A stretch of DNA of 13,585 nt, taken from the IMG/VR virus record IMGVR_UViG_2778261251_000022; one strand, written 5' to 3'. The number at the start of each line of letters is the position of its first letter. Within the stretch, counting starts at the first letter, position 1. Under the pieces are notes generated by a model that worked only from the letters and a program-made list of their open reading frames with translations, was not told the DNA's origin and made no database searches. This document shows positions 1 through 13,585 of the stretch, piece by piece. Origin of the DNA: a virus (lineage: Duplodnaviria > Heunggongvirae > Uroviricota > Caudoviricetes). Position numbers and translations under genes: made by a program.

Positions 1-291
1 TTATCTGGTGTGGTCGTAGTTCTGCCGTAGTCGTTCACCCTCAGCGCAATGACGCGGTTTTTTAACGCCGCTGGTAACGCAACGCGGGCAGGTCATGACG
101 TGGCTGATATACGCATCACGGGCAGCCAGCCACGTCGCTGACGGGGCGCACATATCCGCCAGCGCCTGGCCGTTGCTGGTGGTGTTGTCTTCCGGCCATG
201 TTTCGGGCTGGTGCGCTTCCGGTAAATCCGGTGCAGGTAATGCCCGGATAAACTCACACAATGCATCCGGCAGGCTGAATAACTTATGCAT
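1..291 (-). pseudogene. 96-aa ORF resembling an internal segment of the helicase at 991..2829; probable remnant or duplicated fragment
   Basis: Protein ...CEFIRAL...SNGQALADMC... parallels helicase ...PEFVRWL...SNGQTLADMY.... DNA 151..180 matches 1531..1560 at 29 of 30 nt, then diverges with an indel. TAA stop at 1..3 comes far earlier than in the helicase. Start at 291 (cat at 289..291 on plus). Confidence 0.35.
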
Positions 292-715
292 AAATCTGAT
301 GTTCTGAATCGCTGAAAACGTGCGTTTTATGGCGTTTTTTCGTGATTTCTGCGTGTTCTGATGTGCTCATTTCGCTGTATCCCTTGTGTGGCGCGGGCTG
401 CGCGTGTGTTTCGGTGTTCTTTTTTACCGCCAGAAAACGGTAATCAGGCATATAAACACGGCTGTAAGCCGCGCCGCGTCTGGCTTCGCGTGATTTTGTG
501 CGTCAAAAAGTGCATTTTTGCCCTTAAAAAGCGTTATTCGTAATTCACTGGTAAATGCTCCGCAGGCCGCGCCATTGCTGGCCTTTTCGCTATTCTGTGT
601 GGTTTTGCTGTTTAACCCGTTTTGCACACTAAAATTGCCTTGCATCCCGCGCCACGTAAGGGATTGCCGGGTTTTTATGTTGCGTTTTTTGCCGTGCGTA
701 ATATTGTGCAAGTTG

Positions 716-957
716 GTGGGACTGGTGGGAACTGTGGGAACCGCCTAGAACCACGCGGCTTTCAGTGGTTCCCACCAGTTCCCACGTTGGCTTTTTGTGG
801 GAACCGTGGCGGTTATTTTTTGTTCTTTGCGGTTCCCACCAGTTCCCGCAGAGTTCCCACTCAAAAACGAACAATAATCATACTGATGGTTTTATTATTT
901 ACTGATTTATATATGTTTTATTTTTACGGTTCCCACAGTTCCCACCAGTCCCACCAC
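716..957. repeat. Iteron cluster: about 12 copies of octamer GTTCCCAC/GTGGGAAC in both orientations around an AT-rich core (861..927); probable replication origin (P4 ori/crr-like)
   Basis: Copies read directly at 716-722, 725-732, 734-741, 797-804 (GTGGGAAC orientation) and 768-775, 778-785, 832-839, 842-849 (variant), 853-860, 929-936, 938-945, 948-954 (GTTCCCAC orientation). Lies immediately downstream of the helicase gene. Confidence 0.7.
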
Positions 958-990
958 TTTTTCAGTTTTTAAAAACGCAATTTTTGTGAA

Positions 991-2829
991 TTATTCATCA
1001 ATTGCGAATAACAATGCATTCTGGCCGATGGCGTAAACGCGGTGTTTCTCCCCGTTAACGGAAACGCGTTTTGTGTATCGGCGTTTCCCGTCCGTGTCGC
1101 GGTCAACAATCGCGCCAGCATCGTCAAGACTGGCCGCTATGCGTTTCAGGTCGTAGCCGCTGGCCGCCTCACATAGTGCTTCCGGTAAAAACCAGTAAAC
1201 CCGCTCGCCGTTGCTCCCCGGTCGCCACCATCCGGCGCGGGTGCTTACTGGTTCGCTGTATGTGCTGCCCCCTTCAAAGCGTGAAGCATGGCGGGCGATA
1301 AACCCCGCGACGGCCCGGAGTATTTTCACGTCCTCCGATTGCCCCCGCCCACGATAGTCCGCCCACGCATCAAACATCGCTTTCACTGCCTCCAGTGCTT
1401 CGCCCTGTTTCCACGGCAGAATCCCGGCAGTTATCGCCATTTCCCCGGCCAGTGCGCACAGTGTGAAACGCGCGGCGGCGCGTGCCTCCTGTCCGGTGCT
1501 TACGGGGAATTGTTCGCGCAGTATGGCGTACATATCCGCCAGCGTCTGGCCGTTGCTGTCGGTGCTGGTGGTGTCACTTTCATTGCGGGAAATCAGCCAG
1601 CGCACAAACTCCGGCCCGGCGTGGCCGTAATGGGTAGCCGCATTACCGCGCAGTGTTTCGGCAAATTTCCGGCCTGCTCCCCGGCGTTCTGTGTCGTTGT
1701 CGGGGTTGTGGGGTAGTGCCATTCCGTGAAGACAGTCAAATGCCCCGTAAAGCCGCTGTGCCGGAATATCCAGTAACCGCATTTCCTGCCCGGCCTTGAT
1801 GCGCTGGCCGCCGCTTTCCATGTGTTTACCCACGGTCATTTCCCCGGTGGAAATAATCATGGTGCGCCATGTGTTGACCGGGCGGGCCATGCCGGACACC
1901 TTGCCACGCTGACGGCCTGTTCCGTTGCCAAGCTGATAAATCAGCCCGCCAATATCTCTGGCCGGGGCTTCGCCAATTTCATCCAGTATCAGCGCGGTAT
2001 CGTTCCGCATGGTTGCCAGCCCTTCAAGCCCGGTGCTGGTGGCGTTCCAGTTGCGTTTAAAGTTGCGGGGTTCTCCCCATACGCTACAGGCCACCAGCGC
2101 CCCCACGCTTTTCCCGCTGGAACTGTCGCCCATGAAATGAAATCCGCCGCTGTCCACATCAAGCAACCACAGCAACGGCCCGGCGAGCGATGCACACACG
2201 GCCAGCATGGTTACCGGGTTTCCCCGGCATAATGCGGCCACGTTGTCGCGCCAGCCCTCCGGCGTTCCTGCGGTGGCGTACTCCTGTGAGCCTGCTTCTG
2301 TTGACTGAAACACCACATCACCATCACCGATAACCCCGCCCGGCATGACAAACAGGGCCGGGGAGTGCCACCCGGTGGCCGTGGCCGCGAGCGCCCGGCG
2401 TTTTGGTGCTGACTCCATGATGTATTCAGTCAGTGCCTGCCGTTGTTTGTAGGGAATGGTAACGCCCATGCGTAGCAGTTCCTGCCGGAGTTCTCCGCCG
2501 TCTCCGGCGAGCATTTCCATCGGTGCGGCCCATTCCCGCCACTGGCCTGACGGCGTGAGAAAACGGAGTAATCGCCCGTAGTTTTCGTCTTTGCTGTCGC
2601 TGGTCATGGCGATGACCTCCAGCGGGGAACATATAAACGTGTCTGTGTTGGTTGAGTCGCGCACGCCGTGCCAGTAAAGGCCGGGTTTCAGTATCTGGCC
2701 GCCGTCCACCTGTACATGCTGCGAATAAGTGGCGTAGCCCGGACGCGCCGGGCTGACTTTGGGGTGTTTCTTGCGTGGTGGTTTTCTCTTCCCGGATGTG
2801 ACCGGGGTTTTAGTGGTTGTCCGGGTCAT
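991..2829 (-). CDS. Replicative helicase / P-loop NTPase (P4 alpha C-terminal-like, D5/DUF927-type)
   Basis: 612-aa ORF. Walker A GDSSSGKS and Walker B ALILDEIGE visible in the translation. Sits directly downstream of the primase, overlapping its 3' end by 20 nt. ATG at 2829. Confidence 0.8.
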   Translation of the reverse strand: MTRTTTKTPVTSGKRKPPRKKHPKVSPARPGYATYSQHVQVDGGQILKPGLYWHGVRDSTNTDTFICSPLEVIAMTSDSKDENYGRLLRFLTPSGQWREWAAPMEMLAGDGGELRQELLRMGVTIPYKQRQALTEYIMESAPKRRALAATATGWHSPALFVMPGGVIGDGDVVFQSTEAGSQEYATAGTPEGWRDNVAALCRGNPVTMLAVCASLAGPLLWLLDVDSGGFHFMGDSSSGKSVGALVACSVWGEPRNFKRNWNATSTGLEGLATMRNDTALILDEIGEAPARDIGGLIYQLGNGTGRQRGKVSGMARPVNTWRTMIISTGEMTVGKHMESGGQRIKAGQEMRLLDIPAQRLYGAFDCLHGMALPHNPDNDTERRGAGRKFAETLRGNAATHYGHAGPEFVRWLISRNESDTTSTDSNGQTLADMYAILREQFPVSTGQEARAAARFTLCALAGEMAITAGILPWKQGEALEAVKAMFDAWADYRGRGQSEDVKILRAVAGFIARHASRFEGGSTYSEPVSTRAGWWRPGSNGERVYWFLPEALCEAASGYDLKRIAASLDDAGAIVDRDTDGKRRYTKRVSVNGEKHRVYAIGQNALLFAIDE

Positions 2830-3853
2830 GCTCCATTTCCCATAGCATCAAATCGTTAAAGTCGGAAAGGTCTGGTGATGCACCGGGCGGCCATTCCGGG
2901 AATGTGACGTAACACCCGGCCAGCAATGCGGCTTCGTTGGCTGCTCTGGAACCGGGGTTATCTTTTGATGCCCGGTCATCATCCCCGGCGATAACGAGAG
3001 ATATGCGCGAGCCGTATCGCTCACGCAGCGCCATAGCCACATGTTTAAGGTTTCCCGCATTCATGGCACACACCACGGCCATGACGTTCCAGTACTGGAG
3101 AAGGGCGGCCCCGGTGGCCCACCCCTCACACACGTAAACGTCATGTTCCGGCGCTTCCGGGGCCATCAGGTCAAAGCTCCCCATAACATGGAAAGCCCCC
3201 TGCACCTGACCATCACGGAGAAACATTTTTCGACCGTCCGGGCTGATAATCTGCACGTTCACCACTTCGCCGCATACGTTGTACAGCGGGACAAGCAAAT
3301 CATTACCTGACTGATACAGATTGCCGGGCTGTAGCCGTTTTTTCATGAGATAGGGATGAGAAGGGTTTGCCACCTCCGCCCGGCCAAGCAACTCAAAGGC
3401 CCGGCAGGCGGTCAGTTTCTGGCGCTGGTGGCGCTGTTGCTGTTCCCGCTGGCGGAGTCTGGCCGCCTCCTGTTCTGCGGCCTGTACCCGCACCCGTTGC
3501 GCCTCCCGTTGTTCGCGGGTCATTACATCAGGTTTGCCCAGCGCGGGCAGGCACAGCCCCAGCCTGTCCGCCACAATACGGGCGGCATCAGTCTGCCGCA
3601 CATTCCATAAATAAGCCCCCAGCGCCACAAGGTCGCCGCCGCTGTCCCCGGTGGCGAAGTCGTGCCAGCATCCGTCCACCAGCGAGACGGAAAAACTGCC
3701 CGCGTGACGGTCTGCACGCGTGGGGTTACGACACACCCATTCAGTGGCCTGCCGTTTACCTTCGGGCAGCCATTCGGGAACAAGGATTTCTGCATGTTGT
3801 GCCGCCACTGCGGCAACGCTACGGATTGCGTTAATCGTGGCTATGTCACGCAT
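2810..3853 (-). CDS. DNA primase, zinc-binding + Toprim domain (P4 alpha N-terminal-like)
   Basis: Cys/His cluster CRNPTRADRH...GCWHDF. Toprim motifs VYVCEGWATG (conserved Glu) and LVIAGDDDRASKDNPG. Start moved from the 4003 ORF start to ATG at 3853 (MRDIATINAIRS...), which has GGGAGGA upstream and abuts the TGA stop (3846..3848) of the preceding ORF. Confidence 0.85.
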   Translation of the reverse strand: MRDIATINAIRSVAAVAAQHAEILVPEWLPEGKRQATEWVCRNPTRADRHAGSFSVSLVDGCWHDFATGDSGGDLVALGAYLWNVRQTDAARIVADRLGLCLPALGKPDVMTREQREAQRVRVQAAEQEAARLRQREQQQRHQRQKLTACRAFELLGRAEVANPSHPYLMKKRLQPGNLYQSGNDLLVPLYNVCGEVVNVQIISPDGRKMFLRDGQVQGAFHVMGSFDLMAPEAPEHDVYVCEGWATGAALLQYWNVMAVVCAMNAGNLKHVAMALRERYGSRISLVIAGDDDRASKDNPGSRAANEAALLAGCYVTFPEWPPGASPDLSDFNDLMLWEMEHDPDNH

Positions 3854-4160
3854 GTTGCCCGTCCTCCCTGATTTCCCCGGTGCGGCAGCGCCAGTTATAC
3901 GCCTCCACAACCTCACTGAATCCGGCCACAAGTTCAGCCGTAACAGCGATGGAATCGCCCAGGCTGCGTAGTTCATTTGGACCAAGAGCATTATTGTCGC
4001 CAATTACCGAAAGTAGCCGCCCTGTGCCAGCCAGCGCATCAAGCAGTTTGCGGGCGCAGTAATCCGCATCATCAAACATTGCGCGGGCTTCCTGTGCGTC
4101 TGCGTTTTTGATGGCCGCAACCAGTAGTTCAGGTATCCGGGTGTTATACATATCACGCAT
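3846..4160 (-). CDS. Hypothetical small protein (104 aa) in the operon upstream of the primase
   Basis: ORF with GGGGAGG RBS upstream of ATG at 4160. Stop abuts primase start. Its start overlaps the stop of the 4153..4449 ORF. No recognisable motif. Confidence 0.6.
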   Translation of the reverse strand: MRDMYNTRIPELLVAAIKNADAQEARAMFDDADYCARKLLDALAGTGRLLSVIGDNNALGPNELRSLGDSIAVTAELVAGFSEVVEAYNWRCRTGEIREDGQHA

Positions 4161-4449
4161 GGCTTACCTCCCCGGCCTGCTGGTCGTAACACTCCATCAG
4201 TTCGGCCATACAGCCAATGAGGGCAGGGGCTGTCTGTAGAAATCCGGCTAACTGGCAGATCTCGTCTCTGGAATAGGTGATGGGGTTTTCGCGTAACTGG
4301 CTTTCCTCCAGTGCCTTACCAACAAAGGCAATCCCCGCAAGTAAATTCACTCTGTGCCAGTCTGCATCAACGCGCAGACTCCAGCGGCTTTCTTCGTCCG
4401 GCATACTGCTCATGGCGGCTTTCATTGACTCACGCAGACAATCACGCAT
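4153..4449 (-). CDS. Hypothetical small protein (about 98 aa)
   Basis: Internal ATG at 4449 chosen (MRDCLRESMK...) because the longer 4530 start would overlap the upstream 65-aa gene. Stop at 4153..4155 sits 2 nt from the next ATG (4160). Start is uncertain (4449 vs 4530). Confidence 0.5.
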   Translation of the reverse strand: MRDCLRESMKAAMSSMPDEESRWSLRVDADWHRVNLLAGIAFVGKALEESQLRENPITYSRDEICQLAGFLQTAPALIGCMAELMECYDQQAGEVSHA

Positions 4450-4639
4450 GACGCACCCCCTGAGCCGGAACGCGGCCAGCAAACAGCAACACAAAATCAC
4501 GCGCCAGCATACGGCGGGCGGTTGTTTCATCGGGTGCGTTGACGGATTCGCGGTGTGGGCGGTCGTTCAGGTCGGAACGGCGAACAGCCAGAAAGTGAAA
4601 GGTAAATTCAGGGTGTAACGGGGTTGGGGTCGTAGCCAT
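4442..4639 (-). CDS. Hypothetical small protein (65 aa), first gene of the leftward operon
   Basis: C-terminal part of the 201-aa track ORF. ATG at 4639 is preceded by a strong AAAAGGAGG RBS. The longer N-terminal extension runs through structured, GC-rich intergenic DNA and is judged spurious. Confidence 0.55.
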   Translation of the reverse strand: MATTPTPLHPEFTFHFLAVRRSDLNDRPHRESVNAPDETTARRMLARDFVLLFAGRVPAQGVRHA

Positions 4640-5065
4640 TCTGGCAGCCTCCTTTTGCAAATTTAAGGAGTCACCGCCTGAGTTCCTACACTCATAAGGG
4701 GCGGTGACGCTGGCAGGGGTAGGAATACCGGCGCAAAAGGAAACCGGCCAGCCTTTCGGCTGCCCCACCAGCGCCACCATAGATACAGTGCGGGTCTTGC
4801 CGCTGTGCATGGGTGCGCGATGGCACGACACAAAAAAAGACGCTGGGCGCGTCTGTGTCGCCTTTTGCTCATTAAACGGGTTCCTACGCCCGGCTGGTGG
4901 ATTTACACCAGCGGGGGAAATATAACGCCCACCAGCGATGGCAGGCAAGCAATATTTGCGGTTGCCGCCCATCCCGTGGGGCGTGTGGTGGTTGTTTTGG
5001 GCGTGAGAACGCCCCGGCCCTGTTACGGGCCTTTCTGGCATTTTCATAATGATTATCGCGGTTGG
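4640..5065 (-). promoter_or_regulatory. Structured leader / promoter region between the alpA-like gene and the small-gene/primase operon (candidate immunity or regulatory RNA region)
   Basis: About 425 bp without a convincing ORF. Several stem-loops: GTCACCGCC(4672-4680)/GGCGGTGAC(4702-4710); GCTGGTG...CACCAGC near 4890-4915; GGGCGT-gaga-ACGCCC near 5002-5017. Plus the terminator at 4827..4859. Confidence 0.4.
4827..4859 (-). terminator. Intrinsic-terminator-like hairpin followed by a T7 run on the minus strand
   Basis: Minus strand reads AGACGC-GCCCA-GCGTCT then TTTTTTT (plus 4832..4854). Lies within the alpA to small-gene intergenic leader. Confidence 0.45.
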
Positions 5066-5320
5066 TTAGTGGCTGGTGGGTTCTTTGTTTTTTTGCGCTC
5101 TGGCGATAATTTCTGCCATTACGTTATTGCGTTCCTCCACGCGGGCCGCAAGCCATGCATTAACTTCGGATTCAAACCATCCAACGCGGCGCAGCCCGCG
5201 ACGAAAGCCGGGGATAAATTCGCCAGCCCGAATCATGTCGTCAATGCTGGTAGTGGAACGAAGGCGCAGACGCGCAGCAACCTCGCGTTTGGTGAGGATT
5301 TTATCTTGTGTGGTGTCCAT
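5066..5320 (-). CDS. alpA: AlpA/Vis-family small DNA-binding regulator (excisionase-like HTH)
   Basis: 84 aa from ATG 5320 with AAGAGG RBS. Sequence KREVAARLRLRSTTSIDDMIRAGEFIPGFRRGLRRVGWFESEVNAWLAAR fits the AlpA/prophage-regulatory-protein pattern. Position next to the integrase module is typical. Confidence 0.75.
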   Translation of the reverse strand: MDTTQDKILTKREVAARLRLRSTTSIDDMIRAGEFIPGFRRGLRRVGWFESEVNAWLAARVEERNNVMAEIIARAQKNKEPTSH

Positions 5321-5453
5321 GATATTTCGCCTCTTAATTGTATTAATTGGCCCTAACTGGCCATAACAATATGGAAGCACAAGAAGGCGTGAAATTGCCG
5401 GACATGTCCATCAGATGGCTGACATGTCCGGCGTATACTCATTCGTGAATTGA

Positions 5454-6332
5454 CTAATCAACCTTAAACCAGCGTCGCATGGTTTTTTGTGAGGGCAGAG
5501 ATAAACCAGCTTTGCAAAAATCGTTTTCTAATTCTGTTGGCTGGCCCTTGGTTTTGTCTTCTCTTACATGAAGCCATGGTTTGCCTCGCTTCGTTTCATC
5601 CTTGTAATACAGATAAAGCAAATCATCCACAAAAGCAGGCAGTGCGCTTCTTGGGTCTGGTTGTGTCGTCGGTGATGGTAGTTTTTTGGTTATGCACCCC
5701 ATTAACATCCCGTTAGCGCAATCTCTCCCGCCATCCTTAAGGATTTCGATTTCTTCGGCGGTAATAAACAGGTCATCAATGCTTACATCGAGTGGACTGG
5801 AATCAAAAGTAATCATCGGGCTGAGGGAATAATCGTCACCGTCAGTGTTCATTGTCCTTGGCTTTCCAAGAGAAAAACGAGCCGATGACTTTCCATATTT
5901 TACAAAATCATAAAAAGGCATGGATTTGGTCAGGTTGCATATGGACATTAACCCTTCTATGGTCAAGTACCTGTATCCCATTAAAGGTATTTGGTTTTTC
6001 GGAATACCTCTGGGACGTTCTTCACTGATAAACAGAATTGCTGTTGTGACTTCAAAATCTCCCGCGCTATATGGTGTATAGACGGTAAATGGTAGCTGAC
6101 ACAGTGAATCGCCAAGCGGTTTAAATAAAACATACTTATCAGTTGATTTAGTTTCATAATGGTTAAACAGGTCAATTTCAGCCCGCCACCTTCCTGATAT
6201 ATGTGTACAAATCTCCAGCATTCCTATGTCAGCAAAATGAAGCAAATCATCAACACTGCACTTATTGGAGTTTGCAGTCAGATAACTGGCCGCATCGCGT
6301 AGTGAGTAAAACAATCTTTTAGGTAATGCCAT
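5454..6332 (-). CDS. Hypothetical protein (292 aa), cargo gene between integrase and alpA
   Basis: ORF whose ATG (6332) lies 2 nt after the integrase TAA stop (6334..6336). Visibly more AT-rich than the flanking backbone. No motif recognised. Confidence 0.65.
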   Translation of the reverse strand: MALPKRLFYSLRDAASYLTANSNKCSVDDLLHFADIGMLEICTHISGRWRAEIDLFNHYETKSTDKYVLFKPLGDSLCQLPFTVYTPYSAGDFEVTTAILFISEERPRGIPKNQIPLMGYRYLTIEGLMSICNLTKSMPFYDFVKYGKSSARFSLGKPRTMNTDGDDYSLSPMITFDSSPLDVSIDDLFITAEEIEILKDGGRDCANGMLMGCITKKLPSPTTQPDPRSALPAFVDDLLYLYYKDETKRGKPWLHVREDKTKGQPTELENDFCKAGLSLPSQKTMRRWFKVD

Positions 6333-6333
6333 A

Positions 6334-7608
6334 TTATTCACCAACCACTTTTAAGCCACGAAAACCGCCAGTTGCACTAAGGCTTCCGGTTGCTGCCTGT
6401 TCGATAAAATCACCCCACCACGCCATCAGTGGGCGGCGTTGCTCCAGATATGTGGAGCGATTGTAAGCCCGTCTCACCGTGTCCTTATCCAGATGGGAAA
6501 GCGCAGCCTCTATTACATCTGGCGGGAACCCCTGTTCATTAAGCGCCGTACTTGCTACAGAGCGTAAACCATGCGCCACCAGCTTTCCGGTATACCCCAT
6601 GCGCCTGATAGCGGCGTTTGCGGTCTGTTGATGCATCCCACGCATGGGGTCGCTGTTATGTGGAAAAACAAACTTTCGATGCCCGCTGATTGGGCGCATG
6701 GCTTCAAGAATGGCCATTGCCTGATTATTCAGGGGGACAATGTGCTCCCTTCGTTGTTTTAGTCGCCCGGCTGATATACGCCACACTCTGGCATCTGCAT
6801 CTATCTCGCTCCACTGTGCCCCGGCTGCCTCGCATGGGCGGCAAATAGTTAATAATTGCCATTCAATAACAAGACGCGTTTGAAGTTCTGCGCGAGCCGT
6901 TGCCAGTTTTTGCATAAATTCCGGCAACTCATCAGGCCTGATTGTTGGCATGTGTTTAACTACAGGTGGGTTGAATGCCTTGCTGATTTGAGCGGCGGGA
7001 TTAGCTGGAATTAATCCAATATTCACTGCGTAATACATAACCTCATTGATTCTTTGTGCCAGCCGTCGCACCGTATCCGCTTTGCCCTGTGCTGATACAG
7101 GTTTCAGGGCTTCGATAAAATCCCGTGCAACCAGTTCTGTGATTGGGCGATGGCCTATGGGTGGCAGCACATGACGCTCAAGAGAACGCCATATATCACG
7201 GAGTGTATTTGCCGCCAGATTCTGGCCGCGCTTTACTTCAAACCATTCTTCGGCCACGCGCTGAAATGTGTTTAATCGCCGTATTTCATCATCCCGGCGT
7301 TGTTTTTCCCTGTGTTCTTTGGGGTCAGTTCCATTTGCGACCAGTGAGCGATACTCGTCTTTAATCCTGCGAGCATCGGCAATGCTGATTTCGGGATATG
7401 CACCAAGGCTTAACATTGCCCGTTTTTTGGTGTGTGGCTTGTAGTACCGGAACCGCCATAAGGCTGATGCGCTACCCGCTTTCACAACTAACTCCAGCCC
7501 ATCGCCATCCGTGATAAATAAATCCTTCTCGGCGGTGAGCGATTTCTTCTGCAAACTTTTAATCGTCGCTGGTGTAAGTAATTTTGTGTTTTTGGCCACT
7601 GGTTGCAT
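6334..7608 (-). CDS. int: Tyrosine site-specific integrase (P4-type, with N-terminal arm-binding domain)
   Basis: 424 aa. N-terminal WRFRYY motif. C-terminal catalytic signature AHGLRSV...LSHLDKDTVRRAYNRSTY (R, H-x-x-R, H, Y). 5' end faces the tRNA fragment. Confidence 0.9.
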   Translation of the reverse strand: MQPVAKNTKLLTPATIKSLQKKSLTAEKDLFITDGDGLELVVKAGSASALWRFRYYKPHTKKRAMLSLGAYPEISIADARRIKDEYRSLVANGTDPKEHREKQRRDDEIRRLNTFQRVAEEWFEVKRGQNLAANTLRDIWRSLERHVLPPIGHRPITELVARDFIEALKPVSAQGKADTVRRLAQRINEVMYYAVNIGLIPANPAAQISKAFNPPVVKHMPTIRPDELPEFMQKLATARAELQTRLVIEWQLLTICRPCEAAGAQWSEIDADARVWRISAGRLKQRREHIVPLNNQAMAILEAMRPISGHRKFVFPHNSDPMRGMHQQTANAAIRRMGYTGKLVAHGLRSVASTALNEQGFPPDVIEAALSHLDKDTVRRAYNRSTYLEQRRPLMAWWGDFIEQAATGSLSATGGFRGLKVVGE

Positions 7609-7719
7609 CCCGAAACAGGTTTAAGGCATACGAGATTGCTTCTGTTTGTGAGGATATGCCTTGATGTATGCCTAAAGAATCTGGCTTATACCTTAGCAAA
7701 CTGGCCAAAACTGGACAAT

Positions 7720-7755
7720 AAAAAACCCGCAAGCCTTGTGTGGCGCGGGTTTCGT
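7720..7755 (-). terminator. Intrinsic-terminator-like hairpin with T6 run on the minus strand, downstream of the tRNA fragment
   Basis: Minus strand: CCCGCGCC-acacaa-GGCTTGCGGG followed by TTTTTT. Located about 45 nt 3' of the tRNA CCA end. Confidence 0.5.
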
Positions 7756-7796
7756 CTGATTAACTGGCCGTATCTGATACTAACCGAATGTCAATT

Positions 7797-7843
7797 TGGT
7801 GGCCCCTGCTGGACTTGAACCAGCGACCAAGCGATTATGAGTC
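7797..7843 (-). tRNA. Partial tRNA: 3' 47 nt only (anticodon loop CUCAUAA with anticodon CAU, variable loop, T-arm, acceptor 3' strand, CCA); probable att core/direct repeat, not a functional gene
   Basis: Minus strand reads ACTCATAATCGCTTGGTCGCTGGTTCAAGTCCAGCAGGGGCCACCA: T-stem GCTGG/CCAGC with loop TTCAAGT, acceptor GGGGCC plus ACCA. The 5' half (acceptor 5' strand, D-arm, 5' anticodon stem) is absent, as upstream is ...gcctcatg. From memory it matches the 3' part of enterobacterial tRNA-Ile2 (ileX/ileY type); this is unverified. Confidence 0.8.
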
Positions 7844-7967
7844 ATGAGGCAAGTTCGTTCTATATTGTTTTTGTTTGTTCGTAATTGCTTTATTAGTTGT
7901 TTATAATCAATGAATTATGTAATTTTCTCTGTCTCCGCTTGGTTCCGTTTTTTCTTCATTGTACGAT

Positions 7968-7992
7968 CGTTACCTGACCCATTACCTGACCC
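7968..7992 (+). repeat. Tandem direct repeat TTACCTGACCC x2 upstream of integrase 2 (possible arm-type or regulatory site)
   Basis: cgTTACCTGACCCaTTACCTGACCCaaaatc read directly; copies at 7970-7980 and 7982-7992. Confidence 0.4.
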
Positions 7993-8039
7993 AAAATCAC
8001 GAGTTATTCTGATTGTTACTGGTTTAGAAAAGAGGTTCT

Positions 8040-9356
8040 ATGGCCGTCAATCTTACTGAAACAGCCATCCGAGCATTGAAAGCAAAAAAGACATCGTTCT
8101 ATGTCTGGAGCAACAGCTCTCAACGTGGCACTGGACGACTTGGTGTCAAAGTTCAGTCTTCTGGCAGCAAGATTTTCTATTTCCGCTATTACGTGGAAAA
8201 AGGGAAAAAAGAAAGATTCATTCAATTGGGTATATGGCCTGAGATGAAACTGGCCACAGCGAATGAACTGGCAAAAAAGTATGGTGCCTGGCTCATTGAA
8301 GGAAAGGATCCCCAGGCAGAACTGGAACGACAACAGTTTGCAGAACAGCAGCGGATACAACTCCATCAATCACAGGGCTCATTTGAAGCATTGATTCATG
8401 GTTATGTTAACAAAATGAAAATTGATAATAAGAGGACATGGCAGGATGTTCTGAAACGCCTTGAAAATGAATGCTATACAGTGATCCCCCGTGAAACTAA
8501 AGCTAAAGATGTGACTTCCGGACAGATTAAACATATCCTGGCCGGGATCATTCAGCGTGGTGCTGTGGTTCACTCTAACCGGATCCGTTCTTACCTGATG
8601 GCTGCATTTAACTATGGACTGAAAGCAGATAACGATCCGATGAACACAAGTGCAGGGATTACTTTTGGGCTGGAGGCAAATCCGGTGTCAGTGATACCGA
8701 AACAGTCATCTGCTGAAAAAGTCGGTGATACCTGGCTGACACTTGAAGAGTTGCGTTTTCTAATGGAACATTTTGCTGAAGCAACCAACGTTGGATTATT
8801 GATGCAACATTTGATCCGATTCTGTATCTATACCGGAGGGCAACGTCCCTTCGAAATGATCGCCAGTCAGTGGTGTGATGTTGATTTTCAACAAAAAACG
8901 CTGCTGGTGACTGCTGATGTCTCTAAAAATAAACGAGAGCATTTGATACCGTTGACTGAATCAGCATTACAGGAATTATCCTGTGTGCAGGAGTTAACAA
9001 AAGAAAAATCCAGCCCTTACATTTTTCCACTTTCGACTAATGGTAAGCGTCCGGTTCGTACGGACAGTCTGGCTCGCGCTATCATGTATTTCCGGGCTTT
9101 TAATCCTGACTTTAAAATTTTTACAGCACGTGACTTACGTCGGACCTGTAAAACGTTAATGGGAGAAGCTGGGATCAGTAAGGAAATCCGCGATCGTATT
9201 CAAAATCATGCGTTGAACGATGTCAGTTCAAAACATTATGATCGATACGATTATTTGCCAGAAAAACGCAGAGCACTTGAGATCTGGGAGGACCGGGTTA
9301 ATAACTATCAACAGCAAACAGGCAATAATGTTGTCAATCTGTTTGGCAGAAGGTGA
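8040..9356 (+). CDS. int: Tyrosine site-specific integrase (second, distinct from the one at 6334..7608)
   Basis: 438 aa. AAGAGG RBS 5 nt upstream of ATG. N-terminal FYFRYY arm-binding-type motif. C-terminal RDLRRT...IQNHALNDVSSKHYDRYDY (R, H, Y catalytic residues). Confidence 0.88.
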   Translation: MAVNLTETAIRALKAKKTSFYVWSNSSQRGTGRLGVKVQSSGSKIFYFRYYVEKGKKERFIQLGIWPEMKLATANELAKKYGAWLIEGKDPQAELERQQFAEQQRIQLHQSQGSFEALIHGYVNKMKIDNKRTWQDVLKRLENECYTVIPRETKAKDVTSGQIKHILAGIIQRGAVVHSNRIRSYLMAAFNYGLKADNDPMNTSAGITFGLEANPVSVIPKQSSAEKVGDTWLTLEELRFLMEHFAEATNVGLLMQHLIRFCIYTGGQRPFEMIASQWCDVDFQQKTLLVTADVSKNKREHLIPLTESALQELSCVQELTKEKSSPYIFPLSTNGKRPVRTDSLARAIMYFRAFNPDFKIFTARDLRRTCKTLMGEAGISKEIRDRIQNHALNDVSSKHYDRYDYLPEKRRALEIWEDRVNNYQQQTGNNVVNLFGRR

Positions 9357-9455
9357 GGGAGTTCCTGGTCGCTGTACGAATTGTGTACAATCGATGGGTA
9401 TTGTTGATGCACTTGGTTCTTGTATTGTTTACTATAATTATTGAGGTAAATTTTC

Positions 9456-10082
9456 GTGCCGGTATTACTCAGAGGGGATTCAAAAATGGCTGTAATTCCA
9501 ATGTCTTACTCCCCTGCTACTGTAGCTCGTCGTTTTTCGATACTGGATGGAGTAACTATTCAGGGCGTGCTTTACCAGATCATCTGGGATCCAAAGACTC
9601 CGTTTGCTGCGGTAATCGAAGCTGCACCTTCTGTTATTGATGGTGATGTTCGCCATAAGGTTGTTGCCACTCTGGAGCTTCAGCGTCGTCCCCGGCTTGA
9701 AGGCGTGTTTGTCCAGAAATTCTGGGAAGAACAGGATGTTGCTCAGATTGAAGGGATTGTTGTCGATGGCGCTGTACGTGATGTTGGTCTTGCAACGTTT
9801 GTTTATGAAACGATAGTCACAAAAGCGGGCGTTGTACTATTAAGTGATAACGAGCAATATGAAGGAGGTAAAGCTCTCTGGCAGCATATTGCGCGTCGTT
9901 CAACGAATCTGAAGGTGTTTATTTTAGATACTGATTCCGCACGGTATTACCCGTTTGATGGCGAACGGATCAGTTATGACGGGAAAAGCATCCCGGAATC
10001 AGAAATCTGGAGTGAACATCCTGAGCGAAACAGACACGCTGTCGTTCTTGTGGCTGAATCTGTTAATGGTAAAGCCGCATAA
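9456..10082 (+). CDS. Hypothetical protein (about 198-208 aa)
   Basis: ORF downstream of integrase 2. Two candidate starts: GTG 9456 (GAGGT 8 nt upstream) or ATG 9486 (GAGGGG 7 nt upstream). Followed by a hairpin terminator. No confident motif. Confidence 0.6.
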   Translation: MPVLLRGDSKMAVIPMSYSPATVARRFSILDGVTIQGVLYQIIWDPKTPFAAVIEAAPSVIDGDVRHKVVATLELQRRPRLEGVFVQKFWEEQDVAQIEGIVVDGAVRDVGLATFVYETIVTKAGVVLLSDNEQYEGGKALWQHIARRSTNLKVFILDTDSARYYPFDGERISYDGKSIPESEIWSEHPERNRHAVVLVAESVNGKAA

Positions 10083-10129
10083 TTTGCCGAGTGTCTCGTT
10101 TTTTGAGATCTTGCTGGAAAGTCTCCCTT

Positions 10130-10158
10130 GGGGATAGCGAACTGCTATCCCCTTTCTC
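10130..10158 (+). terminator. Hairpin terminator between convergent genes
   Basis: GGGGATAGC-GAACT-GCTATCCCC followed by TTTCTC on the plus strand. Sits between the stop of the plus-strand ORF (10082) and the stop of the minus-strand ORF (10165). Confidence 0.55.
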
Positions 10159-10164
10159 AGTGAG

Positions 10165-11769
10165 TTACTGTTCGACCAGACATTTTCCCCATAAAGGTCG
10201 TATCGAGTATCTATCTTCGCTATATGGATTTATTTTATTTTTTTCCCTCTGTGCTATCAGCAACGTGTCGATCTCATCCTTAATAATGTGTTGAACTGTT
10301 TGACGGTAACGGTTAAGCGAAGTGTCACTGATATCTTGTGGAAGTTGTAGACTGCCATCTGCCTTGACGAGTTCATTCACACCATCTTTAATTTTGCGTC
10401 CCTGACCATCAGGTATACCTTCATTCAGATCATAGCCTTTCAGTCCTGCAAGACGAATATTCACGTCAATCTTTTCTGTACGTTTCTTTTTGTTACTTAC
10501 CAACAGAATTTTATTGGCGTTATACCATTTTTCAAATGTTTCCAGTTGTTTCATGATGTTTGTGAAGTTATTCAGTTCGCTCCTGAATTCAATAGATTTT
10601 CTAATTTCACGCTCTTTTGCATCAATGTTTGTTCCTGGATAATTTATTTCCCTTTTTAACGGTTCTATGTATGCCTGTTGCAGGCAACCAGCAAGATTCA
10701 TTGCTGCATCCTGCAGGGTATTGGTATAAATCAGTTTCAGAAGTTCATCGCGCTGTATAGTGATTTGACAATAGTCTTTTTCCCATGCGGTGGTGTTTTC
10801 AATCGTGTCACTTTCATCGGAAATAATTGTTGTGAATTTCCAGGTGTAACGAATAAAATCATTTCCTTTAAAATATTGCACTAATTTATTTAACCATTCA
10901 TATATTTCCAGAGCATAAAGTTTAACGTATCCATCATATATTATCTTTGTTGCATTTTTGTTGGCTAGCGAAAACATTTTGTCCACGAATTCTGTACGCC
11001 CGATTGTTAGCAATTGTTTTCTAAGTTTACTCACATCGTTAGTATCTGGTTTCTCACAATTCCAGGGACTTTTGTATTCATTTTCAAAAGGAGAAAGCCA
11101 TTCAGGAATCTCTGTTTCTGAGTGATAGCAGTTGTTAATAGCCAAACCAAGGGTTCTGGCAAGTATCGCTGATTCATCAATTTGATGGTATCGGTTCAGT
11201 TGTTCCAGTAATTCTTTAGTACATGAGTGCGCAACAGAAAGATCCTGATGGCAATATCCTTGTCGAACCAGAGCGGGAAGTGGTGAGCAATGAGCTTTGC
11301 AATCTGTCAGAATATTGAACAAATCGTTTCTGACGAATTCTTCCATCTCAGGTGTTTTCCAGCCACCACTATTTTGGCCGACAAATTTTGCTGTTGGTTC
11401 CCTGTTCATATCTCCCCAGGTTTTCAGGCTGACGAGTCTGTTATCAAAACCATTGTATAAATGGCACATAACCTGAAAAGCAGCATACAGCTCTTTAGAT
11501 AGTGGATTATCGGTCTCACCTATGGAGTAGTCCTCTCTATTTTGCTCTAAAATATTTTGTAGTTTTGTGTTAGCGCGTAATGCCGAGAGAATCCGATGTT
11601 GTTCATCAAACCAGGGACGATATTCTGGATCCAGATACAATCTGCGTGCTTTGAAAATGAGTAGAAGCAACTGTTCGGAAACAGCTTCATGTATGTGGGG
11701 AAACGGCATGGAGGTGCCAGATAAAACACGATAGTACGGGTGGTTTGTTTTTACCTTTTTAGTTACCAT
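10165..11769 (-). CDS. Hypothetical protein (534 aa), AT-rich cargo gene of unknown function
   Basis: Long uninterrupted ORF in AT-rich DNA, which is statistically unlikely by chance. TAA stop at 10165..10167. Transcribed divergently from the AT-rich intergenic region it shares with the alpA-like gene. No canonical catalytic motif recognised. Confidence 0.75.
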   Translation of the reverse strand: MVTKKVKTNHPYYRVLSGTSMPFPHIHEAVSEQLLLLIFKARRLYLDPEYRPWFDEQHRILSALRANTKLQNILEQNREDYSIGETDNPLSKELYAAFQVMCHLYNGFDNRLVSLKTWGDMNREPTAKFVGQNSGGWKTPEMEEFVRNDLFNILTDCKAHCSPLPALVRQGYCHQDLSVAHSCTKELLEQLNRYHQIDESAILARTLGLAINNCYHSETEIPEWLSPFENEYKSPWNCEKPDTNDVSKLRKQLLTIGRTEFVDKMFSLANKNATKIIYDGYVKLYALEIYEWLNKLVQYFKGNDFIRYTWKFTTIISDESDTIENTTAWEKDYCQITIQRDELLKLIYTNTLQDAAMNLAGCLQQAYIEPLKREINYPGTNIDAKEREIRKSIEFRSELNNFTNIMKQLETFEKWYNANKILLVSNKKKRTEKIDVNIRLAGLKGYDLNEGIPDGQGRKIKDGVNELVKADGSLQLPQDISDTSLNRYRQTVQHIIKDEIDTLLIAQREKNKINPYSEDRYSIRPLWGKCLVEQ

Positions 11770-12548
11770 AATGTTAAATTCTTCCGTCTATTGCATAGCT
11801 GTTTCCAGTAGAGAAACTTGATACAGTCCTTTGTCAGGACATTGATACAGAGTTAACAGCCTCTACGAAATGGGAATCAGTTATGCAGTGGCATTATACG
11901 ATGCTGAATCTAATACGATATCCTTAGCGTTTATTCCTGATTTTTTTACGAGCATTCCCTTTTGTTGCATATTGCTCAGGACGTAAATGATTTTACGGTT
12001 ATAGCCCTCTACAGTCACGTCACTTTCATCTGAAAATATGTATCGTTTTCATTCAATTATTATCTTTTGTCTGCACTTTAGCTTTAGCAAGTTGGCAAAA
12101 ATCAACTCCCTCTTACAAGTTCTATTATCGCCAGAAGATAATTTTGTGAACTTCGTCACGTTTTCAAACTAATGTTGTGGGGGCTTTTCTGGGGAAAATT
12201 TTTGGTCACTACCCCTCCTCTTGATATCATAGATCATAACAAGATTTTTTTTGTTTTTGTCTGCATAAAATAACCTGCAAAGATTATGATTTTGGTTTTT
12301 ATTTTGTATATTAAAAAGTATTGTTTGAATTATTTTTATATTGTGACTTTCTTTGTTGTTATTGTGTTATTAGAAGTCAGTTAATTAAATCAATTCTCGC
12401 AATTTGATTTCTTGGTTGTGCAAATGTATTGTTTTGCTCGTGAGTTGCTGGTGCTGTTCAACAGCATACCACTACAGATAGATGTAGTGATTTGAGCAGC
12501 TCACATGCATATACAATCTGAAAATCATGAATGTATAAGGAGAGCAAT
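11770..12548. promoter_or_regulatory. Long AT-rich divergent intergenic region (probable divergent promoters for the 534-aa gene and the alpA-like gene)
   Basis: About 780 bp with no ORF of 60 aa or more. Very AT-rich with A/T tracts, typical of horizontally acquired promoter regions. Confidence 0.4.
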
Positions 12549-12776
12549 ATGTGGAAGCCGTTAAGAGATGAGAACCGTTTATCAATTTTGAAGATCTATG
12601 GATACACCTGTGACAGACTGGTACGAGAAGAGGAACGTCAGAACATTACGTCTATTTCTCGTTCACAAGCCTGGAAACTGGAACGTGAAGGAAAATTCCC
12701 GCCACGTAAAACTATTGGAAAGAAATCCTGTGGGTGGTTATTAAGTGATCTATTGTGGTGGATTAGTCAGTATTAA
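12549..12776 (+). CDS. AlpA-family-like small DNA-binding regulator (75 aa)
   Basis: ATG at 12549 preceded by AAGGAG (7-nt spacer); the upstream in-frame ATG at 12531 lacks an RBS. ...ITSISRSQAWKLEREGKFPPRKTIGKKSCGWLLSDLLWWI fits the AlpA-like HTH pattern. Confidence 0.6.
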   Translation: MWKPLRDENRLSILKIYGYTCDRLVREEERQNITSISRSQAWKLEREGKFPPRKTIGKKSCGWLLSDLLWWISQY

Positions 12777-12838
12777 CCTTATAGTATCAGAATAATATAT
12801 ATTTCTATATTTTAATTTTATAATTAAAAAGGAGTTTC

Positions 12839-13585
12839 ATGATGAAACGTGTCTCTTTCTCTCTTGCAGAAACATATGAAGCTGATGTAATTAAAAAGTA
12901 TCAGCATTTAAAAAAATGTTCATTTTCAGCAGCGATTAAAGAGTGTTTAAAGCTAGGGGCTCCTGTTTTAAACAGGATAAATGAAAATATTGCTGCTATA
13001 ACTGATATAGAGGATAAGCTACGTCAGTTTTTTAATGAGGAACCATTTGTGCAACGGACAAAGCCTGAAATAACAAAAGGAGAGTTTTTTCATAGCATTT
13101 ATAAATCGCATATCAAATATGAATATGATGTTCTCGATAGAAAGATATTTCCTCATGAAAGCACCAGAAATGCTATGGGAGTTGCAGAGAAAAAGGGAAT
13201 TAAAGAGAATGCGATCTTAATGCTGGAATATTATAAAGTTGAGAAGGCAATTTGTATTTACACGAACAGAAAAGTTTCCCATGCCCTGAATCGTGCAGGA
13301 GGGTTTTATAAAACCATTCTGATTAAAACCAGTGTTTTTGGGGATTATTTTTTTGACTTTTGCAATTCAGTTTGCCTGCCGATAGATGAATTGATTGAGT
13401 ATGGTACGAAAGAAACAGTGAGGCGACATCAGATTCGTAGTACAGGATTTTGTACTTTTCATATTCCGATTTTTTATATCAATAATAAGGCTGTAATAGT
13501 GCCTGTTCTGAGAACAGAGGAAGTTTCACAAAGTTCCAGAACAGGTGGAGATGTTATTATTATTAACCCATTTGAAGATGAATGA
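12839..13585 (+). CDS. Hypothetical protein (248 aa) with possible N-terminal ribbon-helix-helix fold
   Basis: Strong AAAAGGAG RBS. N-terminus KRVSFSLAETYEADVIKKYQHL...SFSAAIKECLKLG has a beta-strand/helix/helix pattern reminiscent of CopG/RHH. Stop codon is the last 3 nt of the window. Confidence 0.65.
   Translation: MMKRVSFSLAETYEADVIKKYQHLKKCSFSAAIKECLKLGAPVLNRINENIAAITDIEDKLRQFFNEEPFVQRTKPEITKGEFFHSIYKSHIKYEYDVLDRKIFPHESTRNAMGVAEKKGIKENAILMLEYYKVEKAICIYTNRKVSHALNRAGGFYKTILIKTSVFGDYFFDFCNSVCLPIDELIEYGTKETVRRHQIRSTGFCTFHIPIFYINNKAVIVPVLRTEEVSQSSRTGGDVIIINPFEDE

Follow-up and report, generated by a model that had tools for sequence, protein, structure and literature searches.

A short in-frame copy of a helicase gene segment in the linker of a small gene of a tRNA-integrated island

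The closest described systems to the element analyzed here are the Gram-negative PICIs and P4-like satellites, such as EcCICFT073 (PMC6092414, PMC6739421). These elements have a size of about 8 kb, are integrated at a tRNA gene, and encode a P4-type integrase, an HTH regulator, a primase and a helicase; their iteron origin follows the helicase gene, and their distal end contains small accessory genes. A C4-type antisense RNA together with isrK and an Icd/Ash gene is a further trait. All of these traits are shared by the island that occupies the left part of the DNA studied here, a stretch of 13,585 nucleotides that is referred to as the window. The island is a single 8.3-kb element integrated at tRNA-Ile, and it comprises an integrase gene, an HTH gene, C4 and isrK RNAs with an Icd/Ash gene, genes for a toprim primase and a DUF927 helicase, iterons, a leader ORF and the small gene ORF1. 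It differs from the named elements in that homologs of Rpp, capsid-remodelling proteins, Psu, Delta or Sid were not found, nor was a cos site. The features on which the following sections rely are these:

1..291, minus strand: ORF1, an intact 96-codon gene from ATG to TAA (RefSeq WP_000549241.1, "hypothetical protein"), the last gene of the island
145..185, minus strand: recipient copy of a repeated tract, in ORF1 (codons ~36-49, NTTS-NGQALADMCA), in frame, with a 9-nt deletion relative to the donor
284..370, minus strand: 29-codon upstream ORF, the TAA of which overlaps the ORF1 ATG (ATGCATAA), with AAGGGA 9 nt before its own ATG
421..426, minus strand: homopolymer run (T6 on the plus strand) of strain-variable length
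714..956, no strand assigned: origin-like iteron block with perfect 30-nt inverted arms (714-743 and 927-956), at least three GGTTCCCACCAGTTCCC repeats and an AT-rich centre
991..2829, minus strand: gene of a DUF927/Cch-like replicative helicase of 612 aa (Pfam DUF927 8.4e-83, weak HTH_56)
1525..1574, minus strand: donor copy of the repeated tract, in the helicase gene (DTTSTDSNGQTLADMYA), starting in the 9-nt repeat ACCACCAGC (Thr-Thr-Ser)

The island and its ends

Of 5426 complete E. coli genomes, 32 match the first 1 kb of the window with 95-100% identity. In the E. coli strain cq9, with 100% identity to window positions 1-1000, the island runs from tRNA-Ile to nfeF and ORF1 is its last gene. 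The sequence at the tRNA 3' end, TGGTGGCCCCTGCTG, occurs a second time 523 nt to the left of the window, where it lacks one C and directly follows the nfeF terminator; arm-type repeats GATATGCCTTnnTGTATGCCTA are located near both island ends. As empty-site test, a synthetic junction was made by fusing the nfeF terminator to the tRNA-Ile gene at the att core. It was found with 100% identity over 372 nt in one piece, and it is covered to at least 80% in 4955 of the 5426 E. coli genomes. This junction, together with the att core and the arm repeats, indicates that the island ends 523 nt left of the window, against nfeF. An earlier reading of the window, made from the letters alone (the sequence-only reading), had pointed to the region left of the window as a place for further P4-like genes or another element boundary. 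Neither a second element nor a further P4-like gene is present there; 523 nt of island are followed by the att core and nfeF. A 21-nt repeat (382-402 and 7733-7753) was also considered as an internal att site, which would have left ORF1 outside of the element, but this was rejected, as the true att core and arms lie elsewhere and the empty-site test fits those.

The helicase gene is preceded by a separate toprim primase gene. Besides its DUF927 domain, the helicase matches a PHROG termed "DNA primase" (2.5e-74). Its earlier designation as P4-like could not be upheld, as it is a DUF927/Cch-like protein with a separate toprim gene and not a fused protein of the P4 alpha type. The iteron block is situated just downstream of the helicase gene, between it and ORF1, and is conserved to ~78-82% in the Lelliottia and Citrobacter islands. 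The same gene order is seen in islands of Salmonella (L002), Lelliottia (L004) and Citrobacter (L005), in which the toprim and DUF927 genes are followed by an origin-like spacer of 700-800 nt and then by the ORF1 homolog. Two further E. coli islands (L007 1527-2580 and L009 1534-2590), with ORF1 versions that are 96-97% identical, are located at a different site by dinD and a tRNA gene; downstream of ORF1, they contain a fragment of ssb and genes for a PerC-family regulator and a Mor-family activator. Islands that have different ends therefore have the replication module in common.

Several observations concern other parts of the window. Rfam identified a C4 antisense RNA (79.6 bits, 4697-4784, minus strand) and isrK (60.7 bits, 4833-4912, minus strand), both of which sit within an ORF that is called Icd-like by PGAP and Ash by Pfam. 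This locus is a P1/P4-style antisense immunity module, and the 5' part of the Icd-like/Ash ORF may be RNA-coding rather than protein-coding. The island's integrase (6334-7608) is intact in the window, with 424 aa, and is annotated as a frameshifted pseudogene in cq9 (L001 21334-22598). From tRNA-Ile, the window contains only a 47-nt 3' piece (7797-7843), and no tRNA was found by ARAGORN. A second, larger island begins right of this piece (7844-13585) with an integrase gene at 8040-9356 on the plus strand; its ORFs of 534 aa and 248 aa gave no family matches, PADLOC included. E. coli HCP5S3_I2 likewise has the two islands in tandem, whereas cq9 possesses the first island only.

ORF1, its family and its upstream region

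The ORF1 protein begins with the motif LPDALCxFIRxL, which is followed by a variable linker and a C-terminal zinc-knuckle-like domain of the type H-x3-C-x2-C...C. A search of 5.8 billion proteins gave 17 relatives, of which the full-length ones have 96-113 aa and identities down to ~47%, and their hosts are Escherichia, Salmonella, Lelliottia, Enterobacter and Citrobacter. In the alignment of this family, the N-terminal motif is conserved, the Pro/Thr-rich linker varies, and the C-terminal block W-AARDAYISHVM-C-x2-CVTSG-x3-PRHC-x2-G-x2-LR is strongly conserved. The C-terminal domain is under purifying selection, with dN/dS of 0.15-0.28 at dS ~1-2, and the linker has values of 0.5-1.2. In an AlphaFold2 model, residues 50-96 form a helix, the knuckle and a second helix with block-mean pLDDT values of 82-95; residues 24-41 are below 50, and a short helix is predicted at residues 40-47, in the tract that is repeated in the helicase gene. 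Among the 32 E. coli genomes with the gene, 30 cover at least 80% of it. The sequence-only reading had described ORF1 as stopping early, but after the tract the frame stays open over another 48 codons, which lead into the most conserved domain of the family. Judged from this conservation, ORF1 is a functional and constrained small gene of its own family and not helicase debris.

The C-terminal domain is more widely distributed than the complete protein. A profile search of 1.84 billion representatives resulted in ~107 clusters of proteins of 60-270 aa with unrelated N-termini, one of the distant relatives being fused to a Rha domain, and H64, C68, C71 and C82 are invariant across the ORF1-type domains. 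A scan of genome contigs gave two loci only. A Pseudomonas relative is 49% identical to ORF1 in a stretch of 43 aa and has nothing in common with the helicase; its gene adjoins a P4-type integrase gene and a DUF927 fragment. This locus (L011 5364-9390, Pseudomonas sp. Irchel s3f7) is a decayed island that consists of the integrase, a DUF927 fragment of 123 aa and an ORF of 157 aa with the His/Cys domain, and it is followed by two S-type pyocin genes.

ORF1 itself had no family match in Pfam, NCBIfam, PHROGs or PADLOC. A search of PDB sequences with the family profile gave spurious weak matches only, none of them to an Rpp protein such as RppC, and Foldseek returned no structural neighbour. An identity with Rpp was considered and rejected, as ORF1 has 96 aa, Rpp proteins have 144-153 aa (PMC6739421), and no Rpp was matched among the PDB sequences. 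Our best guess is that ORF1 could be a zinc-binding regulatory or DNA-binding accessory protein that is usually paired with a Mor-family activator. This is suggested by the H-x3-C-x2-C...C ligands, by weak matches of a few distant relatives to zinc families, by the Rha fusion mentioned above, and by the fact that Mor-family genes and DUF927 islands are constant companions of the family.

No Shine-Dalgarno sequence precedes ORF1 itself. The 29-codon ORF at 370..284 and the overlap of its stop codon with the ORF1 start had been recognized correctly from the start, and this small ORF was found in five of five aligned islands; it probably is a leader for translational coupling to ORF1. In the Lelliottia and Citrobacter islands, a Mor-family gene is located directly upstream and its stop overlaps the start of the ORF1 homolog by 4 nt, and in a second Salmonella island (L006) such a gene ends 6 nt before the ORF1 homolog. 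These upstream genes match Pfam Mor with 28-36 bits. In the Salmonella island L002 and in the E. coli dinD-locus islands, the Mor-family gene is found downstream instead. The island of the window is devoid of a Mor-family gene, and a tblastn search revealed no Mor gene remnant at window positions 291-700 or left of the window.

Further upstream, the length of the homopolymer run at 421-426 determines whether the upstream ORF is read as 55 or 114 codons. Its variation shifts the frame between a low-complexity ORF of 95 codons (424-711, minus strand) and the leader ORF, and the "hypothetical proteins" called by PGAP around 421-711 differ between genomes. A block of 60 nt (460-519) retains 77-82% identity even in L004 and L006, the islands with the greatest divergence, in which the surroundings are unalignable; it could be a promoter/operator for the Mor/ORF1 unit, or a small RNA. 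A promoter scan of positions 1-1100 gave no sigma-70 consensus site, and Rfam gave nothing credible over the same range. A motif of ~21 nt, CCTTGTGTGGCGCGGG, occurs three times, at 379-401, inverted at 642-664, and at 7733-7753, where it forms a terminator-like hairpin after the tRNA piece.

A mosaic breakpoint was observed inside ORF1 when the window (1-75) was compared with Salmonella L002 (10228-10339), and the C-terminal tails of the two versions also differ. Over codons 1-50 there are 4 differences in 150 nt, whereas dS is ~1 over codons 51-96, and the nucleotide alignment stops near nt 227 (~codon 76). Recombination is frequent in these islands.

The tract shared with the helicase gene

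A repeat search of the window revealed a direct-orientation repeat between ORF1 and the helicase gene, with 88% identity over 43 nt (145-187 and 1525-1567). Its 28-nt core (151-178 and 1531-1558) has one mismatch (27/28), and the expectation for such a core by chance was 0.00 in 200 shuffles. If a single 9-nt gap is allowed, ORF1 145-185 aligns with helicase 1525-1574 with 39 of 41 aligned bases identical; the best ungapped score in 200 codon shuffles of ORF1 was at most 13, compared with 26 observed. The repeat had been reported before with 29 identities in 30 positions (151..180 and 1531..1560). It is real and not due to chance, but the number of identities is 27 of 30; the encoded peptides SNGQALADM and SNGQTLADM are as had been given. 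Outside of the tract, the ORF1 and helicase regions are unalignable with MAFFT and blastn-short, so the similarity comprises 41-50 nt and is abrupt at both edges. A BLASTP comparison of the two proteins gave only NTTSNGQALADMCA against STDSNGQTLADMYA (10/14), and in addition LPDALCE against LPEALCE, which lies elsewhere in the helicase and is at chance level. A short match without extended homology, which the sequence-only reading had equated with chance, is thus what was found, but chance is excluded and the tract was really copied.

The two copies are also found in related islands. The tract DNA of the Salmonella ORF1 ortholog, which encodes NTTSTDNNGQTLADMC, is identical to the window's helicase gene in 44 of 45 positions and represents the undeleted form, and in E. 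albertii the ORF1 tract matches its own helicase gene in 29 of 29 positions. The near-identity of the copies extends to synonymous third codon positions. Among the 5426 E. coli genomes, only the 32 that possess the island contain the tract sequence, at a median of two sites in each, and thus it is not a dispersed repeat.

The distribution of the tract reveals the direction of the copying. Within the ORF1 family, NGQ(T/A)LADM is found only in the sub-clade of E. coli, E. albertii and Salmonella, where it is part of the variable linker. The helicases of Lelliottia and Citrobacter are 85-86% identical to that of the window, and they, as well as the helicase of a metagenomic island (L012), keep GQTL(A/G)D(M/V)(F/Y) inside long conserved flanks; the ORF1 homologs of these three islands have unrelated Pro-rich linkers with no DNA match to the helicase. 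As the motif is present in helicases of islands whose ORF1 is tract-less, the helicase gene is the donor. In the window's helicase, the donor tract comes after the DUF927 match (aa 48-318) and ahead of the weak HTH_56 match (aa 503-601). We consider it very probable that ORF1 is an intact island gene with a one-off, in-frame, short-tract copy derived from the helicase gene. A recombination scar had been mentioned as a second option in the sequence-only reading, and this was essentially right, as ~45-50 nt of the helicase gene are found inside another gene.

The copying took place in the ancestor shared by the E. coli, E. albertii and Salmonella versions: ~45-50 nt of a low-complexity segment of the helicase gene, encoding (D)TTSTDSNGQTLADMY(A), were copied in frame into the ORF1 linker. 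We infer a single non-reciprocal short-tract transfer, by ectopic gene conversion or by replication template switching, between sites that are 1.38 kb apart in direct orientation. The E. coli lineage then lost one 9-nt unit, and the window copy gained a Thr-to-Ala exchange. The donor tract starts in a slippage-prone 9-nt repeat, the copy number of which differs between helicases that are 96% identical: Salmonella has four units and the window two degenerate ones (the compared sites are L002 8700-8740 and window 1554-1574). The 9 nt that are absent from the ORF1 copy of the window correspond to helicase 1554-1562 and represent one unit with AGCA repeats at its borders, in agreement with slippage. 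The change of QTL to QAL in the window is derived, as QTL is found in the remaining copies from E. coli, E. albertii and Salmonella. A possible GAC.ACC junction microhomology at the 5' edge of the tract is at most suggestive, and flanking homology that would explain a RecA-type conversion is not visible now.

The tract lies in a change-tolerant, fast-evolving segment that is modelled with low confidence, and most likely it is selectively neutral. The view that it is neutral is based on few variants, namely the 3-codon deletion and the form NSQTRADMR, to which the tract has drifted in FDAARGOS_943. Alternatively, the tract could be functional in ORF1, either as a linear motif that mimics the helicase or as a nucleic-acid site, such as an antisense-RNA target in both mRNAs. 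The retention of an in-frame copy in E. coli, E. albertii and Salmonella would agree with this, as would the short helix in the AlphaFold2 model, and a link to the replication module is conceivable as the ORF1-type domain accompanies DUF927 islands from Enterobacteria to Pseudomonas. However, the tract is absent from most of the family, in otherwise very similar islands; the linker does not co-vary with the helicase segment in Lelliottia, Citrobacter or L012; three codons were lost in E. coli and one strain shows decay; the linker dN/dS is high in comparison to the C-terminal domain, at the values given above; and Rfam gave no family matches at the tract. We therefore regard a function of the tract as improbable, and marginally more so the specific idea that, by mimicry of the helicase segment between the ATPase and the C-terminal domain, it lets ORF1 dock onto a helicase partner (the primase, or a host or helper factor), or compete for it, and in this way tunes island replication. 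With regard to co-variation, one family member (P0020) with the linker sequence SQTLPPMY had looked suggestive, but this candidate was rejected with the help of its relative on L012, in which the linker QSQPLSPMY stands against SDGQTLGDVF in the helicase, with no DNA match.

A transfer in the reverse direction, from the ORF1 linker to the helicase gene, is conceivable insofar as identity alone has no direction, but we consider it very unlikely, because the helicases of islands with a tract-less ORF1 contain the tract as well, and in them it is homologous over its full length and embedded in conserved helicase sequence. Still less probable is the main proposal of the sequence-only reading, according to which tandem or decayed elements left a second helicase gene of the P4-like or DUF927 kind, of which the ORF1 region is what remains. 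It could draw on the DNA and peptide shared with the helicase gene, on the decayed DUF927 fragments of the related islands L006 and L011, and on the existence of tandem islands at this tRNA, but the latter lie right of the window's first island, and on the left the empty-site junction puts the island end against nfeF. Moreover, the similarity covers no more than 41-50 nt and breaks off sharply on either side, ORF1 outside of the tract represents a conserved family of its own that is subject to purifying selection, and the ORF1 reading frame is neither disrupted nor unconstrained. The peptides CEFIRAL and PEFVRWL had been taken as a parallel extension of the homology, but the LPDALCxFIRxL motif is kept in family members that do not possess the helicase-like tract, and hhalign of a tract-less ORF1 profile against the helicases gave a probability of 0.4% and an E-value of 0.15, with no deeper homology; the parallel is therefore not homologous. 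Both regions are indeed Thr/Ser/Pro-rich linkers and CEFIRAL against PEFVRWL is at chance level, but chance similarity or convergence of two low-complexity segments can be dismissed as the least probable reading, since the DNA identities of 27/28 and 44/45 include third positions and none of the 200 shuffles came close.

Significance and comparison with known systems

The copying of the helicase segment is a known kind of event in an uncharacterised, otherwise ordinary island gene. For annotation it is relevant that a short internal repeat of this kind could mislead into the call of a pseudogene or a tandem element, where in fact one intact island and a real gene are present. The case also provides a clean and datable in-frame patch between unrelated neighbouring genes of a mobile element, in which the donor is identified, the undeleted intermediate survives in Salmonella, and decayed forms are found in E. 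coli. As a by-product, an uncharacterised family of small His/Cys domains could be defined that accompanies DUF927-helicase islands and, in most cases, a Mor-family activator gene, and that is possibly a useful target for research on satellite regulation.

With respect to its possible ligands, ORF1 resembles the Pfam families zf-HC2 (the zinc anti-sigma type) and Phage_zn_bind_8 in its H64-x3-C68-x2-C71 and C82 pattern and the predicted helix-knuckle-helix. Among 33 distant relatives, six match Phage_zn_bind_8 weakly (best E 4.5e-4) and two match zf-HC2; ORF1 itself differs in that it matches neither family at the gathering score of the Pfam models. The helicase resembles the MCM-like Cch/DUF927 helicases of staphylococcal SCCmec in its full DUF927 domain and a weak match to the Cch C-terminal HTH. 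It differs from them in its partial NCBIfam match to SCCmec Cch1, which reaches 75.6 bits against a cutoff of 700, in its enterobacterial lineage, and in the separate toprim primase gene.

The tract itself is most similar to the patches that are left by short-tract ectopic gene conversion or template switching. As in those, a few tens of bases were affected in a non-reciprocal manner at nearby sites in direct orientation on one replicon, the copies are nearly identical including synonymous sites, the edges are sharp, and the tract starts in a short tandem repeat. It is unlike classical gene conversion in that donor and recipient are otherwise unrelated genes without flanking homology, and in that the product is an in-frame chimeric linker.

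What the first reader, a model, noticed from the sequence alone, without database searches (positions are those of the whole stretch)
716..957. Iteron-type replication origin: about 12 GTTCCCAC octamers in two orientations around an AT-rich core
Dense, oriented octamer repeats with a central ~65-bp AT-rich stretch, immediately downstream of the primase-helicase genes, is the architecture of P4 ori/crr, where the alpha protein binds repeated octamers. The octamer here (GTTCCCAC) is not the one I recall for P4 itself, so the initiator probably has a different specificity.
Basis: partly seen in the sequence, partly recalled or inferred. Interest (0 to 1): 0.55.

Follow-up and report, generated by a model that had tools for sequence, protein, structure and literature searches.

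The report
Iteron replication origin of a satellite-like island
A cluster of twelve short repeats next to an easily melted AT-rich stretch, just after a helicase gene in a small E. coli chromosomal island, is very probably the island's own replication origin, of a kind already known from staphylococcal pathogenicity islands.

Summary
Window 716-953 carries 12 copies of GTTCCCAC: 9 exact, 1 GTTCCCGC and 2 shortened GTCCCAC. Chance predicts 0.38 exact copies in the whole window. Eight copies lie on one strand and four on the other. The 66-bp stretch at 861-926 has 18% GC and is the least stable DNA of the island.

The array begins 35 nt after the stop of a 612-aa DUF927 helicase, which follows a Toprim primase gene. 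The AT stretch is off-centre, with 3 copies on the helicase side and 9 on the far side.

The helicase is not P4 alpha-like. Over its full length it is a structural homologue of the SaPIbov1 Rep initiator-helicase and of SCCmec Cch, including their C-terminal winged-helix domain. SaPI and PICI origins are iterons around an AT-rich region directly downstream of rep.

Of 33 relatives with enough downstream DNA, 26 carry an array at the same place, but with lineage-specific words. The word tracks the helicase C-terminal domain rather than its core. Iterons are 98% conserved where the spacers between them are 70% conserved.

The island has a P4-type regulatory backbone (C4/isrK RNAs, Ash/Icd, P4-type integrase).

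Verdict: a Rep-dependent iteron origin and a new member of a known kind. Function is inferred, not shown.

The parts
927..956 (+). Helicase-proximal arm with three iterons: GTTCCCAC at 929-936 and 938-945, and the shortened GTCCCAC at 947-953. It is one arm of a perfect 30-nt inverted repeat.
   Evidence: The arm is identical in E. coli, E. albertii and Tenebrionibacter.
861..926 (.). AT-rich spacer, 66 bp at 18% GC. Proposed DNA-unwinding element.
   Evidence: it is the least stable 60-mer of the island. A 67-77-nt spacer of 16-26% GC sits at the same offset in all 10 arrays of the enterobacterial group, this window included. There is no significant hairpin potential.
832..860 (+). Middle triplet of iterons: GTTCCCAC at 832-839, GTTCCCGC at 842-849, GTTCCCAC at 853-860.
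797..804 (-). Single iteron in the opposite orientation.
   Evidence: It is collinear in relatives.
768..785 (+). Pair of iterons: GTTCCCAC at 768-775 and 778-785.
714..743 (-). Distal arm with three iterons in the opposite orientation: 734-741, 725-732 and the shortened copy at 716-722. It is the second arm of the 30-nt inverted repeat.
991..2829 (-). DUF927, MCM-like initiator-helicase (Rep) of 612 aa. The Walker A motif GDSSSGKS and Walker B motif LDEIGE are intact. The C-terminal domain maps to residues ~470-612 (window 994-1422), and within it the winged-helix part lies at residues ~530-612 (window 994-1242).
   Evidence: - Pfam DUF927, E = 8e-83.
- PDB sequence hits to 5DGK and 8TCH.
- AlphaFold model with pLDDT 82.
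- Foldseek: 5DGK E = 1e-23, 8TCH E = 1e-20.
- Invariant catalytic columns.
2810..3853 (-). Toprim primase of 347 aa, overlapping the start of the helicase gene.
   Evidence: Pfam Toprim_3, PHROG DNA primase, homology to the primase domain of P4 alpha at E = 1e-14, and the RefSeq annotation.
4697..4912 (-). P4-type immunity RNAs upstream in the same operon: C4 antisense RNA at 4697-4784 and isrK at 4833-4912. These are context; they probably control expression of the replication genes.
   Evidence: Rfam matches above the gathering score.
6334..7608 (-). Island integrase of the P4 type (arm-binding domain plus catalytic domain). This is context: the origin would act on the excised circle.
   Evidence: Pfam. 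The island sits at tRNA-Ile.

Best explanation
Window 714-956 is the vegetative replication origin of an integrative island of about 8.3 kb with a P4-like regulatory backbone. The proposed steps, all inferred, are as follows.
1. When the leftward operon is derepressed, the Toprim primase and the DUF927 helicase are made.
2. The helicase acts as its own initiator. Its C-terminal winged-helix domain reads the 8-bp iterons (GTTCCCAC), which sit one helical turn apart in clusters of both orientations.
3. Hexamers assemble on the iteron clusters on either side of the 66-bp AT-rich stretch, probably as two rings.
4. The AT-rich stretch melts and the rings load onto single strands as 3'-5' helicases, with no separate loader.
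5. The Toprim primase lays down primers and the host polymerase copies the excised circle.

Shown here:
- the repeats and the low stability of the AT-rich stretch;
- the homology of the helicase and of its DNA-binding domain to SaPIbov1 Rep and Cch;
- the conserved position and layout of the array in relatives;
- selection on the iterons;
- co-variation of the iteron word with the C-terminal domain.

Inferred, not shown: binding, melting, loading, priming and actual replication.
For: 1. **Statistics.** There are 9 exact octamers where 0.38 are expected, all within 222 nt.
2. **Position.** The array begins 35 nt after the stop of the DUF927 gene. SaPI origins lie immediately downstream of rep: 6-12 iterons with an AT-rich region, read by a winged-helix domain in the Rep C-terminal domain (PMC9371898; PMC7581432). 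[quoted passage not shown]
3. **Initiator homology.**
   - Sequence hits to Cch (5DGK, 1e-17) and SaPIbov1 Rep (8TCH, 1e-12).
   - Full-length Foldseek matches at 1e-23 and 1e-20.
4. **Comparative anatomy.**
   - 26 of 33 relatives (34-99% helicase identity) have an array of 6-13 copies starting 25-71 nt after the stop.
   - In those above about 35-40% identity the block order is shared: 2-4 forward, spacer, 2-3 forward, 1-3 reverse, 1-2 forward, 2-3 reverse.
5. **The word changes in every copy at once between lineages**: GTGGGAAC, GTGGGGAC, CCGGGAAC, GTGGCAAC, TGGTTAC, ATGGAAGAC, GGTGTTAC and others.
6. **The word follows the C-terminal domain.**
   - E. coli against Salmonella or Klebsiella relatives: helicase core 89% identical, last 100 residues only 52-54% identical, and a different iteron.
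   - Within groups sharing an iteron, C-terminal identity is usually about equal to core identity. The Brenneria-Pseudomonas and Xanthobacter-phiAH14b pairs in the Against line are the exceptions.
7. **Selection.** Between E. coli and Tenebrionibacter, iteron positions are 98% identical against 70% for the DNA between them (Fisher p = 6e-9).
8. **The AT-rich stretch** is the least stable DNA of the island.
9. **Not coding or known RNA.** There is no RefSeq CDS. Mechanical ORFs have no family hits. Single-base indels occur in relatives. No Rfam family matches.
10. **The helicase looks functional.** Its ATPase motifs are intact.
Against: - No experiment exists. Binding and replication are inferred.
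- Layout differs from the SaPI description:
  - the iterons are 8 bp rather than 5-6 bp;
  - the AT-rich stretch is off-centre (3 copies against 9);
  - the copies directly flanking it point the same way.
- The equivalent spacer is not AT-rich in the Pseudomonas clade (61-66% GC). The 'unwinding element' role of that position is therefore not universal in the family.
- Seven of 33 relatives show no clear array, or only a weak one.
- Some pairs share an iteron although their C-terminal domains are diverged:
  - Brenneria and Pseudomonas, at 47-49% identity;
  - Xanthobacter (L022) and phage phiAH14b (L036), which share GGGGAACA at 32% C-terminal and 37% core identity.
- Some pairs have different iterons although their C-terminal domains are 75-81% identical. 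The mapping from domain to word is therefore not simple.
- In two mobilisable islands of Vibrio, a DUF927 gene was dispensable for mobilisation and its role was called elusive (PMC7449626).
Confidence: 0.85

Rival explanations
1. It is a P4-type ori or crr. An alpha-like primase-helicase would bind the octamers through alpha's own C-terminal origin-binding domain, and replication would need two distant cis sites.
For: - The island has a P4-type backbone: C4 and isrK RNAs, Ash/Icd and a P4-type integrase.
- The Toprim protein is homologous to alpha's primase domain.
- P4 crr lies about 46 nt after the alpha stop, with octamers in two orientations and a 60-bp spacer.
Against: - The helicase has no detectable similarity to alpha (E = 0.35). 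It is DUF927, SF6 and MCM-like.
- TGTTCACC is absent from the window.
- All exact copies lie in one cluster, both in the window and in a 28.5-kb locus covering the island.
Confidence: 0.03
2. The array is bound by the helicase's C-terminal domain or by another island protein, but serves regulation rather than initiation. Possible roles are copy-number control (handcuffing), autoregulation or transcription termination. The true origin would lie elsewhere.
For: - Iterons in plasmids often double as control elements (established knowledge).
- The array sits between two co-oriented genes, the helicase and a 96-aa ORF.
- A second, degenerate phased array lies beyond the 96-aa ORF.
Against: - No other iteron cluster or comparably unstable region exists in the island.
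- The array keeps a fixed distance from the helicase stop, whereas the genes downstream differ or are convergent in relatives.
- Homologous Rep proteins use exactly such arrays as origins.
Confidence: 0.06
3. It is a packaging site (cos or pac), a partition site or an integrase arm-site array, not a replication element.
For: Satellites need a packaging signal, and none was identified in this island.
Against: - There is no terminase, ParA/ParB or other candidate binder in the island.
- There is no P2/P4 cos sequence.
- The array lies more than 1.2 kb from one island end and about 6.9 kb from the other. That is too far for arm-type sites.
- The repeat word co-varies with the helicase C-terminal domain.
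Confidence: 0.03
4. The repeats are part of a protein-coding or structural RNA gene.
For: Mechanical ORFs of 116 aa (622-972, +) and 81 aa (629-874, -) span the array.
Against: - Both ORFs start at TTG and have no Pfam or PHROG hits.
- None of the E. coli records read has a CDS there.
- Single-base indels in the Tenebrionibacter alignment break the frames.
- Conservation is confined to the 8-mers, not to codons.
- No Rfam family reaches threshold.
Confidence: 0.01

Closest known systems
SaPIbov1 (and SaPI2) Rep-ori replicon of Staphylococcus aureus pathogenicity islands
   Same: - The initiator is a DUF927, SF6, MCM-like self-loading helicase with a C-terminal winged-helix domain.
- A separate primase gene lies just upstream.
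- The origin lies directly downstream of rep.
- The origin has 6-12 short iterons in both orientations plus an AT-rich region.
   Different: - The host is Gram-negative.
- Sequence identity is only ~15-17%.
- The iterons are 8 bp rather than 5-6 bp.
- The AT-rich region is off-centre, and its immediately flanking iterons are co-oriented.
- The primase is of the Toprim (P4 alpha-like) type.
- The island's regulation is P4-like (C4/isrK RNA) rather than Stl-based.
Gram-negative PICI origins (for example EcCICFT073; Fillol-Salom et al. 2018, PMC6092414)
   Same: - The host is E. coli.
- The genes int, alpA-like and pri/rep are unidirectional.
- The ori lies immediately 3' of the initiator gene, with two sets of iterons and an AT-rich region.
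   Different: - This island is only ~8.3 kb and has no capsid, packaging or interference genes.
- The replication gene of those islands is called 'pri', a single replication primase ('sometimes fused'). Here primase and helicase are separate genes.
- The helicase here is DUF927 rather than the Pox_D5/D5_N type. Both types are pooled under 'Primase' in surveys.
- No helper phage is known.
Satellite phage P4 crr/ori with alpha protein
   Same: - Octamer iterons in two orientations start ~46 nt after the helicase gene (crr) and surround a ~60-bp spacer.
- The primase domain is homologous.
- The immunity RNAs are of the same type, as is the integrase family.
   Different: - The helicase and origin-binding domain belong to a different family.
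- The word differs: TGTTCACC in P4 against GTTCCCAC here.
- P4 needs two cis regions about 4.5 kb apart, and its crr is a tandem 120-bp duplication. Here there is one cluster, bounded by a 30-nt inverted repeat.
SCCmec Cch/Cch2 helicases and their putative origin
   Same: Cch is the best structural match of the helicase. Cch2 binds iterons just downstream of its own gene through its C-terminal domain.
   Different: - No origin has been defined for Cch itself.
- Cch2 has only three 5-nt direct repeats.
- SCC replication has not been demonstrated.

Membership tests
SaPI/PICI-type Rep-ori replicon | Origin located immediately 3' of the initiator (rep) gene | tested here: met
   The proximal repeat arm ends 35 nt before the helicase stop codon. 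The placement is the same in 26 of 33 relatives.
SaPI/PICI-type Rep-ori replicon | Six to twelve short iterons, on both sides of an AT-rich region, with both orientations represented | tested here: met
   There are 12 copies, 3 and 9 on the two sides of a 66-bp stretch of 18% GC, with 8 on one strand and 4 on the other. Departures from the description: 8-mers, an off-centre AT stretch, and co-oriented copies directly flanking it.
SaPI/PICI-type Rep-ori replicon | Initiator is a hexameric helicase with a C-terminal winged-helix DNA-binding domain, homologous to a SaPI Rep | tested here: met
SaPI/PICI-type Rep-ori replicon | Primase gene adjacent to rep | tested here: met
   The Toprim_3 protein at 2810-3853 overlaps the start of the helicase gene.
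SaPI/PICI-type Rep-ori replicon | Rep binds its cognate iterons specifically | not testable with these tools
   There is indirect support only. The iteron word follows the C-terminal domain rather than the helicase core, and all copies change together.
SaPI/PICI-type Rep-ori replicon | The pri-rep-ori segment drives autonomous replication | not testable with these tools
   This needs a plasmid maintenance assay like the one done for EcCICFT073.
P4 ori/crr (alpha-dependent) | Initiator is alpha: primase, SF3 helicase and C-terminal origin-binding domain in one polypeptide | tested here: not met
   Helicase against alpha gives BLASTP E = 0.35. Only the separate primase matches alpha residues 153-262.
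P4 ori/crr (alpha-dependent) | Type-1 octamer TGTTCACC | tested here: not met
   There are 0 copies in the window. The P4 word was read from the P4 record.
P4 ori/crr (alpha-dependent) | Two separate cis regions (ori and crr) carrying the same octamer | tested here: not met
   There is a single cluster, both in the window and in a 28.5-kb locus that spans the island. A degenerate CGGGA array about 1 kb away uses a different word.
Gram-negative PICI (element level) | int, alpA and pri/rep transcribed in one direction, at a specific att site | tested here: met
   The integrase, AlpA-like HTH protein (weak Pfam match, PHROG excisionase), primase and helicase all lie on the - strand. The island sits at tRNA-Ile.
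Gram-negative PICI (element level) | Size of 10-20 kb with phage-interference, packaging or late genes | tested here: not met
   The island is ~8.3 kb. No capsid, terminase or interference gene was recognised.
Gram-negative PICI (element level) | Induction and transfer by a helper phage | not testable with these tools
   No helper is known and no P2/P4 cos site was found.
Plasmid iteron origins (RepA/pi/TrfA class) | Direct repeats of 17-22 bp bound by a non-helicase Rep, plus DnaA boxes | tested here: not met
   The repeats are 8 bp and lie in both orientations. The nearest DnaA-box match (620-628) is outside the array and at chance level, and there is no IHF consensus in the array. The initiator is a helicase.

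The most novel reading that the evidence does not exclude
The DUF927 (MCM-like) self-loading helicases of Proteobacteria may share a stereotyped origin grammar that has not been described. It consists of a forward triplet, a spacer, a forward triplet, a reverse block, a forward block and a reverse triplet, bounded by a perfect inverted repeat, with the melting region placed asymmetrically. Specificity would be re-set by swapping the C-terminal winged-helix domain together with its origin. This would give mutually orthogonal replicons, so that related islands could co-reside without cross-talk. In this E. coli island, a second phased array of degenerate CGGGA sites beyond the next gene could be a low-affinity control site, analogous to P4 crr or to plasmid inc repeats.
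Probability: 0.3. Interest if true: 0.5.

Novelty: new member of a known kind. Interest (0 to 1): 0.35.

Why it matters
- **Annotation.** It explains a 700-bp 'empty' intergenic region in a small island found in 32 of 5,426 complete E. coli genomes, mostly porcine enterotoxigenic strains. It also marks the island as a self-replicating, probably satellite-like, element.
- **Role of DUF927 genes in Gram-negative islands.** That role has been called elusive (PMC7449626). The gene would be an initiator-helicase with a recognisable origin just downstream.
- **A natural specificity series.** Relatives supply matched pairs of C-terminal domain and iteron that differ by single bases (GTGGGAAC, GTGGGGAC, CCGGGAAC, GTGGCAAC). 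These could be used to study how a winged helix on a ring helicase reads DNA, or to build orthogonal replicons.
- **Limit.** It does not change the general picture of how such islands replicate.

Tried and rejected
- **Known RNA families.** An Rfam scan of 200-1200 at E <= 1 gave only sub-threshold chance hits to plastid, miRNA and flavivirus families.
- **Promoters and terminators.** The scan of 1-1300 found nothing above expectation.
- **Similar DNA in phages.** A search with 600-1100 found no match.
- **Literature search for the octamer.** It returned only unrelated primer sequences. A search for the P4 octamer together with 'bacteriophage P4' found nothing, so the P4 word was read from the P4 GenBank record instead.
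- **Primary SaPI origin papers.** Ubeda 2007 and Ubeda 2012 are not held. Their content is cited only through later papers.
- **Host-factor sites.** DnaA-box and IHF consensus scans found none in the array.
- **Hairpins in the spacer.** Folding the AT-rich spacer and its equivalents in 6 relatives gave z-scores from -1.7 to +1.0. There is no conserved structure.
- **P2/P4 cos site.** It is absent from the island locus.
- **Small plasmids as natural proof of replicon function.**
  - pTAO100 (6.4 kb) also has a RepM gene and no array, so it is uninformative.
  - A 7-kb Salmonella record has a fused Toprim-DUF927 gene followed by an array of about 9-11 GGTAACA copies. However, it may be an assembly contig rather than a plasmid.
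  - Pseudomonas 'phage' vB_Pae_U10 has the gene pair but no clear array.
- **One homologue not on record.** P0055 could not be found for context.
- **Frameshifted relatives.** L003 and L011 carry frameshifts in the helicase core, so their core identities are unreliable.

Full report
**1. The observation**

The window was read directly. GTTCCCAC occurs 9 times, all between 725 and 945. Shuffles predict 0.38 copies in the whole 13,585 nt, and none of 200 shuffles reaches 9.

Allowing one mismatch adds GTTCCCGC at 842-849. The other one-mismatch hits are scattered at chance level.

Eight copies are on the + strand and four on the - strand. Neighbours within a cluster are 9-11 bp apart. The outer triplets form a perfect 30-nt inverted repeat, 714-743 and 927-956.

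The stretch 861-926 has 18% GC. It is the least stable 60-mer of the island part of the window, which averages 53.7% GC. It is not central: three copies lie between it and the helicase gene, and nine lie beyond it.

**2. Context**

The genes to the right of the array, all on the - strand, are as follows:

| Window coordinates | Gene |
|---|---|
| 991-2829 | DUF927 protein, 612 aa (Pfam E = 8e-83) |
| 2810-3853 | Toprim primase |
| between the primase and 4442 | two small genes of unknown function |
| 4442-5047 | Ash/Icd-like gene |
| 5066-5320 | AlpA-like HTH protein |
| 5454-6344 | 296-aa gene of unknown function |
| 6334-7608 | P4-type integrase |

- Rfam finds a C4 antisense RNA (4697-4784) and an isrK RNA (4833-4912) inside the Ash/Icd gene. 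This is the P4 type of immunity.
- The same DNA, at 95-100% identity, lies in the chromosome of 32 of 5,426 complete E. coli genomes, mostly porcine ETEC.
- There it forms an island of about 8.3 kb between nfeF and a tRNA-Ile gene.
- RefSeq annotates no gene between the helicase and a 96-aa ORF at 1-291.
- The mechanical ORFs across the array have no family hits. No Rfam family matches there.

**3. What the helicase is**

- By sequence it matches two solved structures: SCCmec Cch (5DGK, E = 1e-17) and 8TCH (E = 1e-12). The fold search names 8TCH as the initiator-helicase of SaPIbov1.
- An AlphaFold model (pLDDT 82) aligns over its full length with both, at Foldseek E = 1e-23 and 1e-20. MCM proteins follow.
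- The Walker A and B motifs are invariant in an alignment of 40 homologues.
- Against P4 alpha the helicase shows nothing (E = 0.35). The Toprim protein does match alpha's primase domain (E = 1e-14).

**4. What is known about such proteins**

- SaPIbov1 Rep is the DUF927 type of SaPI initiator, and Cch is its SCCmec relative (PMC7581432; PMC9371898).
- SaPI origins lie immediately downstream of rep. They consist of 6-12 iterons of 5-6 nt with an AT-rich region near the centre. They are read by the winged helix of the Rep C-terminal domain. Two hexamers are thought to self-load on either side of the AT region.
- E. coli PICIs have the same organisation. Deleting rep or ori of EcCICFT073 abolished or reduced plasmid maintenance (PMC6092414).

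**5. Comparative test**

Loci encoding relatives of the helicase came from four sources:
- one genome per species (26 loci, 34-99% identity);
- exact look-ups of seven database homologues;
- two small 'phage' records;
- two small plasmid records.

Of the 33 relatives counted here that had at least 300 nt downstream, 26 have a clear array starting 25-71 nt after the stop codon. It holds 6-13 copies (one mismatch allowed) of an 8- or 9-mer in both orientations and spans 90-292 nt. Seven have none or only a weak one.

In relatives above roughly 35-40% identity the order of blocks is shared: 2-4 forward copies, a spacer of 50-78 nt, 2-3 forward, 1-3 reverse, 1-2 forward, 2-3 reverse.

The word differs by lineage:

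| Lineage | Iteron word |
|---|---|
| E. coli, E. albertii, Tenebrionibacter | GTGGGAAC |
| Four Salmonella and Klebsiella relatives | GTGGGGAC |
| Brenneria and a Pseudomonas clade | CCGGGAAC |
| Providencia (two relatives) | GTGGCAAC and TGGTTAC |
| P. fluorescens | ATGGAAGAC |
| Paraburkholderia | GTGGTGAC |
| Oxalobacteraceae | GGTGTTAC and GGTGTTCC |
| Methylophilaceae | TCGGGGCA |
| Xanthobacter and phage phiAH14b | GGGGAACA |

An alignment of seven enterobacterial arrays shows that they are collinear. The difference between words is present in every copy at once.

**6. Selection and co-variation**

- Between E. coli and Tenebrionibacter, which share the same word, iteron positions are 98% identical. 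The DNA between them is 70% identical (Fisher p = 6e-9).
- The helicase core (residues 30-470) of the E. coli protein is 89% identical to the Salmonella and Klebsiella relatives that use GTGGGGAC. The last 100 residues are only 52-54% identical.
- Within most groups that share a word, the two values are about equal: 88/89, 85/82, 78/79 and 89/86. The origin word therefore travels with the C-terminal domain.
- There are exceptions, so the code is not simple:
  - Brenneria and Pseudomonas share a word at 47-49% C-terminal identity.
  - Xanthobacter and phiAH14b share GGGGAACA at 32% C-terminal identity.
  - Two Providencia proteins differ in word at 75% identity.

**7. Limits**

- The AT-rich character of the spacer holds for all ten arrays of the enterobacterial group, this window included (16-26% GC against 49-65% for the gene). 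It does not hold in the Pseudomonas clade (61-66% GC).
- The spacer has no significant hairpin potential in any lineage tested.
- No DnaA box or IHF consensus lies in the array.
- None of the functional steps has been tested: binding, melting, loading, priming.

**8. Comparison with P4**

The P4 record shows crr starting about 46 nt after the alpha stop. It consists of two 120-bp direct repeats, each with five TGTTCACC octamers in both orientations, separated by 60 bp. A second site, ori, lies about 4.5 kb away.

The window resembles crr in position and in the use of octamers. It differs in four ways:
- it has no TGTTCACC;
- it has only one cluster;
- its boundary is an inverted repeat rather than a tandem duplication;
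- its helicase is of another family.

The element is therefore P4-like in regulation and in its primase, and SaPIbov1-like in its initiator and origin.

**9. Verdict**

The closest known system is the SaPI/PICI Rep-ori replicon, not P4 alpha with ori and crr.

This is a new member of a known kind. What is modestly new is the conserved block grammar, together with the series of matched C-terminal domains and iteron words across Proteobacteria. This comes in a protein family whose role in Gram-negative islands has been called elusive.

Noticed in passing
L001 13290-13385, that is about 15-110 nt to the left of window position 1, just 3' of the 96-aa ORF at window 1-291 (-): There is a second phased array of about 8 co-oriented degenerate copies of CGGGA at a spacing of ~10.4 bp. 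In helicase sense they read CCGGGAAC, CCGGGAGA, GCGGGAGA, GCGGGATT, CCGGGAAT, ACGGAAAT, CCGGGATT, GTGGGAC. The array shares the GGGA(A) core with the origin iteron, and one copy equals the Brenneria/Pseudomonas word. It is present only in the near-identical E. coli and E. albertii islands and not in other relatives. Possible readings are an auxiliary or control site, or the remnant of another origin.
   Followed up: partly
window 4697-4784 (-) and 4833-4912 (-): A C4 antisense RNA and an isrK RNA, both above the Rfam gathering score, lie inside the Ash/Icd-like ORF at 4442-5047. This is P4-type RNA immunity in an island that lacks P4's alpha helicase, sid, psu and delta.
   Followed up: partly
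window 7798-7844: Only the 3' part of the tRNA-Ile gene is present (47 nt), and ARAGORN finds no tRNA. In other strains an intact tRNA-Ile sits here. In this window a different island begins at 7844.
   Followed up: partly
window 7844-13585: A second genomic island abuts the first. It has a tyrosine recombinase at 8040-9356 (+), a 534-aa protein of unknown function at 10165-11769 (-), an AlpA-family gene at 12531-12776 (+), and very AT-rich intergenic DNA (10-12% GC at 12283-12342 and 12771-12830). In the two genomes that hold the whole window, it continues into inovirus-Gp2/YagK-like genes and sugar-utilisation genes.
   Followed up: no
L036 (Pseudomonas phage phiAH14b, KU708005) 9300-9530; L035 (vB_Pae_U10, PP003922): Two small records deposited as phages (16.8 and 10.2 kb) have the satellite-like order of int, alpA, Toprim and DUF927. 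phiAH14b has an 11-copy GGGGAACA array after its helicase. vB_Pae_U10 has no clear array, and an annotated ORF starts 92 nt after its helicase.
   Followed up: partly
L004-L008 and L011, 53-109 nt after the helicase stop: In the Pseudomonas clade the spacer that is AT-rich in enterobacteria has 61-66% GC. It is flanked by a second repeated word, GGGTCACA (4 copies in L004). Where these origins melt is unclear.
   Followed up: no
L003 (Tenebrionibacter intestinalis) and L011 (Ectopseudomonas toyotomiensis) helicase genes: A frameshift or internal stop appears in the helicase core when it is read in one frame, at codons ~157 and ~314. These are either decaying copies or sequencing errors. The downstream arrays are intact.
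   Followed up: no
window 4442-5047 (-): In this window Ash and Icd-like form one 201-aa ORF. RefSeq splits the identical region of strain P13-6 into an 'ash pseudogene' plus a 65-aa Icd-like protein, but annotates one 201-aa protein in strain HCP5S3_I2.
   Followed up: no

Follow-up and report, generated by a model that had tools for sequence, protein, structure and literature searches.

A probable P4-type immunity module ahead of the Toprim and DUF927 genes of a small Escherichia coli island

We analysed a 13,585-nucleotide stretch of virus record IMGVR_UViG_2778261251_000022, referred to as the window, and find that its interval 4640-5065 is very probably the self-repression module of a small integrase/AlpA/primase island at an E. 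coli tRNA-Ile gene. By sequence, the module is homologous to the PLE-seqA-t1-cI-seqC-kil/eta region of P4, and by analogy it would act as that region does. For this interval an earlier note had proposed either a small RNA or RNA-based control by immunity or attenuation in the manner of P4, and the proposal gains support from Rfam matches to isrK and C4, from the similarity of the leader to P4 (72.5% identity to the P4 cI/ash region, in a distant blastn search against phage genomes), from an alignment that runs from the promoter to kil, and from target sites that covary with the antisense RNA. Judged by these comparisons, the relation to the P4 immunity region is one of homology and not of mere analogy. 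In a three-way alignment of the window with P4 and the P1-like phage D6, the -35 and -10 elements, both 5' hairpins, the terminator, C4, the a2 hairpin, b2 with the Shine-Dalgarno sequence and the start of kil all align. The matching region of P4 is labelled 'ash' or 'cI gene product' in old records.

In the mechanism that we propose, the promoter-like site at 4948..4919 would give rise to an isrK/seqA-like RNA ending at the U7 terminator, and read-through transcripts would contain the C4/CI-like RNA (4784..4697), which, as in P4, P1 and Gifsy-1, would be cut from the leader and accumulate. Pairing of this RNA with a2/b2 would block translation of kil, and with kil untranslated transcription would end ahead of the Toprim/DUF927 replication genes. 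Such repression would keep the island quiescent and bar a superinfecting copy of the same specificity. Acting on nascent a1/b1, the C4-like RNA would increase termination at U7 and limit its own synthesis. Transcription arriving from upstream via alpA would allow ribosomes to translate the eta-like ORF through the leader, and this translation would prevent both RNA pairing and termination, resulting in immunity-insensitive expression. In P4 and P1, RNase P excises the C4/CI RNA to give a stable RNA of ~77 nt that confers immunity. The P4 terminator t1, located between PLE and cI, is Rho-independent, needs both CI RNA and seqA for efficient termination, and serves CI autoregulation; downstream of it P4 has another terminator, t4, and the Rho-dependent site timm. 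We take the role of the terminator in the window to be t1-like, that is, CI-dependent and autoregulatory. The features that make up the module and its surroundings are collected in Table 1.

Table 1 Features assigned to the probable immunity module and to the genes on either side of it (positions in the window; pairs written high to low follow the minus strand 5' to 3')
Feature	Position	Strand	Remarks
alpA-like / P4 Vis-like HTH gene	5066..5320	minus	weak Pfam matches; 41% identity to P4 orf88/Vis
eta-like ORF, 201 codons	4442..5047	minus	Pfam Phage_ASH; spans the promoter and both RNA genes; ends as kil
sigma-70-like promoter (candidate)	4919..4948	minus	TTGCCT, 18-nt spacer, TATATT; promoter scan
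isrK-like / P4 seqA-like RNA	4833..4912	minus	Rfam RF01394 match
isrK-like hairpin 1	4912..4893	minus	
isrK-like hairpin 2	4892..4877	minus	a1 in its loop
a1 GUAGGAA	4887..4881	minus	loop of isrK-like hairpin 2
b1 GCAAAAGG	4868..4861	minus	single-stranded linker ahead of the terminator
intrinsic terminator	4832..4854	minus	6-bp stem, 5-nt loop, U7; terminator scan
C4-family antisense RNA, P4 CI RNA homologue	4697..4784	minus	Rfam RF01695 match
C4-like outer stem, 17 bp	4779..4763 with 4719..4703	minus	encloses two hairpins
b' CCUUUUGC	4740..4733	minus	in the 12-nt loop of the second C4 hairpin
a' UUCCUAC	4725..4719	minus	begins in the junction and runs into the outer stem by one base
a2-presenting hairpin	4670..4708	minus	predicted in the full-leader fold
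a2 GUAGGAA	4689..4683	minus	loop of the hairpin 3' of C4
b2 GCAAAAGGA	4658..4650 (feature 4648..4658)	minus	overlaps the Shine-Dalgarno sequence AAGGAGG, 4654..4648
kil / icd-like gene, 65 codons	4442..4639	minus	NCBIfam phage_ICD_like; first translated gene after the candidate internal promoter
genes 3' of the module	991..4449	minus	two small ORFs, Toprim protein 4003..2810, DUF927 protein 2829..991

Positions 1..7843 of the window are 99.96-99.99% identical to an island in the porcine E. coli strains JP538 and cq9, where it adjoins tRNA-Ile and lies between mug and nfeF. Among 5426 complete E. coli genomes, 173 hold some match to the query, and in 18 the match extends over at least 80% of it. 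The gene list of the island reads int, a hypothetical gene, the alpA-like HTH regulator, the icd-like gene, two hypothetical genes, Toprim, DUF927 and one more hypothetical gene. The alpA-like protein scores below cut-off against both HTH_17 (20.3 bits, cut-off 27) and Phage_AlpA (18.6 bits, cut-off 21), and PGAP labels its gene an HTH regulator; the genes 3' of the leader give Pfam matches to Toprim_3 and DUF927. Operon layout and the precedent of P4 suggest that the leader presumably controls the genes at 991..4449. Since neither alpha, sid, psu nor delta of P4 is among the annotated genes of the island, and Pfam searches with its small ORFs gave nothing else, the island is not P4 proper. 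No late or packaging genes are annotated in it. Set beside the Gram-negative phage-inducible chromosomal islands (GN-PICIs), it may be a reduced or defective relative, and 'immunity' may here mean only control of kil and replication.

At the 5' end of the module, the promoter scan places the candidate -35 element at 4948..4943 and the -10 element at 4924..4919, inside the 4640-5065 interval. The sequence CTTGCCT...TATATT aligns with CTTGCCT...TATAGT of P4 in the three-way alignment, and across 34 related loci the T, the A and the last T of the -10 element are nearly invariant and the distance to hairpin 1 is fixed; by this alignment, the promoter-like site is the counterpart of P4 PLE. Since it lies within the interval, the constitutive leader RNA probably begins near 4912 and is ~273 nt long rather than 425. 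The earlier description of a structured leader of ~425 bp therefore stands as to structure (a 276-nt leader RNA, 4912..4637, folds with a z of -5.61 relative to shuffles), and it is the length that has to be revised. Similarly, the several stable stem-loops described before are found in the 3' two thirds, within the isrK-like and C4-like segments, and not in segments 5065..4950 (z -1.29) and 4832..4785 (z -0.10), in which fold energies no better than those of shuffles speak against further structured elements. A tRNA or tmRNA as the source of the structures was rejected as well, ARAGORN finding neither in the window.

The Rfam isrK match (60.7 bits against a gathering score of 50, E 3e-12) covers three hairpins, the last of which is the U7 intrinsic terminator, and the 80-nt segment that it spans folds with a z of -2.19. 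In the 34 loci, hairpin 1 shows compensatory changes in 7 of its 7 pairs and hairpin 2 is invariant. The Rfam family c4-a1b1 (RF03163) also aligns here, at 4925..4873, with 38.6 bits, below its gathering score of 46.7, and P4 likewise falls short with 44.1 bits; we rejected it as a separate element because it is below threshold and redundant with the overlapping isrK match. The terminator is the minus-strand hairpin with seven Ts of the earlier note, and was recovered at 4854..4832 by the terminator scan as well as by the isrK match. Its stem, AGACGC/GCGUCU, lies at 4854..4838 and its 7-T run at 4838..4832, 216 nt past the alpA-like stop codon (5068..5066) and 193 nt ahead of the next ATG (4639), in agreement with the earlier estimates of ~210 and ~190 nt. 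In the three-way alignment it is matched with P4 TGACGCGCCACGCGTCTTTTTTT, and by sequence it is the positional counterpart of the single terminator-like hairpin that P4 has between PLE and cI. Across the 34 loci the stem is 94.6% paired, with a GC/CG swap (22:11, columns 77/97), and the T-run is conserved. As the 3' hairpin of an Rfam isrK match, with stem and T-run conserved in this way, the terminator is not a chance hairpin.

The match to Rfam C4 is full-length (1-87) and scores 79.6 bits against a gathering score of 45. The segment folds with a z of -4.27, and across the 34 loci its stems (helices 4-6) remain 100% paired, although both partners have changed in 7 of the pairs. If the module acts as in P4, this C4/CI-like RNA is the actual immunity factor. 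Past the outer stem, the tail reads GCCCC in the window and GCCAU in P4, so that recognition by RNase P could differ. On its 3' side, the strand of the C4 stem at 4708..4700 can pair with GGCGGUGAC (4678..4670) to form the outer stem of the a2 hairpin; because the two structures share this strand, the a2 hairpin and the C4 outer stem are mutually exclusive. The alternative helix of the a2 hairpin is 98.8% paired in the 34 loci, with 5 compensatory pairs. In the minimum free energy fold of the whole leader, a1/b1 are paired with a'/b' in cis and the a2 hairpin is formed. Given that the alternative a2 helix is both predicted and itself conserved, the leader probably switches folds, alternating between a C4-forming fold and a closed one like isrK-orf45 in Salmonella, for which a switch between alternative folds was shown experimentally (PMC4825925).

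The likeness to isrK-orf45 bears on a second reading, according to which the locus would work by activation of the Gifsy-1 IsrK type: the short U7-terminated RNA would act in trans on read-through transcripts or titrate the C4-like RNA, and so open the kil ribosome-binding site, making the module mainly an ON switch for kil and the genes behind it. The isrK match is above threshold, the closed minimum free energy fold resembles the inactive 'structure A', and in Salmonella the short IsrK RNA binds the long isrK-orf45 transcript and activates its translation, the CI-like RNA STnc1160 having complementarity in common with IsrK (PMC4825925). However, the isrK-like RNA of the window has the same sense as a2/b2, which makes direct pairing with the kil ribosome-binding site impossible and leaves it able to act only via the C4 segment. 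Furthermore, the AlpA/Vis, kil and primase context and the DNA similarity are nearer to P4 than to Gifsy-1, where an antirepressor lies downstream. We therefore regard IsrK-type activation as possible but rather unlikely. It is compatible with repression of the P4 type, and both could coexist.

The case for P4-type repression draws on complementarity between the C4-like RNA and sites on either side of it. Complements of b' and a' are present twice each, as a1/b1 in the isrK-like part and as a2/b2 in the stretch 3' of C4, giving the order a1-b1 / b'-a' / a2-b2 along the leader. The two strands of the 13.6-kb window together hold exactly three copies each of GCAAAAGG and GTAGGAA, every one of them in the leader. 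No other site on the minus strand of the window forms as good a duplex with the b' loop as b2 does, at about -18 kcal/mol, and this duplex covers the entire Shine-Dalgarno sequence. Duplex energy by itself fails to single out the a sites, since 7-mers are too short, and their support comes from position and covariation instead.

To sample related loci, we scanned viral contigs with a C4 core pattern and obtained 120 loci with 36 different b' loops and three a' variants; the pattern fixed the C4 hairpin-2 stem and part of a' and left the b loop and all target sites unconstrained, so that three a' variants is a lower bound and the hairpin-2 stem cannot vary by construction. We then asked, for 40 (b', a') types, whether a perfect complement of at least 7 nt was present at the expected positions. 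Of the 40 types, 33 had the cognate complement at b1 and 35 had it at b2, as against 100/1538 and 22/1538, respectively, for non-cognate combinations. Covariation analysis of homologous leaders, which the earlier note had suggested as a check, used one representative for each of 34 specificity types, aligned from the -10 element to the ATG. Intramolecular stems are 98.9% paired with 16 of 44 pairs changed on both sides. The long-range pairings behave in the same way: a1-a' and b1-b' are 99.6% paired (12 of 15 pairs changed on both sides) and a'-a2 and b'-b2 are 97.6% paired (11 of 16), whereas controls in which the partner was slid by 1-3 columns are 31-52% paired, the figure for the long-range pairings being 39-52%. 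That a1/b1 covary as tightly as a2/b2, together with the conservation of the terminator, indicates that the upstream sites are under selection.

An open reading frame also runs through the interval. The kil-like gene matches NCBIfam phage_ICD_like (NF033153) with 73.2 bits against a cut-off of 25, aligns with P4 kil from ATGGCTAC on, and is named 'host cell division inhibitor Icd-like protein' by PGAP. Its frame is open for 136 further codons upstream, to an ATG at 5047 that lies 18 nt past the alpA stop. The earlier statement that there is 'no convincing ORF' here does not hold, as the resulting 201-codon ORF (5047..4442) spans the interval in frame with the 65-codon gene and matches Pfam Phage_ASH with 92.1 bits, the match (residues 42-148) coinciding with the stretch of the two RNA genes. 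With a 214-codon ORF of P4 that begins inside vis and ends as kil, the 201-codon ORF shares 42% identity. By this comparison, 5047..4442 and 4639..4442 are the nested kil/eta arrangement of P4. The candidate internal promoter, the C4/CI-like RNA and this eta-like ORF through the leader had all been missed by the earlier note.

PGAP annotates the eta-like ORF inconsistently: the identical DNA is an 'ash family' pseudogene in one strain, and in cq9 it is a 201-aa 'Icd-like protein'. The pseudogene call would suggest that the ORF is a mere spurious translation of the RNA genes, a view that we rejected as a full account, since the frame is maintained across indels and since the P4 literature also gives eta translation a role (PMC10111431). 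Upstream of the kil ATG, 77 of 91 related loci keep its frame open over 300 nt or more, and the other two frames are open that far in 0 and 4 loci; among dinucleotide shuffles, 1.7% contain an open frame as long as this one. The spacing between a1 and the ATG is divisible by three in 28 of the 34 representatives, and so are 11 of the 17 distinct lengths. In P1-like loci the eta-like frame is closed by a stop 18 nt upstream of the ATG. In the published account, eta is translated from an upstream late promoter only and in coupling with the alpA homologue, and when translated it keeps termination from occurring (PMC10111431).

Control of the P1/P7 immI type only would be another scheme, in which the C4 RNA blocks icd translation, polarity follows from lost translational coupling, and neither a1/b1 nor the U7 terminator contributes to regulation. 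In its favor, the order of isrK-like element, C4 and icd, followed by ant, recurs in the P1-like phage D6, and b2 overlaps the Shine-Dalgarno sequence. Sites without a regulatory part, however, sit poorly with an a1/b1 pair that covaries with a'/b' as tightly as a2/b2 does and with a conserved terminator. In addition, the eta-like frame is conserved in P4-like loci and closed just ahead of the ATG in P1-like ones; as it is open in the window, the locus groups with P4. We consider control of the immI type alone improbable.

Two further readings are very improbable. That the region is only a protein-coding gene of the Ash/Eta family, its RNA structures being by-products, would fit the 92-bit Phage_ASH match, the 201-aa PGAP protein of strain cq9 and the conserved frame, but coding accounts neither for the compensatory changes seen within stems and between sites far apart nor for a b' loop that varies freely (36 variants) with each change matched at two other sites, and in another strain this DNA is a pseudogene according to PGAP; we give this reading hardly any credence. 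That the hairpin with its T7 is a plain terminator of the alpA transcript and the remainder ordinary spacer is just as implausible, for although it is the first terminator-like site past alpA, a conserved promoter-like site lies between the two, and the hairpin is part of a match to a curated RNA family and is flanked by sites that covary three ways.

With P4-type repression as the preferred reading, the locus is one more member, distinguished by its recognition sequences, of a family already well described, and it raises no new mechanistic question. Its annotation is best given as an isrK/seqA-like and a C4/CI-like RNA gene together with nested kil/eta-like frames. With a GUAGGAA and b GCAAAAGG, it contributes a new specificity to this family, in which the recognition loops are highly variable and always change along with both targets, and such specificity data could be of use in work on avoidance or exploitation between satellites and prophages. 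The b sequence is identical to that of D6-type phages and the a site differs, so the C4-like RNA of the island might partly repress phage icd-ant, or a phage C4 RNA the replication genes of the island. That the shared b pair (GCAAAAGG/CCUUUUGC) serves as a channel of cross-talk, between satellite and helper or between other elements, and not for pure self-immunity, strikes us as a long shot; were it true, the 36 b' variants in 120 contigs would represent a diversifying recognition code between competing elements.

Among known systems, P4 is the closest counterpart. It gives the same two Rfam matches in the same order and spacing (isrK 60.8 bits, C4 74.9 bits), and a Vis/AlpA homologue upstream, a 65-codon kil and an eta-like ORF running through the RNAs are common to both. 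The differences are that the terminator-to-C4 spacer is 54 nt longer in P4, that P4 has the alpha protein where the island has separate Toprim and DUF927 genes, and that the recognition sites are not the same (a GUGAGAA in P4 vs GUAGGAA in the window; b UUCACAGG vs GCAAAAGG). Because the recognition sequences differ, the island is predicted to be probably heteroimmune to P4. Equivalents of the downstream terminators of P4 are not recognisable from the window sequence. Summaries that partly cover P4 t1, t4 and timm, RNase P and Rho are available (PMC4825925, PMC3632133, PMC10111431); P4 immunity does not come up in a review of Rho (PMC12360218).

The P1/P7-type immI region, as represented by D6, combines an isrK-like element, C4 and an icd-like gene with a1/b1 and a2/b2 targets, as in the window. 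The Rfam isrK and C4 models match D6 as well, ahead of icd and ant. Its b sequence, GCAAAAGG, is identical to that of the window and its a site (UUGAGAC) is different; unlike the window, D6 has an antirepressor gene (ant) after icd and no eta-like open frame. The Gifsy-1 isrK / STnc1160 / orf45 / anrP locus, on which the Rfam isrK family is built, shares with the window a short terminated RNA, a read-through mRNA and alternative structures (PMC4825925). IsrK has been described as a structural homologue of P4 seqA, with a CI-like RNA downstream of it (PMC4825925). The documented output of the Gifsy-1 locus is activation of an antirepressor and AntQ, whereas the genes downstream in the window are kil and replication genes. 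Finally, the eta/kil/CI/seqA model has been summarised, and matches of the Rfam C4 and isrK models to several Gram-negative PICIs have been reported (PMC10111431); the 'Bro zone' layout of these elements, with an int-alpA zone, an eta-like Phage_ASH gene carrying C4 and isrK matches, and a primase zone (PMC10111431), is the layout seen in the window.

Downstream GGCGGUGAC offers an alternative pairing partner to the 3' arm of the C4 outer stem, and the hairpin that would result displays a2, the downstream target of the a' segment of the C4-like antisense RNA. With 98.8% of it paired and 5 compensatory pairs, this alternative helix covaries too, so selection seems to act on both of two mutually exclusive leader folds.

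The 120 viral contigs with a C4 core carry 36 different b' loops but only three variants of a', which is partly fixed by the search pattern that retrieved these contigs. Specificity appears to be determined mainly by b. One contig, L044, matches the window in both the core of b and the sequence of a.

The eta-like ORF and the alpA-like gene are in one shared reading frame. Between them lie just a TAA stop and six codons, and the eta-like ATG at 5047 is not preceded by a Shine-Dalgarno sequence. Judged from these sequence features, the junction would fit termination-reinitiation coupling. Upstream of the alpA-like gene, an inverted repeat formed by CCGGACATGTC and GACATGTCCGG lies ~80 nt before the start of this gene. 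It is closely followed by a promoter-like site and could be the operator of this upstream promoter.

Annotation of the module is in conflict, as identical DNA carries two PGAP labels: in strain JP538 (L001 7359..7667) it is an incomplete 'ash family protein' pseudogene, whereas in strain cq9 (L004 9284..9889) it is a 201-aa 'Icd-like protein'. The Pfam Phage_ASH domain covers exactly the isrK-like and C4-like RNA genes.

Identity of the window to both strains ends at 7843, at the edge of a partial tRNA-Ile gene. Since a second tyrosine integrase gene lies beyond this point, two integrative elements seem to occupy adjacent positions at tRNA-Ile. The island's own integrase is annotated as frameshifted in cq9 (L004 6733..7997), whereas its counterpart in the window is intact.

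Features of the leader module and its surroundings (window coordinates)
Feature	Position	Strand	Remarks
Second tyrosine integrase gene	8040..9353	+	438 aa
tRNA-Ile	7797..7843	-	3' 47 nt only
Island integrase ORF	7608..6334		424 codons, intact
Inverted repeat	5398..5431	-	arms 11 nt, gap ~12 nt
Promoter-like site	5346..5319
alpA-like/eta-like junction	5047..5068
DNA with two PGAP labels	4664..4972
Hairpin displaying a2	4670..4708
Sequence after C4 outer stem	4697..4702		A2 columns 300-305

A CCA-like tail is thought to aid RNase P recognition. In the alignment of representatives of related loci (A2), many relatives have CCCA after the C4 outer stem; such a tail is absent from the window and from a few relatives (L123 and L017). 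The window reads GCCCC at this position, whereas P4 has GCCAU. The P1-like phage D6 contains a second C4-like match (L003 1554..1633), located ~470 nt upstream of the main one; at 40.2 bits it is weaker than the main C4 RNA and does not reach the gathering score of 45. Unlike L044, phages of the D6 type have only b in common with the window.

Follow-up and report, generated by a model that had tools for sequence, protein, structure and literature searches.

A divergent gene family upstream of alpA in P4-like satellites: a candidate regulator of satellite activation

The window analysed here, meaning the whole stretch of 13,585 nucleotides of a virus of the Caudoviricetes (IMG/VR record IMGVR_UViG_2778261251_000022), contains in its left part a satellite island of about 8 kb, extending from nfeF to tRNA-Ile (Table 1; loci compared with it are given L numbers). 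The island carries the parts of a P4-like satellite, i.e., a P4-type integrase (int), a Vis/AlpA gene, the C4 RNA and a primase; sid, delta and psu were neither annotated nor detected in it, and are present in the true P4-like locus L016. C4 and isrK, the immunity RNAs of the P4 type, are found downstream of alpA. The replication module (991..3853) is composed of the Toprim and DUF927 genes, and the iteron-like repeats next to it are probably the origin of replication. Both Pfam matches of the alpA product are weak and fall under the curated cut-offs; in RefSeq this gene is annotated as a helix-turn-helix transcriptional regulator. The island is bounded by an att remnant, which is also the junction with a right-hand island. 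ARAGORN found no complete tRNA in the window, and in L001 a complete tRNA-Ile is annotated at the position matching the remnant.

Table 1. Features of the left island (window coordinates) and modules of the X protein (residues).
Feature	Position	Strand	Basis or remarks
Four iteron-like copies of GGTTCCCACCAGTTCCC	717..953		Downstream of DUF927 gene; 4 matches vs 0.04 expected
DUF927 helicase-like gene	991-2829	minus	Pfam, RefSeq annotation
Toprim primase-like gene	2810-3853	minus	Pfam, RefSeq annotation
C4 antisense RNA	4697-4784	minus	Rfam 79.6 bits, above gathering score; inside Ash/Icd-like ORF
isrK RNA	4833-4912	minus	Rfam 60.7 bits, above gathering score; inside Ash/Icd-like ORF
alpA/vis-like small HTH regulator, 84 aa	5066..5320	minus	Pfam HTH_17 6.6e-4, Phage_AlpA 1.7e-3
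Tandem direct repeats GGCCAGTT / GGCCAATT	5345..5369		Sequences as read on minus strand; just upstream of alpA ribosome-binding site
O2, operator-like palindrome near alpA	5399..5410		Perfect core GGACATGTCC; 20 bp start-to-start from O1
O1, operator-like palindrome near X stop	5420..5431		CGGACATGTCAG as read on minus strand; core matches GGACATGTCC at 9/10 bases
Target gene X, 292 aa	5454..6332	minus	ORF from ATG
P4-type tyrosine integrase	6334..7608	minus	Pfam Arm-DNA-bind_3, Phage_int_M, Phage_integrase
3' 47 nt of tRNA-Ile2, att remnant	7797..7843	minus	Comparison with L001
X: N-terminal Xis/MerR-like winged helix	residues ~1-54		Strand, two helices, wing; predicted fold
X: hypervariable beta-rich centre	residues ~46-180		Fold conserved across family (predicted)
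X: conserved motif DLFITAEEIEILKDGGR	residues ~187-203		
X: disordered linker	residues ~207-222		
X: C-terminal 4-helix HTH-like domain	residues ~226-292		Predicted

Gene X separates the integrase gene from alpA. The original prediction had described it as a gene of low GC content and without a recognisable motif, placed between the integrase and the AlpA/Vis-like gene, and each of these points was confirmed. All three genes lie on the minus strand, and the start of X is found 2 nt past the last base of the int stop codon (TAA at 6336-6334, a lone spacer base at 6333, and the ATG at 6332). The GC content of X is 0.419, in comparison to 0.506 for int, 0.533 for alpA and 0.589 for ash. Pfam, PHROGs, PADLOC and NCBIfam gave no match to X at E<=0.1, and nothing in the protein was recognised as an enzymatic or effector domain. 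A TTG codon located 4 codons upstream would give a protein of 296 aa; however, the ATG is supported, since all homologues begin with M-x-L-P. Judging by the length kept across about 35 homologous clusters and by a dN/dS of 0.27 in comparison to the L007 homologue, X is a real gene. With a spacer of just one nucleotide between them, int and X are likely to share a transcript and to be coupled in translation.

The protein family of X is undescribed, rare and highly divergent. Its extent became visible only in an exhaustive HMMER search, which returned about 35 clusters at 50% identity from Enterobacterales, Orbales and Pasteurellaceae; word-indexed protein searches badly under-reported the family (3, then 9 hits), and a contig search with an integrase alignment gave only 3 related loci. 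All but two of the 35 clusters consist of proteins of 250-340 aa, in which N-terminal, middle and C-terminal blocks are conserved. The family was absent from the phage collection, the plasmid collection and the viral contigs searched, and no named Vibrionaceae member was present among the 20 family clusters looked up. None of 36 family members had a Pfam match at E<=0.05, and, like X, they were without hits in PHROGs, PADLOC and NCBIfam.

The position of X is conserved with respect to alpA. In all 14 contexts with readable downstream DNA, the next gene after X is a small one of the AlpA/HTH_17 type in the same orientation, and these contexts span four integrase clades and replication modules as different as Toprim+DUF927, RepA, a D5-type primase and pRha+Mob_Pre. 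X usually comes directly after int, and the co-oriented order int-X-alpA was found in the window and in 11 further loci. Among 11 loci compared for the int-X spacing, six have a value between -1 and +6 nt: the single-nucleotide spacer of the window recurs in L007, L017 and L019, the genes overlap by 1 nt in L024, and the gap amounts to 4-6 nt in L003 and L029; in four other loci it is 89-185 nt. One of the 14 contexts has no adjacent P4-type integrase, and in L027, L025 and L009 linkage is retained to alpA and not to int. The X family is a recurrent part of the integration/regulation zone of AlpA-type (P4/PICI-like) satellites.

The original prediction had gone further and proposed an exchangeable cargo position, pointing to a mirror-image arrangement with different cargo in the right-hand element. 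That arrangement is indeed present: an integrase gene (8040..9356, plus strand) is followed by a 208-aa ORF (plus), a 534-aa ORF (minus) and an HTH/AlpA gene (12531..12776, plus), and both ORFs are unrelated to X. Exchange at the X locus was seen as well. In the islands sharing the window's backbone the proteins encoded by int, alpA, ash, toprim and the DUF927 gene are 68-85% identical to those of the window, whereas X is only 37%, 29% and 23% identical in three of them, so that the gene between int and alpA is variable as anticipated. DNA homology between islands ends inside or beside X, as at recombination breakpoints, and in L007 the dS of X is 0.38, far below the 0.99-1.5 of the flanking genes; the history of X is therefore decoupled from that of the backbone. 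However, the occupants all come from a single family and share one predicted fold topology. A family member is present in all six islands with an integrase at least 63% identical to that of the window, and the same-backbone islands L007, L017, L019, L003, L024 and L029 each have one in the slot. By comparison of the sequences, the exchanged units are alleles or domains of one family and not unrelated genes. The family is nevertheless patchy, since islands with an integrase 52-57% identical lack it, and in more distant P4-integrase islands the int-alpA interval holds nothing, a 76-aa gene, or P4 cargo together with psu-delta-sid. The 76-aa gene, which occupies the same slot in tRNA-Pro PICIs, was considered as a relative of X and proved unrelated.

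These data can be read in terms of arms-race cargo, i.e., X would serve anti-phage defence, interference or superinfection exclusion directed at proteins of helper or competitor phages, the slot would resemble the P4 int-psu hotspot, and the palindromes described below would be unrelated to X (a terminator, or sites of another factor). Hotspots in P4-like satellites are reportedly documented (PMC9122126), and the exchange of alleles inside conserved backbones, the patchy distribution, the hypervariable centre of the protein (omega 0.51) and a GC content which in every element lies 5-19 points under int and 4-11 points under alpA would all fit. Yet hotspots hold non-homologous systems, and here all occupants belong to one family with one fold, kept in constant orientation and adjacency to alpA. 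The absence of PADLOC matches and of effector or enzymatic domains, the predicted DNA-binding modules, and the lack of the gene in the phage, plasmid and viral contig data speak against it too, and we regard this reading as very doubtful. What stands of the original claim is a variable locus decoupled from its backbone; the predicted DNA-binding domain with cognate-looking operators, and the absence of a defence-system signature, do not agree with exchangeable cargo. The other outcome which had been envisaged was a conserved component with a role in integration or regulation, and this agrees with the conservation and synteny observed, while the function itself we infer.

The X protein is modular and consists of four modules (Table 1). 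Remote-homology searching and structure prediction, which had been suggested for this gene, gave divergent homologues with a common predicted fold topology and an N-terminal winged helix. The residues of this N-terminal domain are near-invariant among homologues, and its predicted fold matches the excisionases Pukovnik Xis and RdfS. Purifying selection acts most strongly on the C-terminal domain (omega 0.03), whereas the centre is under relaxed selection. Searches with the C-terminal domains alone gave nothing in Pfam, PHROGs, PADLOC or NCBIfam; no match was found in a PDB sequence-profile search with the C-terminal profile, no known HTH family was recognised by sequence, and no fold match was obtained for this domain. 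The sole sequence-profile hit for X in the PDB, to YopX, was weak (E 0.042), covered the variable region and was treated as a chance match. A paralogous relation between the N-terminal domain and the AlpA of the island was considered too and was rejected by hhalign, in which the X N-terminus aligned to 14 AlpA-like proteins with a probability below 1%.

The winged helix places X beside proteins of the excisionase/MerR type (Pukovnik Xis, RdfS, TorI, AlpA/Vis; families HTH_17 and Phage_AlpA), with which residues ~1-54 share the predicted fold; excisionases, likewise, occur in integrative elements. However, no sequence-profile match connects them to X, which is 3-5 times longer and has three extra modules, and excisionases use direct repeats in the att arms, whereas the X-linked sites are palindromes far from att. 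MerR regulators continue after the winged helix with a long antiparallel coiled-coil helix for dimerisation and with an effector domain, a plan that X does not match, as beta strands and no long helix come after its winged helix; moreover, MerR regulators bind one palindrome within a 19-20 bp promoter spacer, and X is associated with two palindromes upstream of a putative promoter.

By position, the closest precedent for X is the PICMI gene iolg/icg. It is a function-unassigned gene lying co-oriented between int and alpA, it overlaps or abuts the int stop codon, and it comprises many very divergent families (13 IOLG/ICG families; PMC10803314). In PICMI115 iolg is essential for helper-induced excision, and it has been proposed to be expressed constitutively with int and to take part in an Int-IOLG-AlpA excision complex (PMC10803314). 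The two differ in their hosts, Vibrionaceae in comparison to Enterobacterales, Orbales and Pasteurellaceae for X, and for IOLG neither a DNA-binding domain nor a set of operator sites has been described. Following this precedent, X could be an excision accessory factor, RDF-like and equivalent to IOLG, which acts directly in the Int/AlpA excisive complex and whose N-terminal winged helix bends att-arm DNA or contacts Int. The match of the predicted N-terminal fold to Pukovnik Xis and RdfS, the near-invariant N-terminal residues, which suggest a conserved partner, and the coupling of the X start to the int stop in most loci are all in favour of it. On the other hand, the repeated sites linked to X are confined to a place about 2.4 kb from att, with no copy near it; X has 292 aa and three further modules, unlike recombination directionality factors of 55-100 aa; the linkage to alpA and not to int in L027, L025 and L009 does not fit; and the element already has a candidate excisionase of the AlpA/Vis type. 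We therefore consider this role unlikely. An excision-factor role and a regulatory role of X can coexist.

Two operator-like palindromes, O1 and O2, separate X from alpA. Their motif has only two copies in the whole window, none of them near att, and both lie upstream of the putative alpA promoter. The same architecture recurs in the family as two palindromes of 10-14 bp, 20-21 bp apart, which begin at the X stop codon or within about 25 bp past it. In a strict test (two similar 10-bp palindromes, 20-21 bp apart, no more than 75 bp past the stop codon) 9 of 12 loci were positive, and L029 was added later. Altogether 10 of the 15 family loci keep the tandem architecture, which occurs in three sequence types and as exactly one pair per island; the ~180 kb of the 15 loci contain just 7 further pairs, most of them AT-rich. 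The five loci without a clean pair (L004, L009, L010, L027 and L028) have other inverted repeats instead. L014, a PICI without X, has two 20-nt repeats with an imperfect palindrome upstream of its HTH gene.

The operator type follows the C-terminal domain of X. Three types were distinguished: GGACATGTCC, GTAATATTAC (type B) and GGAATATTCC (type C). Identity of the C-terminal domains is 49% within a type and 29% between types (permutation p = 0.0015), and the operator type tracked neither the X N-terminus (p = 0.96) nor the centre, the middle motif or int. An earlier rule, in which the operator type was set by the length of an N-terminal turn, fitted 9 loci and was broken by L029; the C-terminal correlation took its place. 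AlpA was ruled out as the protein binding the palindromes because AlpA type and operator type are decoupled: L029 shares 81-83% AlpA identity with L017 and L019, yet the operators differ, and the AlpAs of L021 and L023 are only 26% identical with the same operators. The Ogr/Delta element is TGT-N12-ACA; by inspection, sites of this kind were rejected too, since the spacing is N14-15 in type A and types B and C are without the motif.

The tandem direct repeats just upstream of alpA are conserved together with AlpA type in L007, L017, L019, L029 and L003. Their 8-mer recurs between int and att, at 7699-7713 and 7762-7776, and the motif has 5 matches in comparison to 0.54 expected. These repeats are candidate AlpA/Vis or Int sites.

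Since the C-terminal coding region abuts the operators, linkage could by itself yield covariation through co-inheritance, the more so as the correlation covers only 9 non-independent loci. In a further reading, a regulator of the helper phage or of the host would bind the palindromes, or these would merely shield alpA, as an RNA hairpin or terminator, from read-through out of int-X; X would have some other role, and the covariation would reflect physical linkage. O1 and O2 do fold together as a stable 12-bp RNA hairpin (dG -25 kcal/mol, z -2.9), which could act alone; the first palindrome belongs to a canonical stem and T-run terminator in L003 and L027; and the C-terminal coding region adjoins the operators, so both would recombine as a unit. 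However, the arms are palindromes in their own right, and are so in three versions of unrelated sequence; a hairpin of RNA would have no need of this. An intrinsic terminator in the window was rejected, as the stem is not followed by a U-tract and the site was not called in the terminator scan. Furthermore, in L019 the C-terminal DNA has diverged past blastn detection, yet the type-A protein signature and type-A operators are retained. We find this explanation quite unlikely.

It seems, instead, that X is a site-specific regulator which gates the alpA promoter, a proposal to which we would give an even chance. Adjacency to alpA, together with palindromes that change along with the C-terminal domain, makes X most likely a regulator of satellite activation. 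As the genes are adjacent and co-oriented, with coupled start and stop codons, X would be produced together with the integrase. It would bind the two palindromes, two helical turns apart, as a dimer of dimers, making contact through the C-terminal HTH-like domain. These sites would directly precede the promoter region of alpA/vis, which corresponds to PLL, the late promoter of P4 that responds to the helper. The invariant Xis-like winged helix would touch a conserved partner, be it DNA, Int or AlpA, and the hypervariable centre would be an input or specificity module which may read a cue from the helper phage or the host. By gating AlpA expression, X would control excision and activation of the island. 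Sequence cannot tell whether X would act as a repressor or an activator.

Two known switches resemble this arrangement in part. The P4 left operon (PLL - vis - PLE - CI/C4 RNA) shares with the island the P4-type integrase, the Vis/AlpA-like gene, C4 with isrK, and the primase, and X with its palindromes takes the place of the helper-responsive late promoter region of P4 and of sid-delta-psu and the cargo hotspot, which in P4 lie further upstream; the difference is that the island is devoid of sid, delta and psu, and the occupants of its slot are homologous rather than diverse systems. Stl of the SaPIs combines, as X is predicted to, a DNA-binding module with a highly divergent one and is located next to int, beside the activation switch, and its allele diversity, as that of X, could define helper specificity. 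The modular plan and the hypervariable centre of X would be compatible with a master repressor of this kind. However, Stl has an HTH of the XRE type and is transcribed divergently from the genes it represses, whereas X is co-directional with alpA, and the two are unrelated in sequence and fold.

The gating role could be extended to a more general model, which we put forward as speculative and rather unlikely in its entirety: X would be the input device of AlpA-type Gram-negative satellites, made constitutively with the integrase and seated on two alpA-promoter operators, until its centre recognises a helper-phage product and alpA is turned on. Swaps of the centre would re-target the satellite to other helpers, and in Vibrionaceae the same part would be played by the PICMI IOLG. 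C-terminal domains and operators would co-evolve as private orthogonal pairs, and so, as we propose, co-resident satellites would be free of cross-talk.

How a helper phage switches alpA on was posed as an open question in the PICMI study (PMC10803314). With alpA as the master activator of Gram-negative PICIs, PICMIs and P4-like elements, X is a concrete candidate for this step. What we offer is a family without library annotation, with a defined domain plan, three protein-operator specificity types and a distinct evolutionary signature, namely a protein that is invariant at the N-terminus, is hypervariable in the centre, and at the C-terminus varies with the operators. Were X only an excision cofactor, it would still be the Enterobacterales counterpart of IOLG; if the model is true, satellite biology would gain a further level of regulation, along with a supply of orthogonal pairs of DNA-binding proteins and operators.

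X lies where the original prediction placed it, between the integrase and the AlpA-like gene of the left-hand P4-like island, and starts 2 nt past the integrase stop (one spacer base separates the int TAA from the X ATG). Its lower GC content was also confirmed (X 0.419, int 0.506, alpA 0.533; 0.589 in ash, the Ash/Icd-like ORF), and the reported lack of a recognisable motif agrees with our searches, in which X had no match in Pfam, PHROGs, PADLOC or NCBIfam. The right-hand island has the expected order as well, from its integrase through two ORFs to an HTH/AlpA gene; its ORF region is of very low GC (0.31-0.42).

Features of the window in and around the two islands
Feature	Position	Strand	Remark
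X	5454..6332	-	292 aa counted from ATG
P4-type tyrosine integrase	6334..7608	-	directly 5' of X
AlpA-like/HTH_17 gene	5066..5320	-	84 aa; 133 bp after X
GGCCAGTT tandem repeat	5345-5369	-	just upstream of alpA ribosome-binding site
GGCCAGTT copies	7699-7713, 7762-7776	-	between int and att
C4 antisense RNA	4697-4784	-	Rfam 79.6 bits; within Ash/Icd-like ORF
isrK	4833-4912	-	Rfam 60.7 bits; within Ash/Icd-like ORF
tRNA-Ile2, 3' 47 nt only	7797-7843	-	second island begins here
Right-hand integrase	8040..9356	+	followed by 208-aa ORF, 534-aa ORF, HTH/AlpA gene
Right-hand 208-aa protein	9456-10082	+	sole match phrog_7522, unknown function, E 2e-129
Right-hand 534-aa ORF	10165-11769	-	opposite strand to its integrase
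Right-hand HTH/AlpA gene	12531..12776		after 208-aa and 534-aa ORFs
Right-hand 248-aa ORF	12839-13585	+	no match in any library
17-mer GGTTCCCACCAGTTCCC, four copies	717-953		one inverted; in 700-bp non-coding stretch after DUF927 gene
43-nt similar stretches	145-187, 1525-1567		96-aa ORF at left edge; DUF927 gene
21-nt repeat (CCTTGTGTGGCGCGGG...)	382-402, 7734-7754		GC-rich, hairpin-forming; one per left-island end

Of 5426 complete E. coli genomes searched at the nucleotide level, 18 contain the left part of the window; most of these 18 are porcine ETEC. In them it forms an island of ~8 kb flanked by nfeF and a tRNA-Ile gene adjoining mug-rpoD, in the order int, X, HTH, Ash/Icd-like, two small ORFs, Toprim, DUF927 and a 96-aa ORF. 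It adjoins an intact tRNA-Ile in most carriers, the right-hand island is found by itself in many further E. coli genomes, and the two-island arrangement of the window is common to two genomes. ARAGORN reported no tRNA in the window because only the tRNA-Ile2 remnant is left; as this separates two integrase genes oriented away from each other, we regard it as an att remnant common to both islands. The Rfam matches to C4 and isrK show that the left island has P4-type RNA immunity. It also has a Vis/AlpA gene and a primase, and no sid, delta or psu was found in it. It matches the zones for integration, Bro/immunity and replication that have been described in Gram-negative PICIs, although no late zone is evident (PMC10111431). 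The 17-mers after the DUF927 gene are probably iterons of a replication origin, and, as the 43-nt likeness (88-93% identity in the E. coli copies) suggests, the DUF927 C-terminal region may have been partly duplicated.

Only three close clusters were retrieved by a word-indexed protein search, whereas an exhaustive HMMER search yielded a family of 35 clusters at 50% identity, each with 1-10 members and all but two of 250-340 aa. Named members, all annotated as hypothetical, come from Escherichia, Salmonella, Providencia, Serratia, Enterobacter, Pluralibacter, Entomohabitans, Gilliamella and Lonepinella. No member matched Pfam, nothing was found in phage, plasmid and viral-contig collections, and a literature search found no paper mentioning the RefSeq accession of X. 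In the family alignment an almost invariant N-terminal block (M-x-L-P-x-R-x-x-Y...A...D-L-x-H) is followed by a very variable centre of 135 residues, a short motif in the middle (DLFIT-EE-E-L-NGGR) and a C-terminal block of moderate conservation whose end reads P-x-G-K-T-x-x-x-W.

The constant partner of X is alpA rather than int. We compared 15 distinct genomic contexts. One of them (L010-L012) lies on contigs that end too soon for a downstream gene call; in all 14 contexts with readable downstream DNA, the gene directly after X is a small AlpA/HTH_17-type gene in the same orientation. These contexts otherwise differ and include Toprim+DUF927 (L001, L007, L017, L019, L024, L023), RepA helicase (L003), D5-type primase (L021, L025, L027) and pRha plus Mob_Pre (L008/L009, L004) backbones. 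X usually abuts int (-1 to +6 nt apart in seven loci, 89-185 nt in four), but two small genes intervene in L025, L027 has a ParE toxin pair upstream and no P4-type integrase nearby, and in L009 a 358-aa ATPase_2/AAA_14-like gene lies in between (L009 1659-2735, L010 754-1830). This ATPase-like gene, found in one sub-branch of the family, may represent true cargo inserted into that interval. X was present in 6/6 islands whose integrase is at least 63% identical to that of the window and absent from three with integrases 52-57% identical: a tRNA-Pro island with the HTH gene directly after int, a tRNA-Pro PICI (L014) with an unrelated 76-aa gene in the interval, and a true P4-like element carrying cargo and psu-delta-sid. 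Upstream of the HTH gene, L014 has two 20-nt direct repeats containing an imperfect palindrome (7096-7135); further small regulator/operator pairs may occupy the int-alpA interval.

Among islands of the same backbone X diverges far more than its neighbours. Identity to the window is 37% (L017), 29% (L019) and 23% (L003) for X, versus 74-82% for int and 71-75% for AlpA; for L017 and L019 only, as L003 has a different replication module, it is 68-76% for Ash, 81% for Toprim and 80-85% for DUF927. DNA homology stops 10 nt into X and resumes at codon ~236 in L017, stops at codon ~41 and resumes just past the X stop in L019, and stops at the int end and resumes at the alpA start in L003. Conversely, in L007 X is as similar to the window as the backbone (81%), with a dS of 0.38, well below the 0.99-1.5 of flanking genes (int is saturated). 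Given these breaks and the low dS, X has its own history, with alleles or domains of one family swapped by recombination in conserved flanks. Domain by domain, comparing the window with L007 gives a dN/dS of 0.15 (N-terminus), 0.51 (centre), 0.24 (middle) and 0.03 (C-terminus). The GC content of X is below that of int by 5-19 points and of alpA by 4-11 in every element, even in low-GC Gilliamella, so low GC is a trait of the family. Thus, the proposal of an exchangeable cargo slot holds in part: the slot is a variation hotspot, but its occupants are homologous and tied to alpA rather than unrelated, and X behaves differently from P4 hotspot cargo. That this variability reflects arms-race cargo is, of the alternatives considered here, the one we find least probable.

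The 133-bp X-alpA spacer of the window holds CGGACATGTCAG and TGGACATGTCCG, 20 bp apart; the motif occurs nowhere else in the 13.6 kb. In 10/15 loci two palindromes of 10-14 bp, 20-21 bp start-to-start, begin at the X stop codon or within ~25 bp after it; under a strict definition, only 7 other pairs, most of them AT-rich, occur in the ~180 kb of the 15 loci. Three operator types were distinguished, with cores GGACATGTCC (type A; window, L007, L017, L019, L024), GTAATATTAC (type B; L003, L025, L029) and GGAATATTCC (type C; L021, L022/L023). The two arms in the window form a stable stem with no U-tract, and the first site of L003 and L027 also serves as a terminator; a plain RNA hairpin is nevertheless an insufficient explanation, as palindromic symmetry is present within each single arm in all three types.

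Operator type is tracked by the C-terminal domain of X (49% identity within types versus 29% between, label-permutation p = 0.0015). The N-terminus showed no tracking (41% within versus 45% between, p = 0.96), nor did the centre and middle motif in a domain-by-domain identity matrix. The last helix reads (Q/R)K(T/S)x(R/K/M)RW in type A, mostly GVTVxKW in type B and GKT(V/I)x(R/K)W in type C. The covariation sample is nine related loci in which the C-terminal codons adjoin the operators, so that linkage alone could yield the pattern; however, L019 retains type-A signature and operators with C-terminal DNA beyond blastn detection, which argues against pure linkage. An operator type set by N-terminal turn length failed on L029. 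AlpA showed no tracking either: L029 has type-B operators even though its AlpA shares 81-83% identity with the L017 and L019 proteins and is nearly identical to them in the HTH region, and the two type-C AlpAs share only 26% identity. It is rather unlikely, in our judgement, that the palindromes belong to something other than X. As candidate AlpA/Vis or Int (arm-type) binding sites, the GGCCAGTT repeats (8-mer AACTGGCC; five copies in the window versus 0.54 expected), conserved along with AlpA type, would serve better than the palindromes.

In the AF2 model of X (42-sequence alignment; pLDDT 80.7, pTM 0.66), residues 1-54 form a strand, two helices and a long beta hairpin. Next come a beta-rich middle that includes a single helix, a strand-strand-helix unit in which the conserved motif lies (181-199) and a linker predicted to be disordered (207-222), and the chain ends in four C-terminal helices (231-289). 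The model of the Salmonella member P0013 (pLDDT 86.8) has the same element order at ~19% identity in the centre, so the centre is predicted to be one fold with hypervariable sequence.

By position, the closest precedent is the class of PICMI iolg/icg genes, which are located between int and alpA, in many cases overlapping int, and form 13 divergent families of unknown function; iolg is essential for PICMI115 excision (PMC10803314). X shares this placement, the likeness drawn here being one of position, and no follow-up work on iolg was found in the literature. X could likewise act directly as an excision cofactor, which is compatible with a regulatory role; it has the predicted fold of excisionases, without their sequence, size or site arrangement, and we consider direct action improbable, if less so than the other alternatives. 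The resemblance to SaPI Stl is in logic only. We give roughly even chances to X being a regulator of transcription into alpA through the two predicted operators. X would probably be made together with the integrase, and its C-terminal HTH-like domain would bind both operators and control transcription entering alpA, in a region that matches in position the P4 helper-responsive promoter region upstream of vis. The invariant Xis-like N-terminal domain would address a conserved partner, and the variable centre would be an input or specificity module. We class X as a satellite regulatory or excision accessory protein, of a family that no library describes.

Follow-up and report, generated by a model that had tools for sequence, protein, structure and literature searches.

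The stretch of DNA that we analyzed, which is 13,585 nucleotides long and which we call the window, contains a 47-nt piece of a tRNA gene (7797..7843, minus strand) with a tyrosine integrase gene on either side of it. The sequence-only reading had described this piece as the perfect 3' part of a tRNA whose 5' half is missing, and so as an att-type repeat rather than a gene. Its sequence, GACTCATAATCGCTTGGTCGCTGGTTCAAGTCCAGCAGGGGCCACCA, is identical at 47 of 47 positions to positions 30-76 of ileX, which encodes tRNA-Ile2 (anticodon CAT); as the reference for this comparison we used the intact tRNA-Ile gene (anticodon CAT) of strains that carry only the left-hand element described below. Shuffled sequences give an expectation of 0 for such a match. 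The 5' half is indeed absent: in the sense of the tRNA, the sequence upstream of the fragment is ...CTTGCCTCAT, as compared to ...AGAGCAGGC in the intact gene. ARAGORN does not call a tRNA anywhere in the window, and the Rfam tRNA family has no match in the window at its gathering threshold or at E ≤ 10. Searches with the 47-nt block and with the 25-nt 3' block of the tRNA found no second copy in the window, as had been reported from the letters, nor in the 41-kb homologous locus.

The two integrase genes read away from the fragment, and the spacing that had been noted for them holds up. The left-hand gene, int1 (6334..7608, minus strand), starts 189-198 bp from the fragment (the start of its RefSeq homologue corresponds to 7599), and the right-hand gene, int2 (8040..9356, plus strand), starts 197 bp from it. 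Both proteins have the three domains of a tyrosine integrase, namely Arm-DNA-bind_3 (PF13356), Phage_int_M (PF22022; below its cut-off in Int2), and Phage_integrase (PF00589), and they are 24% identical to each other. Int1 is an integrase of the IntA/P4 type: it scores 521.7 bits against NCBIfam PRK09692 (NF007246), for which the cut-off is 434, and it is 52% identical over its full length to IntA (the CP4-57 integrase) of E. coli K-12, with the HGLRS, AL(S/A)H, and RRAYNRS blocks conserved. Int2 scores 77.9 bits against the same model, so it is outside the IntA family. We also considered Int2 as an orthologue of IntF and rejected this, as the similarity (25% identity, E = 1e-5) is confined to the catalytic domain.

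To the left of int1, the rest of a satellite-like element fills positions 1..6333 (minus strand) and is 99.97% identical to an element that sits alone at ileX in strain P13-6. It encodes a DUF927 helicase-primase (991-2829), a Toprim (Toprim_3) primase (2810-4003), an Ash/Icd-like protein (4442-5047; PF10554, 3.6e-26), a C4 antisense RNA (4697-4784), an isrK-like RNA (4833-4912), a small HTH protein (5066-5320), and a 296-aa protein of unknown function (5454-6344). The distal ~0.5 kb of the element and its far att site fall beyond the left edge of the window. We tried to classify this element as a P4-like satellite and rejected the assignment. Of the P4-like gene set of Moura de Sousa and Rocha (2021), the integrase and Ash are present; the AlpA match in the satellite scores 18.6 bits, which is under the 21-bit cut-off, and the satellite ORFs that we tested have no Pfam match to Psu (PF07455), delta (PF04606), or alpha (PF03288).

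The DNA between int1 and the fragment (7609..7796, minus strand) is the int1-proximal att arm of the satellite. It contains three AGGCATAY motifs (7624-7631 on the plus strand; 7654-7661 and 7666-7673 on the minus strand), and two more lie in the distal arm, where the motif pair recurs. There are five such motifs in the window, against 0.79 expected, and they are conserved in a diverged lineage of the satellite. They are candidate arm motifs, and like those of the island described below they are paired at both ends of their element. The arm also includes a hairpin (~7720-7755, minus strand; -20.6 kcal/mol, z = -2.3) whose stem is followed by UUUUUU. This hairpin had been described as a terminator-like feature of the att-flanking DNA. 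It is a real terminator, on the minus strand, but it is not incidental flanking DNA: it lies directly 3' of the tRNA end, and the same satellite arm also follows the intact ileX in satellite-only strains. In other words, it is a tRNA terminator that was brought in by the satellite. (A simple terminator scan missed it on the minus strand, due to a limit on loop size, and it was found by folding.)

On the other side of the fragment, the int2-proximal att arm (7844..8039, plus strand) has two tandem copies of the 12-bp repeat TTACCTGACCCA at 7970-7993, where 0.01 would be expected. This tandem repeat was also part of the sequence-only reading, and it is there; again, we do not think that it is incidental. 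The pair, as the 25-bp sequence TTGGGTCAGGTAATGGGTCAGGTAA, is 45-69 nt upstream of int2. It is found once more, in direct orientation, at the other end of the island that int2 belongs to, 56-80 nt beyond the CCA of the intact tRNA, and nowhere else in 49 kb. In a circular form of the island, these pairs would flank the core in the way that arm-type sites do, so the TTACCTGACCCA pair is probably an arm-type site for Int2. A simple scan detected no sigma-70-like promoter in the region between the two integrases. To the right of int2 is a conserved module of the island (9357..13585, plus strand), which has the same gene order in island-only strains and includes a 208-aa protein (9456-10082), a 534-aa protein (10165-11769, minus strand), an AlpA-family HTH protein (12531-12776; 51.7 bits to AlpA), and a 248-aa protein (12839-13585).

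Alignment to complete genomes places the region at ileX in the E. coli chromosome. In the closest complete genome, HCP5S3_I2, the entire window aligns colinearly and without gaps, at 98.8% identity. The gene order there is aer-nfeR-nfeF, a satellite of ~8.3 kb with int1 at its end, the fragment, int2 and an island of ~42 kb, an intact ileX, and then mug-rpoD. The intact tRNA-Ile gene is on the minus strand, as is the fragment, and the two are 42 kb apart, so in this genome the intact tRNA that had been expected outside of the window does exist, to the right and in the same orientation. In this strain, the island carries sugar-utilisation genes, IS elements, a methylase/helicase/nuclease cluster, Ag43, DUF932, antirestriction, RadC, CbeA/CbtA, and DUF4942. 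The cargo is variable: for example, one strain has raffinose/sucrose genes and a restriction-modification system, while another has type I Zorya and two-partner secretion. PADLOC and NCBIfam gave no match for the cargo proteins of unassigned family.

Empty and singly occupied versions of the locus can also be seen. To reconstruct the predicted empty site, we joined the nfeF flank, the fragment, the 5' half of the tRNA, and the mug flank, and this comparison to island-free strains, which the sequence-only reading had called for, gave a match at 100% identity; nfeF-ileX-mug is contiguous in 4,955 of 5,426 complete E. coli genomes. The int1 element is present in 18 of the 5,426 genomes, and the exact Int1 protein is indexed in 835 blocks of the sequence collection that we used. 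In the satellite genomes that we examined that lack the int2 junction, the satellite is alone, with int1 directly downstream of the intact ileX. The int2 gene is present in 456 of the genomes, and homologues at 95% identity are found in O157, O145, and O103 strains. In island-only strains, the same fragment directly adjoins the native flank on the nfeF side, and in some strains the island is at ileY, the second tRNA-Ile2 locus, beside ypjA.

The singly occupied loci define the edges of the fragment. The window from 1 to 7843 is 99.97% identical to satellite-only strain P13-6, and the homology ends exactly at 7843, which is the inner edge of the fragment. The window from 7794 to 13585 is 99.5% identical to island-only strain GN02350, and that homology begins at 7794-7797. 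The 47 nt of the fragment are thus the exact overlap of the two homologies. These breakpoints, along with the singly occupied loci, bear out the view of the fragment as an att site and not a gene. Judged by them, the fragment serves the int2 island as its distal att site, and it also carries the core of the satellite that is proximal to int1.

The island leaves a distinctive footprint in the tRNA that it regenerates. At the far end of the island, the 3' half of ileX is GTCGTTGGTTCAAACCCAACAGGGGCTACCA instead of the native GTCGCTGGTTCAAGTCCAGCAGGGGCCACCA, with a compensated pair of changes in the T-stem, two changes in the T-loop, and a G1.U72 wobble. ARAGORN still calls this hybrid gene a tRNA. 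The variant tRNA half is found at the island's far end in 455 genomes, as compared to 452-456 genomes for the int2 side, so the two ends of the island co-occur. The strong terminator that follows the regenerated tRNA is the island's own (-17.4 kcal/mol, z = -4.8); all three tRNA 3' ends have a terminator after them. The displaced fragment has the native sequence, and it is identical to the regenerated ileX over tRNA positions 30-49 only; the next base and four more on the 3' side differ. Because this block (GACTCATAATCGCTTGGTCG, at 7824..7843 on the minus strand, including the 7-nt anticodon loop) is the only stretch that is shared by the fragment and the island-supplied 3' half, we place strand exchange by Int2 within it. 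The repeat begins at tRNA position 30 and exchange would be confined to 30-49, which points to the A (anticodon-loop) subsite of tDNA. This footprint is what would be expected if the attP of the island carries its own 3' half of the tRNA.

Int1 appears to act at the other end of the fragment, on a 15-bp core (tRNA 62-76, CAGCAGGGGCCACCA, at 7797..7811 on the minus strand). Strain L040 has a perfect 15-bp direct repeat of this core, TGGTGGCCCCTGCTG, at the far end of the satellite beside nfeF. A second line of evidence comes from STEC17-183, in which a satellite of a related lineage lies within mdtP (in this lineage the integrase region is 97-100% identical to that of JNEC-KY203 and 87% identical to that of the window). 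A clean 9-bp repeat of the target, CCCGGGATG, lies on either side of that insertion, and rejoining the flanks gives an intact mdtP at 100%. The mdtP site resembles the T-arm and acceptor region of ileX, and the junctions indicate that ...GGCCACCA, on the int1 side, belongs to the element itself. The mdtP event would confine exchange to the equivalent of tRNA 62-70, in the block corresponding to CAGCAGG(G) at the junction of the T-stem and the acceptor stem, which with the repeat over 62-76 points to the J subsite; the overlap would be CAGCAGGG at 7804-7811. More distant relatives of Int1 are encoded 180-230 bp downstream of tmRNA or tRNA genes and in the same orientation. As a scan of genome contigs with Int1 found relatives at no more than 56% identity, mostly at ssrA, these are informative about the layout and not for mapping att sites. 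Overall, the idea that two elements used the same tRNA target is right in that both are at ileX, but the 47 nt are not one shared core: Int2 appears to use the first 20 nt and Int1 the last 15 nt. Also, the second copy of the satellite's core was not seen in the window because it is just 10-15 bp long and is ~0.5 kb beyond the left edge.

We think that the fragment is the displaced 3' part of ileX and that it joins two unrelated integrative elements that target ileX at different sub-sites, and we put the probability of this at roughly 90%. The anatomy, the breakpoints, the empty and singly occupied loci, and the footprints that both crossovers left are seen directly in the sequences, and the cleavage positions, the role of the arm sites, mobility at present, and the order of arrival are deduced. 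The joint would form as follows. The island (~42 kb, organized like CP4-6) would recombine in the anticodon-loop region. Its attP would contribute a copy of tRNA 30-76 and a terminator, and would be flanked by 12-bp arm repeats. In attP, int2 would lie upstream of the tRNA copy and read away from it, so that after integration int2 would be beside the native fragment and the regenerated tRNA would be at the opposite end of the island. The satellite (~8.3 kb, with its IntA-type integrase) would recombine at the junction of the T-stem and the acceptor stem, within the 15 bp that end the tRNA. As it would carry the 3' terminus of the tRNA, a terminator, and int1 in the orientation of the tRNA, int1 would end up directly downstream of whichever tRNA 3' end the satellite attached to. 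Since the two integrases use different sub-sites, either element would regenerate the target of the other. Double occupancy of ileX would then have just one possible order, nfeF - satellite - int1 - fragment - int2 - island - ileX, which is why the integrase genes diverge from a single 47-nt fragment.

The tandem junction is present with different satellite and island genotypes, namely in the window, HCP5S3_I2, JNEC-KY203, L038, L043, and L046. The satellite in the window is 2 SNPs from that of P13-6 and 96 SNPs from that of HCP5S3_I2; the island part of the window is closer to GN02350; and JNEC-KY203 has a different satellite at the same joint. Judging from these combinations, the joint arose more than once. 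Neither partner att site is within the window, so our evidence for the tandem structure comes from near-identical genomes (98.8-99.96% identity) and not from the source replicon.

It is less clear which element arrived first. The island might have come first, with the satellite inserting later into the displaced fragment instead of the tRNA gene. We view this order as possible, if somewhat doubtful. Because the final structure is identical under both orders, the sequence alone does not discriminate between them. The regenerated ileX has GCTACCA in place of GCCACCA, and with the change in the T-stem this makes two mismatches in the 15-bp core of Int1; the fragment keeps the native core and so would be the only perfect attB for Int1 at such a locus. 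Also, the island is about 25 times more common than the satellite (456 versus 18 genomes), so recipients that already bear the island would be common, and two different satellite lineages are found at the fragment beside islands with the same RefSeq Int2 (WP_000290290.1). On the other hand, a satellite that is marked by IS21 and has the same distal allele occurs both alone (in ETEC1732) and in tandem (in L038 and L046), for which the simpler account is that the island was gained or lost beside a resident satellite. Similarly, HCP5S3_I2, which is tandem, and ETEC1738, which has only the satellite, have a common nfeF allele and flanking SNP.

Both orders rely on an integrase in this lineage. The joint could instead have been made by RecA-dependent homologous recombination through the shared tRNA and flanks, if transduction or conjugation, for example, brought an ileX locus with the satellite together with one that had the island. 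Near-identical satellites and islands do occur at this locus in many unrelated strains, and mosaic SNPs show that homologous exchange happens here: relative to HCP5S3_I2, for example, the 96 mismatches are confined to positions 1-5000 of the window. But on one side the shared segment would be just 47 bp, which is a poor substrate for RecA; the breakpoints coincide exactly with the att boundaries that are defined by the integrases; and the product would be indistinguishable from that of an Int2 event, which needs no added assumption. We consider the RecA account improbable. More improbable still is that the fragment has no tie to site-specific integration and is either a tRNA pseudogene in decay or a small RNA that derives from the tRNA and has a function. 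Because a terminator follows the fragment on its own strand, one could imagine a short transcript, but that terminator belongs to the satellite arm and is likewise found after the intact tRNA of satellite-only strains, and there is no promoter-like site upstream of the fragment. Furthermore, the fragment is a perfect copy that ends exactly where the singly occupied loci diverge, and in one tandem strain a base of the former anticodon loop is mutated, as if the fragment were not under constraint. Integration of two elements at separate sub-sites of ileX remains our preferred reading.

A separate observation concerns the distal copy of the satellite's core, ~0.5 kb to the left of the window. This copy is full length in just 1 of the 18 genomes and is 1-5 bp shorter in the other 17. 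In the sense of the tRNA, the shortened copies have CAGCAGGG followed by CCACCA, CACCA, ACCA, CCA, or CA, instead of GCCACCA, so the losses of 1, 2, 3, 4, or 5 bp are all nested from a fixed point between CAGCAGGG and GCCACCA. Such losses are seen in each of the two satellite lineages and whichever allele of the flanking SNP is present, and the distal alleles differ even among satellites that align without gaps and with no more than 2 mismatches across 7.8 kb. In island-only ileX loci that lack Int1, the same sequence with the same flank is intact (8 of 8). This control, together with the lack of any other gap in 7.8 kb, disfavors intrinsic slippage as the cause of the deletions. The fixed point falls within the interval where the mdtP event puts one of the strand-exchange sites, on the DNA end that would be linked to the integrase by a 3'-phosphotyrosine. 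We tentatively suggest that Int1-type integrases might scar the distal att site of the satellite, by abortive cleavage followed by nucleolytic repair that trims the site, although we are not confident of this. If it is true, then trimming would gradually leave the satellite grounded, or ileX would be destroyed when the satellite excises, and a deletion hotspot that depends on the integrase would be a way to locate cleavage sites and to recognize grounded elements from sequence data. The shortened copy in 17 of 18 genomes may prevent excision. The excised circular junction (attP) of the satellite was not found in viral or metagenome collections. Scans for a circle of the island found none either; the single attP-like match for the island was from another tandem context.

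A tandem with a displaced tRNA fragment is a well-known kind of arrangement. The Islander study (Hudson, Lau and Williams 2015; PMC4383910) described displaced tDNA fragments and tandem arrays, with 125 tandems among 3,919 islands, and it relates crossovers to A, T, and J subsites (Williams 2002, as cited in PMC4383910). A preference for sublocations within tDNA is also described in the literature. As in the Islander arrays, the locus has a regenerated tDNA, displaced 3' fragments in the same orientation, and an integrase and a fragment for each island. The features that Islander looks for can be recognized as well. In the near-identical genomes, rather than on the window's own replicon, one replicon has both an intact tDNA and a 3' fragment that is cognate to it and oriented the same way; int2 is paired with the 47-nt fragment and int1 with the 10-15-bp distal core beside nfeF; and related genomes have an unoccupied site that the junctions rebuild exactly (100% identity). 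Unlike the Islander tandems, the two members here use different subsites of one tDNA, which would correspond to A (anticodon loop) and J (T-stem/acceptor junction), so the single 47-nt fragment does double duty, as the far att site for one element and the near one for the other. Also, the second element's own fragment is just 10-15 bp. What we have worked out here are the specifics, namely the pair of sub-sites within a single fragment, the arms of the att sites, and the repeated occurrence of the joint.

Each of the two elements has relatives in E. coli K-12. The satellite resembles CP4-57, which is integrated at ssrA by IntA, in its P4-type layout: the integrase gene is ~200 bp downstream of the 3' end of the RNA gene, in the same orientation, and the core is short and at the 3' terminus. 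The int1 element differs in that it targets tRNA-Ile2 instead of tmRNA and carries an 8-kb module of primase/helicase, Ash, and C4 RNA, which falls short of the published P4-like gene set. The int2 island resembles CP4-6, which is at thrW. Both have a module of toxin-antitoxin, RadC, antirestriction, DUF932, and GTPase genes against the intact tRNA, in reverse orientation, as well as YagK-family genes near the far end and an integrase at the distal att site that reads inward. The int2 island differs from CP4-6 in targeting ileX or ileY, and Int2 is not an orthologue of IntF. Finally, ileX is a documented site of insertion for integrative elements and for modules of the LAA pathogenicity island in Shiga-toxin-producing E. 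coli; the accessible parts of those reports do not mention the anatomy of the att sites, the joint between divergent integrases, or the satellite partner.

For automated island callers, arrays of this kind are a useful case, as the elements can be mis-joined and the 10-15-bp fragment can be missed. Our reading also makes a prediction, which is that Int1 should accept the 47-nt fragment as a target and should not accept the ileX that is regenerated by the island. The geometry of the two attP sites would force the divergent arrangement of the integrases. More broadly, it appears that one tRNA gene can serve as two independent integrase targets, the anticodon loop and the 3' end, so that two elements can stack at one locus without competing.

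The distal att copy of the satellite, the ~8.3-kb element that carries int1, lies beside nfeF, ~0.5 kb to the left of window position 1 (12082-12091 in L001, a locus of HCP5S3_I2). When we compared this copy across genomes, it carried nested deletions of 0, -1, -2, -3, -4, and -5 bp, anchored at CAGCAGGG/GCCACCA, and it was shortened in 17 of 18 genomes. The same sequence was unshortened in 8 of 8 loci compared that have the int2 island and no Int1 element. The equivalent distal sites are in loci L004-L007, L009, L010, L012, L013, L034, L035, and L037-L046.

A JNEC-KY203-type satellite, which belongs to a second and diverged lineage, sits within the efflux gene mdtP of STEC17-183 (L036 4021-12475) and is bordered by a precise 9-bp target repeat, CCCGGGATG. 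The insertion point in mdtP, a secondary att site, is similar to the T-arm of ileX.

The satellite also varies internally. There is an IS21-family insertion at window ~4542-4547, between the primase operon and the Ash gene, in three loci (L038, L045, and L046); aminoglycoside-resistance genes (Antibiotic_NAT and APH) and an IS are inserted near the distal end, at window ~169-179 (L041, ETEC4090); and L043 has an indel of ~72 bp at window ~575-646.

Two RNA genes of the satellite-like element overlap its Ash/Icd-like gene, both on the minus strand: a C4-type antisense RNA (window 4697-4784, 79.6 bits) and an isrK-like RNA (window 4833-4912, 60.7 bits). This arrangement resembles an RNA immunity module in the style of P1 and P4. 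JNEC-KY203-type satellites have two copies of C4. Near their distal end, RefSeq annotates a tRNA-Tyr (82 nt) and a tRNA-OTHER (91-95 nt), in regions L007 4313-4512, L034 4275-4470, L035 4378-4577, and L036 4273-4468; for those of L007, neither ARAGORN nor Rfam at its gathering threshold made a call.

On the other side of the joint, the int2 island, a ~42-kb CP4-6-like element, has conserved ends and variable cargo (L001 26000-40900 plus L003 1-21800 versus L002 28000-40500). HCP5S3_I2 carries genes for raffinose/sucrose utilisation along with a methylase-helicase-GIY-YIG cluster; the island of GN02350 holds type I Zorya and two-partner-secretion/hemagglutinin genes. Three conserved proteins adjacent to the integrases had no match in Pfam, NCBIfam, or PADLOC: a 296-aa protein (window 5454-6344, minus) and, on the int2 side, proteins of 534 aa (window 10165-11769, minus) and 208 aa (window 9456-10082, plus). 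The integrase-adjacent place of the 296-aa gene corresponds to a described hotspot for defence systems in P4-like satellites.

The ileX that the int2 island regenerates (L003 21893-21968) is a hybrid: its 5' half is native and its 3' half comes from the island. The island half has an altered T-loop and a T-stem pair whose change is compensated, and it gives the acceptor stem a G1.U72 wobble at its top. Besides this hybrid there is a second gene copy, ileY. In L046, the displaced 3' fragment (equivalent to window 7797-7843) reads ATCATG in place of ATTATG in the former anticodon loop; in the copies at ileY (L008, L050, and L054), CCCT replaces CCCC in the acceptor strand. Such point mutations in some strains are consistent with the absence of selection on the fragment.

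In L049 (an IMG/VR contig, 3948-12317) and L057, a homologue of int2 with the same arm repeats adjoins a tRNA fragment with the "variant" T-arm, and past that fragment L049 has a satellite that encodes capsid proteins (major capsid E and decoration D) as well as DUF927, AlpA, and Nu1. This arrangement is another tandem at tRNA-Ile2 and likely a clue to where the variant 3' half came from.
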